The notes: generated by a model not told the origin, from the sequence alone. Shown: positions 1-64,000, counted from the stretch's first letter. The stretch: DNA of 64,000 nt from Candidatus Bathyarchaeota archaeon (GCA_963733055.1 CAVTBR010000003.1:640001-704000); one strand, 5' to 3'. Made by a program: numbers and translations.

Positions 1-610
1 CCCTGTGCCGAACGCTTTCGCGACCGGCCGAAGCCCAAGCAAAGCCACAGTGGCAGTCCACACGGGCCTCTTGAGTATAGTTAACGATGAAGAGTTAGAG
101 GGCGTGCTCGCACACGAACTCACCCACGTTAAGCACTGGGATACATTGACGATGACGATCGCAGCCACAGTCGCAGGTGCCATCACGTACCTTGCGCAGT
201 GGGGATGGTTCTTTGGCGGCGCTTTCGGGGGCGGCGGTTACGGCAGAAGTAGGCAGCAGGGAAGTCTGATCGGCTTACTGTTCATGCTCGTCCTCGCACC
301 CTTCGCCGCTATGCTAGTGCAACTCGCGGTTTCCCGCACGCGCGAATACTCCGCCGATGAAGGCGGAGCTAAGCTCTCAGGGAAACCCTTGGCGCTTGCT
401 AGTGCGCTCGAAAAAATTGAGTACGCGGCTAGAAGCCGAAAGCCCAGTACAAACGCAAACCCAGCACTATCATCACTCTACATCATCAACCCCTTTAGAG
501 GTTCCATGATGGCACAACTTTTCTCAACCCACCCCGCGACAGAGAAGCGGATTGCAAAGTTGCAACAGATCGCGGGCAACATGGGCTACGGATCATATTA
601 CAGGCAATAA
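1..610 (+). CDS. htpX: Zinc metalloprotease HtpX (5' partial)
   Basis: PNAFATG, HELTH (HExxH), SRTREYSAD and FSTHP motifs; runs off the window start. Confidence 0.93.
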
Positions 611-628
611 CCGTAGCCAAGCACGAAA

Positions 629-1192
629 TCAGTCAAGAATGGCTACTGCACGTACGGGAGAAGTCGGAGCTTTCGCCTTCAACGGAAACGCCGCTAGTTT
701 GAATCTCGGAACATCTACCTCATCGAGGTTACATAACCCCTCCAAAATTAGGATCCCCTTGCTTAGCAGTGTAAGGTGCGCTGGCAAGTCATGGGACGTT
801 GAGTTATCGATGCTGGGGGTATCTATTGCGACCATGCCGACGCGCTTGAATTCGAGATATTGAGCGGCGTTCTCGCTAAGATATGCGTAAGGCTTAACGG
901 CGCCACCCGTGTGAATAATAGCAACCTCTCTCTCCCTAAGGGATAATCCAGCCGCTTCCTCAGCCGCCTCCAAATCCTCATCATCCACAGCTTCACCAGG
1001 CTTCGTGTGGCTTAGATCGAGAATTACTGCGTCAGAGAAGAAATACTCCAATCCGAAGTCACTGATCGCCTTCTGATTCTTCAGCAAATAGGCCGGTGCG
1101 TCGAGATGCGTACCCGCATGTGAGTCCTTGGCAAACTCGTCTAACGAGAACTTGATGGATAAGTCGACTATCTGCATGAGTGCATCCGTCAA
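629..1192 (-). CDS. Cyclase / kynurenine formamidase family metal hydrolase
   Basis: HAGTHLDAP, IDTPSID, ILEGLCNL and C-terminal SPVRAVA motifs. Confidence 0.88.
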   Translation of the reverse strand: MTDALMQIVDLSIKFSLDEFAKDSHAGTHLDAPAYLLKNQKAISDFGLEYFFSDAVILDLSHTKPGEAVDDEDLEAAEEAAGLSLREREVAIIHTGGAVKPYAYLSENAAQYLEFKRVGMVAIDTPSIDNSTSHDLPAHLTLLSKGILILEGLCNLDEVDVPRFKLAAFPLKAKAPTSPVRAVAILD

Positions 1193-1353
1193 CTACCAGA
1201 TAGATTTCGCATTAAAGGACATCCAAAGAGTGTACCCATTGGAGACGCGATCGTTTCGAGTGATCGACCGGTTGAATTTCGGTTCGATTCGAGATACCCT
1301 TTTTAGCCCACTCCACAAGTTTGAATCTTGAAAGCAATACTGAGCTGCAAAAT

Positions 1354-1962
1354 ATGCAAGCAACCGTCCCACCAGGGCAAACCTTTGCGAAACGATGGGC
1401 TATCTACGCGGCCTTCGGAGCCCCGGAAGTTGACCTCAAACCTTGGCGCTTAACCACCGACGGGCTCGTCGAAAAACAACTTAACCTAAGTTTCGAAGAC
1501 ATTCAAAAAATGCCACAAGTGAAACTCACACGAGACTTTCACTGCGTGACGACATGGAGCATCAAGGACGTTGTTTGGGATGGGGTGGCGTTCCGGGAAG
1601 TGGCGAAACTGACCGGGATTAAACCCGAGGCGAAGTGGGTGATGTTTCACTGCGCAGATGGGTACACCGCCCCCGTGCCATTAGAGGATGCTATGGTTGA
1701 GGACTCGCTGATAGCTTTCAAGATGAATGGCAAACCCATCCCAGTCCAACAGGGATTTCCTGCGCGGCCGTTCATTCCTCATCTTTACGGTTGGAAAAGC
1801 GCGAAGTGGTTGACTGGAATCGAATTCCTTGCCGAATACCACGACGGATACTGGGAAGCCTACAATTATCACGAGCGTGGCAACATTTGGGATGAAGAAC
1901 GCTTCAAGGGCCAAGGCGGAAAACACGTACGACACCGAGGCCTCGGATCAATACCGGTCTAA
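1354..1962 (+). CDS. Sulfite oxidase-like molybdopterin oxidoreductase (YuiH-like)
   Basis: PPGQ, DFHCVTTWS, YGWKSAKW and GYWE motifs; ATG at 1354 preferred. Confidence 0.9.
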   Translation: MQATVPPGQTFAKRWAIYAAFGAPEVDLKPWRLTTDGLVEKQLNLSFEDIQKMPQVKLTRDFHCVTTWSIKDVVWDGVAFREVAKLTGIKPEAKWVMFHCADGYTAPVPLEDAMVEDSLIAFKMNGKPIPVQQGFPARPFIPHLYGWKSAKWLTGIEFLAEYHDGYWEAYNYHERGNIWDEERFKGQGGKHVRHRGLGSIPV

Positions 1963-2159
1963 GTCATTTCTTGGGGCAGGAAATCACAGACATCATCTCA
2001 CGTTCTCAACCCACATATCTCAAGAAGTCACATTCGAATCAACAACTCCCAGAACAAAATCAACCGTTGCCAATTACCGAACACCACACCGGACTACACG
2101 TAGAATGATTTTTCTTCAAGTCAATATGCTGCTTGAGGGTTCATTAGAGGTAGTGACTC

Positions 2160-2636
2160 ATGGCTGAAGGTCTCGCTCGGGAAATCAAAAGCGCGCTGAC
2201 TGGTTGGTTCTATCCAGTTCACTACAATCTTGAGCGATGGGCCTATGCGCTCCAACGAATATCCGGAATCGCTGTAACCGCCTACTTCCTGGCACATATC
2301 GTAGAGACTGGAAACGTCGTGGGCGGTCTAAGTGTTTGGAGTGTTCCGTCCCAAGATTTTGCGAGCGCAATCTGGAGCGCAACATTCCATTTCCTAGAGA
2401 ACCCTCTCTTCGACACAGGGCTTATCGTCATCGGGTTCATGCTCTCCTACCATACCATAAACGGAATCAGGTTAACGCTCACGGAGTTTGGGGTTTTACA
2501 AGGTAAGCCTTCTCGTCCCGATTTTCCCTACGAGCCGAAGTCATTTTCCAAAGCTCAACGGGCAATATTCTGGCTCAGTGTTCTGTTTGCTGCCGCGACT
2601 GCGGTATATGCGTTGAATGTTTTCTTTGGGGTTTAG
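2160..2636 (+). CDS. sdhC: Succinate dehydrogenase cytochrome b subunit
   Basis: LQRISG, H ligand and HTINGIR motifs; three TM segments; GAGGT RBS. Confidence 0.85.
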   Translation: MAEGLAREIKSALTGWFYPVHYNLERWAYALQRISGIAVTAYFLAHIVETGNVVGGLSVWSVPSQDFASAIWSATFHFLENPLFDTGLIVIGFMLSYHTINGIRLTLTEFGVLQGKPSRPDFPYEPKSFSKAQRAIFWLSVLFAAATAVYALNVFFGV

Positions 2637-2639
2637 GAA

Positions 2640-2984
2640 ATGAAAGAATCTACTAGAATGCTTCTGCATTACGCGACGGGGCTCGGCATCGTCATAGCCG
2701 GAGGGGTGCACCTCTTCACTGTCTTCCTCACAGGGCCTTACGTTCAGAACCTAGCGTTTAGCAGCGTGATGATGGTTTACAGAAACATCCTCCTAGCAGT
2801 CACCCTTGAGCTTTTACTGCTTTTCGTGGACTACCATGCTCTGAACGGGGTTAGAATCATATTGATCGAGTTTCACCAAGGCGCGATATGGGAACGCGGG
2901 GTTTCATGGGTGCTCGCGGTTGCAGGCCTCTTACTTCTAATCTATGGGACGAGAACAATCCTAATCGCAAATGCTCTAGCGTGA
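2640..2984 (+). CDS. sdhD: Succinate dehydrogenase membrane anchor subunit
   Basis: HYATG, H ligand and YHALNGVR motifs; follows sdhC. Confidence 0.8.
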   Translation: MKESTRMLLHYATGLGIVIAGGVHLFTVFLTGPYVQNLAFSSVMMVYRNILLAVTLELLLLFVDYHALNGVRIILIEFHQGAIWERGVSWVLAVAGLLLLIYGTRTILIANALA

Positions 2985-2996
2985 AGACCGCCAATC

Positions 2997-3704
2997 TTGG
3001 AAAAAACTGTCACCGCCGGGGACAAAGAGAAAGCCCAAGAAATCCTAAAGATACTTAGTGCGAAGATACCGCTCCGTGAAGAAGACTTCGCCGCCTCACG
3101 TGTGGCCAAGGAATCCAGTGACCCATTCCGCGTCCTGATAGTTACAATTCTTTCACAGAACTGCACTGACATCGCGGCACTCAGGGCTTACGAAATCTTG
3201 GACCGGAGAGTAGGGGTCTCAGTTTCAACTCTGAGTAAGGCGCGGGTTCCAACCATCGAGAAAGCAATCCACGTCGCGGGCTTGCATAAACAGAAGGCTA
3301 AAGCCTTGAAGCAACTTTCGAGGGTCGTAAATGAGCAATATTCTGGTAACTTCGCCTCAATGTTGGAAGGTTCATTCGAACAGGTTCGCGAGAGGCTTCA
3401 AGAATTGCCAAACGTCGGCCCCAAGACGGCAGATGTGTTGCTCAGCATTTGGGGTCAGCCAACTATCTCCGTTGACACGCACGTTGAGCGAGTCTCGAAA
3501 CGCCTTGGCCTAGCGCAGCCCAAGGCAAGGTACAGAGAGATTAGGTCGGCTCTCATGCAAGAATTTCTCGCGAAAGACTATCGATCCGTTCCTCTTTATT
3601 TCATGGCCCTTGGCCGAAGCATATGCAAAGCCCGACGCCCACTCTGTCCTACGTGCCCCGTTAACAACCTGTGTCCGTATGAACGAAAAACGAAGTCGAT
3701 GTGA
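2997..3704 (+). CDS. nth: Endonuclease III (HhH-GPD, 4Fe-4S)
   Basis: ILSQN, LPNVGPKTA, VDTHVER and C-x6-C-x2-C-x5-C motifs. Confidence 0.92.
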   Translation: MEKTVTAGDKEKAQEILKILSAKIPLREEDFAASRVAKESSDPFRVLIVTILSQNCTDIAALRAYEILDRRVGVSVSTLSKARVPTIEKAIHVAGLHKQKAKALKQLSRVVNEQYSGNFASMLEGSFEQVRERLQELPNVGPKTADVLLSIWGQPTISVDTHVERVSKRLGLAQPKARYREIRSALMQEFLAKDYRSVPLYFMALGRSICKARRPLCPTCPVNNLCPYERKTKSM

Positions 3705-3726
3705 TTTTACTGATCGAGAGGGGAGC

Positions 3727-5265
3727 CTACTCTGGTGGGATCTCCTTGAACGCTAACGAGATGCTCATCCCCTCCTTTGCCCGCAAGTGCCGAGCGATGC
3801 CGTAAATCGCAACGGAGAGGATGAGTGATACGGCAATGTATCCGTAAGCTAGCGGGTTGCCGCCGTAGATGTTGGGGTAGTCTAGGAATCCGTAGGTTAA
3901 GTATGCGAAAACAACCGTTTGGAGCACGCCTGCGGTTGCGAGCGAGACCTTCGTCCATCCTTTCTCCCTCTTGAATGCATAAGCCACCGCGCCGATGCCC
4001 ACTATGGCGAAGTATACCATCGAAGCGACCAGTACCCCGTAGAGCGAGGATATCGTTCCGTAGAGGAACGCGGCCAAACCGATCAGGAAGACTGTTACAA
4101 CGAGATCCACAAGGTGTGCTACAACCGGGGAACCATACTTCGGGCTAACATAGGCGAGCTTTGAAGGAAGGAATCTGTCAAAGGCTTGGGCGAGCATGTA
4201 TCTTGAGATTGTGATTATTCCGAACGCGAGAATCGCTACCGTTAGCACAATCCAACCGAGCCCAATCAGGAAAGCTTCCGCAAAATTTCCGGACACACCC
4301 ATTGCAAGAGTCCAGAAGTTGAATGAATGGTCGTAGACGAGAGCCGAATTGGCGAGCGCCGCTGTTGTAAACTGAAACCCTGCAGCATAGTACATGGCGG
4401 CAAACGGGATGGTGACTATCAGGAACGCGAAGGCTAACGAGATCGGAACGTTCCACCTTGGCGCTTTTCCCTGTAACTCAGAACCAACTGAAGGGGCAGC
4501 GTTAAACCAAGGATAAGTAAACAAGGCGAAGTAAGGCATCATTAGCAGAGTAGATCTCAAGTCGAATGTAGGTCCGGAATAGGAGTTCGCGACGGACGTG
4601 TAAGTTAAATTCGCAACTCTCAATCCATCAACATAGTTCTCTACACCTACCTTCCCGGCGTTGAGTACAGCGAAAGTTGCGACGGCCATCGCGATTATCC
4701 CGATCACCCAGAAAATCGAGATGAGCTTGAACCCAAACCTAGGCCTGATGATATTGACTCCAATGAGAATTATCAATAATGAAGATGCGAGTAGGAATTG
4801 AGAGAGCGGGTCCCCTCCCGGGATATTCCCTGGTAAGGCAAGTCCAAGCAAGCCCGAAAATCCGAGCGCCACCCCGACGGAACCTATTGCAAAGACCGCC
4901 GACAACGCAATCAGGGCGAGGTACGGCATAGTTTCCAAAGTTATGCCCGTAAACGTCATGACGCTCCCAACAAAACCGCCCAACGATCTGGAAACCCAAA
5001 CGTAGTCCCCACCAGTTCTTGAGATTCGCCTAGAGAGCATCGTGTAAACGATAGCTTGCGGAACAGCGAGCAGCGCAGCTATTGCCGATCCGAGAACCAA
5101 GTTTACTCCTGAGACGGTAGGCAAAGCGAGCATAGTGTATCCGACAAGTGCAAGCGCAGGACCCACCGACATGTAGCTGACATTGATAGCAATCGCATCG
5201 AACAACGAAACCCGCTTAGTTAGTCCAGTTGCCTCTCGAACGAATACGGTGTGAGGATTCGGCAT
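3727..5265 (-). CDS. APC family amino acid permease
   Basis: FVREATGL, GGDYVWVSR and AFDRFLP motifs; ~12 TM; start taken at MPNPH. Confidence 0.88.
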   Translation of the reverse strand: MPNPHTVFVREATGLTKRVSLFDAIAINVSYMSVGPALALVGYTMLALPTVSGVNLVLGSAIAALLAVPQAIVYTMLSRRISRTGGDYVWVSRSLGGFVGSVMTFTGITLETMPYLALIALSAVFAIGSVGVALGFSGLLGLALPGNIPGGDPLSQFLLASSLLIILIGVNIIRPRFGFKLISIFWVIGIIAMAVATFAVLNAGKVGVENYVDGLRVANLTYTSVANSYSGPTFDLRSTLLMMPYFALFTYPWFNAAPSVGSELQGKAPRWNVPISLAFAFLIVTIPFAAMYYAAGFQFTTAALANSALVYDHSFNFWTLAMGVSGNFAEAFLIGLGWIVLTVAILAFGIITISRYMLAQAFDRFLPSKLAYVSPKYGSPVVAHLVDLVVTVFLIGLAAFLYGTISSLYGVLVASMVYFAIVGIGAVAYAFKREKGWTKVSLATAGVLQTVVFAYLTYGFLDYPNIYGGNPLAYGYIAVSLILSVAIYGIARHLRAKEGMSISLAFKEIPPE

Positions 5266-5378
5266 TTTGCGTATCAACTTGTCGCGGGCTATCGGCCACT
5301 TTTTCATCGATGAGCCCAACCCTGAAGACCTAAACATAAAAGGAAATCTAGGCGCAGAATAGTGGATGCGGGTTCGCC

Positions 5379-6311
5379 ATGGTTTCCACTGTCGTCGTCG
5401 GAGCGATAAACTGGGACACAACCCTCTTTGTGGATGAGTTCCCTCGAAAGGGTGCGGAAGCGGTTGTTCGCCGAATCACCCACGTCCCTGGAGGGAAAGC
5501 AGGAAATGCTGCCGTTGCAGCTGCTCGGCTCCTTGGACCCAAGCACGTAGCGATCATAGGCGCGTTAGGTAATGACTGGGTCGCCTCAGAGCATACAAGA
5601 GCCTTCGAGCAGGAGGGAATAGATTGTTCAGGGCTAAAACGCGACGATTCAGTTCAATCCGGACAGGCCCATATAGTCGTGGACGAAACCGGGGAAAATG
5701 TGATTCACACGTACTTTGGAGCCAACGCTACAATGCTGCCCGAAGACCTAGATGACGCAAACCGCCGTGAACTGATCGAAAGCGCGAGCATAATCGCAAT
5801 CATGGATCCACCGTTCGAGACATCTATGAAGGTGGCCCAGGTAGCCAAGAAGTTGAACAAGACTGTGGCGTGGGATCCCGGCGTTAAGTCCCAGCTAGGC
5901 TACGAAACGACGAGCTCGCTTCTGCGGAACGTTGACTATTTTCTGGCCAATGAATCTGAAGTTGGATTTCTAACGGGAACAAAGACGCAAGCTTTGGCGG
6001 CACGCAAACTTCAGCGCGCCAATCCAAACCTGAAGGTGATAATGAAACTCGGAGCAAGAGGGTCCGTAATGTGCAGCGGGAAGAAAAGAATCGTGACACG
6101 AGGTTTAGATTTGAAGCGGGCTGGTTTGAAGGTTGTGAATACTGTAGGTTGCGGCGACGCTTTTCTTGGCGCTTTTGTCGCCGCCATAAGCGAAGGTCGA
6201 CCGGAACTGGAGGCCTTAAGGTGGGCTAACTTCACAGCGGGACTAAACGCCACGCAGCCCGAGACTCGTGGGAGCCCGGATCGAACCACGCTAATGAAGT
6301 ATCTCGGTTAG
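5379..6311 (+). CDS. PfkB family carbohydrate kinase (ribokinase-like)
   Basis: PGGKAGNAA, NESE and NTVGCGDAF motifs. Confidence 0.92.
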   Translation: MVSTVVVGAINWDTTLFVDEFPRKGAEAVVRRITHVPGGKAGNAAVAAARLLGPKHVAIIGALGNDWVASEHTRAFEQEGIDCSGLKRDDSVQSGQAHIVVDETGENVIHTYFGANATMLPEDLDDANRRELIESASIIAIMDPPFETSMKVAQVAKKLNKTVAWDPGVKSQLGYETTSSLLRNVDYFLANESEVGFLTGTKTQALAARKLQRANPNLKVIMKLGARGSVMCSGKKRIVTRGLDLKRAGLKVVNTVGCGDAFLGAFVAAISEGRPELEALRWANFTAGLNATQPETRGSPDRTTLMKYLG

Positions 6312-7198
6312 TTGGTTTTCTTCCTCAACTGGTCAGCGATGAGTGGCGCGACCGTAACGCGGCTTATCGGGCTCGGGACGGTATCGGTTCCAACTACGTC
6401 CTGTACACCAGCCGCGTTGATCTTGGCGAGAGCTCCTGGCGCTAGGATGGGATGCGTGCACGCGACCTGAATCCTAACTGCACCTTGGGATTGTAGGATC
6501 TTCACGGCTTCTACAATCGTGCCCCCTGTGCTAATTATGTCGTCAACGATGAGCACGTCTCGTCCCTTAGCATTGGATTTTCTAGGGCGAACCTCAACAT
6601 GAGCATCACCCAGCCTTTTCTTCTCAAAGACATCATAATCAGTCCCCAACCTTTCCGCCGCAATCTTTGCCCATTGCTCGGCTTCTGCATCGGGGCCAAT
6701 GACCAGCGGCTTTTCCATCTTGCCAGTTTTCTTGACGTAATCTGCGAGTAGTGTCATTGCGGAGAGGTTGTGGGCGGGTATTCTGAAGGCTTCAGAGGAT
6801 TTGACGACTCTATGCTGATGCATATCAATCGTGTAGATTTCGTCGGTTCCAACGGTTTCGATGAGCTTGCTTACCGTTTTGAAACTCAACGCCTCACCGG
6901 GCTTGAACCGTTCGTCCTGACGCGCATAGGCAAAGTAAGGCATGAAAGCGATGACCCTCTTGGCGCCAAGATCTTTCAAGGCGTCCGTCAGGAGAAGGTA
7001 TTCGAACAACAATTCGTCGGGAGTATGATGAATTGACTGAACGACCGCAACTGTTTGATCCTTTACCTCACTGAGGACCCTAAGGTATTTTTCGCCGTCG
7101 GGAAATCTGCGAACCTCTAATCCTCCTAGATCAACGCCTAGCTCTTTTGCGACCTTAGACGCTAGAGCTTCGGAGGTTGGTCCACCAATCACAAGCAT
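6308..7198 (-). CDS. prs: Ribose-phosphate pyrophosphokinase
   Basis: FPDGE, PYFAYARQD and VDDIISTGGT motifs. Confidence 0.96.
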   Translation of the reverse strand: MLVIGGPTSEALASKVAKELGVDLGGLEVRRFPDGEKYLRVLSEVKDQTVAVVQSIHHTPDELLFEYLLLTDALKDLGAKRVIAFMPYFAYARQDERFKPGEALSFKTVSKLIETVGTDEIYTIDMHQHRVVKSSEAFRIPAHNLSAMTLLADYVKKTGKMEKPLVIGPDAEAEQWAKIAAERLGTDYDVFEKKRLGDAHVEVRPRKSNAKGRDVLIVDDIISTGGTIVEAVKILQSQGAVRIQVACTHPILAPGALAKINAAGVQDVVGTDTVPSPISRVTVAPLIADQLRKKTN

Positions 7199-7245
7199 TC
7201 TATGTCACTGCGAGTGCCGTATTAGTAAGTCAGATAAAACCTATC

Positions 7246-7920
7246 TCAAGAACCCTCACGTAATCGACCGCGCAGCTCGTCCACGACTTTTTGAAAGTCA
7301 TCTATCTCCTTGTGTGGAACGTTGCCCTCTCGGCATAGTTCTGCGAGCCTAGAGGCCCTAATGGCAAACGCCAAATCCGATTCCCTAGCCGCGGGATAAT
7401 CACCAAACCCATTTCCGACGAAGAAAACTTGTTTGCCATTCATCTTCTCGCGCTTGACCAGATCATCTTTGAAGTTGACTGATGATGCAGTGATCTTTTC
7501 GGGAAAAGTAGGCGTGTACCCGTTTTCGGTGAATCGTATTTTTGGTGCACGAATTTGTATGAATTTCAACCATTCATCCTGATTGAGAAAATGTTGAATA
7601 CAAAAGTCGAACCCACCACTAGCGACCATGAGTTCTATGCCATTTGACATGCAATAGTTGACCAGCCGATCAAAGTTGGGCCTAAGAACTGCAACCCGAT
7701 CCAGCTGCTCGAGGATAGTCTCCTGCGGGACTTTGAGCATCGCGTATTGCTGTCGGAGGGAATCTTCGAATGAAATTTCCCCTCTTTCTAATGCTTCATC
7801 TATCTGCTTCCAGTCGGGGTCTGCGTAGAGATCCAAAGCTACCTGGGCCGTATCGACGTTGACAATCGTCCCGTCAAAATCGCAAACCACCATTGCTTTC
7901 GCGAACGGGCGGCGGTTCAT
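7246..7920 (-). CDS. HAD-IB phosphatase (MtnX-like)
   Basis: CDFDGTI, ASGG and VGNGFGD motifs; start at MNRRP. Confidence 0.88.
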   Translation of the reverse strand: MNRRPFAKAMVVCDFDGTIVNVDTAQVALDLYADPDWKQIDEALERGEISFEDSLRQQYAMLKVPQETILEQLDRVAVLRPNFDRLVNYCMSNGIELMVASGGFDFCIQHFLNQDEWLKFIQIRAPKIRFTENGYTPTFPEKITASSVNFKDDLVKREKMNGKQVFFVGNGFGDYPAARESDLAFAIRASRLAELCREGNVPHKEIDDFQKVVDELRGRLREGS

Positions 7921-8003
7921 ATCTGCTCCAGCCTTGAAACCAGTAGGGTGAGGATTAAAGGTAAATGTGGCCACTTGGCTGTAACGCAGTGTGATATTAT
8001 CCA

Positions 8004-8348
8004 ATGCTGGACAGAATCACCGTCGTGCTTGCCCCATGGTGTCCCCATTGCGTCCCCCTTTCCTCAGAGAAGGCTGAACAGATGGCCAAACAACTCGGGG
8101 TTGAGTTGCGAGTGCTTGACATAGACGAACCGGACCAGGAGAGAATCGCAGATTCCTTGGTCAACGACTACGGAGACGCTGCTGACGACTACCTGATACC
8201 TCAAGTGTTCTTCGAGGAAGACGGCAAAATCAAACATGTCTTCACAGGATTCTCAGAAGGCCTTGACGTAACGAGGGCGCGATGGGATGATTTCTTCGCA
8301 AGCGAATACTACCAGGCAAGACTACAGACTCCTAAGAAACCGAACTAA
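8004..8348 (+). CDS. Thioredoxin/glutaredoxin-fold protein
   Basis: WCPHC and IPQVF cis-Pro motifs. Confidence 0.8.
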   Translation: MLDRITVVLAPWCPHCVPLSSEKAEQMAKQLGVELRVLDIDEPDQERIADSLVNDYGDAADDYLIPQVFFEEDGKIKHVFTGFSEGLDVTRARWDDFFASEYYQARLQTPKKPN

Positions 8349-8354
8349 CCAAAG

Positions 8355-8864
8355 TCAATGGCTCATTAGACTAGATTTGCATATTGGGCATTGGCTCACA
8401 ACCGAGTCACGGTCGTGTGCGAAAAGTTTGGAGCAGCCTGGCCGCGAATGGTCTCCTATACACATGGAAATAGCGACCTGTTTCTCCGAGTCCGTATGTG
8501 CGTATCTTGTCCAATAGACTTCAGTAACCGTCGCGCCGTCGCCGGCCTTTTCCTTGAGGATTTGAACTGCATTTCCTCCGAGTTCCCATCCGTGTCGTGA
8601 AGCTACTCGAACATCAGTGCTGGAGAAGTTCTCGCGGCCAACTTCGCTCGTCAGCTTCTCCGTGAACCATTTCAGGTCCGGTTTTTGGCTGAAATAGACG
8701 ACTTGTGATACGAACCCATCCGGACAAACATATGCTCCTAAGACGTGTGTAGCGGCCTCGACTAGCAGCCTCATTGAGGTTTGCTTGTCGCAATGCCGGA
8801 AGCATTTCCCGCGGAAACTAAGATGCTCTCGGACGAATTCCGGAAACCAATCCATCTCAATCAC
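8355..8864 (-). CDS. Hypothetical Cys-rich protein
   Basis: CFRHC and CP near the N-terminus; C-x7-C...CPIC at the C-terminus; fills the intergenic gap. Confidence 0.65.
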   Translation of the reverse strand: MIEMDWFPEFVREHLSFRGKCFRHCDKQTSMRLLVEAATHVLGAYVCPDGFVSQVVYFSQKPDLKWFTEKLTSEVGRENFSSTDVRVASRHGWELGGNAVQILKEKAGDGATVTEVYWTRYAHTDSEKQVAISMCIGDHSRPGCSKLFAHDRDSVVSQCPICKSSLMSH

Positions 8865-8928
8865 ATCGAACCCCCGTAAACATTAGGGAACTTTAAAACG
8901 TTCCAGGGGGTGACCTTCGCGAATCGCA

Positions 8929-9159
8929 TTGAGACCACGAGGGATCGCCGCCATTTCTCTGATGATTATTGGCGCCTCGCTCGTCGCATTCGCAGCAATC
9001 CTACTCATTTCACATGCACCGACCATGAACTGGATAATCGCCGCTGCCTTCGGTTCGATTCTCATTCTAATCGGCATAGGTATTCTTGTGATGGAACTTA
9101 TGGAAACATGGTTGACCAGAGGACAGAGAGCCTTAGTCGACGGGCTTCAAGCAGGCTAG
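8929..9159 (+). CDS. Small two-TM membrane protein
   Basis: RPRGI start followed by two hydrophobic helices; 7 bp before the next gene. Confidence 0.6.
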   Translation: MRPRGIAAISLMIIGASLVAFAAILLISHAPTMNWIIAAAFGSILILIGIGILVMELMETWLTRGQRALVDGLQAG

Positions 9160-9166
9160 AGGAAAC

Positions 9167-9985
9167 ATGTCACAATCCGATTCAACTTTTCTCCTCGAAC
9201 TCGCTGAGTCCGCCACCGAAGAAGCGGGTAAGAAGTTGAGGACGCTCTTCCGACGAAAGTTATCGATAAGACGAAAGTACGATTACGCGGGCAGCATTGT
9301 CACGAATGCCGACTTAGCTGCAGAGAAACTCATTCTTTCCAAGATACGAAAGAGCGGCGTTAAGGGCAGTGTTGTGTCCGAAGAGGCAGGCAGAGTTCAG
9401 TTTGGTTCGGGCGACGTGACTTGGGCGGTCGACCCGCTGGATGGTACTCTCAACTTTGCAAAGCGAATACCGCATTTCGCGGTTTCAATAGGCGTGAGGG
9501 TGGGCAAGAGGACAGTGGCTGGAGCGATTTATGATCCGATGCTGGAAGAGATGTTCACGGCGAGAAGAGGCGGGGGAGCATTCCTGAACGGAAAGAGAGC
9601 TAGGGTTTCGAACGCAACTGCGCTTCGCACCTCGGCTTTCATCTTCGAATGGTGGGAGCCCGAACCTTCGATTCCCGACCCGTTAGGTTTGGAGAAGAGA
9701 CTCTACAAGTATACGCGGAGCTTGCGGTCTCCGGGAAGCATAGCTTTGAACTTGTGCTCAGTTGCTTCCGGGAGATTTGACGGAATGATCACTGTCTTTC
9801 CCAGATCCCCCATCTATGAGACACTTGCGGGCGCGTTGATAGTTGAGGAAGCGGGCGGACGAGTAACGAACTCTTTGGGCGAAAGTTGGGAAAGCCTCTC
9901 GCGGTCGATTATAGCGGGCGGGCCGGCCATACACCGACGATTGATGTCATTCCTAGATCATCGTCAACGAAAACGGTCCATTTGA
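9167..9985 (+). CDS. Inositol monophosphatase family protein
   Basis: VTNAD, SEE, DPLDGTLNF and EAGG motifs. Confidence 0.92.
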   Translation: MSQSDSTFLLELAESATEEAGKKLRTLFRRKLSIRRKYDYAGSIVTNADLAAEKLILSKIRKSGVKGSVVSEEAGRVQFGSGDVTWAVDPLDGTLNFAKRIPHFAVSIGVRVGKRTVAGAIYDPMLEEMFTARRGGGAFLNGKRARVSNATALRTSAFIFEWWEPEPSIPDPLGLEKRLYKYTRSLRSPGSIALNLCSVASGRFDGMITVFPRSPIYETLAGALIVEEAGGRVTNSLGESWESLSRSIIAGGPAIHRRLMSFLDHRQRKRSI

Positions 9986-11071
9986 TTAGAGCCCTTCCCT
10001 CGAAAGTTCCTGCACAAGTTCCTTTTGATGGGATGTCAAGCTTGTAGGCGTCTTCACTTGGACGACTACTAGTTCATCTCCTTTCCCGTTTTCTCGTATT
10101 GCTGGCATTCCTTTCTTTCTGAGTCTGAAGATTGCACCACTCTGAGTGCCGGGTGGCATCATGATATTTGCTGGCCCATCCAACGTTGGAACTTGCACAT
10201 CACCGCCTAGGGCGGCTCTAGAGAAGGACACGTCAACATTACATATCAAATCGTTTCCTTCTCTTCGGAAGGTTTGATTCGGTTTTACGTGAACAACGAC
10301 GTACAGGTCTCCTCTTCTGCCGCTCCCGCTTGGGGCATCTCCTTCTCCGCGCATGAGTAGCTGGGAGCCAGTATCAACGCCCGGTGGAATCTTTATTGAG
10401 ATACGACGGTCGCACTCAAGGATTCCTGCACCATGGCATTCGTTGCATGGTTTATCGATTATCGTCCCTTTACCGCGGCACTTCCTGCACGGCTCAATTC
10501 GCGCGAAATGCATGAAGCCCGCGTTCTGAACGTGTTGAATCTGCCCCGAACCCCCGCACTCCGGACACTTCTTCGGAGACGTACCAGGCTTAGCTCCGGA
10601 ACCGTTGCATTCTGAACACCGTTCTGTTCTCGGAACCTCGACCTCTGTCGCCAACCCTGCGTAAGCCTGTTCGAGCGAGATCTCGAGGTTAAAGCTGAGG
10701 TCCTGTCCGCGCTGGGGCCCACGCGCGGGTCTGCCCCCGAAGAAGGAGTCAAAGATGGAACCGAAACCGCCTCCGAACCCAAAGCCGATACCTCGGAGGA
10801 TCTCGTCGAAATCGACGCCGCGGAAGATGTCCTCGGTTGAGTAGCGGTTGTCGATTCCCGCATGGCCAAACTGGTCGTATTGTGCTCTCTTTTGTTCGTC
10901 CGAGAGGATTGCGTACGCTTCGGAGATTTCCTTGAATTTGTTCTCGGCGTCTGGAGATTTGTTCCGGTCAGGGTGATACTTTACAGCTAGCTTTCGATAT
11001 TCTGACTTGATCTCGTCCTTGGTTGCGTTGCGTTGCACGCCAAGTATATCGTAATAGTCACGCTTCGACAA
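9986..11071 (-). CDS. dnaJ: Chaperone DnaJ
   Basis: J-domain HPD, G/F region and four CxxCxGxG repeats. Confidence 0.98.
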
Positions 11072-11095
11072 TAGTGATCTGCCGCAAATTCATCT

Positions 11096-12982
11096 CTACT
11101 TCTTATCGTCAACGACCTTGTAGTCGACGTCGACGGGTTGTTCCTTATTCTCACCCGTTGGAGGAGGTGGAGATGTTGCTTCGCCTGCCGTTCCCGCCCT
11201 CTGCTGGGCAACCTGTTGATAGGCAGCCGTTCCGACATCCTGCAAAAGTTTCTGTAGTGCTTCAAGTTTCTGCTTTATGGTTCCGAGGTCCTTGCCGGCG
11301 AGGGATTCTCGGAGTTCTGAGATGGCCTTGTTTATTTGTTCGGATTGTTCCTTCGAAACTTTGCCTGCGAGTTCCTTTGTCAATCTTTCGGCGCTGTAGA
11401 TCAGATTATCAGCTGAATTTCTAAGTTCCGCTTCTTCCTTCCGTTTCTGATCTTGCGCTGCAAATTGGTCGGCCTGTTTCACCATTTTTTCGATCTCGTC
11501 TTTGGGAAGTTTGGTTGAGGCGGTGATTGTGATCTTCTGCTCTTTGTTCGTGGCAAGGTCCTTTGCTGATACGCTCAGAATTCCGTTGGCGTCTATGTCG
11601 AATGTAACTTCGATCTGTGGTACGCCTCTTGGGGCGGGTGGAATGCCTGATAGGTTGAACATTCCGAGGGACACGTTGTCTGAAGCCATCGGTCGTTCTC
11701 CTTGCAGTACATGAACGGTGACGGTTGTTTGGAAATCAGCGGCGGTCGAGAATACTTGTGTACGCTTCGTGGGGATGGTAGTGTTTCTTTCGACTAACTT
11801 TGTTAGAACGCTGCCCAGTGTTTCGACTCCGAGCGAGAGAGGGGTTACGTCAAGAAGAAGGAGGTCGTGAACATCGCCCGCGATTACCCCAGCCTGTATC
11901 GCCGCTCCCATCGCGACGCATTCCATAGGGTCGACTCCACTCTCAACTCCTTTACCCATGTAGTCTTCCACGAACTTTCTCACTATGGGCATGCGAGTTG
12001 GGCCCCCTACCATGATGATCTTCGAGATTTCCTTCGGCGTAAGCTTGGAATCGGCGAGCGCTCGGTCAAGCGGACCTCGGCATCTGTCTATGGTAGGACG
12101 AACAAGTTCTTCCAGTTTGCCGCGAGTCATCGTCATGGTTAGATGCTTAGCTCCTGAGGCATCGGCGGAGATGAAGGGGAGGTTGATGTCTGTGGTGAGG
12201 ACGGTTGAGAGTTCAATTTTCGCTTTCTCACCTGCCTCCCTAACGCGTTGGATGGCAACTTTATCGCTTCGAAGATCGATTCCGTTTGTTTTCTTGAATT
12301 CGTCAGCTATGTAATCGATTATGGAATTGTCCATGTCAGTTCCTCCAAGCTGTGTGTCACCGTTGGTGGCAAGAACCGTAAAGACGGGAGTTACTTTCCC
12401 TGTCTCGTCTTTGGACGGGCCAACTTCCATAAGTGTCACGTCGAGCGTTCCGCCGCCCAAATCAAAAACCATTATTTTCATCTCCTTCTCGGGTCGATCC
12501 ATCCCGTACGCCAATGACGCAGCCGTCGGTTCGTTGATTATGCGGACGACTTCGAGGCCGGCGATTGAGCCAGCGTCTTTTGTTGCCTGCCGTTGGTTGT
12601 CGTTGAAGTAGGCGGGCACCGTGATGACCGCCTTCTCGACCTTGTCTGCCAAGAACGCCTCGGCATCCCGTTTGATCTTCTGAAGGATAAACGCTGAAAT
12701 TTGTTGTGGCGTGTATTCCTTACCGAAAATTTTAACTTTGTAATCAGTGCCCATCTTGCGTTTGATCGCCATGACGGTACCTTCTGGGTTCGAAACTGCT
12801 TGGCGCCTTGCAGGTTCACCGACCAGGAGCTGCCCATCTTTCGTAAAGGCAACGTATGACGGAAACGCCTTTCCAGCGACCGACGTGCCTTCAGCGCTGG
12901 GTATGATGGTTGGACGCCCAGCGATTATGGCCGCTGCAGCGGAATTACTTGTTCCAAGGTCTATTCCTATGATCTTTGGCAA
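11096..12982 (-). CDS. dnaK: Chaperone DnaK
   Basis: [23 protein letters not shown] and [11 protein letters not shown] motifs. Confidence 0.99.
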
Positions 12983-12999
12983 GGTTCATGTCACCATTA

Positions 13000-13014
13000 G
13001 TTACTATACGTAAC
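13000..13014. promoter_or_regulatory. Palindrome GTTAC-N5-GTAAC upstream of dnaK (candidate heat-shock operator)
   Basis: Near-identical site upstream of thermosome at 26603-26617. Confidence 0.45.
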
Positions 13015-13050
13015 AATGGAACGAGGATTTAGTTCAAAAACATTGCGGGA

Positions 13051-13644
13051 CTACCCGCTCGCCGGCAGATTAGAGTCCGCTTTCTTCGGGAGCTTACTGA
13101 CAACTACAAGGCTTGACCTGATTACTTTACCGTTGAGAGTGTAGCCTTTCCGAATCTCCTCAACGATAGTGTTTTCTGGAGTCTCATCGGTTTCCACATA
13201 GCTAACAACTTCGTGCAACTCTGGATCCAACTGCTTACCAACAGCCGCGATTTCCTCCAACCCCTCACTCTGGAGTACCTCAGTCAGCTGTTTTTGGAGC
13301 ATCCTCAATCCAACTGCCGTTTCGTCTTGCAGAAGCGGATTGTCGGAAGCTGCGACGCTTACAGCTTGCTGCAATGAATCCAGGCTCGGGAGTAGCTTGG
13401 CCATTAGTCTTTCAGACGCCTGCGAAGTTACTTCCTGAACTCGCCGCCGACTAATCTTCTGTACATTCTCCATGTCTGCCTGGAGTCGCTTAAGTCGGTC
13501 AAGGTACTCGGCCGCTTTTCTCTCGCTCTCCTGCTTTTGCCTAACCGCCTCAAGCAATTCATCCTGAACATTTTCCGATTTGTCCTCATCGGAGGGCAGG
13601 GATTGCTCTTGTTTAGGGTTAGGTTTTGTGTCTTCAGTCTTCAA
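13051..13644 (-). CDS. grpE: Nucleotide exchange factor GrpE
   Basis: RLQADMEN, LDPELHE and KGYTLNGKVIR motifs; upstream of dnaK. Confidence 0.95.
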   Translation of the reverse strand: MKTEDTKPNPKQEQSLPSDEDKSENVQDELLEAVRQKQESERKAAEYLDRLKRLQADMENVQKISRRRVQEVTSQASERLMAKLLPSLDSLQQAVSVAASDNPLLQDETAVGLRMLQKQLTEVLQSEGLEEIAAVGKQLDPELHEVVSYVETDETPENTIVEEIRKGYTLNGKVIRSSLVVVSKLPKKADSNLPASG

Positions 13645-13770
13645 CTCCGACCACTGGACGACGACTTACAACACCACTTTTCGGTTCCCTAACAAGTCCT
13701 TTTCGATATGTCCTGCCAGGGCGTAAACATGAAGCGAGAGCCATGATGTTGTAATGCTATAGAATCGAAG

Positions 13771-14379
13771 TTATTGGACGGCTTGCGTTCCTAGAACCGT
13801 TCCATCTTTTAGTCTATCGAATGCGTATTGCGGGACGAATGTTCCCACGGAGACAGTGGAATCCGGAGTTCGTCGGAAATACTGACGGGCGATTAGGGTT
13901 TCTGTTTTCGTGATTCCCTGCACCCCTTCAAACTGATTGACGGCGGTTTCCAAAATCTGCTCGACATTCTTGCTGTGCAGGATCAATAACAGATCCCAGT
14001 CTCCTGGAATTATGTGTCCTTCAACAACGTGCTTCAGCTCCCCGAGTTGAGACAGAACTGTCGGTAAGACACCTTGAGAGCGCAGGAGAGAAATCGCCAA
14101 TGCGTCATTCTCGTCAACGGCATAATCCTTTGTGAAACCCTCAAACGGAATGTGCGTACTTGTGGATTTTATCCCCTGCATTGAACGTATCTCGGAGACG
14201 ACCCTGTACAGGCCGGTTCGGTCGTAATGGCCTACGCGGACTAGTAGGTCATATCTACCGATGAGAAGCGCCCCCTCCTCAACTTGAGGTATTTCCTTAA
14301 CCGTTCTCACAACATCGGCAACCTGTCCGCGCTCGATAACAGCTAAAATGTATGAAGACGATTTCAAGGGGGAACTCAT
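13771..14379 (-). CDS. Tandem Lrp/AsnC ligand-binding (RAM) domain protein lacking an HTH
   Basis: Two repeats: GRYDLL...GIKSTST and GDWDLL...GITKTET. Confidence 0.75.
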   Translation of the reverse strand: MSSPLKSSSYILAVIERGQVADVVRTVKEIPQVEEGALLIGRYDLLVRVGHYDRTGLYRVVSEIRSMQGIKSTSTHIPFEGFTKDYAVDENDALAISLLRSQGVLPTVLSQLGELKHVVEGHIIPGDWDLLLILHSKNVEQILETAVNQFEGVQGITKTETLIARQYFRRTPDSTVSVGTFVPQYAFDRLKDGTVLGTQAVQ

Positions 14380-14582
14380 TGCCGACTCTCCAGAGAGTTA
14401 CTGAAAGCGATGGAAGACGGGAACACGAAAGCTTCTACTTAAATCACGCACCCAAGTCCTCAACCGCGGTTGTCAATTAATAATGCATCATACAGACACA
14501 TGATTCACTGTCACTATTGGAGCCCCCATCGGCAGAATCATATACGAACCGTATTCATCCGCCGTAATCTGCCCCTAGAAAG

Positions 14583-15798
14583 GTGATACTGGTGGATTCC
14601 AAGTGGATCGACCGCGATGGAAAAGTGATCTTCATTGAGAAAATCATCCGAACGGTACCATATGGTTTTCTTGGCGTATTATTCGGAGTTTACATGGCCC
14701 AGCTAGGGTTCCAACCTTTCGCCATAGGCGTAGTACTCACGATCACGGTGTTCACTAGCGCAGTCTACACGTTAGGAATAAGTTTCGTAGCAGATAGGTT
14801 CGGTCGAAAACGAACGCTCATTATTTTCGCTTTGATGGACTTCATTGCTGGATCGGTCTTATTTTTGTCCACGGCCTGGTGGGCGCCCATCATCGCGGGC
14901 ATCGTTGGGAATATGACGGTCGGGGCAGGCGAAGTTGGTCCCTTCCTCACTCTAGAGCAAGCGATCATACCGCAGACATGTGACTTAAAGCACCGAACTG
15001 TAGCGTTCACAATCTACAACCTCGCCGGCTACGGCGCATCCTCCATTGGTGCGTTGATGTCTGGCCTGCCCCAATACATAGGATCAGGAGTAATTGGATA
15101 CCGACCACTGTTCGCGGCCTACTTAGCCTCGGGCCTCATCGGCGGCATACTGTATTCTAGGCTGTCGAAGAAAGTTGAACTTGAGACCGCGGTCAAGAAA
15201 CGTGCCGTACTATCGGAGAAATCTAAACCCATAGTTCAGAGATTGGCGGGAGTCTTCGCGATAGACGCCTTCGGAGGCGGGTTAATTGGCCAGAGCATTC
15301 TGGCTTACTACTTCTACTTGAAGTTCGGGCTGAACAACGCAACTCTCGCCTGGATATTTTTCGGAACTCAAATCATAACGGCGTTCTCATTCCTAGCCGC
15401 TGAGCGAATTGCAAGACGGTTGGGCCTTCTGAACACCATGGTTTACAGCCACATCCCATCGAACGTATTCCTAGCAAGCGTCGCGTTTCGCGCCTACCGC
15501 GATCGGGGCGGTGTTCTTGCTATTTTGCAGACAAACCCTATCACAGATGGATGTGCCCACACGTCAATCATACGTGATGGCCGTTGTTGACGAGTCGGAC
15601 AGAACCCCAGCTGCCGGTCTCACAAACGTCTCACGAAGCATCTCCCAATCAATCAGTCCCTCCATAGCCGGCTATGCTATGGCGAACTTTTGGATCGGCA
15701 CTCCGCTCTTCGCCGCGGCCATGCTGAAACTTGTGTATGACGGCCTAATCTATGGAAGCTTCCGAAAGGTAAAACCTCCAGAGGAACAGAAACGATAG
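14583..15798 (+). CDS. MFS transporter (one +1 frameshift at ~15487, likely sequencing error)
   Basis: ADRFGRKR motif; removing one T joins ...VAF to APTAIGAVFLL...QMDVPTRQSY. Confidence 0.88.
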
Positions 15799-15901
15799 CT
15801 TTGGCACTGGTTCTGCTCTGCTCAAATCGTACAACCAAGCATTCCGAGATGCTCAAATCTAGGTTCGGAATTATAGCTCCGTTTCAGCCTATTCGAGATG
15901 C

Positions 15902-18025
15902 ATGGGCGACTTGAAGAAAGAACAAGCGGTTACAGCACCGAAGCGGGTGAGGTACGTGCGGGTACTTGTGGACCCAACGTTGAAGGTGCAACCTGAGATC
16001 CACGTACCGCAGCCGAACTTCGGGTCGCTCATTGAGATTACGCCCTTTCGAGATGGTTTCTTCCACCACCCCGCAACCCTCAATCCCGTTCTCGCACAGG
16101 AAACTTACCGTCAATCTGGGCTGAAACTAGAATACTCGCCTCAAGCGCTCAAACTAATTCGCGAACACCGAACCGTGATACTTGAGTACGATCCCGAAGG
16201 ATACGTTTGGGTCAGACCGCTGAAAGATGACTCATTGAAAGATATTCTCGACGACTGGACTTTCAAGACGTATGTTGTTTGGAGCCCATACTATGATAGC
16301 TACAGACTCAGACAGGCAGGATCATTGGAATTCGCGAAAGAGGCTTTCGAACGAGACGGCGTTCGCCTGCAACTCAAGAACTTCCCGCAAAGAGAAACGA
16401 GACTGCGCAAGACTCACGCTCCAAGAAACATCAATGTCACACTCTACCCGTTCCAACGAAAAGCGGTACAATTCATCCTAGAAAACGATGGCCGCGCCTG
16501 CCTTTTTGATGAGATGGGGCTGGGTAAGACAATCTCAGCGACCAGCGCCTTGATCGAGCTAGAGAAGCTCAGAAAGTCTTCCAGGGCGTTGATAGTCGCA
16601 CCAAACGCCGTCGTTGATCAGTGGCGGGAAGAACTTGTCGAGAAATTTAACCTTGAACCAACCATTGTCACTTCTAAGCGTTCGATTCGGGAACGCGCCA
16701 AATTGTACGATGACCCCTTAGTCGTCGTAAACTATGAACTGCTTCGCACGGACGCGGATATGATAATGCAGAGAGCTTTCGACACTCTGATACTTGATGA
16801 GGTAACCCGCGTCAAGAACTTAGACACTCAGACGAGTGAGGCGGTCAAGAAGTTAATCGTCCGAAACGTGATAGCCTTGACGGGCACACCGCTCGAAAAT
16901 CATCTCGGTGAACTCTACAATATTGTGAATATTGTACGGCCAGGTTTCTTCGGGCGGTATCATGAAGACTTCCTAGCTAGGTTTACCTTGAAGTTATCGG
17001 GGCAGGGATGGCAATCGTACCGGCCCATCATCAACCCTGAAACTCTACCCTTACTTAGGAGAGAGCTGAAGGCGGTTTCGATCCGCCGCACCAAGGCCCA
17101 AGTTCTGAGACAATTACCCTCTCTAACAATGCAGTATGTATACACTGAACCAGCCAGGAACCAACGTACGATCTACGATATACTCCAAGAGAGTTTAAGC
17201 GAAACCGTTCTTGAAGAGTACGCTTTCAGCACCACCGAACACGAAGGGCCCAACCCCTTCACATCCAACCGACTTAGACTCTACACACTTCTCAGAGAGG
17301 CTTGCGCCGACATAAGCATGATAGCAGGTTACCTGCGACGGAAGCAACGCGAGGACTCTCGCGATGCCGAGTTACTCCGTGAATCGCCAATCTTCAAGAA
17401 ATTGCTACGAGCGGTCGCCAGACTAGAACCTGAGAACGCAAAGCTTATCGAACTAAAAGAACTCGTCGAGGATCTAACGGAGCAATCACATAAACTGGTA
17501 ATCTTCTCGCAATTCGTACCTGTAGTTAATCTGATACAAGAAGAACTAGAGGGTAAGGGGATCCCAACACTTGTGTACCATGGGCAGCTTTCACGCGAGG
17601 AACGAATAGCCAACCTGCACAAATTCACAGAGCAACCTATCTACAGAGTTCTCGCGAGCACGGACGCTGGACAGTTTGGCTTGAACTTGCAGGCGGCTGA
17701 TGTCGTCGTAAATTACGACCTCCCATGGAACCCCGCTAGGCTGCTTCAGCGGATCGCTCGCCTCCACCGAATCGGCCAAACCAACAAAGTACTTGCAGTG
17801 AATTTCGTCGTCAAAGGCACAATCGAAGAACATGTACGCGACGTACTGGAACGGAAGCGAACGTTATTCCGACAAGTCACGGTAAGCGACATGACTGAGA
17901 GTGAAGAATTGACTTTGGACGAATTGAAGGAAATCTTCGGCTTTGACATGATGAAGTTAGCCGCGAAGATCCGCGAACGCTATGGATTGAAACTCGAAAA
18001 GCCCCTAGCTAGAACGAACCCATAA
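15902..18025 (+). CDS. SNF2-family helicase/ATPase with uncharacterised N-terminal region
   Basis: DEMGLGKT, LTGTPLEN, GLNLQ and DLPWNP...QRIARLHRIGQ motifs. Confidence 0.93.
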   Translation: MGDLKKEQAVTAPKRVRYVRVLVDPTLKVQPEIHVPQPNFGSLIEITPFRDGFFHHPATLNPVLAQETYRQSGLKLEYSPQALKLIREHRTVILEYDPEGYVWVRPLKDDSLKDILDDWTFKTYVVWSPYYDSYRLRQAGSLEFAKEAFERDGVRLQLKNFPQRETRLRKTHAPRNINVTLYPFQRKAVQFILENDGRACLFDEMGLGKTISATSALIELEKLRKSSRALIVAPNAVVDQWREELVEKFNLEPTIVTSKRSIRERAKLYDDPLVVVNYELLRTDADMIMQRAFDTLILDEVTRVKNLDTQTSEAVKKLIVRNVIALTGTPLENHLGELYNIVNIVRPGFFGRYHEDFLARFTLKLSGQGWQSYRPIINPETLPLLRRELKAVSIRRTKAQVLRQLPSLTMQYVYTEPARNQRTIYDILQESLSETVLEEYAFSTTEHEGPNPFTSNRLRLYTLLREACADISMIAGYLRRKQREDSRDAELLRESPIFKKLLRAVARLEPENAKLIELKELVEDLTEQSHKLVIFSQFVPVVNLIQEELEGKGIPTLVYHGQLSREERIANLHKFTEQPIYRVLASTDAGQFGLNLQAADVVVNYDLPWNPARLLQRIARLHRIGQTNKVLAVNFVVKGTIEEHVRDVLERKRTLFRQVTVSDMTESEELTLDELKEIFGFDMMKLAAKIRERYGLKLEKPLARTNP

Positions 18026-18136
18026 ACCGAGTTAAGGCCTCGTCAAGCGTTCACAGTAAATCGTTAGATGGCCTAGGAGAACTTTCACTCATCTCTCTAC
18101 CGTATTACACAGATCTGCAATGGTGAGGCTCGGGGA

Positions 18137-18391
18137 GTGGAAATCTTCTGCGAAGCTTGTAGCCCGCCTAGGACTCCTCGATACGAAGGAACCAAACTAA
18201 TCCTAGAACAAGTAAGCTGTAATTGCCAGTGCCCCGAAACCGTATTCGAATCCAGAGGCCCCCGTTGCTCTAAGTGCGACCACCCTGTGAAGGTTGAGCT
18301 TACGGATCGATGGGAGGACCCGTACCTGTGGATTAACCCCAAAACACATAGGCCTGTAAGAATCGACGAAGTCAAAACCCAGATCGCATAA
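18137..18391 (+). CDS. Small Cys-rich putative zinc-finger protein
   Basis: CEAC, CNCQC and CSKC motifs; GGTGAGG RBS upstream of GTG. Confidence 0.55.
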   Translation: MEIFCEACSPPRTPRYEGTKLILEQVSCNCQCPETVFESRGPRCSKCDHPVKVELTDRWEDPYLWINPKTHRPVRIDEVKTQIA

Positions 18392-18468
18392 GGGCTAGGT
18401 TTGTGGCTGGCCACAGTTTTTGACAAAAGGTAATTAGCGACACAGAACCGCATCTTTGCTGAAGCCTC

Positions 18469-20859
18469 ATGGTATCTGAACTTCCAGTCAACGCCCTTCG
18501 TTGGACTTGCGATCCTAAGATCATTGGAGGAAAGACGACCGAGGAACTCAAACCCCTACAAATGATGGTGGGTCAACCCCGTGCCAACCAAGCGCTATCT
18601 CTTGGCTTTTCGGCCAAGGAAACCGGCTTCAACATCTTCGTGGCAGGCCCCGCAGGAACCGGAAAAACAACCACCGTAACCGATTTTCTCGATGAACTCG
18701 CGAAGAAATTGCCGACGCCGATGGATTGTTGTTACGTCCACAACTTCGAAGACGAATACCAACCGACCACCCTCCGTTGCCCACCTGGACTGGGAAAACA
18801 ACTCAAACAAGACATGCGGGAGCTCATAGCCGCCGCACGGATTGCCATTCATCAAGTATTCGAGGGCGAAGACTACGCAAGCAAACGAGAAGAAATAATC
18901 AAGAAAGTCAACGCGAAACGGGAAGAAATAATCGCCCGTATGGGCCAGATTGCGGAAGAAGCAGGGTTCATACTTCAGCTGACACCCGTTGGAGTCTCGC
19001 TTGTACCGGTGATCAAGGGCCGGCCCCTAAAGTCAGACGAGTACCTTTCCCTACCAAAAGAAGCTCAACAGAAGTTAGCGCAACAACGGGAGGCTCTTAC
19101 AGAGAAACTGCAATCATCCGTGAAGGAACTACGCGATCTAGAGGCTGCGGCTCGAAACGAAATCGCGGAATTCGATAGAGATGTCACGTTGTATGCGATC
19201 GACCACTTAATGTCCAGTTTACTGGAGAAATACAAACCCCACGAGGAGATTGTCAAGTTTCTACATAATATCCAGACACACATCGGCGAGGACATTGACA
19301 GATTTCGCGGACCGAGCGACGAGAAGAAGAAGGATGCCAAGGAGGAATATGCAGACGAATTAGGATTCCGCGTCTACGAAGTCAACGTGATTGCGGACAA
19401 TTCTGGAACACAGGGTGCTCCGATCATTGTCGAGCAAAATCCAATTTACGACAACGTGCTTGGACGCATTGAGCGAGAGAGCCAGCTTGGAACCCTAACA
19501 ACTGATTTCACGCTAATTCGAGGCGGGTCAGTCCACCGCGCGAACGGCGGCTTCCTTGTAATGCGCGCCGAACAGCTTCTTCGCGACATAATCGTCTACG
19601 ACTCGCTGAAACGAGCCCTAAAGTCTGGAGAGATTCGTATAGAGGATTTACCGCAGCGGATTGGCTACGCGAGCGTTAGGTCACTCGCCCCCGAGCCGAT
19701 TCCTTTAGAATTGAAGGTGATCCTCATTGGGGACTCGAGCATGTACCAATTGCTGTATGCATACGATCCGGAATTCAAAGAGCTATTCAAAGTAAAAGCA
19801 GAATTCGACTCAACTATGGCGAAGACTGAGGCAAATATACGGAACTATGCAGGGTTCTTTACCACCCTCGCCATGAATGAAAACCTGAAACACTTAGACG
19901 CCTCAGCGGTAGCTCGCCTAATAGAACACAGCTGCAGGCTGGCTGAGGATCAGGATAAACTCTCGACGCAATTTGGTTTGGTCGGTGACGTTGTGCGTGA
20001 AGCTCATTTCTACGCCCAACAGGACAATTCAAAGTACATCACGAGAGACCACGTTGAGAGGGCCATTGAGGCCAAGATTTACCGGTCTAATTTGATTCAA
20101 GAGAAACTGCGCGAGTACATTGAGAAGAACATCATTTTCATTTCAACCGACGGTGAGGCTGTTGGACAAATTAACGGACTTTCGGTTCTCAGCCTTGGTG
20201 ATTTCTCTTTCGGCGCTCCCTCACGGATAACCGTAGCCGCGGGGTTGGGGAAGGAGGGGTTGGTTGACGTTCAGAGAGAAGTAGCAATGAGCGGCCCGAT
20301 ACATGGCAAGGGAGTTATGATAATTGCGGGCTACATCGCCTCGAAATTCGCGCGGGACAAACCTCTCACACTATCCGCCAGAATAGTGTTTGAACAGAAC
20401 TACGAAGGGGTGGAAGGAGACAGCGCCTCAAGTACAGAGCTGTACGCACTTCTCTCAGCACTATCAGGGGTTCCGATCAAGCAACACTTCGCCGTGACTG
20501 GATCAGTCAACCAGAAAGGTGAAGTTCAACCGATCGGAGGCGCCAACGAGAAAATCGAAGGATACTTTGAAGTGTGCAAGGCCAGGGGCCTCGACGGACA
20601 GCACGGCGTAGTGCTACCGAAAAGCAATGCTCGTAGCCTCATGTTGAAACAGGAAGTGCTGGACGCTGTGAAAGCCGGAAAATTCCACATATACCCAGTA
20701 TCAACGATCGAAGAAGGCATCGAAGTTCTAACTGGCGTTCCTGCCGGGAAGCAGCTTCCGAACGGCGGATACGAAGAGAATACCATCTACGGGCTCGTTG
20801 ACAAGCGTTTGAGGGAGATGGCGGAAACAGTGAAACGTTTCCAAGCGTTCTCGATGTAA
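18469..20859 (+). CDS. Lon-like S16 protease, LonC type
   Basis: GPAGTGKT, coiled-coil insert, HRANGGFL and GDSASS...KIEG Ser-Lys dyad; degenerate Walker B. Confidence 0.88.
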   Translation: MVSELPVNALRWTCDPKIIGGKTTEELKPLQMMVGQPRANQALSLGFSAKETGFNIFVAGPAGTGKTTTVTDFLDELAKKLPTPMDCCYVHNFEDEYQPTTLRCPPGLGKQLKQDMRELIAAARIAIHQVFEGEDYASKREEIIKKVNAKREEIIARMGQIAEEAGFILQLTPVGVSLVPVIKGRPLKSDEYLSLPKEAQQKLAQQREALTEKLQSSVKELRDLEAAARNEIAEFDRDVTLYAIDHLMSSLLEKYKPHEEIVKFLHNIQTHIGEDIDRFRGPSDEKKKDAKEEYADELGFRVYEVNVIADNSGTQGAPIIVEQNPIYDNVLGRIERESQLGTLTTDFTLIRGGSVHRANGGFLVMRAEQLLRDIIVYDSLKRALKSGEIRIEDLPQRIGYASVRSLAPEPIPLELKVILIGDSSMYQLLYAYDPEFKELFKVKAEFDSTMAKTEANIRNYAGFFTTLAMNENLKHLDASAVARLIEHSCRLAEDQDKLSTQFGLVGDVVREAHFYAQQDNSKYITRDHVERAIEAKIYRSNLIQEKLREYIEKNIIFISTDGEAVGQINGLSVLSLGDFSFGAPSRITVAAGLGKEGLVDVQREVAMSGPIHGKGVMIIAGYIASKFARDKPLTLSARIVFEQNYEGVEGDSASSTELYALLSALSGVPIKQHFAVTGSVNQKGEVQPIGGANEKIEGYFEVCKARGLDGQHGVVLPKSNARSLMLKQEVLDAVKAGKFHIYPVSTIEEGIEVLTGVPAGKQLPNGGYEENTIYGLVDKRLREMAETVKRFQAFSM

Positions 20860-20863
20860 AGGC

Positions 20864-21995
20864 TCACTCTATAACACGTATGTTCTTTCTTGTGCACATA
20901 TCTTTCAGAATCTTCGGCCAGACCGTGACGCTGACCTCACCAAGGTGAGCTTTCCGCAGCAGATACATGTAGGTCCGGGACTGCCCGATACCGCCCCCGA
21001 TGCTGAGAGGAAGTTCTCCGTTTATGATTCCTTGGTGGTATGGGAAGTTCAGGAAGTTCAATTGTCCTGAGAGTTCAAGTTGCTTCTTCAACGAGGCCGC
21101 GTTGACGCGAACGCCCATTGATGTAAGTTCGTGCCGACGCTTCGTCACAGGGTTCCAGACCAGAATATCGCCATTCAACCCATGCATGGGCCTCCCGTCT
21201 TCCGATCTTGTCTCTGTGACCCAGTCGTCGTAGTCTGCGGCCCTCATCTCATGTGGGTAACCATCTTTCAGAACCCAACCAATTCCAACAATGAAGATCG
21301 CAGGATATTTCTGGAGAATCGCGGTCTCGCGCTCTTTCCGTGGCATATCTGGGTATTTGTCTAGAATTTCTTCGGCGTGGAGGAATGTGATCTCTTCTGG
21401 CAAGTTTGGATATTTGTTGGTCTTGAGTTGGGGAAACGCCTGTTGCACATGTGTCTCCGCGCCTTTGAGAACCTTCCAGATCTTGCGAACGGTGTCCTTC
21501 AGGTAGGTGAGATTTCTCTCCTTTTCAGTGATTGCTTTTTCCCAATCCCACTGGTCCACGTACTGCGCTGTGGTCGTGGTCCAGAAAGTAGTCCTTACGA
21601 ACCGCACGCATATCGGTGCAGATTCCTTCCCCAACCTTCATCCCATACTGCTTGAGAGCCACCCTCTTCCATTTGGTTGCGGCCTGAACTACCTGAGCAT
21701 CGATCGGGTGCTTGTTATGGTCATTAGAGATGTGGAATTGCACCGGCGTTCTTGAACCGTCGCGGTCGAGCATATCGTTGACGCCGCTTTCCACATCGAC
21801 TATCAACGGAACTTGAACCATCATCAGGTTCAATTCCTTGCAAAGGTTCTGTTCGATGTAGTTCTTTGCCGCGAAAATTGCTTGTTGAGTATCTTTTGGA
21901 TTGAGCAGAGAACGGTAATCGTTAGGAAGAATCTTGTCCAAGTCCTCGTAGTTGCCGATTCCCGGCCCCGCGAGGTCAGCTTTCTTACTTGACAT
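20864..21995 (-). CDS. asnA: Aspartate--ammonia ligase (one +1 frameshift at ~21584)
   Basis: KWKR, TDMRAVR, HS(A)YVDQWDWE, RAADYDDW and SIGGGIGQSR motifs across two frames. Confidence 0.92.
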
Positions 21996-22263
21996 ACCCG
22001 TCGAACTTCGAAAACAATGTGCCCTTATTACGCCTGCCACTGTTTACCAAGAATGGCAAATGCGGCAGCCATACTCGCCAGTAAGAGCATGTAGAAGGTA
22101 GAACTCGTCCAGTCGAAAGACACTGTTTCCTGGGCTATTAGTGGATTCGATAACCAAAATCAGAGCTCAAATTTGCGCTTCCGCATCAGCTGTACAAAGA
22201 AAGGCCGGAAGGGACTAAAGCCCAGCCTAAGGTGGTATAATACACAAACGTCAGGTCAGAAGG

Positions 22264-23193
22264 ATGACGGAGCCTATTTCAAATCCTCTAATCATCATTG
22301 GGGCACCAAGCAGCGCCGGAGCTTATGCACCTGGACAGGAAAAGGCTCCGGGGGCTCTACGTGCTGCTGGTTTGCTCGAGTGCCTGCGCTCTCACGGCAT
22401 CCGTGTTGATGATCGGGGGGACGTTCCAGGTTTTCGATGGCGTGCCGACAGAGCAAATCCACGCGCCATGAACGCAGACAATGCCACAATGGTCGCTAGA
22501 GCTACCGCAGACCGCGTTGCCACCGCACTCGCTGAGGGTTCGGCAACGCTTGTCCTAGGTGGCGACTGTACAGTTGGACTGGGCACGGTGGCCGGCGGGC
22601 TTCGTGGGACTGAGAATATTGGGCTTGTTTACATTCACCTCGACACTGACTTGAACACACCAGAAAGCACTGAGGACGGGGCCCTCGACTGGATGGGAGT
22701 CGCACACATGCTCGGAATTCAGGGTACGGTACCAGGGCTCGCTGGATTTGGTCCGCGTGTACCGATGCTGCGCCCAGACCAAGTTCTCTTCTTCGCCAAT
22801 GACAACTCCAAGCCATTCGAGCGGAAGATCATTGAAGAACGAGGCATCGCGGAAGTTGGACTGGCGGCCGTCGTAGCCGATCCGTCTGGTGCTGCACGGT
22901 CTGTGGTGGACGGCTGGGCTCACCGCTTTGATCGCTTACTCGTTCATCTGGATCTTGACGCCCTTGACTTCCTCGATATGCCTCTAGCCGAAGAACGCCG
23001 TCGCAACAGAGGCCTCCGATTCGACCAACTCATGGCAAGTCTTCAGGTGTTCCTGCAGGCGCGGAATTGGGTTGGGCTAACGGTTACAGAGTTGAACCCT
23101 GACCATGGGGAAAGTGATGGCTCTACCTTACGTTCGTTTACCGAGAGGCTCTCGGACGCCTTATCCTCGTCCCCCCGGCTTCATAGCGACTAA
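22264..23193 (+). CDS. Arginase/ureohydrolase family protein with atypical metal ligands
   Basis: GGDCT, HLDTDLN, HLDLDALD and ELNPD motifs. Confidence 0.85.
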   Translation: MTEPISNPLIIIGAPSSAGAYAPGQEKAPGALRAAGLLECLRSHGIRVDDRGDVPGFRWRADRANPRAMNADNATMVARATADRVATALAEGSATLVLGGDCTVGLGTVAGGLRGTENIGLVYIHLDTDLNTPESTEDGALDWMGVAHMLGIQGTVPGLAGFGPRVPMLRPDQVLFFANDNSKPFERKIIEERGIAEVGLAAVVADPSGAARSVVDGWAHRFDRLLVHLDLDALDFLDMPLAEERRRNRGLRFDQLMASLQVFLQARNWVGLTVTELNPDHGESDGSTLRSFTERLSDALSSSPRLHSD

Positions 23194-23228
23194 CATTTGT
23201 AAACAGAAGCTCCAATAGTCCCATAAAA

Positions 23229-23335
23229 TGGTGGGCCCGGAGGGATTCGAACCCTCGACCAGCAGGTCCCTCAGGACTTCTTATGAGCTTCGACGTTCGA
23301 ATTCTGTCGCTCTAGCCTAGCTGAGCTACGGGCCC
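23229..23335 (-). tRNA. tRNA with CAT anticodon (probably Ile2); introns at 30/31 (23289-23303) and 37/38 (23268-23281); CCA encoded
   Basis: GGGCCCG acceptor, GCTC/GAGC D stem and TTCGAAT T loop; both introns fold as BHB motifs and splicing gives a 78-nt cloverleaf. Confidence 0.92.
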
Positions 23336-23502
23336 AAACACAGTCAGCCTCATGCACCCCAGTCAGAAAAAGCTTAGCACCAGCGCATTCCTGAGTGGAA
23401 CCGACCAATTCTGTTAGGTCCCATGTTGATTGGGTTGGTGAAAACGCATGAAATTCCTTATATTGACACCTAGCGGCATACGCACTCCTCTGTGATTAAT
23501 CA

Positions 23503-24297
23503 GTGCCGAATTCAACGCCAGTCACGGACATAGTAAAGGAAGCGCAACGGATTATTGACGAGGCCGAGAAAAGCCAGATAACCCTTCGCCTGTTCGGGGG
23601 TTTGGCGGTTCGGTTTCATTCTCCAAGCGCGACGCACAGGTCGCTGTCTCGCAAATACGCTGACATCGATTTTATGGGGTTGAAGAAGCAGGCGCGCAGC
23701 ATGAAGAAACTGTTCATAGGCCTCGGATACACGCCACGCGACATCTTCAACGCACTGCATGGAGACACCCGCCTCATCTTCAACGACATTGAAAATGGAA
23801 GACGGGTCGACATTTTCTTAGACGTATTCGAGATGTGTCATAAACTGAATTTCAAAGACCGCCTGCTGATTGACAAATACACGATTCCTCTCGCGGACCT
23901 GCTGGCGACGAAGCTTCAGGTGGTCGAAATAACCGAGAGGGAGTACCGTGATATAATCTCAATCCTGCACGACCACGAGATCTCAAACACGGAGACACCG
24001 GAAATGATTAACGGCCAATATCTCGCGGACCTATGCGCCGGGGACTGGAGGATATACAAGACATTCATGGTCAATTTGGAGAATATATCGACGGGGCTTG
24101 CTCAGTATCAACTTGACAAGGATACAGAGCAGACTGTACGAAAACGAATTGAGGATTTGAAGGGGCGAATAGAGAACGCGCCTAAGAGTATGGGCTGGAA
24201 GCTTAGAGCCAAGGTAGGCACGAAGAAGCAATGGTATGAGCTTCCTGAGATGGACAAAGAAGTCGTAGACTCACGCATTACTAAGGATGCAAACTGA
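23503..24297 (+). CDS. Putative nucleotidyltransferase-fold protein
   Basis: LFGGLAV...YADIDF (GG..DxD) plus a later VDIF motif. Confidence 0.65.
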   Translation: MPNSTPVTDIVKEAQRIIDEAEKSQITLRLFGGLAVRFHSPSATHRSLSRKYADIDFMGLKKQARSMKKLFIGLGYTPRDIFNALHGDTRLIFNDIENGRRVDIFLDVFEMCHKLNFKDRLLIDKYTIPLADLLATKLQVVEITEREYRDIISILHDHEISNTETPEMINGQYLADLCAGDWRIYKTFMVNLENISTGLAQYQLDKDTEQTVRKRIEDLKGRIENAPKSMGWKLRAKVGTKKQWYELPEMDKEVVDSRITKDAN

Positions 24298-24385
24298 ACC
24301 AAGGACATTAATGATTGAACTCTTGGCTTTTTCCTGTGGCGTTAAATAACTCGACCTGTTAACTAGATATGCGGAACTGTGTGAC

Positions 24386-24709
24386 ATGGAAGAAGCGAAC
24401 GAAGAAAAGAAAACGCCGACCAAATTAGAGATTGACCGGCCGCAAGATTTCAAATTCCATCTCGCATACGAGGTTTATTCGAAGGCTTGGGATGAAAACG
24501 CCTCCGACGAAGCTAGATCAAGGCTCAACGGACTCATATCAACCCTCGCCGACAATGCGGATGGGTTCACAGACTTTTACTCGCAGGTTCAGCAATACCG
24601 GGGAGGAACAGGATCCTTCGGCTCCGGCAGGACCAGAATTGAAACCAGCCGTAAACGCAGCTGGCAAAGAGAACAGAATCGCGCGGGTAGAGACCGAAGA
24701 CACCGATAG
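24386..24709 (+). CDS. Hypothetical protein with Arg-rich C-terminus
   Basis: 107-aa ATG ORF with an upstream TATA-like TTAAATA. Confidence 0.6.
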   Translation: MEEANEEKKTPTKLEIDRPQDFKFHLAYEVYSKAWDENASDEARSRLNGLISTLADNADGFTDFYSQVQQYRGGTGSFGSGRTRIETSRKRSWQREQNRAGRDRRHR

Positions 24710-24774
24710 CGCGTCCCGCTGCTTGAAACCTGAAGCTTAGATTTCCCGATTTATCCCGAAACGGAATGGTTTCG

Positions 24775-24892
24775 TGGTGCTCCGGGCGGGATTTTCAGCG
24801 AACGGCCGTTCGCTTTTGAACCCGCGTCGCTGACTCGAGAGGCCAACATACTTGACCGGGCTATATTCGGTAGCTTACGCTTCTACCGGAGC
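24775..24892 (-). tRNA. tRNA-Glu(CTC); introns at 10/11 (24866-24882) and 59/60 (24792-24814); CCA encoded
   Basis: GCTCCGG/CCGGAGC acceptor and CT-CTC-GA anticodon loop; removing the 17-nt and 23-nt BHB introns gives a 78-nt cloverleaf. Confidence 0.9.
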
Positions 24893-24961
24893 CCTGAAGC
24901 CCGGAGCAAGCCGACTTACGCGGTTACAATCTATTTTAAGCGTGCGTTAGAGCGTGGGGTC

Positions 24962-26598
24962 TTAGTAGTCACCCATGTCTCCGCCACCGCCTCTCGGTGG
25001 GGGCGCTGGTGGAGGTTTTGCGGCCGCTATGACGTCGTCAATTCTGAGTATCATCGAGGCAGCTTCGGTGGCTGATCGGATCGCATGTTCCTTAACCTTC
25101 ACTGGTTCTACGACTCCTTGTTTCTTCATATCCTTCACGCCGCCCTTGAACACGTCTACGCCCTGGTTTACTCCCTCTTTCTTGTCGTGCGCTGATCGAA
25201 GGGCGACCATAATATCGATTGGGTCGAGGCCCGCGTTTTCTGCGAGCGTTTTTGGAATTGCTTCGAGAGTCTCGGCGAACGCCTCTATCGCGAGTTGCTC
25301 ACGCCCACCGACTTTGCTCGCATAATCCCTGAGTCGCTTGGAGAGTTCAGCCTCAATTGCGCCCCCTCCGACTACAACTTTGGGTTTCTGAACCACATCA
25401 ATCACGACTGAGAGAGCATCCTTCAAAGCCCTTTCAGCTTCGTCCACTAGACGTTCAAGGCCTGCTCGAATCAGGACGCTAACAGATCGTGGGTCTTTGC
25501 ATCCTTCTATGAATACCATCTTGTCGTCCCCAATCTTTCTCTCTTCGACGAGGTCCGCCTTTCCTAGGTCTCCGGCTTTCAGGTCATCTAGGTTTGTCAC
25601 AATCCTCCCTCCAGTTGCTCTGCCGAGCTTTTCCATATCGGATTTCTTGATTCTTCTTACCGCGAGCATTTCCTTCCTTGGCCAGATAGTGTTGTGTAGT
25701 GTCGTCGATCCCTTTTTGGCAGAGCACCACGTTGGCGCCTGAAGCCTTGATTTTAGTGACCATCTCCTTCATCATTCGCGTCTCTTCGTCGAGAAAGGCT
25801 TTCATTTGGGACGGGTCGTTGATTCGGATCTCGGCTGAAATTTCGGTCTTCTCAATCTCTAACGCAGCGTCGAGAAGGGCGATCTTAGCGCTCTTTACCT
25901 GTTTCGGCATGCCTGGATGAACGACTTCCTTGTCTACGATTATTCCTCTAATCAATTGCGTATCCAGCAGGCTCTTCCCTTCCTTTTTCACAAGCTGGAT
26001 ATTGTCGATGTCGGCATACCAAGAATCACCACGTTTCTCCTTCACCTGTTGCACGGCTTCTATTGCGATGTCCGCGAAGTGCTCACGCGCGCCGCCCAAA
26101 CCTTTGCTGTGCATGGCGGTCATGGCGACTTTCTTCAGAGTGGCATTATCATCAGCTTTGATGGGTTCAGAAAGCGAGTCGAGAACTGCGATCGCTTTAT
26201 CGGCTGCTTTCTTGTAGCCCGCTACAATCGTAGTTGGATGAACTTCGTCGTCGAGAAGGTCCTGTGCTCGTTTGAGTAAACCACCCGCCAGCACGACGGC
26301 TGTCGTGGTTCCGTCGCCTACTTCGTCATCTTGCGTCTTCGCGACCTCAACGATCATTTTAGCCGCAGGATTTTGCACGTCCACCTCGTCCAACACAGTC
26401 GCGCCGTCATTCGTGACGGTTACATCGCCTAGACTGTCGACGAGCATCTTGTCCATTCCACGGGGGCCAAGAGTGGTTTTGACAACTTCGGCAACGATGA
26501 TCGCGGCAGTGATATTACTCCGCTGAGCATCTTGGCCGCGGTTGCGAGTAAGATCCTTCTTTCAATATGAGTACGGGTTGACCTGTCAAATAGGACAT
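24962..26598 (-). CDS. Thermosome (group II chaperonin) subunit; +1 frameshifts at ~26550 and ~25670
   Basis: [24 protein letters not shown] and ILRIDD motifs across three frames. Confidence 0.95.
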
Positions 26599-26602
26599 TT
26601 TT

Positions 26603-26617
26603 GTTACCTCAGGTGAC
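26603..26617. promoter_or_regulatory. Palindrome GTTAC-N5-GTGAC upstream of thermosome
   Basis: Matches the dnaK upstream site; overlaps the RBS. Confidence 0.4.
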
Positions 26618-26860
26618 TACTACATCATAAAAATCGGAGGTACATAAGTATTTTTCTGAGAGAGAGCTAAGCGACCTCCACGGCTGTAGAATGGCGTTCG
26701 CGAGCGCCTTCTGTGATAGTCTTAGTGGATGCGTTCTTCGATCCGCTTCTGTGAAGGTCAACTTCAGTTAGATCGAGGAGCTAGCGAAGTTATTATATTC
26801 GTCCGGACATGCGCAAGAAATCGTTCTCGTAATTCTCGGGAATGTTTGAGGAAAATCGGT

Positions 26861-27563
26861 TTGCCTGTTAATTTCATGGTTGGAGCTAAGAACCTCCGGA
26901 ATAGCACACTGATAACTGGCTTCCACGGTGTAGGCGAGACAGGCTACATTTCAGTTTCATACCTAGTTCACTCTTTGAACGCCAAGAGGATTGGTTTCAT
27001 AGATGTAGCCCACCCACCCCCCTTCATCGCCACCTCCGAAACCGGGCTCGTCACACCATTCGAAGTCTATCGGGCCGGGAGAATCATACTTGTGAAGCTG
27101 GAATTTTCACCACACAGAACAGAAGAGTCGGAATTTGCAAAGACGCTCGCCCAGTGGGCGATGAACAATAAATTCAGAGACGCCGTGATGATAGGTGGTT
27201 TGGACGCAAGTCTGCAGGAAGGGTCGGATTCGATTCGGATAGTTCCAACTGCAAGCTACCCGCCAAAAACTGTGAAGATGAAGCACACAATGCTAGAGCC
27301 AGGCCTCTTCGTTTACGGTCCCTTGGCCGTCATGCTTGGGGAATTCGAAAAACAAGACTTCCCCGCCGTCGCCGTCCTACCCTACGCCTCTGCCGAGCAC
27401 GCTGATCCCAAGGCCGCGGCGACCCGCGATCAAGGCCGTTTCGAAGGGTTACGGACTCAAAGTCGACGTGAAGGATTTGGAATACGATGCGGCGGATATT
27501 GAAGAGGAGATCGATAAGCGCCTACAACAAACGGCCCGATCGCTGCGGGGAATGTACGGTTAG
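26861..27563 (+). CDS. PAC2 family proteasome assembly chaperone (+1 frameshift at ~27424)
   Basis: ITGFHGVGETG, IGGLD, GPLA and DPKAAA motifs; C-terminal MYG (HbYX) in the shifted frame. Confidence 0.85.
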
Positions 27564-27636
27564 GCCGGAAATCTTACATTTGCGTAGCCAATTTGGGGAA
27601 AGTCGACGGTTTCACGAAGAGATTAGCTGATTACGG

Positions 27637-28896
27637 ATGCAATTACGGTTTCTCGGAGCTTGCCAAGAGGTAGGACGCTCCGCCGTTGCGGTCAAAACCG
27701 CGCGGAGTCAGATCCTCATGGATTACGGGGTCATGATAAATCATGAAGTGGGTTTCCCAGTTCATATCTCGCCCAAAGACTTGGACGCGGTGGTTCTCAC
27801 ACACGCGCACCTCGACCACAGCGGCCTGATCCCACTATTCTACGTTCATGCCCTAAAACTACCGGTCTACGGCGTTGAGCCAACATTCAAACTAACTAGC
27901 GTGCTCGTCCGTGACATGATCAAACTCAGCGGGTACTATCTACCCTTCGAGTATATCGACTTGGAGAGCATGATGGCTCATGCGGTTCCCGTGGATTATC
28001 ATTCACAATTCTCAGTGAACGATGCAAAGATTACTCTTGTAAACGCAGGCCACATACCCGGCAGCGCCCAGGTAATCGTTGAAAACGATGGGAAGCGCAT
28101 CCTCTACACGGGGGACTACAACCTCGTCCCGACACACCTGGTGGGCGGAGCTGATAGAGAGTACAACAACCTAGACGCACTGGTTATCGAGAGCACCTAC
28201 GCGGGGCAAGACCATCCCGATAGGGCGGAGTCGGAACGCAATTTCGTATTAGCGTGTAAAGAGGTCGTCGAAGGCGGCGGCACCGTTCTGGTTCCAGCTT
28301 TCGGCGTTGGCAGGTCTCAAGAGATACTTTGTATGCTCGCCGGCCACAATTTCACATACCCAGTCTCCGTGGACGGCATGGCGTTGGATGCCATTAGAAT
28401 GCTGGAGGAATACCCTAAGGCTCTGAAGGACGAGCAACTCTTCCGATCGGCGATGAGGGATGCCGACCAAATAAGAAACTGGCACGAGCGAAGACACGCA
28501 GCCCGCATGCCGGGTGTAATTGTTTCACCGGCGGGCATGCTGAAGGGCGGAGCCTCAGTGTTTTACATGGAAAACATTGCGTTGAAGGAAGGCAATGGCA
28601 TATTCCTAGTTAGTTATCAGGTTGAAGGTTCACCAGGCAGAATCCTCCTTGATGAGGGGCATTTCATTCTGCACGGTAAGACACGAAAAGTGAACGCTCG
28701 CGTCGAGAAATACGACTTCTCATCCCACGGGGGTAAGACACAGCTCCAAGAAACACTCAAAGAAGTCGCCAAGAGGACACGAGTCTTTGTCGTACACGGC
28801 GACCAGTCAAATTGCAAAGGCCTTGCGGATTGGGCGTCCCAAGAATTGGGCCTGCAGACTGCAACCCCAAAGCCCGGTGAAGTATTCGATGTCTGA
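27637..28896 (+). CDS. Beta-CASP metallo-beta-lactamase ribonuclease (aCPSF2-like, no KH domain)
   Basis: QEVGRS, HAHLDHSG, AGHIPGS, YTGD, ESTY, FSSH and VHG motifs. Confidence 0.92.
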   Translation: MQLRFLGACQEVGRSAVAVKTARSQILMDYGVMINHEVGFPVHISPKDLDAVVLTHAHLDHSGLIPLFYVHALKLPVYGVEPTFKLTSVLVRDMIKLSGYYLPFEYIDLESMMAHAVPVDYHSQFSVNDAKITLVNAGHIPGSAQVIVENDGKRILYTGDYNLVPTHLVGGADREYNNLDALVIESTYAGQDHPDRAESERNFVLACKEVVEGGGTVLVPAFGVGRSQEILCMLAGHNFTYPVSVDGMALDAIRMLEEYPKALKDEQLFRSAMRDADQIRNWHERRHAARMPGVIVSPAGMLKGGASVFYMENIALKEGNGIFLVSYQVEGSPGRILLDEGHFILHGKTRKVNARVEKYDFSSHGGKTQLQETLKEVAKRTRVFVVHGDQSNCKGLADWASQELGLQTATPKPGEVFDV

Positions 28897-29425
28897 TAAT
28901 TTGGGCCTAATTCAGATCGGCCCATCAACCGGCTACCCTCTCGACACGTTGAAGGAACAGGTTTCTCGGCGATTCACCCGATACCGAGTGGAGACGCTAG
29001 AGCCCATTGTGGAACCTGCGGAGGCTTACGATTCATTCCGCGACCAATACCACTCAACCCGCATTCTAGTAATCCTTGAGGAACTCGTTCAAACTGCTCA
29101 CGTGGAATTACTCCTAGGCGTTGCCCCTTGGGATCTTTACGTTCCGGGCATGAATTTTGTTTTCGGTGAAGCCAGATGCCCTGGGAGGGCCGCTGTGATC
29201 TCCACGTTTCGCCTCAGGCCGCAAACCCGTAACAATCCTGAACTCTTTGGAAAAAGAGTAGCCAAGGAAGCGGTGCATGAAATCGGACATATGTTAGGGC
29301 GGAAACATTGTACGAACCCCTTATGTGTCATGTATTTTTCCGAGCGATTATCTGACACCGACAGAAAACAGGAAGATTTCTGTGCTGAATGCGAGCAAAA
29401 TTTGAAGTGGTTAGAGGTTGAGTAA
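28889..29425 (+). CDS. amzA: Archaemetzincin zinc protease
   Basis: NFVFGEA and HEIGHMLGRKHC...CVM...FCAEC motifs. Confidence 0.92.
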   Translation: MSDNLGLIQIGPSTGYPLDTLKEQVSRRFTRYRVETLEPIVEPAEAYDSFRDQYHSTRILVILEELVQTAHVELLLGVAPWDLYVPGMNFVFGEARCPGRAAVISTFRLRPQTRNNPELFGKRVAKEAVHEIGHMLGRKHCTNPLCVMYFSERLSDTDRKQEDFCAECEQNLKWLEVE

Positions 29426-30272
29426 GAACAAATTCAAAGCCAAGCCTCAACAGCTAATCCCGGAAGTTCTCGCAGTCCTTCTGGCAGGGCTCCTTACTTA
29501 CAGCCTCCAAGCATCAAACGCCCCAATTGTGTCGATCACAATTTTCCCGGAAACCACTAGCGGAATCACTCTCAACGCAGGCATTTTCGTAATTCTGATG
29601 GCGGCTATGGGCACCCTGATGTACCTGTTCATAAAATTCGGGTTGAAGCGTGTCGTCAGATACCTAATCAACGTGGCACTTTTCGCCTTGGTCTTCTTCC
29701 TATTCACCTGGTATGGGACACTGTATGCAAACGTTCTCCCGGCGGTCTTGATGTCCTCGCCGTTGCCCTGGCTTGTAATTAGCTTGCTAGGTGCGATCGC
29801 TCTCGGTTTAGCCATCTACAGGTCGAAGGGCGTGCCACACTTTGCCGCAATCATCATCATCGGGGGGATGACGGGAACCTTCCTTGGCGTTTCCATACCC
29901 ACCTTGACGGGCATTGTGCTTCTGCTAGCCCTGGCTGGATATGATCTCTTCGCGGTGTACAAGGGTCCAATCGGGAAGATGGCTGAATCGACGGACCTGG
30001 AAGAATTCACGGGTGCCGTTTTCACATACGGCGACTTAACTGTTGGCATGGGAGACATGGTGTTTTACTCTATGCTTGCAAGCATTTCGATGATGAACTT
30101 CGGCTTCCTCCCATTCATTGCAGCAGCGTTCGGTGTAGTAATTGGGGCCTACCTTGGGTTTAAGATGTTAGAGGGCAGGGACATGTTTCCAGGACTGCCT
30201 TTCGCAATTGTACTCGGATTAGCTTTCATGTATATAACCTCCCAAGCTATCCACTTCCTGAAACCGACTTGA
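29418..30272 (+). CDS. Presenilin-like intramembrane aspartyl protease
   Basis: YD, GMGD (GxGD) and PGL motifs in a multi-TM protein. Confidence 0.88.
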   Translation: MSKNKFKAKPQQLIPEVLAVLLAGLLTYSLQASNAPIVSITIFPETTSGITLNAGIFVILMAAMGTLMYLFIKFGLKRVVRYLINVALFALVFFLFTWYGTLYANVLPAVLMSSPLPWLVISLLGAIALGLAIYRSKGVPHFAAIIIIGGMTGTFLGVSIPTLTGIVLLLALAGYDLFAVYKGPIGKMAESTDLEEFTGAVFTYGDLTVGMGDMVFYSMLASISMMNFGFLPFIAAAFGVVIGAYLGFKMLEGRDMFPGLPFAIVLGLAFMYITSQAIHFLKPT

Positions 30273-31533
30273 GGGAACTACCGTTCGGCTTCCCGGTCAA
30301 GACATCAGCCAAATAACTGACGTTTAGTATAGTGAAGGCTGTTCCTGTAAGGAAGTTCATCGCGTACCTGGCCGGACCTATCATCGAGTACATTCCGTTC
30401 TCGAACTCGACAAAACCTGGGTATACGGGAGAAAGAAAGCGGATGAGGAAATAGTTGTTCATCACCAGATATATCATCGCAACAACCACCGTTGCAACAA
30501 GAAGCCGCTTTCTGCGCGGATTCCACAGAGCGACATCAATGGTCGCTAACGCGAAGAAGTAAAGAGCGTACTGTTCCGCAACTTGCGCCTTGAAAATTAG
30601 AAAGGCTAGGGTACAAACAAGCAGTGCTTGGAACAGTCCATGATCCGTTTCAGTTCGAAAACGTCGAATCGCAATCCAAGTAAAGATCACCAGCGCCGGA
30701 ATCCAGACCAACCCCAAAGCTCCGTATATTTCAGGAGGCAAGGAAGGAAGCAGACCCAAGTAAGTGAAGTAAAAGAACCCGCTCCAGATCGACATCGACC
30801 AGCCTCCTTTCCCAGCAGTGGAAGCCACGGTGGTACTGACGATCGAAAGCGGCCAACCCATAATCATGAAGGTCGCAGCCGAGAGGGCTACAGGAAGACC
30901 GATGGCGGCAAGGAAAGCCGGAAGTTCCTGGACTCTGCGGTTACGCAGCGTAATTGGGGCACAATAAATGATCGGTACGGATTTGGCGAAAACGGCTAGA
31001 CCAGCCCAGAACGACCGCCTCAACTGACTGATCGCCGTCGCGGAGATCATTAGGAAGCAGATTGCGATGGAGTCGAACATCCCCCAAATTCCGGAAATGA
31101 TTATCGTGAATGGAGAGAAGAGCCAAAACGACAATACCCAAAATCCCCCACCATCAGGCTTTCTCGATGACACATACGAGTACAACAAGTAGCCCAGTGC
31201 CGTATCTGCAAGGATGGCTGGCTGTTTCAAGAGGAAGTAGTAAACGAACCGGTCATTAAATCCGAACATCGAGTAGATCGCGTAAATCAAGCCCGTCATC
31301 AAGGGCCAGAACGGAAGATACGCGATAGTCGGTGTGTTACCGACCGAAAAGACGTTCGCGAAGCTTAAGCCAGGAACCGGAGGTAGAGTGTCATACGGGT
31401 TTCCTCCATGGTTCATCCAATAACCCAATCTCACCCACAACTCGAAGTCCGATGGATGGCCTGTCCAGAATGAGAAGAGCTCACGAATCAGAAGCCCAAG
31501 CACTAATAGTGCAACCAATCTCCGAACAAACAT
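30247..31533 (-). CDS. GT-C fold membrane glycosyltransferase (GT87/PIG-M-like)
   Basis: GHPSD, YLPFW, ISGIWGMFDS and EQY motifs; many TM helices. Confidence 0.7.
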   Translation of the reverse strand: MFVRRLVALLVLGLLIRELFSFWTGHPSDFELWVRLGYWMNHGGNPYDTLPPVPGLSFANVFSVGNTPTIAYLPFWPLMTGLIYAIYSMFGFNDRFVYYFLLKQPAILADTALGYLLYSYVSSRKPDGGGFWVLSFWLFSPFTIIISGIWGMFDSIAICFLMISATAISQLRRSFWAGLAVFAKSVPIIYCAPITLRNRRVQELPAFLAAIGLPVALSAATFMIMGWPLSIVSTTVASTAGKGGWSMSIWSGFFYFTYLGLLPSLPPEIYGALGLVWIPALVIFTWIAIRRFRTETDHGLFQALLVCTLAFLIFKAQVAEQYALYFFALATIDVALWNPRRKRLLVATVVVAMIYLVMNNYFLIRFLSPVYPGFVEFENGMYSMIGPARYAMNFLTGTAFTILNVSYLADVLTGKPNGSSLKSVSGSG

Positions 31534-31628
31534 ACCGGGACCTGTCTAAGGTTTCTTCATTATACTTTTCATTACGCAACCCAGCATCTTAGCCAGGGCG
31601 GCCATTTTCAGCATAAGACCTACAAGGA

Positions 31629-32825
31629 TTGGGCCCAACATCACTGTTTCGTGGGGATAACTTGCCATCGAGCGGTGATTACCTGCGCCTAGAAACCATC
31701 GGTCGACGAACCAAGTCCCCACACAACGTGCTAGTTCGTTTCATCGCTTATGGCGGAAAGATAGTTGTTTTCCCTCAGAATCAGGGACGGCAAGACTGGG
31801 TTGCTAATATTCGCGCAGACCCCAGTGTCAACTTGTTTGGCGTCGACAAAACCATCGCAGGCCAGGCTCAGGTTAAGCAAATCTCGGGCTTGAAAGATCC
31901 ACTCCTTGGCGTATTCACCAGAAAATACGGGGAGGACGAAGTGCGGAAGAGATACTGGGGTCAAACCCGGTATATCGAAATCGAAATCGTGTCTGAATCA
32001 AGGGCAGAAGACTACGAGGAACTGTATTACGCTGACCTACAAGCAGCCTTTGATGGTGTTGCAGAACATTACGACGAGCACATTCTCGGAAACCCCATGA
32101 ACGTTTGGCTCCGCAACCGCTCCGTGAACTACCTATCCAAGATTTTCAAACCGGGAGAGGTCGTGCTCGAGATAGGCTGCGGAACAGGCACCGAGACCCT
32201 TCTACTGGCCCAGCAAGGGCTGAAGATATTGGCTGCGGACATCTCGCCCAAGATGCTCGAAGTGCTAACAAGTAAAGCGAAAAGCGCCGGACTCTCTGAT
32301 CAGATCGTCCCAATCCAGACGCGGACCTACTTGCTAAAGGAAAAGCTGGAGCAATTGGGCTATGGTAGAATTGATGGTGCATACTCAACATATGGTGCGA
32401 TCAATTCAGAACCGAAGCTTGACCAACTATTCCAAGACCTACACTCGCTCATTCGCCCCGAAGGGCATTTGGTCCTCGGGGTTTGGAACAAGTATTGCTT
32501 GTATGAAATGTTAGGCTATTCGCTCAAGCTAAGACCATCTATGGCTTTCGCACGATGGACCAACCCAGTTCCGGTAGGCAAGTCCAGGTTCTGCATCACG
32601 TCATACGCCTATTCAGTCGGATCCTTGAAGAAACACCTAGGAACCATATTCAAACTGAAGAGAGTTTACGGCGTCGAAATATTACTCCCCGCCTCAAATC
32701 TAATTCGATACCTACCACCAGAGCCGCTGCTTAGTCTCGTGAAGAGAGTTGACATTATGCTTGAAGCACACTATCCCTGGAACCGTCTCGGCGATCACTT
32801 CCTCGGTGTGTATTCACGAGTCTAG
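31629..32825 (+). CDS. Fusion of a deazaflavin-dependent nitroreductase-like domain and a class I SAM methyltransferase
   Basis: LRLETIGRRT...DWVANIRADP, then AFDGVAEHYD and VLEIGCGTG...DISPKML. Confidence 0.8.
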   Translation: MGPTSLFRGDNLPSSGDYLRLETIGRRTKSPHNVLVRFIAYGGKIVVFPQNQGRQDWVANIRADPSVNLFGVDKTIAGQAQVKQISGLKDPLLGVFTRKYGEDEVRKRYWGQTRYIEIEIVSESRAEDYEELYYADLQAAFDGVAEHYDEHILGNPMNVWLRNRSVNYLSKIFKPGEVVLEIGCGTGTETLLLAQQGLKILAADISPKMLEVLTSKAKSAGLSDQIVPIQTRTYLLKEKLEQLGYGRIDGAYSTYGAINSEPKLDQLFQDLHSLIRPEGHLVLGVWNKYCLYEMLGYSLKLRPSMAFARWTNPVPVGKSRFCITSYAYSVGSLKKHLGTIFKLKRVYGVEILLPASNLIRYLPPEPLLSLVKRVDIMLEAHYPWNRLGDHFLGVYSRV

Positions 32826-32864
32826 GAAAACTCCTAACTAGACCACCTTTATTCGAGTAAGTGA

Positions 32865-33539
32865 TCATGAGGAACAGAAATATCTCTCAGCATAGGTGCT
32901 CCCGCATCTCTTACCGACCCCCCTGGCATGCTCCTCAAGAAGCACGCGGTGATCATTTTGAGTGAGGTACAGCTTGCTGAAAGAGAGTTTTCTTCTGAAT
33001 TGACTTTCTTCGAGAGGCCGGTATCGGACAGACAATTCCCCGCAACATTGCGATAACTCTCCGACACGTGTCTCGACTTCAACCTCAATGTCTTTCATTC
33101 TAGCAGCGTGAGGGAGGTCTTCGTAAAAACAAAGGCTTGGTCTTCGGTCACAACTTATCCAGTAATCGATCGCGGCACTCCGCACCGCTAGATGATCGGA
33201 ATGCGCAGATACACCAAGTGGACAGAAGACATGTCTGAATGTCCCTTGAAGGCCTTTAAGTTTGGTAGCGATTTGTCGCCCTTCAATCGGATAAGTTCGA
33301 ACGGATGAATCCTCCATCCATAGAAACTTGGATCTGACTCGAAGCCGGGTTAGTATGATTCTTTCTTCAGTCGTTCTCATGATTGTAACAATGTACTTTG
33401 GCAATAGCCCCCATTTCGTAAATCGAGAAACATTGAAGAAGACTACTGCAGTTCCGACCTCAGCATGGTCGAGTAGCGCGGAGAAGGCGGAGTATATGAG
33501 GTCATCCGGATGAGGAGCGAGGAAAAGGCTGGAAGTCAC
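32865..33539 (-). CDS. PIG-L family deacetylase
   Basis: APHPDD, HSDH and YEDLPH motifs; GTG start inferred. Confidence 0.85.
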   Translation of the reverse strand: MTSSLFLAPHPDDLIYSAFSALLDHAEVGTAVVFFNVSRFTKWGLLPKYIVTIMRTTEERIILTRLRVRSKFLWMEDSSVRTYPIEGRQIATKLKGLQGTFRHVFCPLGVSAHSDHLAVRSAAIDYWISCDRRPSLCFYEDLPHAARMKDIEVEVETRVGELSQCCGELSVRYRPLEESQFRRKLSFSKLYLTQNDHRVLLEEHARGVGKRCGSTYAERYFCSS

Positions 33540-33579
33540 GCAAATTCGTTCCTGGTTCGATTGGGAGATCAAATCTAGC

Positions 33580-34726
33580 TTGACGAATCTCGGAAAGTTG
33601 CTTGTACCTTGGTATAAGTACCCGCCGTTTAGGAAAGAAGGAATAGGCGGGCTGTCTGTTGCTGTCTGGGAACTGACACAGGAGCTCGCATCACAAGGAA
33701 CTACCTTGGACGTCTTAACTCGAACTGCCGATGTTGATGGCGGAGACATGCAACGAGGTGTCCGCGTCGTCCGTTCAGATCTAGGCGAAAAGTTCGCGCG
33801 AAATCAACCTTTGACGGAAAATGAGGGCAGGTTCCTGAATGATTATGACGCCATCCTATCTGTCAACAATTACGCAGCGCGAACACTCCGCTCGTACAGA
33901 CGAGGATTTGGTAGAATTACCAGGCAGATTCACACGATTGGGCAAGACCGTCGCATTGACACGTATGTATCCTTGAAACCAAGCGTTGTTGAACTCCTTA
34001 GGATGGTTGCGGCTAGGAGAAAAGATCGAAGGGACTTACGATCACTGAAGGGAAGCAAGACGATTTGTGTAAGCAGTTATTTGATGCACAAGATGCAAGC
34101 TGGGGTTTTGGAGGATCCCCGGAATCTGTACGTGGTGCCGAACGGCATTCAGAGCAAATCCTTTCGCCCCATGAATCTGGCCAAAGAATACGACCTTCTA
34201 TTCATAGGGCGATTTCAAAAGGCGAAGGGGCTTGATGTTCTCCTTCGAGCATTACACTTCATCCAAAATACGATGGGTGAAACTTACAAACTTGCGATCG
34301 TAGGGGAATTTACTAACGAACAGAGAACGCTCCTCACAGAGGACGTCCCAGAGATAGTAAGAGAAGGCATAGTGTTCTTGGGCACCCTTCCGCGGGAGCG
34401 TATGCCCGAGGCAATTAACCGTGCGAAGCTCATCGTCGTCCCATCGCGGTACGAAACATTTGGTCTTCCCGCGCTTGAGGCGATGGCGTGTGGTGTCCCG
34501 GTCTTAGCAACGAGGGTTGGTGGTTTGGTTGAAGTTGTAGATGAATCAGTAGGCGTCCTAGTCGAGCCAGATGATCACGTGGCCTTAGCTAGAGCGATTT
34601 ATACCTGCCTTGAGGATGCTTCATTGGCCGAAACGCACGCTCGCATGCGGCCCAACGAAAGTAGAGAAGTACGATTGGCGAGTGATTGCTCCCAAGATTC
34701 TAGAAGTCTTGTTCAAGAAAACCTAG
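33580..34726 (+). CDS. GT4 glycosyltransferase (+1 frameshift at ~34632)
   Basis: GR..KAKG and ETFGLPALEAMACG motifs; typical KYDW C-terminus in the shifted frame, ending TAG at 34726. Confidence 0.88.
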
Positions 34727-34746
34727 AGATAGTCGTCTGGTTCAAG

Positions 34747-35004
34747 TTACGCTATAAATTTGGTTCTCTGCTTCAGTTTTATGTTGGCGAGCTTATTCCA
34801 ATTCTGCAGGATCCGAGTTATGTCGTATCCGCACACCTCGACTATACCGGGGTAAGGATCAGTGGTGGGGGCGATTTTGATTCCAAGGCACTTCGAGCAT
34901 ATGAAGAAGAAGTAGGCTCTGCTTTTGGTGGTTATAGAAAACAAGATTCCCGTTCTCTCGATCAGGACCTTGAACATTGTCCGCTCGCAGATCAGCTTCC
35001 TCAT
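34747..35004 (-). CDS. Hypothetical 85-aa protein
   Basis: ATGA overlap with the upstream GT2 stop; CSKC motif. Confidence 0.45.
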   Translation of the reverse strand: MRKLICERTMFKVLIERTGILFSITTKSRAYFFFICSKCLGIKIAPTTDPYPGIVEVCGYDITRILQNWNKLANIKLKQRTKFIA

Positions 35005-35757
35005 GCTTCGCCACTTACGCCCCTATTCAATCGTAACCAAGGAGCTGGTTTTACGAAGCCATGTAGGAACTTCAGATAGAATATCGGGACGTAGACAATG
35101 TTCTTCAAGTTTCGACTATTCAGGCTTAGCAGGACGATTACCTTCAAAGCCAAAAGTAGCTCTTTGTGATTGGAGTCAGGGAGAATCCTTGTGTTAGCTC
35201 CTTCCCATTCTGGTTTGAACCTTCGAAATTGCGAGCGGTGAATAATTGAATCATCGGCGTAAAAGGTTAGGAGGTTCTTCTTGTTCAAGCGCTTTTGGAT
35301 GAAGAATGTCTCTCTTGCATCAATATAGTCAGGTACAATCTTGCCCAAGAAGTCATTCTTACGCAGAATGAGTAAACTTGCTGGGAGACCGTAGCGGAAC
35401 CGATGGCCTAGGGCCATCCCCACGACTGCACCATACTGTCTCCGACTCAGAACTCAAGTCGCAGACTTCGAGAAAATCTCTTCTTACTATTTCAACATCG
35501 GAGTCGACGAATACAATGTATTTGGAATTTGTGAGGTCGAAGCAGAGTTGCCTCGCATGCCCTAGCCCTTTCGCCTCTGAGAATATTTCCGCACCGAATT
35601 CTTTTGCGATTTTAACAGAGCCATCTCTGCTCCGATGATCGACAACCAAGAGCCACGACTCGGGGGCGACTTTTCTTATGCTCTCCAAACAGCGTACCAA
35701 TGTTTTTGCCGAGTTGTAAGTGCACACGCAGATTGTCAGAGATCGATCGTCTGCCAA
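35001..35757 (-). CDS. GT2 glycosyltransferase (+1 frameshift at ~35455)
   Basis: CTYNS, VVD..SRDGS and FVDSD motifs; continues in ORF 35001-35423. Confidence 0.82.
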
Positions 35758-35778
35758 CGTTATCGGTTTGCTCCGGCG

Positions 35779-36771
35779 TTAGGATTGGCTGCCGTATCGG
35801 CGCCAGGGCACATGCTTCTTCGAAGTGAGAATATCACCAATCGCAAGAACCGTGGAAAACGCTTCGCCGATCACGGCGACCGGCACGGCGAGAGCTAATT
35901 TCGGTGATTTCGCTGTGGCCCTGATAAGAATTGATAGGCTAAGCAGAGGGCTAGAGGCGAGCATTGATTCTGTTGTCCTCGGTGCTTGACCTATAGATCG
36001 GAGTATTTGGAAGTGCCCATAGAGTATTCGCCTGCGTTGCGCTAGCAGGTCGGAATACTTGCTCGGGACATCAATTCTGACCCGTGCTGATTCACAGAAC
36101 CTTATCGCGTAACCTGCCCGGTAAGCCTCTCCGGCCAAGAAAGCGCCATCGTTTACGGTATTCTCAGGCAATTTGCGAATGGCTTCGGACCTTACGACGA
36201 TTAGTTCGTCACAGCAGTGATTGTTTCGGTTCTCCTCGTTCAATGCGAACAGACATTCATTATGGACTCCCCACATCAGCTGGAGCACCGCCCCTGTAAC
36301 GCCTCTTATTTCTTCGATTACGGGAGAAGCCGACACCAGACCAACGTGCTTGTCTCGCGAGATGGCTGCTAGCAGCGTGGAGATGGATCCAGGTTCGGGA
36401 CGGGCATCCGAGTTGACGAGTACGAGAAATTGGCCGGTGAACGACTCGATTATCTGGTTAATCGCTTCAGCCTTCCCGCGTCGAGTCGGCTCCTCAACTA
36501 AGACTACGCTAGCATGGCTATTCGCAAATTCCCTGACAAATCTGAGCGCTTGGATGTCGAGGCCACTGCCGACGATCACGATCTTGTCCAGCACAAAGTT
36601 CTCGGGGTATGGTTCAGTCTCCAAGATCTTGAGTAATTCCTTGAGGTTTGAAGCATGATCGGCTGCACAAATGCCGATAGAAAATTCGGCCCCGATTAGC
36701 TTAGGTTGAGGTGTAATTAGACGTTGGCTCATTGACCGACCACACTCTTGCTTGGGAGGTCGATTACTCAC
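35779..36771 (-). CDS. GT2 glycosyltransferase
   Basis: RRGKAEAIN, VNSD, VNDG and QRRR motifs. Confidence 0.85.
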   Translation of the reverse strand: MSNRPPKQECGRSMSQRLITPQPKLIGAEFSIGICAADHASNLKELLKILETEPYPENFVLDKIVIVGSGLDIQALRFVREFANSHASVVLVEEPTRRGKAEAINQIIESFTGQFLVLVNSDARPEPGSISTLLAAISRDKHVGLVSASPVIEEIRGVTGAVLQLMWGVHNECLFALNEENRNNHCCDELIVVRSEAIRKLPENTVNDGAFLAGEAYRAGYAIRFCESARVRIDVPSKYSDLLAQRRRILYGHFQILRSIGQAPRTTESMLASSPLLSLSILIRATAKSPKLALAVPVAVIGEAFSTVLAIGDILTSKKHVPWRRYGSQS

Positions 36772-37720
36772 CCCAGAGTACGCGCAGCCACCTGTAGAAG
36801 TTCGAAGTGTAGATGCAGGAGTTGGAAGTCATTATTGGCTCAAAAACTCGCAGATCCTTGCCTTCGGACTCTAGCGTAAGGTTCGTGAGATAGGCGCGAA
36901 GTCGAAGGTAGCGACTCAAAATCAGGTAAGTAATTCCTTCCGCACAGGCGAGGACGAGTGAGAAGCTGCCCGAGTCACCTTTCCTATGGGCAACACCATT
37001 CAAGCCAGGGCCCAGTAGTTTCAATTTGCGTCGGTATGGTTTCGGGAAGAATTCTTCGACCCATTCATTATCTGCGAGCATCTTTCGGTATTCTTCTCTA
37101 CCTGCCACCGGTTGTGCTTTGAGTAGTTCGCGGGCGAAGAGTGAACTGGCTCTGCTCTTGCGAGATTCGTTCAAGAAGCCCTGTTCATCATGCACGTAGC
37201 TTAGGCAGAACTTGGAGAGGTGAGGGGGCCTAAGAGTCAGTAGCTTGTTTAACCTAACCAGTACCAGAGTGAGTAGTGCTGACATCCACAGTCGGTTTCG
37301 CTCGGTAACTATGAAAAGGTCTATGTCGTCCCATTTGGTCGCGCTTCCATATGCCACGCTACCGGTGACGGCGACGGTTCGGATAAAGGGAATCATTCGC
37401 GTCAACAGGTTCGCGAAGCTGCCCGCGGAATCTAATTTATCGGCTGATGCCCGCCCAGTTTCGGAACGGGATAGGCTAGTCTGATCCTCATTTGTGATGA
37501 GATAGCCGTCTCTAATTTTGAATCCGAGATCAGCAAATTTGCTATTATTTAGCATTGATTCGAGTTGCTGAGGAGTAATGCTGCATTTGGGTAGGAAATA
37601 GTCTGCGACCTCTTCCAAGGTGAAAGGAAAATTGAGGTATTCGGAAACCTCATAGACTTTCTGCAGTTCGGCGTGTACTTGTTCTAAGTCGTATAGATGG
37701 TTGGTTGTCACGCTTCGCAT
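36764..37720 (-). CDS. Protein with nucleotidyltransferase-like domain
   Basis: VTGSVAYG...DDIDLFIV (GS..DxD) motif. Confidence 0.7.
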   Translation of the reverse strand: MRSVTTNHLYDLEQVHAELQKVYEVSEYLNFPFTLEEVADYFLPKCSITPQQLESMLNNSKFADLGFKIRDGYLITNEDQTSLSRSETGRASADKLDSAGSFANLLTRMIPFIRTVAVTGSVAYGSATKWDDIDLFIVTERNRLWMSALLTLVLVRLNKLLTLRPPHLSKFCLSYVHDEQGFLNESRKSRASSLFARELLKAQPVAGREEYRKMLADNEWVEEFFPKPYRRKLKLLGPGLNGVAHRKGDSGSFSLVLACAEGITYLILSRYLRLRAYLTNLTLESEGKDLRVFEPIMTSNSCIYTSNFYRWLRVLWGE

Positions 37721-37822
37721 AACTTTTCACCTCTTCGGATTTTTCTAATTTTCCGGTTTGACCGAGCGGCTCGCTGAGCTGAGCGGTATAAAAGAGTTAC
37801 TACTATCGGTGTAGTAGCTTTT

Positions 37823-38305
37823 CTACCGCCTCTTAATTAGGAACGCTACTACCGCAAAAATCACAAGCCAAACTCCAGCGGAGATTACGTTCCAGAGACT
37901 AACAAACAAGTACCCAGATGCATCGGTAACTTGGAGTTGTAACGCCATTATTCTCCCACGAAGGTCATCCATTCCCGTCTGGTACGCGGTACTATTCCGG
38001 GGCAGACTCTCAAGGATCGTTGCACGCGCAATTATTCCATCTATATCATGCTGAATTTCACGAAAATCGGTCTTGTCGGTTGGAAACCACCATACCGGGT
38101 TTCCAGATTTGGGCAGGAGAAGCCGTCCGCGTTGCATATACGCGATCATATCTTCGGCAAAACCCGCAGTTTCGGCACGGTTGAACAAAGCGTTAGCCCG
38201 GTTGATAGCGTAGAAGGAGTTGTAGTATGCATAGTAGGACATCGATGCACCCACGACGATGATGGCCAGGAACGCAACTAATCCTAGAATTACTCGCTTC
38301 TCCAA
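37823..38305 (-). CDS. Hypothetical membrane protein (two TM flanking an extracellular domain)
   Basis: Hydrophobic N- and C-termini; 1 bp downstream of the GT2 synthase. Confidence 0.7.
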   Translation of the reverse strand: MEKRVILGLVAFLAIIVVGASMSYYAYYNSFYAINRANALFNRAETAGFAEDMIAYMQRGRLLLPKSGNPVWWFPTDKTDFREIQHDIDGIIARATILESLPRNSTAYQTGMDDLRGRIMALQLQVTDASGYLFVSLWNVISAGVWLVIFAVVAFLIKRR

Positions 38306-38306
38306 A

Positions 38307-39758
38307 TCAAACCTTCACCCGACCCGCAAATGAATGCAGGATCGTTAATCCAGCGACATAAATGAAACCCAAAGTTTGTGCCGCAAGATTCGGTATTAAT
38401 AGAAAGCTTCCCTTGATCAGAGCCATCAGAATCACTACGACTCCATAAGCCGCGAGCGCAATCTCTCCGCTTGTGACCCACGAAAACGGGACTGAGTAGC
38501 CTTTCCCCTTCCACGTATCGTGACCTCCGGTTATCCCGTATTTCGGCGTACGATCAAAGGAACCCTTGTAACCCAGCAATCCTTGGAAGAACCCGATTGA
38601 ATTCGTTAACGATATTCCTTCGCCGAAGAGGAGGAGGTACATGTAACGTGGCACCATCGAATACCAATTCTTCCCGTACATCTTCCTGATCGCATACACG
38701 TACGCGAGAGGTCCGAGGGTCAGCTGAGAAACTATCCCGGTAGTCGGGGAAAGGTCAAACCCCCAAGCGATTAAGAACGGGAGCAATAACAACTGCAGAA
38801 TGCTGAGTGGAAAAACGATGTGCCGCGTCAGCTGAAATAATGCCTGAATCTTTGTGCCCAACTTCAACCGGCTCTCAAGAACGTCTCCGAAAAATTTCCT
38901 AACACACTGGGCGGTTCCCTTAGCCCACCTGTACTGTTGTCTTCGCGAAGCGTTCATCTGTACTGGAACTTCCCCGTGAGTCAGCTGATCATCAACCAGA
39001 ATGAACTTCCAACCCTTCATTTGAGCTCTAAAACTCAAATCTAGGTCTTCGGCGAGCGTATCATGCCAACCGCCCGCATCTAGGATACAGTCCTTACGCC
39101 AAACTCCACCTGTACCGTTGAATGTCATGAAGAGTTCCGAGTAGCTTTTCGCGCGTTGTTCAATTAGGAAGTGAGCGTCCAAGCTGAGTGCCTGGGCCTC
39201 GGTTAGGGTTGAATAATTGTCGTTTAGGTGGCCCCATCTTGTCTGAACCATTCCAATCTCTTTGGACGTGAAGTAGGATAGGCTCTTCATGAGGAACTCT
39301 TTCGGGGGAAGAAAGTCGGCATCGAAAATAGCTATGAACTCTCCCTTCGCAGTTTTCAATGCCTCTTGAAGCGCCCCAGCTTTGTAACCCGTACGCGTGG
39401 ACCGATGAATGTAGAGTAGGTCTATTCCTTTGTCTCGAAACTCTTGTACCACATTCTTACAGATATCCGCCGTTTCATCTGTTGAGTCGTCTAGGACTTG
39501 TACTTCGAGTTTTGATTTTGGATATTCGACTTGGCACGTTGTTTCGATTATTCGCTTCGCGACATATCGTTCATTGTATATTGGTAGCTGGATTGTAACG
39601 TGTGGTAAGTCCGGGTTCGAGATCGGCAGAGGTTTGGGTTTTGAAGGGTTGCGTGATGATCTGAAGGTGAGATAGTAGAAGTTCGCCCCGTAGGCGAACA
39701 TGAGGGCTGAGATGACGGTATATACGCTGAAAAGTAATTCACCAAGCAAACTTACCAA
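38307..39758 (-). CDS. Processive GT2, cellulose-synthase-like
   Basis: QLPIYNE, DDSTD, YKAGAL, FDAD, AEDLD and QQYRW motifs. Confidence 0.92.
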   Translation of the reverse strand: MVSLLGELLFSVYTVISALMFAYGANFYYLTFRSSRNPSKPKPLPISNPDLPHVTIQLPIYNERYVAKRIIETTCQVEYPKSKLEVQVLDDSTDETADICKNVVQEFRDKGIDLLYIHRSTRTGYKAGALQEALKTAKGEFIAIFDADFLPPKEFLMKSLSYFTSKEIGMVQTRWGHLNDNYSTLTEAQALSLDAHFLIEQRAKSYSELFMTFNGTGGVWRKDCILDAGGWHDTLAEDLDLSFRAQMKGWKFILVDDQLTHGEVPVQMNASRRQQYRWAKGTAQCVRKFFGDVLESRLKLGTKIQALFQLTRHIVFPLSILQLLLLPFLIAWGFDLSPTTGIVSQLTLGPLAYVYAIRKMYGKNWYSMVPRYMYLLLFGEGISLTNSIGFFQGLLGYKGSFDRTPKYGITGGHDTWKGKGYSVPFSWVTSGEIALAAYGVVVILMALIKGSFLLIPNLAAQTLGFIYVAGLTILHSFAGRVKV

Positions 39759-39899
39759 TCCATCCGATCTTTGGCCGCATGATGGGCTCTCCGCTTCCCG
39801 TTAGACCGATTTATTACTATTATCGTAGTAGCAACCCTCTCACAAGAAATCCCAAGGCAACCAGCAACACTTGTTAATGCGTCTCAGGCCAACATAGCT

Positions 39900-39971
39900 G
39901 CGGCATGACGTGGATTGACCTGCACCGAGGCGACCTCACGCCAGATGAGGAGATGCATCTCCGCTGACCGC
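39900..39971 (+). ncRNA. Probable C/D-box 2'-O-methylation guide sRNA
   Basis: GCGG/CCGC terminal stem; C-like ATGACGT, D' CCGA, C' ATGAGGA and D CTGA boxes; 12-13-nt guides. Confidence 0.65.
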
Positions 39972-40073
39972 GATAAAGACTTAAAGTGACATCTGAAACT
40001 CCTCGATTCCGAAGGTGCCCTTACGCCAGATTCCCGCGATTACGTTGCGCCGAGTTGGGATGAAATTTACGAC

Positions 40074-40619
40074 ATGCTCGTAAGCTTAGCCATTAGAATA
40101 AAGGAGTCGGAGTTCAAACCGGATCTTATTGTGGGTGTATCTAGAGGAGGCTGGGCGCCCGGAAGGATTCTCTCAGACCTTTTGGCCAACACGCACACCG
40201 CGAATATCAAAATTGAATTTTATGTGGGCATCAGCAAGACGGCGCGGAAGCCAATAGTCACGCAGCCAATCAGCGAAGACATATCCAAGAAAAAGATCCT
40301 CATAGTTGACGACGTGGCCGACACGGGCGAAAGCCTCGTCGTGGCATTGGATCATATTCGCGAGAGGGGCGCTGGAGAAGTTAGGACTGTGACCGTTTAT
40401 CATAAGCCCCATAGCAAGTTCAAACCAGACTTCTTCGCGGAAACGACGAGCAATTGGATAGTTTTTCCGTGGGAAAGGTTGGAAACAACAATCCTCCTGA
40501 TTCAAGAAGCAAAAGCAGAGGGACGTAGCCTGGAGAGTGTTCGTGAGACGCTCCTCAAATGCAGGATTGACGAGAGGACCGCGAGCGCCCTTCTCAAACT
40601 CGCTGACGGCGGTACATAG
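40074..40619 (+). CDS. Purine phosphoribosyltransferase (true start probably ~50 nt upstream)
   Basis: VGVSRGG, IVDDVADTG and WIVFPWE motifs. Confidence 0.9.
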   Translation: MLVSLAIRIKESEFKPDLIVGVSRGGWAPGRILSDLLANTHTANIKIEFYVGISKTARKPIVTQPISEDISKKKILIVDDVADTGESLVVALDHIRERGAGEVRTVTVYHKPHSKFKPDFFAETTSNWIVFPWERLETTILLIQEAKAEGRSLESVRETLLKCRIDERTASALLKLADGGT

Positions 40620-41185
40620 TGATATTCGAGCTCCCCCAACTCGGTCAATATGTGTGGATGTCAGCGTTCGACACTAAACCGCAAAATATCGAGCAAATGC
40701 TTCGGGGCGCTGGGGAGAAATATCCCGATACCAGCGTTCAATGCGTGGATTTGGATAAGATACCTGGAAGCCACTACCTCCTCTTGGCAACGGCTAACGC
40801 GCTCAAATCTCACACTTCAAGGCAACCAATTGCGAAATCTCTGGGGATGGAACTTCTCCTCTACATATCAGGCAACGGACAGATCAATGAAGCCCTAACC
40901 AAGGTCGGGGTCACTTCGGAAACAAACCGGACCGCGGTCCTAGCCGTAGGAAGTTCAAGTAATCAAGTCTCAGTCGCAGGAAGATACTTAGAGCAATTGT
41001 TTAGCCAGCAGGCAAGAGACGAGCTCCTCGATCGCTGGTCACCCGCCAGAATTGAGAACGTGCGTTTAGGATTTCAGATTGGAGACAAAGAACTGAAGGC
41101 GATGATCCGCAAAAAGGAGCCCATCACTAGCGCAATTGAGCGTCTGGCAATAGAGCGGTCGGCGATGCTTGCACTCAGGAATTAG
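40619..41185 (+). CDS. cgi121: KEOPS subunit Cgi121
   Basis: AKSLGMELLLYISGNGQINEAL..VG and C-terminal IERSA motifs. Confidence 0.85.
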   Translation: MIFELPQLGQYVWMSAFDTKPQNIEQMLRGAGEKYPDTSVQCVDLDKIPGSHYLLLATANALKSHTSRQPIAKSLGMELLLYISGNGQINEALTKVGVTSETNRTAVLAVGSSSNQVSVAGRYLEQLFSQQARDELLDRWSPARIENVRLGFQIGDKELKAMIRKKEPITSAIERLAIERSAMLALRN

Positions 41186-41190
41186 AACGG

Positions 41191-41718
41191 TTAGGTCTTT
41201 CGTTTCTCGCGTTCGACCGAAAGCGTATCATCCACCTTAAGCAAGGCAGCGCCCGCCAAATCTCCGATAACTTCTATCATAAGTATCCTATCCGGATGCT
41301 CTAGGTTGACAGTTCGTTCAATCTTTTTCGCTATCGTGTCAATTATCGTCTTGCTCGAAAGTCCGGTGTGACGTTTCTCAACCGTTATCCTGAACGTCTC
41401 CTTCTCTGCAATTCCCTCAGCCAACGCGAGAGCTGAGGATTGTATTGCCTCGAGCTTCGCTTCTGTAACAGTTTGAACCGGAACCAACTTCAGTGTGTAT
41501 TTGAACTCCCAAGGCCTTTCTTTTAGGAGCTCGCGAAGGTCGTGAATCGCTTTAACAACGTTGAGCTTGGTTTTGGCGACAACCAACCCTATGACTGATG
41601 TGGTTTCGATCGTTGACCCACGGTCTCCAACTTCTCCGAGGAGGTACCACATCTCGCTGCAAGTATTCTTCTCGTTTCCTCTACTGGTTGAGACGACCAG
41701 ATTGAAGTCTTTCAGCAA
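41191..41718 (-). CDS. THUMP domain RNA-binding protein
   Basis: TFRITVEKR and VNLEHPD motifs. Confidence 0.88.
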   Translation of the reverse strand: MLKDFNLVVSTSRGNEKNTCSEMWYLLGEVGDRGSTIETTSVIGLVVAKTKLNVVKAIHDLRELLKERPWEFKYTLKLVPVQTVTEAKLEAIQSSALALAEGIAEKETFRITVEKRHTGLSSKTIIDTIAKKIERTVNLEHPDRILMIEVIGDLAGAALLKVDDTLSVEREKRKT

Positions 41719-41761
41719 CGAGATGACCCGAGACTAGCGAGAGATAGCTGTACATTAATAG

Positions 41762-42385
41762 CTATCTTGGCCTACGCTGGCGCAGGCAACGAATTATCTC
41801 CGACCTCTCTACCGGCCCCTCCCGCAAAATGGCGATTTTTGCTTGGGTTAGGTCCACAACCGTGGAGGCTACGCCGAGCGAGGATCTGCCTCCGTCCAAC
41901 ACAACGTCTACGCGGTCTCCGAGTTCCTTCAAAGCTTCTACCGCTGTCGTCGCCGGGGGTTTTCCCGAGAGATTTGCGCTAGTCCCTATCAGTGCACCCG
42001 AACAAAGTTCCAGTAAGTTCAAGCAAATGGGATGCTTCGGTGAGCGTACGCCTACCCTTCCCTCCGGTGCAAGTATTGTAGGGGCAATCTCTTGAGAGCG
42101 CAGAATCATCGTCAATGGTCCAGGCCAAAAACTCTCAGCTACTCGTCTCGCACGATCTGTCACTTGCGTAAGCCTTTCCGCATCTGCTAACCCTTTCACC
42201 AAGACAGGCGGTGGCCTAGTTCGATCTCCCTTTACCTCCAAAGTCCTCTTGATCGCTAATTCATTCAGGGGATCGCATCCCAAACCGTATACGGTGTCTG
42301 TTGGGTAGCAAATTACTCCACCTTTGGCGACCGTGTCTGCCGCGCTCGCCAACCCATCCAAATCCGCCTTCAATACGCGTACCAA
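41762..42385 (-). CDS. tsaC: Threonylcarbamoyl-AMP synthase (TsaC/YrdC-type)
   Basis: PTDTVYGL, FWPGPLT, TSANLSG and STVVD..LREG motifs. Confidence 0.93.
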   Translation of the reverse strand: MVRVLKADLDGLASAADTVAKGGVICYPTDTVYGLGCDPLNELAIKRTLEVKGDRTRPPPVLVKGLADAERLTQVTDRARRVAESFWPGPLTMILRSQEIAPTILAPEGRVGVRSPKHPICLNLLELCSGALIGTSANLSGKPPATTAVEALKELGDRVDVVLDGGRSSLGVASTVVDLTQAKIAILREGPVERSEIIRCLRQRRPR

Positions 42386-42486
42386 AGGGGTCCACAGGCT
42401 TAAGCGAAGTATCGTTTCGCAAACTGCTTAAAGATTAGTCCGCGAGTCACGCTCACACTACTTCCGATCAAGCGAGGTGAGTCTGC

Positions 42487-43437
42487 TTGGAGGCACGGAT
42501 TGTTGTTCACGGTGGAGCCGGATTCTGGAGAAGAGACATTAAACTGGGTAGAGAGGGGGTGCAGAAGGCTGCGTCAGCTGGCTCGAAGGTTCTCGCCACC
42601 GGTGGGTGCGCGCTTGACGCGGTTGAAACCGCCGTCTCGGTAATGGAAGACGACCCCATCTTCAACGCTGGCAAGGGTTCTGCGCTGACCTACGTCGGTA
42701 CGGTGGAGATGGATGCAGCAATAATGGATGGACGGGATCTGTCGGCGGGCGCCGTCGCCTTGATCCGGAACACCAAGAATCCCGTACACCTTGCCCGAAT
42801 CGTGATGGAAAACACCGACCATGTACTATTAGCGGGGAAGACAGCAGAAAAGTTAGGTAGGGCGTATTGTCTGCCGACCGCTAACCCCATCACAGCTAAA
42901 CGTCGGAAAGCTTTCGCTGAGATGAAAAGGAATCCAATCAAGGGAAGATTGGAATGGCTGAAGCGAAGTCCTAGATTGATTCGTGAACATCCCGAAATTC
43001 TGGGTCACGATACAGTCGGGGCGGTGGCCGTCGACAGAGGTGGAAACTTCGCCTCAGCAGCGTCTACTGGAGGGATGGCGATGAAATTGCCTGGGAGAAT
43101 CGGTGATACACCATTGATAGGCGCTGGGTTGTACTCAGACAATCAAGCGGGAACGGCTACGGCAACTGGATGGGGAGAAATCGCAGTTAAGCTAGCCCTC
43201 TCAAGGACGACGTGTTTGATGATGGGGGAGGGACTATCCGCCACTAGGGCGGCTGAAGCCTGTGTTCGGATGGCCTCAACACGGTTGCACGGGCATGCAG
43301 GAGTCATCGCAATCGATCGAACCGGAAAGATGGCGGCCGTTCATAACACCGCTTACATGCCCTGGGCCTACTCTACTTCTACAATGAAACTACCAAAGGC
43401 AAGTGTCAGAGGGAAGATAGTATCCCGTTTGCGTTAG
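42487..43437 (+). CDS. Isoaspartyl peptidase / L-asparaginase (Ntn hydrolase)
   Basis: VHGGAG, FNAGKG, DTVGAVA and STGG...GRIGD motifs. Confidence 0.93.
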   Translation: MEARIVVHGGAGFWRRDIKLGREGVQKAASAGSKVLATGGCALDAVETAVSVMEDDPIFNAGKGSALTYVGTVEMDAAIMDGRDLSAGAVALIRNTKNPVHLARIVMENTDHVLLAGKTAEKLGRAYCLPTANPITAKRRKAFAEMKRNPIKGRLEWLKRSPRLIREHPEILGHDTVGAVAVDRGGNFASAASTGGMAMKLPGRIGDTPLIGAGLYSDNQAGTATATGWGEIAVKLALSRTTCLMMGEGLSATRAAEACVRMASTRLHGHAGVIAIDRTGKMAAVHNTAYMPWAYSTSTMKLPKASVRGKIVSRLR

Positions 43438-43560
43438 GCACCGGGCATGCGTCCCGCGACGTGTGGTAATGCGTTTTGCGCGCGTCGATTGACTTTCACG
43501 GCCAAAAGTTTAAAGGAGCCTGCTTAACGGCTTACACGAACTCCATCACAGGTCCGACTC

Positions 43561-43653
43561 TTGAGTGAAGATAATTGGGACAGCGATGAAGACGACTGGA
43601 CCGACGATGAATGGGGAGAGGACGAAGGTTGGGGAGAAGAAGAGGAGTGGTAA
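43561..43653 (+). CDS. 30-aa acidic Trp-repeat microprotein MSEDNWDSDEDDWTDDEWGEDEGWGEEEEW
   Basis: TTG start, AGGT RBS, upstream TTTAAA TATA, tandem TAATAA stop; strongly non-random composition. Confidence 0.7.
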   Translation: MSEDNWDSDEDDWTDDEWGEDEGWGEEEEW

Positions 43654-43732
43654 TAAGGCCCAGCCTCGACTTGCCTGATTTTGATTTAGGAACCTAACTA
43701 AACTGAACATTGATTCGAGAGATGAGGTAATC

Positions 43733-45511
43733 TTGTTACGCGTCGCTACACTGGACAAGGAACATTGCAAGCCAGATGACTGTGGCATACCGTGTTACCG
43801 TTTCTGCCCTGAGGTTCTGAATAGAAGATACGCTATCAAATTCATAGCAGGACAGAAGAAACCCATAATCGACGAGGACCTCTGCACCGGTTGCGGAATC
43901 TGCATCAAGAAATGCCCCTTCGACGCGATCAGCATAGTGAAGCTCCCGCAAGAGCTTGACGGGGAATGCATTCACAGTTATGGCGTAAACGAATTCAAAC
44001 TCTTCAGACTACCCGTCCCCAGCCCCGGCACACTCATCGGGCTCGTGGGAAGAAACGGCACGGGAAAGAGCACAGCCCTCCGAATATTGGGCGGAGAGAT
44101 GAAACCGAACTTCGGCACACCTGAAACCGCGACCGACTGGGATACCGTCCTAAAGAGATACCGAGGGACTCTGCTTCACGAATACTTCACCAACGTCTCC
44201 ACTGGCAGCATGAGGATCGTTCACAAACCGCAACACGTCGACAAACTCGGCGAGGTCATCAAAGGAAAGATTGGCGGGTTGTTGAATAAGGTCAATGAGC
44301 GCGGAAAGCTCGCGGAACTGATCGATGACCTCGAATTGAAACCGCTGCTCGAACAAGACGCGAAGGTGTTGAGCGGCGGTGAACTGCAAAGGGTTGCTAT
44401 CGCAGCGGCTATATCCAGAAACGCCGACGTCTACATCTTTGACGAACCATCAAGTTACCTAGACGTTTACCAACGAATTCGAGCAGCAAGGAGCATAAGG
44501 AAACTACTGGCAGAGAGAAAGACCGTACTCGTTGCCGAGCATGACTTGGCAATGCTCGACTACCTCTCGGACGAAGTCTACCTAGTTTACGGTCAGCCCG
44601 GATCATACGGCATCGTATCGCACGTTCACCCAACACGAAGCGGAATCAACGATTACCTCTCCGGATTCCTGCCCGACGAAAACATGAGGTTCAGAGATGA
44701 CCCAATCCGATTCCACGTTAGACCACCGAGGCAAATTGACTTCGAATCTCAAACCAGACTTGAATGGCCAAAGATCACGAAGAAGGTTGGGGAGTTTCAA
44801 CTCCAGGTTGACCCAGGCTACGTTGCGGGCGGCGAAATCATTGGAATACTTGGGCCCAATGGAATCGGAAAGACCACATTCATAAAAGAACTCCTCGCAT
44901 ACTACGAAAAATCAAGTCAAAATCAACTCCAAGTTAGTTACAAACCACAATACATCTCCTCAACCTACCAGGGGAACGTTCAGGAACTTCTCATGAGCGT
45001 TGTAGACGACTATTCATCCGCAATGTTCACCGACGAAGTGATCCGCCCCTTATCCATCACGAAGCTCCTCGACCGGAAGATAACCGAACTGAGCGGGGGA
45101 GAACTTCAACGGGTCGCGATTACTGCCTGCCTCGGAAAAACGGCTCAAGTCTACTTACTCGACGAACCAAGCGTGTTCCTAGATGTTGAGGAGAGGCTGA
45201 ACGTAGCTAAGGCGGTTAGGCATTTAGTTGACGCTCGACAAGCTTTCGCCTTTGTGGTTGAACACGACATTGTCACGCAAGATTTCCTTGCGGACCGTAT
45301 GATGGTTTTCAAGGGAACACCTAGCGTCGACGGCTACACTTCCAACCCGATGCCTTTGCGGGAAGCGATGAATGTCTTCCTTTCCGAAATGGGAATCACA
45401 TTTAGACGCGACCCCGACACGCAGCGTCCGCGAATAAACAAGTTGGATAGTAAGCTGGACAGGGAACAGAAGAGCTCTGGCGAATTCTACTACGTTGCCG
45501 CCAGCGAATGA
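43733..45511 (+). CDS. rli: Ribosome recycling ATPase ABCE1/RLI
   Basis: N-terminal 2x[4Fe-4S] Cys motifs, two NBDs with LSGGELQR, and ITFRRD. Confidence 0.97.
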   Translation: MLRVATLDKEHCKPDDCGIPCYRFCPEVLNRRYAIKFIAGQKKPIIDEDLCTGCGICIKKCPFDAISIVKLPQELDGECIHSYGVNEFKLFRLPVPSPGTLIGLVGRNGTGKSTALRILGGEMKPNFGTPETATDWDTVLKRYRGTLLHEYFTNVSTGSMRIVHKPQHVDKLGEVIKGKIGGLLNKVNERGKLAELIDDLELKPLLEQDAKVLSGGELQRVAIAAAISRNADVYIFDEPSSYLDVYQRIRAARSIRKLLAERKTVLVAEHDLAMLDYLSDEVYLVYGQPGSYGIVSHVHPTRSGINDYLSGFLPDENMRFRDDPIRFHVRPPRQIDFESQTRLEWPKITKKVGEFQLQVDPGYVAGGEIIGILGPNGIGKTTFIKELLAYYEKSSQNQLQVSYKPQYISSTYQGNVQELLMSVVDDYSSAMFTDEVIRPLSITKLLDRKITELSGGELQRVAITACLGKTAQVYLLDEPSVFLDVEERLNVAKAVRHLVDARQAFAFVVEHDIVTQDFLADRMMVFKGTPSVDGYTSNPMPLREAMNVFLSEMGITFRRDPDTQRPRINKLDSKLDREQKSSGEFYYVAASE

Positions 45512-45550
45512 TGTGCCACAGGTTTAACTAGCACGCCACAAACCTACCAC

Positions 45551-45781
45551 TTGGAGACCAAAATCCAAGTGACAACGAATTACTGTCTAGAATGTGGAGG
45601 AATATTGAGCTACGATAGCGCCCTGAAGCATTACACCTGCAAGAGCTGCGGACTCACTACAAGCGCACAACAACTCATGGAAGGCCGACTGAAACTGAGG
45701 GAGCGAGAATCTCCAGAGGAACAACGCAGGCGCAAACAGAATGACTACCTGAAATGGTGGCTCTCCAAGAAACCCGATTAA
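45551..45781 (+). CDS. Small zinc-ribbon protein
   Basis: CLECG...CKSCG motifs; YLKWWL C-terminus. Confidence 0.7.
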   Translation: METKIQVTTNYCLECGGILSYDSALKHYTCKSCGLTTSAQQLMEGRLKLRERESPEEQRRRKQNDYLKWWLSKKPD

Positions 45782-45884
45782 CCCCCACAATACTGAGAAC
45801 GTGCGACCGAACAAACCATCTAGTCATTTCTCCAAACACCATTTATCCATAGAGCTCTGAAATCAGTTCAGAGCTTGAGCCAGA

Positions 45885-46688
45885 TTGAGTTGCATCGTTG
45901 AGATACTGTCGATCGGCAACGAGTTGCTTCTCGGAAACACGATCAATACGAATGCGTCCTGGTTGTCGTCACAAATAACTTCTCTCGGAGGCGACGTAAA
46001 ACGAGTAACGACTGTCGGAGATAATTTGGGCGAAATTTCGCACGCGGTAAAGGAGTCTCTAGGACGTGCACCTGATTTCCTAATAACCACAGGAGGAATT
46101 GGCCCGACTTTTGACGATATGACTCTACTAGGCGTGGCTAAGGCGTTAGGGCGACGAGTTAAGTTGGATAAAGAAGCTGTTCGTCTAATCCGCGAGCATT
46201 ATGAACGAAGATTCAAAGAATCCATTGCGTTCACTAAACCGCGTTTGAAGATGGCGCGGATACCAACAGGTTCGACCCCGATACACAACCCAGTAGGAAC
46301 AGCCCCAGCAGTCTCTTTGAATCTCGGACGAACTGAGGTCTTCTGTCTCCCAGGCGTTCCCTCAGAAATGAAGGCGATATTCCAAGAATCAATATCAGAA
46401 GGAATACGCTCAAAGTCGGGCGGGAAGAATTTCCTTGAAAAATGGGTTAAGATCAGCGGCATCATGGAGTCCGCAGTAGCCCCAACTATAGATCGTGTAA
46501 TGAACCACTGGCCCGGGGTTTACATCAAGTCGCACCCTCGCGGCGTTGAGGCGAGTGGCCGAGCCCATATTGAACTACACTTCTCGATCTTCTCCCAGAA
46601 GAAAACTTTAGCCAAAGAGAGTGTGAACGGCGCGCTAAAGGAAATGAAGCGGGAACTGAGAGCTGTAGGAGCGAAGATAGACCCTTGA
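45885..46688 (+). CDS. CinA-like molybdopterin-binding-domain protein
   Basis: GNELLLG..NTN, TTGGIGPTFDD and LPGVPSEM motifs. Confidence 0.9.
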   Translation: MSCIVEILSIGNELLLGNTINTNASWLSSQITSLGGDVKRVTTVGDNLGEISHAVKESLGRAPDFLITTGGIGPTFDDMTLLGVAKALGRRVKLDKEAVRLIREHYERRFKESIAFTKPRLKMARIPTGSTPIHNPVGTAPAVSLNLGRTEVFCLPGVPSEMKAIFQESISEGIRSKSGGKNFLEKWVKISGIMESAVAPTIDRVMNHWPGVYIKSHPRGVEASGRAHIELHFSIFSQKKTLAKESVNGALKEMKRELRAVGAKIDP

Positions 46689-46694
46689 GATTAA

Positions 46695-48545
46695 CTACTG
46701 CAGTTTGATGTACCGCTGAATCTGTTCCTCAATAACGCGGATGCTCCCCCGCCAGAAGTCTGGTTTGTGTATATCGATCCCGAATCTCCCGGCCAAATCC
46801 GCGGGTGTCGCCTCTCCGGTGCTTGCTAGTAAGGCCTCGTAGTCTTTCACAAACTCTCGCCCTCGTTCTCTGTAAATGGCGTAGAGACCAGTGCCGAAGA
46901 GTAAACCGAAGGCATACGGGTAGTTGTAGAATGAGAAGCTGGGAATGTAGTAGTGGACTTTCCAAGCCCACATGTATTTGTGAAGGAATTTTTCGTCTAA
47001 CCCGTCGGCGTAGGTAGCTTTCTGGCAGCTTAGCATGATTTCACAGAAATCGTCCGCCGAGAGTTCTGAGTTAACGCGTTTTTCGAATACTTCCTTCTCG
47101 AATAGGAAGCGTGAAGTTATGTCGACTATTACCTGGCTAGAACCAATCAGAGAGGTCTCCAGAATTGCTAACTCTTCCTCCGAATTCGCTGCTTGCGCTA
47201 GTGCTGCATTGGCTATGATTGTTTCATCCATGATCGAGGCGGTTTCCGCCAACGTCATCGGCGTGGTCCTCTGCAGCAACTGTTTCCCGGATAGGCATTC
47301 GTTGTGGAAAGCGTGCCCTAACTCATGAGCTACGGTGGAAACTTGGTCGAGAGAACCATCGAAATTGCAGAGAATACGCGACTCTTCAACGCCGGGTACG
47401 TCCATGCAAAATGCCCCGCCGCGTTTCCCGTTACGGGGTTCAGCGTCGATCCAATGATTGTCGAATGCTCTCTTTGCGAGCTTTTCTAACCGTTCGTCAA
47501 AGCTTCGGAACTGGGTGAGAATGAAACTGATCGCTTCCTGCCAAGTGTATCTTCTCTCATTCTTTCCAACTGGCGCGAATAGATCCCACCAAGGGAGCCT
47601 ATCGTGTCCAAGCCTCTTTGCTTTAGCGTTTAGATATCGCCGGAAGATGGGGAACGATTCTTGCATCACTGAAAGTAGAGTGTCTAGGGTCTCACGGTCG
47701 ATTCTTGAGGTATCGAGTGAATCATGGAGAGCATCTTTTCGACCTCGTCGATTGTCAACGGTGAGTGAACTTCCCTTTACCCCGTTTAGCGCGCTCGCTA
47801 AAGGTTCGCGGACGGTTTCCCATGCGGCGAGTTCGGTTTCGTAGGCTCGTCGTCGAACGTCTGCGTTGGGATGATGGTTTAGGTTTTGGAGGGCGGTTAT
47901 TGGCATTGTCTGGGTCTTTCCATCGAGCTCGAAATTAACGGTCAATTGGGAGCAGATTGTCCCTTGGAGTTTGCTCCAGGCGTTTGCTCCGCTCAGTTCA
48001 AGCTCGGATGCTAAGGCTTCCTCCGGTTCGCTCATGAGGTAACGGCTTTGTTCTGCTGTTTCGCGAAGGTAGAACGCGTGGTCCTTTGCCGTTCCTTGTG
48101 CATCAAGAATCGACGGCAAAATGTCTTTGATTGTACCGACCCAGCCCCTGAACCGCACTTCTTGCTTCTGCAGCCGAACTCCGACCATCTCGAGTTCTGA
48201 CTCGAGCCGCTTCGCCGTCGTATTGTAGGAGTCTGTAGTTACGAATGATGCTATGTAGGCGTTGATGGTCGAGTATAGGCGCAACGCTTTGTTGGTTCGT
48301 TCTAAGTAGCCGTCGATGAGCGGCTTCGCTTGAGTACCGGAGTGGCTGGGAGCGGTACCAGCCGTTCGAGATATCCGGTGGTGATCGAGATACTCATCTA
48401 GAGCGTCAACCTGAACGCCCAGATCCGCGATAGCCTTTCGAAGTGAATCGGTCTCAAGGCCGGCATAGACGTTGGAGAGATCCCATCTGGGCAATTGACC
48501 CGCGTCGACAGCAGTCAACTGGTTAACCTTCGTCCGCGTAGTCAT
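46695..48545 (-). CDS. pepF: M3B oligoendopeptidase F
   Basis: WDL, GKRGGAFC, HELGH, LAETAS and FYNYPYAFG motifs. Confidence 0.93.
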   Translation of the reverse strand: MTTRTKVNQLTAVDAGQLPRWDLSNVYAGLETDSLRKAIADLGVQVDALDEYLDHHRISRTAGTAPSHSGTQAKPLIDGYLERTNKALRLYSTINAYIASFVTTDSYNTTAKRLESELEMVGVRLQKQEVRFRGWVGTIKDILPSILDAQGTAKDHAFYLRETAEQSRYLMSEPEEALASELELSGANAWSKLQGTICSQLTVNFELDGKTQTMPITALQNLNHHPNADVRRRAYETELAAWETVREPLASALNGVKGSSLTVDNRRGRKDALHDSLDTSRIDRETLDTLLSVMQESFPIFRRYLNAKAKRLGHDRLPWWDLFAPVGKNERRYTWQEAISFILTQFRSFDERLEKLAKRAFDNHWIDAEPRNGKRGGAFCMDVPGVEESRILCNFDGSLDQVSTVAHELGHAFHNECLSGKQLLQRTTPMTLAETASIMDETIIANAALAQAANSEEELAILETSLIGSSQVIVDITSRFLFEKEVFEKRVNSELSADDFCEIMLSCQKATYADGLDEKFLHKYMWAWKVHYYIPSFSFYNYPYAFGLLFGTGLYAIYRERGREFVKDYEALLASTGEATPADLAGRFGIDIHKPDFWRGSIRVIEEQIQRYIKLQ

Positions 48546-48629
48546 CCGTTTGGCTATTAAAGGGACAAGCCTGAACCTAGATGGAGCGGAGTTGAATGAT
48601 ACCACGTTAATTCCATGCTGGGCATATCC

Positions 48630-49400
48630 ATGACGTACACGATATTTCTCATTGGGATGGCAGGTTCGGGAAAGTCAGCGCTCGCCGCTGCATATTCACA
48701 ATGGCTTAGGGGCACGGATCAAGACATTCTCGTTGCGAACCTGGACCCGGGCGCTATCGCAGTACCCTACAATCCCGACATTGACGCTCGGCAATATGTG
48801 GACGTAGAGAAGTTGATGCTGGACTATCGGCTTGGGCCGAACGGTGCCCTCATCATGGCGTCTGACCTGCTTGCAGATCATTTGGAGGAGATTAGGTCAG
48901 AGATAGACGCAGCTAACCCGGACATTCTTCTTGTCGACACACCGGGCCAAATAGAATTGTTCGCGTTCAGAGAGGGAGGTCGGTTCATTGCAACGCAGCT
49001 GGCGGAAGGCGATCAGGCGGTGATTTATCTGATGGATGCACCTTTCACTAAATATCCTCTTAATTTCGCATCCAACATTTTCCTCTCAGCAGCTGTGTAC
49101 AGCCGGATTCAACAGCCTCAAATTCTAACATTATCCAAAGCCGATTTGATTTCTGAGGAGGATATCGATATGATAGTTTCTTGGGTAACTGAGCCCGACG
49201 CTTTCGATCGATCACTGCAGACGATTAAGGAAGAAAATTTCTCGTTAATTTCCAGGACCCTAGCCAACGCTATCTTTGAGAGCGGGCTACTATCGGAACC
49301 CGTACCGGTTTCAGCAAAAAACAACTCTGGATTCTTGGAGCTTAACGCCGCGGTGACTCGAATGCTGTCGGGCGGTGAAGAGACATTCACTCAGAAGTAG
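48630..49400 (+). CDS. GPN-loop GTPase
   Basis: GMAGSGKS, NLDPG, LGPNG and DTPGQIE motifs. Confidence 0.93.
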   Translation: MTYTIFLIGMAGSGKSALAAAYSQWLRGTDQDILVANLDPGAIAVPYNPDIDARQYVDVEKLMLDYRLGPNGALIMASDLLADHLEEIRSEIDAANPDILLVDTPGQIELFAFREGGRFIATQLAEGDQAVIYLMDAPFTKYPLNFASNIFLSAAVYSRIQQPQILTLSKADLISEEDIDMIVSWVTEPDAFDRSLQTIKEENFSLISRTLANAIFESGLLSEPVPVSAKNNSGFLELNAAVTRMLSGGEETFTQK

Positions 49401-49468
49401 TGGGAAAACGGCCACGAACGGTAAATAGTACTGGATAAGGTGTCGGATCAAAGCTCGAAGGAAGAAAC

Positions 49469-50191
49469 TTGGCCCAAGGGACGGCAGACCGAATCATCAC
49501 TGGCGCTCGGAAGCAAAAGAGACAGGCGCTACTAGAGCCTGAGGCCAAAGAGATTTGCGTCGCCTATAACATTCCAACCCCGACGTTTCGAGTCGCCCAC
49601 ACCGCATCCGAGGCTGCATCGCTTGCAGAACAAGTGTCATTCCCTGTCGTACTGAAGATCGTATCCCCAGACATATTGCACAAGACTGAGGCGGGCGGGG
49701 TCATAATGAGCCTGAACTCGAAAGACCAAGTCAAAGCCGGTTATGAGCAGCTTCTCTCGAACGTGAGAGGATTCAAGGAGGATGCTCGGATCGAGGGCAT
49801 CCTAGTGCAGCATATGGCGCCTAGAGGCGTGGAAGTAATCGTAGGGGGTCTCAGGGACAACCAGTTCGGACCAACCGTACTGTTCGGCCTAGGCGGCATA
49901 TTCGTTGAGGTGTTGAAGGATGCCAGTTTCCGAGTGGCCCCGATGACCGATTTGGATACGCGGCAAATGATCAGAGAGATTCGTTCATACCCCATACTTC
50001 AAGGAGTCAGGGGGCAGCCCCCCGCCGACGAAGATGCAATAACGGGTATCCTTCAGGCCACTTCGAGGATGTTGCTTGAGAATTCAGAGATACAGCAGAT
50101 AGACCTCAATCCCGTCATGGTATACGGAAAGGGAGCCACGGTTGTTGATGCCAGAATTGTTCTAACCCAATCAGCAACTCCATCCAACTGA
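49469..50191 (+). CDS. ADP-forming acyl-CoA synthetase beta subunit (ATP-grasp)
   Basis: VLKIVSPDILHKTEAGGV, FGLGGIFVE and DLNP..VDAR motifs. Confidence 0.9.
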   Translation: MAQGTADRIITGARKQKRQALLEPEAKEICVAYNIPTPTFRVAHTASEAASLAEQVSFPVVLKIVSPDILHKTEAGGVIMSLNSKDQVKAGYEQLLSNVRGFKEDARIEGILVQHMAPRGVEVIVGGLRDNQFGPTVLFGLGGIFVEVLKDASFRVAPMTDLDTRQMIREIRSYPILQGVRGQPPADEDAITGILQATSRMLLENSEIQQIDLNPVMVYGKGATVVDARIVLTQSATPSN

Positions 50192-50347
50192 TTATATATG
50201 TGCGACAAAATCATTCCCACATCGTTCAGACAGCGGGTTAAATTGAAAGCCTCCAGCGCAAGAGCCATTCAGTCAGCGAATATTCCGGAGTATCACCTCA
50301 TTATCCATAACCCGAAGGTTCCATTTCGCTTAGTAGGGCGTCGCTGA

Positions 50348-51250
50348 ATGAGTACCGAAGTAATGCAGACATCTCTCGACAACCTTTACCGTGAACTCGA
50401 TGACCTAAGAACCAAGACCGCCGCCTCGAAAGCAGACATTGCAAACCTTCGAAGACGAATAGATGAGTCCGCAGACGAACGAGACGGGTTGAACGCGGAA
50501 GTCAAGAAGTTATCGGGCGAGGTAAAGAAGCTCAAGTCTCAACGCGATGCTTTGAATGGACACGTAAAGGAACTAAAGCTGAAACGTGATGAGCTGAGAA
50601 CTCAGGCTGGGGAGAAACGTGAAAGCCTGACGAAACTCTTGGATCAAACACATCTCATGTCTGAGCAAATCAAAGGCAGCGTCTCAGAACTGTACCGCCA
50701 GATCAACAGCCTCGAATGGTACATTCAAACGAATCCTCTGGCCCCGAAAACCGAGAGGAACATAATTGCCAAGATTAGCGTCTTGGAAAAGGATCTGGCG
50801 AAACATAAGGGACTCAGGAATGTCAAAGACAAATTGGTCCAGTTGCGAGTTGAAGTTGGGGCACTGAGAATCCAAGCCCAGGCAACACACGCGGAACTTA
50901 TGAAAATAGCTGAGGAAAGCGAGAAAGTTCACAAATCAATGTATGAACTAGCGAAGAAACTCATCGAGAAGAAGAAAGAAGCTGACTCGAAACACGCACG
51001 ATTCCTTGATCTGAATCAGGAACGCCGGGAGGCCGTAAGCAAACTACGGGATAATTTAGAACGCATCGACCAGCTCCGAACCAAGATAGGGGAAACGAAA
51101 GAGTCGCAGTCCCCGAGGTTGAAGGGAGAGAAAGTAAAGTCACAGTACAAAGAAGCTGCGACCGAGAAAATGCGAACCGGTGGAAAGTTGTCATTTGAAG
51201 AATTCCAAGCCTTAATGGGGGACTCGGGTTCAGATACCGACGAAGATTAG
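50348..51250 (+). CDS. Archaeal coiled-coil protein (COG1340-like)
   Basis: Heptad repeats, LEWYIQT and GKLSFEEF C-terminus. Confidence 0.8.
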   Translation: MSTEVMQTSLDNLYRELDDLRTKTAASKADIANLRRRIDESADERDGLNAEVKKLSGEVKKLKSQRDALNGHVKELKLKRDELRTQAGEKRESLTKLLDQTHLMSEQIKGSVSELYRQINSLEWYIQTNPLAPKTERNIIAKISVLEKDLAKHKGLRNVKDKLVQLRVEVGALRIQAQATHAELMKIAEESEKVHKSMYELAKKLIEKKKEADSKHARFLDLNQERREAVSKLRDNLERIDQLRTKIGETKESQSPRLKGEKVKSQYKEAATEKMRTGGKLSFEEFQALMGDSGSDTDED

Positions 51251-51268
51251 AAATTTCGTGCACGAACA

Positions 51269-52042
51269 TTGCCAAGAATAGCGATCATTGGCGGGAGCGG
51301 CCTAGAAGACCTGCTGCAAGGATCAAAGATAGTTCGCCTCGAAACACCATACGGCACACCGCCCCCAATCTCAGTTGGAGTAATCGGGCGAGAAGAGGTG
51401 GCCTTTCTTCCACGACATGGATCGAAACATGACCTCCCGCCTCACAAGATAAACTACAGAGCAAATCTCCATTCGCTTAAGCAAGTCGGCGTTGAAAGAA
51501 TCATAGCGACCAACGCCGTGGGCGCAATCAACGCCGCCTACAACCCTGGCGAATTGGTCATCCCATCTGACATTTTGGACATGACGAAGTCCCGAAGCGG
51601 CACCTATTTTGATGCCGCTCCAGTGACCCACATAGACGTAACGGAACCTTATTGCCCCGAACTAAGCCGCATATTGATCGACTGTTCTAAGGGAATCGAG
51701 GTTGCGACCTACGACAAAGCAATCCTAGCTGCAACTGAAGGCCCACGCTATGAGACACCAGCCGAAATTCGCATGCTCGAAAAACTCGGGGGAGATATCG
51801 TTGGCATGACGGGAGCTCCGGAGGTCTTCTTAGCAAGGGAGCTTGAGATATGCTACTCGACGCTTTGCTTCATTTCGAATAAGGCAGCCGGTCTCCAGGA
51901 GCGATTGTCCCATATCGAAGTCATCAATGTTGCCAAGCGGATGTTGCCGTCAATGGAACAAGTGATTCGCGCAGCGATTGAGAGAATTCCAACTCAGAGA
52001 TCATGCATGTGCGCAAAGGCCACGAGTCAGGGCCGTGTGTAA
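51269..52042 (+). CDS. mtnP: 5'-methylthioadenosine/inosine phosphorylase
   Basis: IIGGSG, FLPRHG, EGPRYETPAE and VGMT motifs. Confidence 0.9.
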   Translation: MPRIAIIGGSGLEDLLQGSKIVRLETPYGTPPPISVGVIGREEVAFLPRHGSKHDLPPHKINYRANLHSLKQVGVERIIATNAVGAINAAYNPGELVIPSDILDMTKSRSGTYFDAAPVTHIDVTEPYCPELSRILIDCSKGIEVATYDKAILAATEGPRYETPAEIRMLEKLGGDIVGMTGAPEVFLARELEICYSTLCFISNKAAGLQERLSHIEVINVAKRMLPSMEQVIRAAIERIPTQRSCMCAKATSQGRV

Positions 52043-52045
52043 CCT

Positions 52046-52828
52046 ATGCTGCCGACCCTCCTCAAGGCCATTGGCGTGTACTCGTTCTATGAAAGATGGT
52101 TGGAAGACGAGGTAAGTTCAGATAAGATGCCCGAACACGTCGGGATAATACTTGATGGTAACAGACGATGGGGGTTCGAGAAGTACGGTGTGAAACTCAA
52201 TGGCCATCTGTACGGAGCACGTACGGGAGAAGATTTTCTCGAATGGTGCCTTGATCTCGGGATCAAAACCGTCACACTCTATGTTTTTTCAACAGAAAAC
52301 TTCACCAGGCCGAAGGAAGAGATCAGCACGATACTGAAGCTGATCGAAAACGAGACCCGCAAGCTCGTAATCGATAAGCGGATTCATGCGAACAAAGTGC
52401 ATGTGAAAGCGATAGGTCGGCTGGAATTACTCCCAGACACGTTGAAGGACGCTTTGGCTGAAGTTGAGAAGGTAACGGCTGACTACGATGAGCACTACTT
52501 GAACATCGCCGTGGCTTACGGGGGCAGGGCAGAGATCGTCGATGCCGCAAAACGGATAATTGACGAGGTCAAGAGCGGGGCATTAGATGAGGACCTTGTC
52601 GACGAGGACACTTTCAGAAAGTACCTTTACACCTCGTATCTACCGAACCCCTACCCTGAACTCATAATCCGAACCTCAGGCGAGGAGAGATTGAGCGGCT
52701 TCCTTCTCTGGCAGGCGGCCTACAGCGAGTTCGTCTTCCTAGACGTCTACTGGCCGGAATTTCGCAAAATCGACCTACTCAGAGCCGTAAGAACCTACCA
52801 ACGCCGAAAACGAAGGTTCGGCACGTAG
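52046..52828 (+). CDS. uppS: cis-Prenyltransferase (polyprenyl diphosphate synthase)
   Basis: ILDGNRR, FSTENF, YGGR and RTSGEERLSGFLLWQ motifs. Confidence 0.96.
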   Translation: MLPTLLKAIGVYSFYERWLEDEVSSDKMPEHVGIILDGNRRWGFEKYGVKLNGHLYGARTGEDFLEWCLDLGIKTVTLYVFSTENFTRPKEEISTILKLIENETRKLVIDKRIHANKVHVKAIGRLELLPDTLKDALAEVEKVTADYDEHYLNIAVAYGGRAEIVDAAKRIIDEVKSGALDEDLVDEDTFRKYLYTSYLPNPYPELIIRTSGEERLSGFLLWQAAYSEFVFLDVYWPEFRKIDLLRAVRTYQRRKRRFGT

Positions 52829-53026
52829 AAGCACGCTATTCCGGCTGGTGGGAAATACTGGAAGTTGGGGTTCTAGGTCGTGTTGTTTCGAGGGTTTCTG
52901 GCGTGGTTTGGGCCTGATCTGGGTTGTTTGGCGGATTTTTTGGGGGGAGGGGTTTTGGGGTTCTGTTAACTTAATTGAGGTTGTCATGACTTCAAACCCA
53001 GCATAATCAGACGACTGCAGCCGATG

Positions 53027-53452
53027 TCAAGTTCTTCTCAGTAGTCTGAAGTTGGCGAACGTTCGCCAGATAACATAGACAAGACCGGCAATTGCAGCAA
53101 TTATGGGAATGATTCCCCAGCCGTGGAGCGACTCGTAGGTTAGCGTTATGAAGTTGTAAAAGAGCAAAATCAGTGAGATGAAATATACGCTTTCCGAGAC
53201 GATATACTCCTCTGAACTATAGGAGGTTCTCGCCATTTCTCCTGCAATAGCGAAAGTGATTGTGCAAAGCAGGAGACCGACCTTCACCGACACCGGAAAT
53301 GAGTTCCCCAGAAGGCCAATCATGAACACTAGAGAGGCGAATGAAAACCCCGAAAGCGTCAGCGCAGTTGCTTGAGAGCTGCTGCAGCACCCAAGAATGT
53401 TCCTCCGGAATCTCACGCTTGAGACCAAACTTCTTCCGCAAATCAAATTCAC
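53027..53452 (-). CDS. Hypothetical membrane protein (start uncertain)
   Basis: About four hydrophobic helices. Confidence 0.5.
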   Translation of the reverse strand: MNLICGRSLVSSVRFRRNILGCCSSSQATALTLSGFSFASLVFMIGLLGNSFPVSVKVGLLLCTITFAIAGEMARTSYSSEEYIVSESVYFISLILLFYNFITLTYESLHGWGIIPIIAAIAGLVYVIWRTFANFRLLRRT

Positions 53453-53456
53453 CCAA

Positions 53457-54140
53457 TCACAAAGTGGAAGGTGTTTGAGATTCCTGTTCGGCCTTATGAA
53501 TGATCATCCTGCCGATAGCAGAGAAAACGATCAGAGTGAAGGCGGTAATAACGATGGGGTTGGGCACCCATCGCAGCAGCCCTTGGTAGGACGCCCAGAA
53601 AACGAATGCTCCCACAGCCAACCCAACTCCAGTTCCCTTCATGGTCGAGGAAACTTTCAGGTTCAAGAAGTAGGCTATCATAACCGTAACCCACCAACCG
53701 ATCAGGAACGTAGAAAAAGCGAGTACACCGGTTATTCCAACGATACCCGCATGGGCGACCAAGTAGTTCGATATGGGAAAATATTGCCTCTTTAAGCGCA
53801 TTAGGTGCGGCGCCACACGAGAGTATTGTTCGACCGAGCGTAAGACCCTCAAACTTGCATATGTCGCAAACGCAAGAATTGGCATAACCAGCGCTACGGA
53901 TACGTAGGATGGAAGTCCGATCGCAGATCCATTTGCAATTGCCAAACCAAAGCCTCCTAGTAGAGATAGAAGAACAAATTGCGAAGGCCAGGCCCTGAGA
54001 AGACCACCGACTATGACGCCAATCAAGAACACGATTCCAACAGTAAGTAAGGGATAGGCATCTAGGAATCGGCGAAGCGACTCGATTTCCGGCGAAAAGA
54101 TCGAGTAAAATGCTTCTCTACTTTTCCTGATTCTCAGCAT
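53457..54140 (-). CDS. Hypothetical multi-pass membrane protein
   Basis: 227-aa ORF with ~6 TM. Confidence 0.65.
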   Translation of the reverse strand: MLRIRKSREAFYSIFSPEIESLRRFLDAYPLLTVGIVFLIGVIVGGLLRAWPSQFVLLSLLGGFGLAIANGSAIGLPSYVSVALVMPILAFATYASLRVLRSVEQYSRVAPHLMRLKRQYFPISNYLVAHAGIVGITGVLAFSTFLIGWWVTVMIAYFLNLKVSSTMKGTGVGLAVGAFVFWASYQGLLRWVPNPIVITAFTLIVFSAIGRMIIHKAEQESQTPSTL

Positions 54141-54230
54141 TTTGGCTGCCCTGAGCTTTTAGGAGGCCATGTTTTCTCCTTGAAATAAGAATAAAAATAG
54201 AGTGAATTAGCTTAATCCGCACCATTCCTT

Positions 54231-54587
54231 TCATACCTTCAGAAACATCTTCTTGGCTTCCTCAACACGCTTCACGTACTCGTGAGGATCGTCGGACAAT
54301 GACACATTTGACGCTGGAAGAGTCAAGCCTAATTCCGCGTATAGTTTTCGAACAATTCTCCCACCCAGAACTCTACCGCCGACTCCGAACGACCCTTTGA
54401 GTGCTGCGAAAAACTCGTTCAGATGACTCGAAACCTCTGCGGGGCTTATTCCAAGATAGGCGTAGAGGTGATAGCCGAAAGCGTCTGCAACATTTCTACC
54501 TAGGACTTCGGCGATAGTCTCCTCAATCGATTTAATGAGCGCACTATTGAATCGCTCTTCCGGATTCTGGGTCTCCGGTGACGTCAT
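54231..54587 (-). CDS. Hypothetical helical protein (resembles archaeal signalling output domains)
   Basis: IEETIAEVLG...F..ALKGSFG...IVRKLY pattern. Confidence 0.6.
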   Translation of the reverse strand: MTSPETQNPEERFNSALIKSIEETIAEVLGRNVADAFGYHLYAYLGISPAEVSSHLNEFFAALKGSFGVGGRVLGGRIVRKLYAELGLTLPASNVSLSDDPHEYVKRVEEAKKMFLKV

Positions 54588-54802
54588 TGTCGGTCGACCT
54601 TCTTAACTGAATTGCGAATCGCGTCCAGTGTGATTCTTTTGGGATCGTAATCGACAGTCAGCATCTGCAATATGTGATCGGCTTCTGACTTCGAGACCCC
54701 TTTCAGGTTCTTGACTGCCATTCTTGCTTTCTCTAACCTGCTGGGATCATCAGTATCCCATATGCGAATGGTACACATCGCTCTGCTTTTCTTCTCCCGC
54801 AT
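54584..54802 (-). CDS. HMA-fold small protein lacking CxxC
   Basis: LKGVSK...VDYDPKRITLDAIRNSV tail typical of HMA domains. Confidence 0.6.
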   Translation of the reverse strand: MREKKSRAMCTIRIWDTDDPSRLEKARMAVKNLKGVSKSEADHILQMLTVDYDPKRITLDAIRNSVKKVDRQ

Positions 54803-54847
54803 GAGTAGCATCCCACTCACATCTTGGGGAGTGTCGCTATTTCATTG

Positions 54848-54909
54848 GGGCGTATTTTTTGTAGTGACGTCTCTGGTGTTCGCTACTTTCGGTCACAAAA
54901 AATACGTCC
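54848..54909. repeat. 15-bp inverted repeat (one mismatch) with 32-nt spacer in a divergent intergenic region
   Basis: GGGCGTATTTTTTGT ... ACAAAAAATACGTCC. Confidence 0.7.
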
Positions 54910-54966
54910 TATTGAAGTGTTATCCGGTCCTTATGCACGCTATCGATGAGGGGGGGTGAAATTTAG

Positions 54967-55209
54967 ATGGAAGTTGAAAATCGAAAGCTGCCTAGTTGGG
55001 CGCGAGCTCTAGCTGTCATGGTAGGGTTAGTTACGCTTGTGGCGGGGTTCCTTGTATTGGTGTTTCCAGCGCTCGGAGTTCTCTTTGTTGTGTACCTTCT
55101 AGCGTTTGCACTCATTCTCCTCGGCGTAGAGAGGCTTGGAATGGGAATTACGGGCCACGCCTACACAATTACAGCCAAGAGTAAGAAACCAGAACCAGCG
55201 AGAACCTGA
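54967..55209 (+). CDS. DUF308/HdeD-like small membrane protein
   Basis: Two TM helices with G..LV.P pattern; GGGGTGA RBS. Confidence 0.7.
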   Translation: MEVENRKLPSWARALAVMVGLVTLVAGFLVLVFPALGVLFVVYLLAFALILLGVERLGMGITGHAYTITAKSKKPEPART

Positions 55210-55365
55210 TTCGCCTCAATGAATCGCAGGACACTTTGGAGAACTATCGTTCTCCACTCCTACCCACTCCTACTGTTTTCTTTTCCTATGTCGCGTCAAA
55301 AAATTCAAGGGAATCAGCTCACACTTTAAAGGAGGTTCAATAGAATAATTCAGGGCTATTTGTAA

Positions 55366-55887
55366 TTGGTGAAGAAAGAAAAGAGTGTGACAAGGTCGTT
55401 TCGAGTAAGCGAAACTGCATTCAAGGCTCTAGAGGAAGACGCTGCGACGCGGAATGTTAGTGTGAATACTCTTGTGAACCAGCTCTTGCTCGCATACGCA
55501 AACTGGGGTCGATTTTTTGATAAGATTGGGGCAGTTCGCATCCCAAAAGAAGCGTTAAGCCGACTCTTAGATGCCTCTTCCAATGAGGCAGTCATCGAAG
55601 CTGCTCGCCTCTCAGGATTGGACACTCCAAGAGCGATCATGCTCGCAAAACATGGAACCCTATCCCTAACCACAGTCTTGGACTTCATTCGCGGAGGCGC
55701 CGCCTATGGCGGGTTCGCAGAGTACAGTGAGGTGGAGAATCAAGGGAAATTAGTCGTCACGATAATGCACAATATGGGCCGGAAAGCATCAATTTATTTC
55801 GGCAGCCTCCTAGAAGCTATATTTGCAAACATAGATCGTCACCCTAAAATTAGCTCAAGTGAACACTCAGTCCTAATCGAAATCTAG
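55366..55887 (+). CDS. Ribbon-helix-helix DNA-binding protein with C-terminal domain
   Basis: TRSFRV...LEEDA..RNVSVNTLVNQLL pattern. Confidence 0.7.
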   Translation: MVKKEKSVTRSFRVSETAFKALEEDAATRNVSVNTLVNQLLLAYANWGRFFDKIGAVRIPKEALSRLLDASSNEAVIEAARLSGLDTPRAIMLAKHGTLSLTTVLDFIRGGAAYGGFAEYSEVENQGKLVVTIMHNMGRKASIYFGSLLEAIFANIDRHPKISSSEHSVLIEI

Positions 55888-56039
55888 AGCCGACGATATT
55901 CGCTGGCCAAGTCCTCCTCACAAGCGTTCTTCTTTAGATGAAAAACAAGACCGCAATTTCACTTTCTATATTGATTTAGAAACTCGGCAGAGTTAATCAT
56001 GGCGGGAACTAGGCAAAATCAAGTGAGGACGAACAGCAC

Positions 56040-56357
56040 ATGGAACTTTTCATCTTCGCTCGCTTCCATGCTCGTGAAGGGAAACAGGACGCGGTAGAGG
56101 CAGCATTGCGTGAGGAAATACCACAAGCGCGCAAAGAACCGGGCTGCTTGGCAATTAACGCCTATCGTTCTGCTCGCGACCCGACGTTGTTTTTCATTCA
56201 TTCACGTTGGACTGACGAGAAGGCGTTTGATGCTCATGCGGAAATGCAGCATACGTTGCACTTCATCAGGAGCGTGGAACCGCTGATCGACCATGCCTTA
56301 GACGTGAACCGCACGAACCTCATTGAGATTCCAGCGCGGGTAAAGGAGGTCTCATGA
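56040..56357 (+). CDS. ABM family (putative quinol monooxygenase)
   Basis: RKEPGCL and W.DEKAFDAH...H motifs. Confidence 0.85.
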   Translation: MELFIFARFHAREGKQDAVEAALREEIPQARKEPGCLAINAYRSARDPTLFFIHSRWTDEKAFDAHAEMQHTLHFIRSVEPLIDHALDVNRTNLIEIPARVKEVS

Positions 56358-56358
56358 C

Positions 56359-56522
56359 GTGAAGTACACTGCAGTCATAAGAGAACAGGGTCCAGCTTGG
56401 AATTCATCCGCATTGATGAGGGAACAGAAGGGTGGAAAAATCACGCTGCCTTCATGGACGCTCTTGCCGGAGAAGGATTTGTAGTTCTAGGCGGCCCGCT
56501 AGATAAATGCGAAAGGCATTGA
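56359..56522 (+). pseudogene. YciI-like gene remnant
   Basis: GPAW...MREQ(K)GW..HAAFMD...GFVVLGGPL with a frameshift at ~56431 and truncation; GGAGGT RBS. Confidence 0.65.
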
Positions 56523-56614
56523 TAACCTATCTCATGCTCGCCATTACTCTAATAGTACGGGGAGCAGGTGTAATCTCAGTGGACTCTATCCTTGGCTTTT
56601 AGGGAGGGAAATGA

Positions 56615-57037
56615 ATGAGTCACGTTGCTATGAATGACGTAGAACTTCGGGAATTCCTCTCTCAACCCTTGATCGCTGATTTTGTGACCTTGAACAAGGA
56701 CGGTTCCCCACAGATCACGCCTGTCGATTACTATTTTGACGGAACCTACCTCTACTTCTCGACCACTACTGACCGGGCGAAGGGTAGGAATGTAAAACGT
56801 GACAACAGAATCGCCGTCTCAATCCGAAACGAGAATGCTCACAAAGTAGTTCTCTTTGCAGGCATCGCCGACATCTTGGATGACTCGGACCATGCTCTAG
56901 TTCGTAGGATCGTTGCAAGGTATTGGCCGCCAGACAAGGTCGATGCAACGCTAAGCGGTCTGGAGGCCAACCGAATCATACTCCGAATGAAGCCAACCAA
57001 GACGATCAGCTGGGACTACGCCAAATCAGGAAACTAA
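56615..57037 (+). CDS. PPOX-class (split beta-barrel) flavin/F420-binding protein
   Basis: TLNKDGSPQITPV, KGRNVKRDNRIAV and ISWDY motifs. Confidence 0.88.
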   Translation: MSHVAMNDVELREFLSQPLIADFVTLNKDGSPQITPVDYYFDGTYLYFSTTTDRAKGRNVKRDNRIAVSIRNENAHKVVLFAGIADILDDSDHALVRRIVARYWPPDKVDATLSGLEANRIILRMKPTKTISWDYAKSGN

Positions 57038-57065
57038 CAGAGGTGACTAACAAAGGTCCACGAAT

Positions 57066-57190
57066 AATCCTCAAGGTATCACTGTCGTTGGGGTGCTTAT
57101 GATTATTGTTGGTTTGGCGGAGGTGGCGACTGGTTTCAGCCATAGCTTTCTTGGCATTATCTCTACAAGCTCTGAGTTTAACACCCGTCT
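57066..57190 (+). pseudogene. Membrane-protein fragment truncated at the right inverted repeat
   Basis: NPQGITVVGVLMIIVGLAEVATGFSHSFLG reading frame runs into the repeat; no in-frame start. Confidence 0.45.
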
Positions 57191-57298
57191 AAGTTAACAG
57201 AACCGGGGTGACTGCCAACGGATTACTGTTGGCGAGGGTGGAATTAGTTACAGTTACCTCCCATGCTGAAATTCCCGGCTAGTTGATTTTGGGGGGTT

Positions 57299-57808
57299 GT
57301 GGTTCGGTGGCCGAACGATATGAGGTTGCGTGATTTGTTTTTCGAGACGCGCCTGCGTGGTTTGTTTGGACGGGCGGGCGTGGGGCCGGAGGTTAGGGTG
57401 CAGAGGATTTGCAACCGTATCCTCGACGGGTTGAACTACACCCCAGCCGCGCCTGCGTCCGCTGGAGGACTAGTAGAGCCGAGTGGCGGAAAGGATGGGG
57501 AGAGAACCGACACCCATCCCAAGCTTGGGGATGGACCGACGCGGCCGTGGCTTCTTTTGCACATGCGCCAGATCATGGAGATAGCTTTGGACCGGGTGAC
57601 GAACCCGAAAACTCCGACTGGAGACCGGATCAAATGGTCCCGCGTCCTAATCAGCGCAGGCCAAGCCTGCAACTCCGTCCTCCGTGACGTAGACATAGAG
57701 GCGTTGAAAAAGGAAATTCAAGAGCTCAGGCAGCTCACCGAGGAAAAGCTGAGAGATGAGCAAGGCAGCGATCAGGAAGAACATAGACCAACTCCGCAGA
57801 CAGATTAA
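57299..57808 (+). CDS. Hypothetical protein with C-terminal coiled coil
   Basis: 169-aa ORF; RIKWSRV...IEALKKEIQEL. Confidence 0.6.
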   Translation: MVRWPNDMRLRDLFFETRLRGLFGRAGVGPEVRVQRICNRILDGLNYTPAAPASAGGLVEPSGGKDGERTDTHPKLGDGPTRPWLLLHMRQIMEIALDRVTNPKTPTGDRIKWSRVLISAGQACNSVLRDVDIEALKKEIQELRQLTEEKLRDEQGSDQEEHRPTPQTD

Positions 57809-58511
57809 CCACACACCGCGAATCTGGCGATTCCGCGGACGACGAGTCGTCCCAGCCGAGAAATGGCAGTACGAGGACTGGACAACCTTCCCAGACACAT
57901 TCACCCTAGTCCTCATGAGCGCACACCCCCCAAAGGAATGGATGAAAGACTACAACGACCTCATGAACCAAACCAAAGACCCACAATTCGGGTGGCAAAT
58001 CTGCCTACAAAACTGCGCCATCTACCACGCGCAGACGCAGAAAGAAGAAGTAGACCGGCGGCGATGGACGCCCGACCGAGGCGGCGAAGAAGCCCAACAA
58101 AAATTCTATGACGAATGCGGAAAAACCCGCGCCGACGAATTCCGACGTGAAGACGCATTCGAACAGGTCAAGCTCAGAATCCTCAACGAACTCACAGGAG
58201 CACACGGCCGAACCTGCACCATCATCAACTTCTTCAAATGCCCCTACGGCGACGAACACAACATCCTTCTCGACGAGGGCAGGGCGGCCGGGAGGTTACT
58301 GGAACACCTTGAATGGTACAACAAACACTGGAACCGAAGCTCCACTAATACACCCACCCAAGACGAAATGAAATGGTACCACTACAACGAACCCCCAATC
58401 CTCGACGTAACAAACTACGACGACGTTCGCAAGGCGCTGGAGGATGGAAGGCTCAATAAAATCATCGCTGAGCACACGCGCTACCGGAAGGAGAGCGGGT
58501 ACGAGCGCTAG
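57756..58511 (+). CDS. Hypothetical protein with Cys motifs
   Basis: 251-aa ORF overlapping the upstream gene; CLQNC and C-x7-CPYG motifs. Confidence 0.65.
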   Translation: MSKAAIRKNIDQLRRQINHTPRIWRFRGRRVVPAEKWQYEDWTTFPDTFTLVLMSAHPPKEWMKDYNDLMNQTKDPQFGWQICLQNCAIYHAQTQKEEVDRRRWTPDRGGEEAQQKFYDECGKTRADEFRREDAFEQVKLRILNELTGAHGRTCTIINFFKCPYGDEHNILLDEGRAAGRLLEHLEWYNKHWNRSSTNTPTQDEMKWYHYNEPPILDVTNYDDVRKALEDGRLNKIIAEHTRYRKESGYER

Positions 58512-58611
58512 GCCTTCTAACATGCAGAGGAAATTTGGGAGTAATCCTCAGAAGTCAATTCAACGCGTCGCAGCACTAAGCCGTTCTAAGAGGCCCTTAC
58601 GCGGGTTAAGA

Positions 58612-58824
58612 TCAGGTTGACATTGGAGTCTTTTTAATACGATTTCTTAGACCGACTATAGTGATACCTACGAGTTCTCCGCCCCTTGTCCTAATCACAA
58701 CGCCCTCCTGTGGCTCTATGGAGTCGTCTGCTTCTCTCGGCGAGCCAACGGAAATGTAGAGAACATCGCTCTCCTCATCGTAATCGATATCGAGGTTCTC
58801 TGGCTTCAGGACTAGGCTTTCCAC
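58612..58824 (-). CDS. DUF2283 family putative antitoxin
   Basis: YDEESDVLYI...GELVGITI pattern. Confidence 0.85.
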   Translation of the reverse strand: MESLVLKPENLDIDYDEESDVLYISVGSPREADDSIEPQEGVVIRTRGGELVGITIVGLRNRIKKTPMST

Positions 58825-59153
58825 ACAACCTCACCCTTTACTCGCTTTAGGTTCGAAGTGAAGTATGCGGTTATTATAGCCTTCTCGTCGTCTTCCTCTC
58901 GGTAGACCACCACTAGATACTTCTTCGAGCCCAGGTGGGTTCTATCTATGCACTTAACGGCCTTCATTCGCCCCGCATAGCCTTTGAAAATGACTTCAGG
59001 CTTTCCAAGAGTTTCTTTGATCCACTCCTCGTAACGTGAAACCTCTGGATGCCTTTCGCGGATGTGTTTCCGGGCTGCTTCTGAAAGGGTCAAGCTTCTC
59101 GGAGGGCGGTGTGTTGGACTATTGAACCTTGCCGGTAGTACGAGACTTGTCAT
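58812..59153 (-). CDS. BECR/RelE-like putative toxin nuclease
   Basis: HIRERHPE...P...KYLVVVY...IITAY pattern; overlaps the DUF2283 gene. Confidence 0.8.
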   Translation of the reverse strand: MTSLVLPARFNSPTHRPPRSLTLSEAARKHIRERHPEVSRYEEWIKETLGKPEVIFKGYAGRMKAVKCIDRTHLGSKKYLVVVYREEDDEKAIITAYFTSNLKRVKGEVVWKA

Positions 59154-59270
59154 TGGTGACAGCTTCTCGCGTGCGCGACTCACCGCCCCCCATGGCGGAA
59201 TCCCAATGTTCGAGCGCATCGTTGCACGAAGTTTTAAGATATAGATTACAACTTACAGATAGCGGTCCTA

Positions 59271-59477
59271 ATGGCCAATAAGACAATAGCTGTGGACGAG
59301 CGAGTGTGGCGGAGATTGAAAGCGATGATGAAGGACGAGAAGGCCGACAGCTTTGGAGAATTAGTCGCTAAGCTGATTGAGAAGCGGAAAGCAGTGTCGT
59401 CGTCAATGTTTGGCATTGATAGCGGAAGTGGTCTCAAATTTACTCAACGGGAACACGAACAGATTATTCGAGACTAG
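59271..59477 (+). CDS. VapB-type antitoxin (DUF217-like)
   Basis: KTIAVDERVWRRLK...SFGELV..LI pattern. Confidence 0.8.
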   Translation: MANKTIAVDERVWRRLKAMMKDEKADSFGELVAKLIEKRKAVSSSMFGIDSGSGLKFTQREHEQIIRD

Positions 59478-59513
59478 CTTAGAGGTCGGACCGCTGAACG
59501 AATGCTGGTCGGG

Positions 59514-59660
59514 TTGATGACGTAGAAGGCGTAGGTAATCGATTCTTTCGCTTGGTTCGAGTATTTCCTTGGCTCGGATGCAGGGATGAGAGCAAACCCT
59601 ACATCGAAACAGGAAACGTCATGACGCATCGTGTGGGTAGCTAAAGATCCAGCCAAGTAA
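59514..59660 (+). pseudogene. VapC PIN-toxin remnant
   Basis: MT*KA*VIDSFAWFEYFLGSDAG..., with two TAG stops and then frameshifts. Confidence 0.7.
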
Positions 59661-59876
59661 CCCATATGATGGATGCTGCCGGTTTACCCAAACCTGTCTG
59701 TTTTACACCGGATTTCAACAGCAGCGCCATGCCAAAGTTGACACGGCCTTATCCATACAAATCATCATGAAAATGTAACCAAGCCTTATCTTCGCACCTT
59801 CTTAGCAGCCGAGGTAACACGATAGTCGCTAAAGTAGCAAAATCCCGCGTACCCATCGCGACGAGTCGAATGACCA

Positions 59877-62800
59877 TTGGTATACATCAAAAGGATCGAC
59901 CTCAGAGGCTTCAAGACCTTCGGCAAGAAGGCGACCGTCCACCTCGAACGCGGGCTCACAATAGTAACTGGTCCCAACGGGTCCGGGAAATCCAACATTC
60001 TAGACTCCGTAAAATTTGCCCTCGGCGAACTTAGCCCTAAGGAGCTTAGGGGGGAGACGATAGGGGACCTGATCCACAAAGGCGCCCAAGCCTCAACCAC
60101 ACACTCAGCATGGGTCGCGGTGCAATTTGACAACCATGACAGGCGCATACCCGTCGACGCCGAAGCCGTAACAATCTCCCGAGAGTTCCGGCGGGGTGGA
60201 GAGGGCATCTACCGGATGAATGGCAGGAAGATCTCGAGGAAACAGCTCACAGACATCCTCTCCTCAGCCGACATCCAAGTCTCAAGCTACAACATCGTCC
60301 CACAACACGCCATAACAAGACTTGCCGAAGTTACTGCCGAAGAACGACGCAAAATAATCGAAGACATGATCGGAATAGCCGTATACGATACGAAGAAGAC
60401 TGCAGCCCAGGCGGAACTGCAAAAGGCCGACGTCAACCTTCAAGTCGCATCCGCAAAGATCGAAGAAGTCCGACTTCGGGTCGAATCCCTCGAAAAGGAA
60501 CGCAACGATTTCCTGAAATTCATCCAAATAAGAAGTGAGATGTACGAGCTTCAAGCCAAAGCGGTCTCGCACAAAATTCTGAAAGCCAAGCAAGAAGCCG
60601 CGGACCTAGAAGGTCAAATGAACGAAAACCAACAACAGATACATGAACTCAAGACTAAACGAGACCAACTAATCCAAGAAAAAGGAAGACTCGAAACCGA
60701 AAAGAGAGCATACGAAGACACTGTTGGTGAGAAAGGCAGCAACAGGCTGCTTGAGGTTCAACGAGCGATGGGCGACATAAACGCCACAATCGCCGGACTT
60801 CGATCCCAAGCCGACCATATCAAGTCTAACACAAAGCTACTGCAGACCCAGAAAGGTGAACTCGAACAGAACTCGACAGAAATAGAAAAGAAAATCTCCA
60901 GTTCTAGGATGGAACTGCAACAGCTCGAATCACAGCACGAATCCATTCTGAAAGAGTTAGATTCCAAACAGGCACTGGCGGATGCATCCTTCAATGCACT
61001 CACAGGATTAAGAGAAACGCTTGGAGAGAGAAATAAGGAAGCCGAGGATCTGGAACGAACGATCGGCGGATTGAACAACCGAATCTTCAAGTTCGACGCC
61101 CAGATAAAAGCCAGCGCAACAAAAATTGACCTCCTCAACAACCATCTCCTAACACTCAAATCACGGAAGGAAGAGTACGAGACCGTCCTCCAAAATATCA
61201 CGAAACGACTTGAGGATCTCAGGGCAGCTAAGGTCGAGGAAGAAAAGAGGGCGTCAGCGGCTGACGCCAAGAGTGCAGGCTACAACGCAATAAAGAAACA
61301 ACGATCCACAGAGATTGAAAGTGCAAATGCAGTAGCCAAGCGAGCGGCCCTAGCATTGGCAGAAATCGATACACAGAGGACGATAGCTCAGAATTTCGCT
61401 TCAGACGACAAGGCCCTACGACTAATCGAAGAAATGGCAAAAGCAGGTACAGTGACCGGCGTATATGGACGACTTGCGAACCTCATCAAAGTGAAGAAAG
61501 GAATTCTGAAACCAGTCGAAGCCGCGGCCGCCGGATGGCTAAAGGCAATCGTAGTCAAAGACATGGAAACAGCGATCTACTGCATTGAAGTGTTGAAGAA
61601 GACCAAAGTTGGCCGCATCAAACTGATTCCTCTGAAGGGCCTTCAAACTCCTAGGAAAACGTCAATTCCCAAAGAAATTCCAGAGATCGTCGGCCCCATG
61701 ACGGAACAGTTGGAATTTGACGAGCAAATCAGGCCCGCGATCGAATACGTCTTCGGCGACACCGTGTTGACAAGCACGCAGAAATCTGCGTTCCTCACCT
61801 CCCTCAAGGGCATTAGAGCGGTAGCTGCAACTGGCGACCTTTACGAACCGGGAGGCGGGATGGAAACCGGCTATTTCAGGCAGCCCCTAGACATGTCGAA
61901 ACTCTTGCTTGACGGCCAGACGGTCTGTGAACTCAAGAACACTCTCGTCTCACTCGAAAAACTCACCCTCAAAGCAAGAGAAGAGATCAAAAGGATAAAC
62001 CAAGAAGTGCTCGACCAAGGCAGGAACAAGACCCAAAGCCTCAATCTAGCACACCTAACAGAAAGAGAAATTGAAACCATAAGCGAAAGCCTGGAGCGAG
62101 CACACAAGATCGTGGATGAAACCGCCGTTAGAATCGATCAGCTAAACCGCGAAATTGTAACCGAAAATATAGTCCTTGAAGCTTGCGCGTCGAAGAAAAA
62201 GCATCTTCAGGCGCCATTGTCTACGTACGAGCAATCCAAAGAATCCATGAGTATCCGCTCGCAGTCCACAACTCTCCTCGAAAGGGAGAACGAGCATTCG
62301 AGACTAACGAGTGAAGCAAACGACCTCCTTCGACAAAGGATTGAGATCGAAGGCCACATGCAAGGCCTGTCATCAACGGTTACGGCAATTGAACCCACAC
62401 TCGACCAGACGAAAGTACAGATCACGAGCATCGACAGCCAACTGAGAAAACTCAGCGACGAACTTCTTCAAACAGAGGCTGAGCTGCCCAAGTTCGAAGA
62501 ACAACTCAAAGAGAGTAACACGACCCGCGATCAACTCTCGGAGGAATTAGCGGGAGTGAAAAAGAAACGTGACGAGTACAACGAACAACTCAGGAAACTA
62601 GAAGCGGAAATCACCGAGATCCTTGAGGAGCTTGACCCCGCAACCAGCAAACTCGCCGACGTATCAGCCTCAAACAAGCACATGCAAATGCAGATTGAAT
62701 TCCATTTGAACGAACTGAAGCAGTTAGGCTACACGGAAGTAACCGAGGTATCAGACGATGAGATGGAAAGAGTAGAGAAGATTCTGCCCGTCCTCAAGAA

Positions 62801-63428
62801 AGAAGTAGCGTCAATAGGCGGCGTAAACGAGCTTGCCTCTTCACAATACGACGAGGTTAAGGAGAATTACAAGCACCTTGCCTCAAGAATCTACGACCTA
62901 GAGAAAGAGAAACTCTCCATCGTACGGTTCATGAATGAACTTGACCAGCGGAAACTGGAGGCGTTCATGAAAGCATTCAACCAGGTCAGCGCATCATTCG
63001 ATGAAATCTTCTCCACTGTCACAAGCGGATCGGGACGCTTGTTCCTAGAGAACCCCGAGAAGCCGTTCGAGGCCGGAGCGGACATCAAGCTGCAATTTCC
63101 AGGCAAGACTATGATGACTATCGGAAGCGCCAGCGGCGGGGAGAAGTCTGTCGGCACAGTCTGCTTCATCTTAGCACTTCAAGCCATCCACCCCATGCCT
63201 TTCTATATGATGGATGAAATTGACGCCCACCTAGACGTCGTTAATTCCCAGAAGCTTGCCGAGCTTCTGAAATCGAAGTCGAAGGGTTCACAATTCATAG
63301 TCGTCTCGTTGAAAGATGTGACAATTTCTCGCGCTGACGCTGTCTACGGCGTGTTCATTCAAGAGGGAGTTTCTCAGGTCGTCGGGTTACCGATGCAAGA
63401 GGTGAGGCCGGTTGGAAGAGCTAAGTAA
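59877..63428 (+). CDS. smc: Chromosome segregation protein SMC
   Basis: GFKTF, GPNGSGKSN, hinge GVYG, SGGEKS and DEIDAHLD motifs. Confidence 0.97.
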   Translation: MVYIKRIDLRGFKTFGKKATVHLERGLTIVTGPNGSGKSNILDSVKFALGELSPKELRGETIGDLIHKGAQASTTHSAWVAVQFDNHDRRIPVDAEAVTISREFRRGGEGIYRMNGRKISRKQLTDILSSADIQVSSYNIVPQHAITRLAEVTAEERRKIIEDMIGIAVYDTKKTAAQAELQKADVNLQVASAKIEEVRLRVESLEKERNDFLKFIQIRSEMYELQAKAVSHKILKAKQEAADLEGQMNENQQQIHELKTKRDQLIQEKGRLETEKRAYEDTVGEKGSNRLLEVQRAMGDINATIAGLRSQADHIKSNTKLLQTQKGELEQNSTEIEKKISSSRMELQQLESQHESILKELDSKQALADASFNALTGLRETLGERNKEAEDLERTIGGLNNRIFKFDAQIKASATKIDLLNNHLLTLKSRKEEYETVLQNITKRLEDLRAAKVEEEKRASAADAKSAGYNAIKKQRSTEIESANAVAKRAALALAEIDTQRTIAQNFASDDKALRLIEEMAKAGTVTGVYGRLANLIKVKKGILKPVEAAAAGWLKAIVVKDMETAIYCIEVLKKTKVGRIKLIPLKGLQTPRKTSIPKEIPEIVGPMTEQLEFDEQIRPAIEYVFGDTVLTSTQKSAFLTSLKGIRAVAATGDLYEPGGGMETGYFRQPLDMSKLLLDGQTVCELKNTLVSLEKLTLKAREEIKRINQEVLDQGRNKTQSLNLAHLTEREIETISESLERAHKIVDETAVRIDQLNREIVTENIVLEACASKKKHLQAPLSTYEQSKESMSIRSQSTTLLERENEHSRLTSEANDLLRQRIEIEGHMQGLSSTVTAIEPTLDQTKVQITSIDSQLRKLSDELLQTEAELPKFEEQLKESNTTRDQLSEELAGVKKKRDEYNEQLRKLEAEITEILEELDPATSKLADVSASNKHMQMQIEFHLNELKQLGYTEVTEVSDDEMERVEKILPVLKKEVASIGGVNELASSQYDEVKENYKHLASRIYDLEKEKLSIVRFMNELDQRKLEAFMKAFNQVSASFDEIFSTVTSGSGRLFLENPEKPFEAGADIKLQFPGKTMMTIGSASGGEKSVGTVCFILALQAIHPMPFYMMDEIDAHLDVVNSQKLAELLKSKSKGSQFIVVSLKDVTISRADAVYGVFIQEGVSQVVGLPMQEVRPVGRAK

Positions 63429-64000
63429 ACCGTTCTGGCTGCGACCACCCTACCTGATCCTGTTCGACCTACTCAGGCTTCACCGCATCAAACCTTGGGA
63501 CGTGGACATCACGGAACTCCTAAACTCCTTCCTAGGGGAGATGAAAAAGAACGGTTTCATCGACTTCTCCGCCTCTGGAACCGCCCTACTCTCATCGTCA
63601 GTGGTTCACCGAATGAAATCAGAACTCGTCCTCAAGATGGAGGAACCACCGAAACCCCCAACACCCAGGCCCAACGAGGAAATACCACCCCCGTTACCCT
63701 TTCCCCTACGCTTCGAATACACATCCACCTCAGTCGCAGAAATCCTACGCACGCTCCAAGAAGTGCTAGCGAACGAGAAAGCCGTCTTGGCGAAGAAACC
63801 TTTCATTCTAAGCCCGCCATCGGTCTTCGAACAGTTCGACGAGTTCCTGGCCAACATTGAAGAAAATATTGAAACTTACTATGGCCACTTGATCAAGCTC
63901 AGCATTAGGGGATTACCGCTCTCATTCAGGAAGTTGGTTGAAGGCCAGACCTTCGTGGAGTGGGTAAGAGTGTTCATCATGCTGCTCTTCCTGGCCAACG
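63412..64000 (+). CDS. scpA: Kleisin ScpA (3' partial)
   Basis: GAGGTGA RBS then TTG; MEELSKPFWLRPP...IKPWDVDI...DFSASGTALLSSS..HRMKSE; overlaps the smc end. Confidence 0.85.
   Translation, partial: MEELSKPFWLRPPYLILFDLLRLHRIKPWDVDITELLNSFLGEMKKNGFIDFSASGTALLSSSVVHRMKSELVLKMEEPPKPPTPRPNEEIPPPLPFPLRFEYTSTSVAEILRTLQEVLANEKAVLAKKPFILSPPSVFEQFDEFLANIEENIETYYGHLIKLSIRGLPLSFRKLVEGQTFVEWVRVFIMLLFLAN

Follow-up and report, generated by a model that had tools for sequence, protein, structure and literature searches.

We describe an open reading frame of 30 codons that heads the transcription unit of the ATPase ABCE1 in a genome of Candidatus Bathyarchaeota and that, judged by its pattern of substitution among relatives, is a real, conserved and unannotated gene under coding selection. 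Its product belongs to a family of acidic, tryptophan-repeat microproteins that appears to be previously unrecorded and that spans two archaeal classes, Bathyarchaeia and Thermoprotei. ABCE1 is the only recurrent neighbour of this family, and the peptide, being conserved and linked to ABCE1, is a candidate partner or regulator of it. The reading that we tentatively favour, at somewhat less than an even chance, is that this small open reading frame (sORF) is a translated gene for a disordered polyanionic microprotein acting in trans on ABCE1 or on the 30S-ABCE1 complex; co-transcription, translation, action in trans and the target, ABCE1 or the ribosome, are what we infer.

ABCE1 is conserved across archaea and eukaryotes. 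It is described as an essential ribosome-recycling factor (PMC6125642), and the tuning of its ATPase activity and its release from the small subunit are presented as questions that are still open (PMC7780240). With a microprotein gene conserved at the start of the ABCE1 unit in two classes of archaea, a concrete and cheap reagent becomes available for testing, namely a synthetic peptide of 20-35 residues with built-in tryptophan fluorescence, and genomes recorded under cultured genera, Thermogladius, Pyrodictium and Ignisphaera, are among the carriers of the gene. The family is also an example of how a widespread gene family can be wholly missing from protein databases.

The window, which is the whole stretch of 64,000 nucleotides that was analysed, contains the following features at this locus:

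43502..43514, plus strand: purine-rich BRE (CCAAAAG) followed by a TTTAAA TATA box, forming an archaeal promoter some 47 nt before the sORF start
43550..43553, plus strand: Shine-Dalgarno-like AGGT, 7 nt ahead of the TTG start
43561..43653, plus strand: sORF of the acidic Trp-repeat microprotein, 30 codons plus stop, TTG start, C-terminal EEEEW
43654..43732, plus strand: spacer between the sORF and ABCE1, 79 nt, sequence unconserved
43724..43728, plus strand: GAGGT, Shine-Dalgarno site of ABCE1, 4 nt ahead of the ABCE1 TTG start
43733..45511, plus strand: ABCE1, 592 aa, TTG start, twin-NBD ABC ATPase with an N-terminal 2x[4Fe-4S] domain, ribosome recycling
45551..45781, plus strand: CxxC...CxxC zinc-ribbon-like protein, 76 aa, basic C-terminal half, Pfam zinc-ribbon matches sub-threshold

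The program translation of the frame that opens at 43561 is MSEDNWDSDEDDWTDDEWGEDEGWGEEEEW. The frame closes with a TAA at 43651-43653, and a second TAA follows directly at 43654-43656: direct reading and translation both agree with the TTG start and the TAATAA end given in a preliminary description of this DNA. The nearest upstream in-frame stop lies at 43525-43527, and no ATG, GTG or TTG was read between it and position 43561. The peptide contains 5 W, as had been claimed, and 17 D/E, one fewer than the 18 that had been counted; together D, E and W make up 22 of its 30 residues, and 6 of the 10 residues right after the initial Met are D or E. There are three Gly, no GX3 repeat and no Cys. 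When the 2.88-Mb genome is translated in six frames, the sORF is the sole place where a stretch of at most 25 aa holds 4 or more W along with 50% or more D/E; this uniqueness, together with the recurrence of the sORF upstream of ABCE1, is more than chance.

In an alignment of 20 genus-level loci, the best-conserved non-coding block is CCAAAAGnnTTAAA, the promoter block, whose mean pairwise identity is 0.69, against 0.28 farther upstream. The counterpart of the AGGT site in the same relatives is GGAG or AGGT at the same place, and other families of the class have a full GGAGGTG 5-9 nt ahead of the start. Mean pairwise identity is 0.84 in the sORF, falls to 0.36 in the spacer, and is again 0.84 in the first 30 nt of ABCE1. 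The spacer is 52-89 nt long in 29 of 30 related loci and 194 nt long in the remaining one, and no conserved second promoter was seen in it. The BRE/TATA promoter would transcribe the sORF as a first cistron together with ABCE1; the internal GAGGT site ahead of ABCE1 fits such a bicistronic mRNA, in which the second cistron would initiate independently.

The ABCE1 assignment rests on two Pfam matches to ABC_tran (E 5.2e-36) and on matches to Fer4 families, Fer4_RLI scoring 22.4 bits, slightly below its cut-off of 23 bits; identity with the ABCE1 of relatives ranges from 43 to 95%. The preliminary description had the ribosome-binding site and the promoter elements right, as well as the distance of about 80 bp between the sORF and ABCE1. 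The zinc-ribbon gene that it placed after ABCE1 is present, but its Pfam matches are below threshold and it is mostly a companion at the level of the genus: it stands directly 3' of ABCE1 in 19 genus-level loci, with 78-95% identity, and after ABCE1 in 2 of 10 loci from other families of the order. Since this neighbour is kept mainly within the genus, it falls outside the wider association between the sORF and ABCE1.

Could so short a frame have arisen by chance within a spacer of purine-rich (GAR)n sequence, or be an element of the DNA or RNA itself, for instance a promoter-proximal repeat, a structured RNA or a site that a protein binds? Its very small size and low complexity would suit such a reading, as would the fact that none of 18 peptides of the family was present in a protein collection. 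Comparison with relatives says otherwise. The same acidic-Trp frame was found upstream of ABCE1 in all 30 related loci, which span 10 families of the order and in which the identity of ABCE1 goes down to 55%. The first, second and third codon positions hold 9, 6 and 27 variable sites of 31, with pN 0.078 against pS 0.773 (pN/pS ~0.1); all indels are in frame; and both the start and the stop codons are conserved, the start column alternating between TTG, GTG and ATG. The preliminary description had proposed an unannotated sORF as the first gene of the ABCE1 transcription unit, to be recognized by its syntenic presence in relatives, a bias to synonymous substitution and indels in multiples of three: on each of these points the relatives agree with it, and the sORF can be taken as a conserved coding gene. 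Besides the three-periodic variation, Shine-Dalgarno sites are present and the frame is kept across two classes while its flanks diverge. The sORF region has no Rfam match at E<=1, and its RNA fold (z = -0.91) is not unusual; no regulated mRNA structure was found. The reading as something other than a gene is highly improbable and already close to refuted.

We count as members of the family ORFs of some 20-45 codons in which 50% or more of the residues are D/E and 3 or more are Trp, with an acidic C-terminal run that ends in an aromatic residue and with a ribosome-binding site of their own; the sORF of the window has all of these features, and adjacency to ABCE1 as well. Members are about 20-45 aa long, with roughly 62% Glu and 16% Trp, an N-terminus that often reads M-[I/V/L]-F, and a free C-terminus that is usually EEEEW. 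Particular Trp positions are conserved, as is the aromatic residue at the C-terminus, and many members are devoid of Lys and Arg. Not every member closes with Trp: the peptides of one genus end in F, those of another in EEEE, and that of locus L203 in WEEF, the variant C-termini being C-F, S-F, E-E and E-F. The pattern [DE]4-W-stop was found in 174 of the 301 genomes of the class (about 24 matches, counted by eye, for the reversed-pattern control) and, in the class to which the Thermogladius genome belongs, in 172 of 251 (about 41 for the same control, also counted by eye). Among 120 loci with WEEEEW-stop, 108 are acidic-Trp mini-ORFs, with a median length of 23 aa and a median D+E fraction of 0.68, and 91 of these 108 have a Shine-Dalgarno-like 5-mer ahead of a candidate start. 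Some genomes carry 2-3 copies.

The databases are nearly silent about these peptides. Eighteen of them, looked up in a collection of 15 billion proteins, are absent from it. In Pfam the 30-aa peptide matches nothing at E<=0.01 and its longer relatives nothing at E<=1; NCBIfam has no match for the family, and no PDB chain is matched at E<=10 by a profile built from 27 members. A profile search of 1.84 billion representatives returned 6 matches at E<=0.001, of 41-72 aa, which are over-extended calls of the same genus-level sORF; in none is it fused to a known domain. The ESM Atlas offers weak look-alikes (0.84, 0.81 and 0.78) in unnamed clusters of 30-41 aa, and no literature on such an acidic-Trp peptide was found in open-access full text and bioRxiv. 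A search of genomes with the peptide profile, at the level of the phylum, was set aside as uninformative, since it gave no match in three known positives (G031, G039 and G030). The absence of the family from protein databases is explained by its shortness and low complexity, and the same low complexity means that neither homology nor partner can be inferred from the sequence.

The motif scan yielded 80 loci with full 2-kb flanks, 73 of which are family members. In 60 of these 73, ABCE1 follows downstream in the same orientation, with a median gap of 161 nt and gaps reaching 1449 nt; it is divergent from the sORF in 4 and not within 2 kb in 9, so that adjacency in either orientation amounts to 64 of 73. 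The linkage to ABCE1 extends across Bathyarchaeia and Thermoprotei, which supports the preliminary description on this point. Pfam searches on 44 neighbours of 19 copies away from ABCE1 revealed no other recurrent partner.

There are also ABCE1 genes without the sORF. Thirty ABCE1 loci were sampled without bias from the GTDB order to which Ca. Aramenus belongs: in 15 of them the sORF lies at most 700 nt upstream, the other 15 have no upstream sORF, and 8 of those genomes have no pattern match at all. In two other families of Bathyarchaeia, none of the 5 ABCE1 loci has an acidic-Trp frame within 600 nt upstream. Since lineages with ABCE1 and without the sORF exist, its product cannot be an obligate subunit of ABCE1. 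A sister genus lacks both genes, in keeping with their linkage: ABCE1 was found in 0 of 22 genomes and all 4 pattern matches are due to chance; a genus without ABCE1 and without the peptide would, if this holds, be surprising in itself. We also considered a complementarity of charge between ABCE1 and the peptide. Within Bathyarchaeia, the ABCE1 proteins of the two families without the sORF are more acidic, with net charges of -4 to -19 versus a median of +1, and the columns of K89, R144 and R543 are basic only in sORF-linked ABCE1. The charge difference was not reproduced in Thermoprotei, where the medians are +6, +12 and +3.5 and the three columns are basic in every group; the complementarity, absent in that class, was rejected as phylogenetic confounding.

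An sORF that lies upstream of ABCE1 and is co-oriented with it in all 30 order-level loci and in 60 of the 73 scanned members, often at a short distance, could also be a leader ORF acting in cis. An acidic N-terminal run that destabilises the ribosome (IRD), or slow termination after Trp, would set the supply of ribosomes or 30S subunits to the ABCE1 start 50-300 nt downstream, and the peptide would be a by-product; this would be a feedback between ribosome stability or recycling capacity and the synthesis of a recycling factor. In bacteria, mgtL is a known leader of the IRD type. With a median of 23 aa, the whole peptide would remain in the exit tunnel at termination, and what is conserved would be limited to bulk properties, D/E and W. 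Leaders of the IRD type likewise carry acidic residues from the N-terminus in the first 30-40 codons, a stretch in which proteomes avoid D/E (PMC9718836); the sORF of the window, which precedes the gene of a ribosome-handling factor, does have many D/E within its first ten or so residues, 6 of the 10 after Met, and endogenous yeast ORFs with 6-8 D/E there are reported to undergo high premature termination (PMC9718836). Nascent chains rich in D/E at their N-terminus are reported to abort translation in bacteria and eukaryotes (PMC9718836), so that such an ORF may be poorly translated in full length, which fits a sensor acting in cis; and IRD is reported to leave 40S subunits in need of recycling (PMC12673854).

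However, the family differs from leaders of the IRD type in having conserved stand-alone copies, conserved Trp positions and divergent arrangements. A stand-alone subfamily in 9 genomes has 7, 10 and 31 of 39 variable sites at the three codon positions, while its flanks are unconserved; at L042-L044, L047 and L049 no co-oriented gene lies directly downstream and the next gene is convergent, the downstream genes of L044 being convergent as well. Such copies, under coding selection, favour a peptide that would act in trans over a leader ORF, and so do the genomes with 2-3 copies and the four loci divergent from ABCE1. The gaps of up to 1449 nt and the Shine-Dalgarno site that ABCE1 has of its own also speak against a leader, and a pure charge sensor would need neither the conserved Trp positions nor the C-terminal aromatic residue. 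We know of no demonstration of IRD in archaea. We hold the leader ORF to be rather unlikely.

The mechanism that we consider most likely is action in trans. With its Trp side chains and acidic backbone, the peptide would dock onto ABCE1, or onto the 30S-ABCE1 complex left after splitting, at a surface that is basic or hydrophobic, and would in this way modulate ATPase activity, ribosome recruitment or release. Two known interactions provide a precedent, both on the NBD1 patch of ABCE1: the hydrophobic C-terminus of the stalk protein aP1 is described as binding a cavity of NBD1 and activating the ATPase (PMC6125642), and the N-terminal region of eIF3j as reaching a similar place, which its authors see as a multivalent interaction patch permitting regulation of the ATPase (PMC7780240). 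In a bolder version, TACK archaea would encode an acidic-aromatic tail of the eIF3j or stalk type as a separate gene of 20-45 residues, a free polyGlu/Trp ligand of the regulatory patch of ABCE1 or of its rRNA-binding face on the 30S subunit, controlling the ATPase or triggering the release of ABCE1 from the small subunit after splitting. We regard this version as distinctly unlikely in its full form. If it is true, archaea would have in the microprotein the first cofactor dedicated to ABCE1 and perhaps an evolutionary precursor of the acidic-Trp motifs of eukaryotes; their ribosomes would also have to translate an unusually extreme natural sequence in spite of its acidic N-terminus. The family is in any case a natural extreme for the rule that ORFs avoid such N-termini.

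The likeness to aP1 is one of idea: the aP1 tail is flexible and charged, with a hydrophobic or aromatic end that docks on NBD1 (PMC6125642), and the microprotein would likewise combine a charged linker with a terminal hydrophobic anchor acting on ABCE1. However, the aP1 tail belongs to a ribosomal protein and carries the motif LxxLF, while the microprotein is a free-standing gene, is based on Trp, is far more acidic and has no sequence similarity to it. The aP1 of this genome ends in ...EEALAGLGALFG (...LAGLGALFG), and the microprotein, a separate gene, has no LxxLF(G) end; mimicry of the stalk by sequence was rejected, the aP1 tail of this genome being unlike the peptide.

A kinship with eIF3j, Sem1 (DSS1) or Lto1, the proteins to which the preliminary description had pointed, finds no support in the sequence: neither Pfam nor NCBIfam has a match, the PDB profile none at E<=10, and all the domains that define these proteins are absent. 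The N-terminal region of eIF3j is acidic and has Trp motifs of the SWD/NWD type, and to our knowledge archaea have no eIF3. The N-terminal region of eIF3j/Hcr1 is described as disordered, reaching the NBD1/NBS I area of 40S-bound ABCE1, where it may modulate the ATPase (PMC7780240). However, eIF3j has about 260 aa, forms a dimeric six-helix bundle and reaches with its C-terminal tail into the mRNA channel, and a 30-aa peptide is too small for such parts. Neither Pfam nor the profile of 27 members against PDB (E<=10) places the peptide in the eIF3j family, and the relation, if any, would be a functional analogy and not a demonstrable homology. DSS1/Sem1 resembles the microprotein in being small, disordered and acidic, with conserved Trp residues, but it has about 70-90 aa, and its partners (the proteasome lid, BRCA2 and TREX-2) are absent here; the same Pfam and PDB profile searches, the latter at E<=10, found no membership in the DSS1/SEM1 family either.

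Lto1 leads to a further explanation, in which the microprotein would act in trans on another target: as an adaptor that, like Lto1, helps to deliver the two [4Fe-4S] clusters to ABCE1 or as a donor of their iron, or as a general polyanionic chaperone, a nucleic-acid mimic, or a buffer of metals or polyamines merely co-expressed with a housekeeping gene. We know of no eukaryotic-type CIA receptor complex (Cia1, Cia2, Met18) in archaea. Lto1 and the clients of CIA are described as ending, like the microprotein, in an acidic and then aromatic C-terminus with a free carboxylate, with a functional link to Rli1/ABCE1, and Yae1-Lto1 is reported to recruit Rli1/ABCE1 for Fe-S insertion (PMC4523923). 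Against the client motif [LIM]-[DES]-[WF]-COO-, as given in PMC10245660, the terminal E-E-W fits at positions -2 and -1, but position -3 holds E instead of L, I or M; the deca-GX3 repeats that pair Lto1 with Yae1 are absent in the peptide as well. Copies away from ABCE1 exist, and the WEEEEW tail on two zinc-ribbon proteins suggests a portable docking motif. The genome has two DUF59/FeS_assembly_P proteins, but DUF59 is present in 13 of the 14 genomes of the control, and since it is nearly universal, its presence says little. One stand-alone copy, L057, lies near a NUBPL/ParA-type Fe-S P-loop NTPase; apart from it, no Fe-S assembly gene appears among the neighbours, none is recurrent, and the sole recurrent neighbour remains ABCE1. 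On balance, we consider a target of this other kind unlikely.

One more comparison concerns the tail itself. The amino-group carrier LysW/ArgW has an acidic C-terminal tail with Trp, ending in EDWGE. However, its N-terminal part is a zinc ribbon and its attachment site a C-terminal Glu, while the microprotein has neither Cys nor zinc ribbon and ends in Trp, and no LysX-type ligase was seen near the microprotein gene. The two zinc-ribbon proteins with a WEEEEW tail belong to other lineages; at L139 the tail is found on a protein of 73 aa with a LysW-like zinc ribbon, to which Pfam Zn_ribbon_LysW gives 25.9 bits against a cut-off of 27.

The sORF lies between a promoter-like block and ABCE1, and the locus reads as follows:

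43502-43514, + strand: CCAAAAG-TTTAAA, a BRE and TATA box by sequence reading
43550-43553, + strand: AGGT, Shine-Dalgarno-like, 7 nt ahead of the sORF start
43561..43653, + strand: sORF of 30 codons, with a TTG start and two consecutive TAA at its end
43733..45511, + strand: ABCE1, with a TTG start behind a GAGGT site of its own; Fer4 and two ABC_tran domains
45551..45781, + strand: gene of a 76-aa CxxC...CxxC protein, next after ABCE1

Translation of the window gives MSEDNWDSDEDDWTDDEWGEDEGWGEEEEW as the sORF product. The position, TTG start, TAATAA end and five Trp of the preliminary description are all recovered, as are the AGGT ribosome-binding site and the BRE with TTTAAA; the 18 Asp and Glu residues announced there become 17 on recount. 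Over six frames of the whole 2.88-Mb genome, this is the sole stretch of at most 25 residues with at least four Trp and at least half Asp or Glu. The announced gene order, ABCE1 and then a zinc-ribbon gene, stands: ABCE1 begins after a gap of 79 nt, and the CxxC...CxxC gene follows it, every Pfam and NCBIfam match of that protein being below threshold.

A search of 41 related genomes recovered ABCE1 in 39 (E<=1e-100). Thirty loci were fetched; they cover ten families of the order, with ABCE1 identity down to 55%. Each of the 30 has an acidic Trp-containing frame that stops a short way 5' of ABCE1 on the same strand; in 29 loci the distance is 52-89 nt, and in the remaining one it is 194 nt. 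Among the 20 genus-level loci, the start column holds TTG, GTG or ATG, every indel within the sORF is a multiple of three, and variable sites at codon positions 1, 2 and 3 number 9, 6 and 27 of 31. Pooled over pairs, pN is 0.078 and pS, which is saturated, 0.773; DNA identity in the same loci is 0.84 in the sORF, equal to that of the first 30 nt of ABCE1, and 0.69 in the promoter block, 0.36 in the spacer and 0.28 far upstream. The syntenic frame that was to be sought in relatives is there at each of the 30 loci, and in the genus-level loci substitutions are synonymous-biased and no frame-breaking indel occurs. An Rfam search of the region matched no family, and its RNA fold is no better than shuffles (z = -0.91). 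We are highly confident that the sORF is a real gene, and infer that it is translated; that it is not a gene is very unlikely.

The gene had been called unannotated, and so it is: a protein collection with some 15 billion entries contains none of 18 short family peptides, and Pfam, NCBIfam and PDB profile searches with the family give no match. The look-up works, since the two zinc-ribbon proteins with a WEEEEW tail introduced below are both in that collection, unnamed. Searched with a profile, 1.84 billion representatives return six matches, each of them the genus's own sORF called too long, and no such peptide was found in open-access full text and bioRxiv.

In a protein alignment of 27 members, residues E17, W18, E26, E28 and W30 are invariant, and the core EEW[G/S]EEEG[W/L/A/F]EEEEW occupies the free C-terminus. 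Of 301 genomes of the class, 174 contain the DNA pattern [D/E]4-Trp-stop, against about 24 with a reversed-pattern control; for the class that includes the Thermogladius genome, the figures are 172 of 251 and about 41 (controls by eye count). These counts include chance matches; in one sister genus all four matches are due to chance. Each of the 20 pattern matches that were fetched closes a short acidic Trp frame; one of these frames lacks a start codon, and most have GGAGGTG 5-9 nt 5' of an ATG. The narrower pattern WEEEEW-stop, scanned in one genome per species, yields at least 120 loci. Among the matches listed, 108 of 120 are mini-ORFs of the family type, with a median length of 23 aa, a median net charge of -15 and a composition of 62% Glu, 16% Trp and 6% Asp; a hydrophobic residue stands at positions 2-4 in 89 of these 108, and an SD-like 5-mer ahead of a candidate start in 91, an upper estimate because the start was chosen by the same criterion. 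The 80 titled records among the matches listed are mainly from Bathyarchaeia, the other carriers being Ignisphaera, Thermogladius, Hyperthermus, Pyrodictium, Desulfurococcaceae and Candidatus Aramenus; the few bacterial or very short matches listed are chance.

The family also has variants. In genus g133 of the window's family (loci L172 and L173), the sORF 5' of ABCE1 has three acidic Trp repeats and a Phe end, ...QQCF or ...QHSF; in genus g9 of the order (L191 and L192), it has about 47 aa and an EEEE end without terminal aromatic residue. A subfamily of nine genomes (L044 and L227-L234; family f13, genus g18) stands alone, not adjoining ABCE1: a basic N-terminal extension of the MSRKK.PPK type precedes the acidic Trp repeats, and variable sites at codon positions 1, 2 and 3 number 7, 10 and 31 of 39, with unconserved flanks. 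Some genomes carry two or three copies, Bathyarchaeia with three among them: one of the three in G053 (L036-L038) adjoins ABCE1, and none of the three in G200 (L047-L049) has it within 2.3 kb downstream. Two longer proteins bear the WEEEEW tail, which suggests a portable docking motif: a 73-aa zinc-ribbon protein at L139:100-318 (+), whose LysW-like ribbon scores 25.9 bits in Pfam for a cut-off of 27, and a 64-aa double zinc-ribbon protein at L097:1827-2018 (+), in a Hadarchaeota record.

Among the matches listed, 80 loci have full 2-kb flanks, 73 of them members and 7 non-members. In 60 of these 73 members ABCE1 follows on the same strand (median gap 161 nt, range 48-1449); in 4 it is divergent, and in 9 it does not occur within 2 kb. 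For a sample drawn independently of the peptide, ABCE1 loci were taken from the GTDB order of Ca. Aramenus; the 30 loci divide evenly, 15 with an sORF at most 700 nt 5' of ABCE1 and 15 without. Five ABCE1 loci of two other Bathyarchaeia families have no acidic-Trp frame within 600 nt, which counts against an obligate partnership.

What would the peptide do? Tentatively, and a little short of an even chance, we propose that it is disordered and polyanionic and would act in trans, its Trp anchors docking on ABCE1 or 30S-bound ABCE1 so as to modulate the ABCE1 cycle. The alternative, a leader ORF acting in cis, is rather unlikely. On that reading, acidic runs at the N-terminus make translation abort in bacteria and eukaryotes, and proteomes avoid them (PMC9718836); stranded small subunits then need recycling (PMC12673854), and the sORF is an extreme acidic example just ahead of the recycling-factor gene. 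Action in trans is favoured because the stand-alone subfamily keeps the wobble signature between unconserved flanks, with convergent genes downstream at L044, because some genomes have several copies, because arrangements divergent from ABCE1 occur, and because ABCE1 has its own ribosome-binding site. As to the target, neighbours of 19 copies away from ABCE1 include no other recurrent gene family; ABCE1 is proposed because it is the sole recurrent neighbour and because of biochemical precedent. The precedent is twofold: ABCE1 NBD1 has a cavity to which the hydrophobic C-terminus of the stalk protein aP1 binds, activating the ATPase (PMC6125642), and in yeast a similar place is reached by density that was assigned to the N-terminal region of eIF3j, a place that the authors call a multivalent interaction patch that would permit ATPase regulation (PMC7780240). 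A trans-acting peptide directed elsewhere, to Fe-S delivery or to a role as chaperone or mimic, is rather unlikely.

By analogy only, the peptide may act in the manner of the acidic-aromatic tails that serve in translation, of which those of aP1 and eIF3j are examples. Its resemblance to eIF3j and DSS1 motifs is one that we presume. The kinship with eIF3j, Sem1 or Lto1 first suggested has no sequence support: the defining domains or motifs of the eIF3j, DSS1/Sem1, Lto1, P-stalk and LysW families are absent, and Pfam, PDB profile and motif comparisons link the peptide to none of them.

With the window's ABCE1 as query (E<=1e-15), no ABCE1 appears in the 22 genomes of sister genus g2 of the window's family (G023, G372, G461, G449, G379 and 17 others; also concerned is G024 of genus g3), of which six have a completeness of 90% or more. 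In five genomes, a 44-sequence ABCE1 profile finds nothing but single-NBD ABC ATPases, and the only Fer4_RLI match in the genus is a Tsr3-like protein. The acidic-Trp sORF is likewise missing, so that g2 seems to be without both; such a loss, if real, would be remarkable for a supposedly universal archaeal gene.

Some smaller features of the window complete the picture. The ABCE1 start at 43733 is TTG here and in most of the genus, and GTG or ATG in the same column elsewhere. A three-codon mini-ORF, ATG AGG TAA (43722-43730), overlaps the ABCE1 Shine-Dalgarno site and shows no conservation in the genus alignment. A G-rich box at 43527-43535, downstream of the TATA box and ahead of the sORF, is GGGGTTA-like in relatives and CGGCTTAC in the window; it sits roughly at the expected transcription start, with a C-rich stretch ahead in several relatives, and could be a start-site or operator element. 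The 76-aa CxxC...CxxC gene directly follows ABCE1 in 19 genus-level loci (78-95% identity), and of 10 loci in other families of the order only 2 have it; the C-terminal half of its product is basic and contains Trp, and the protein is conceivably a basic companion of the acidic peptide.
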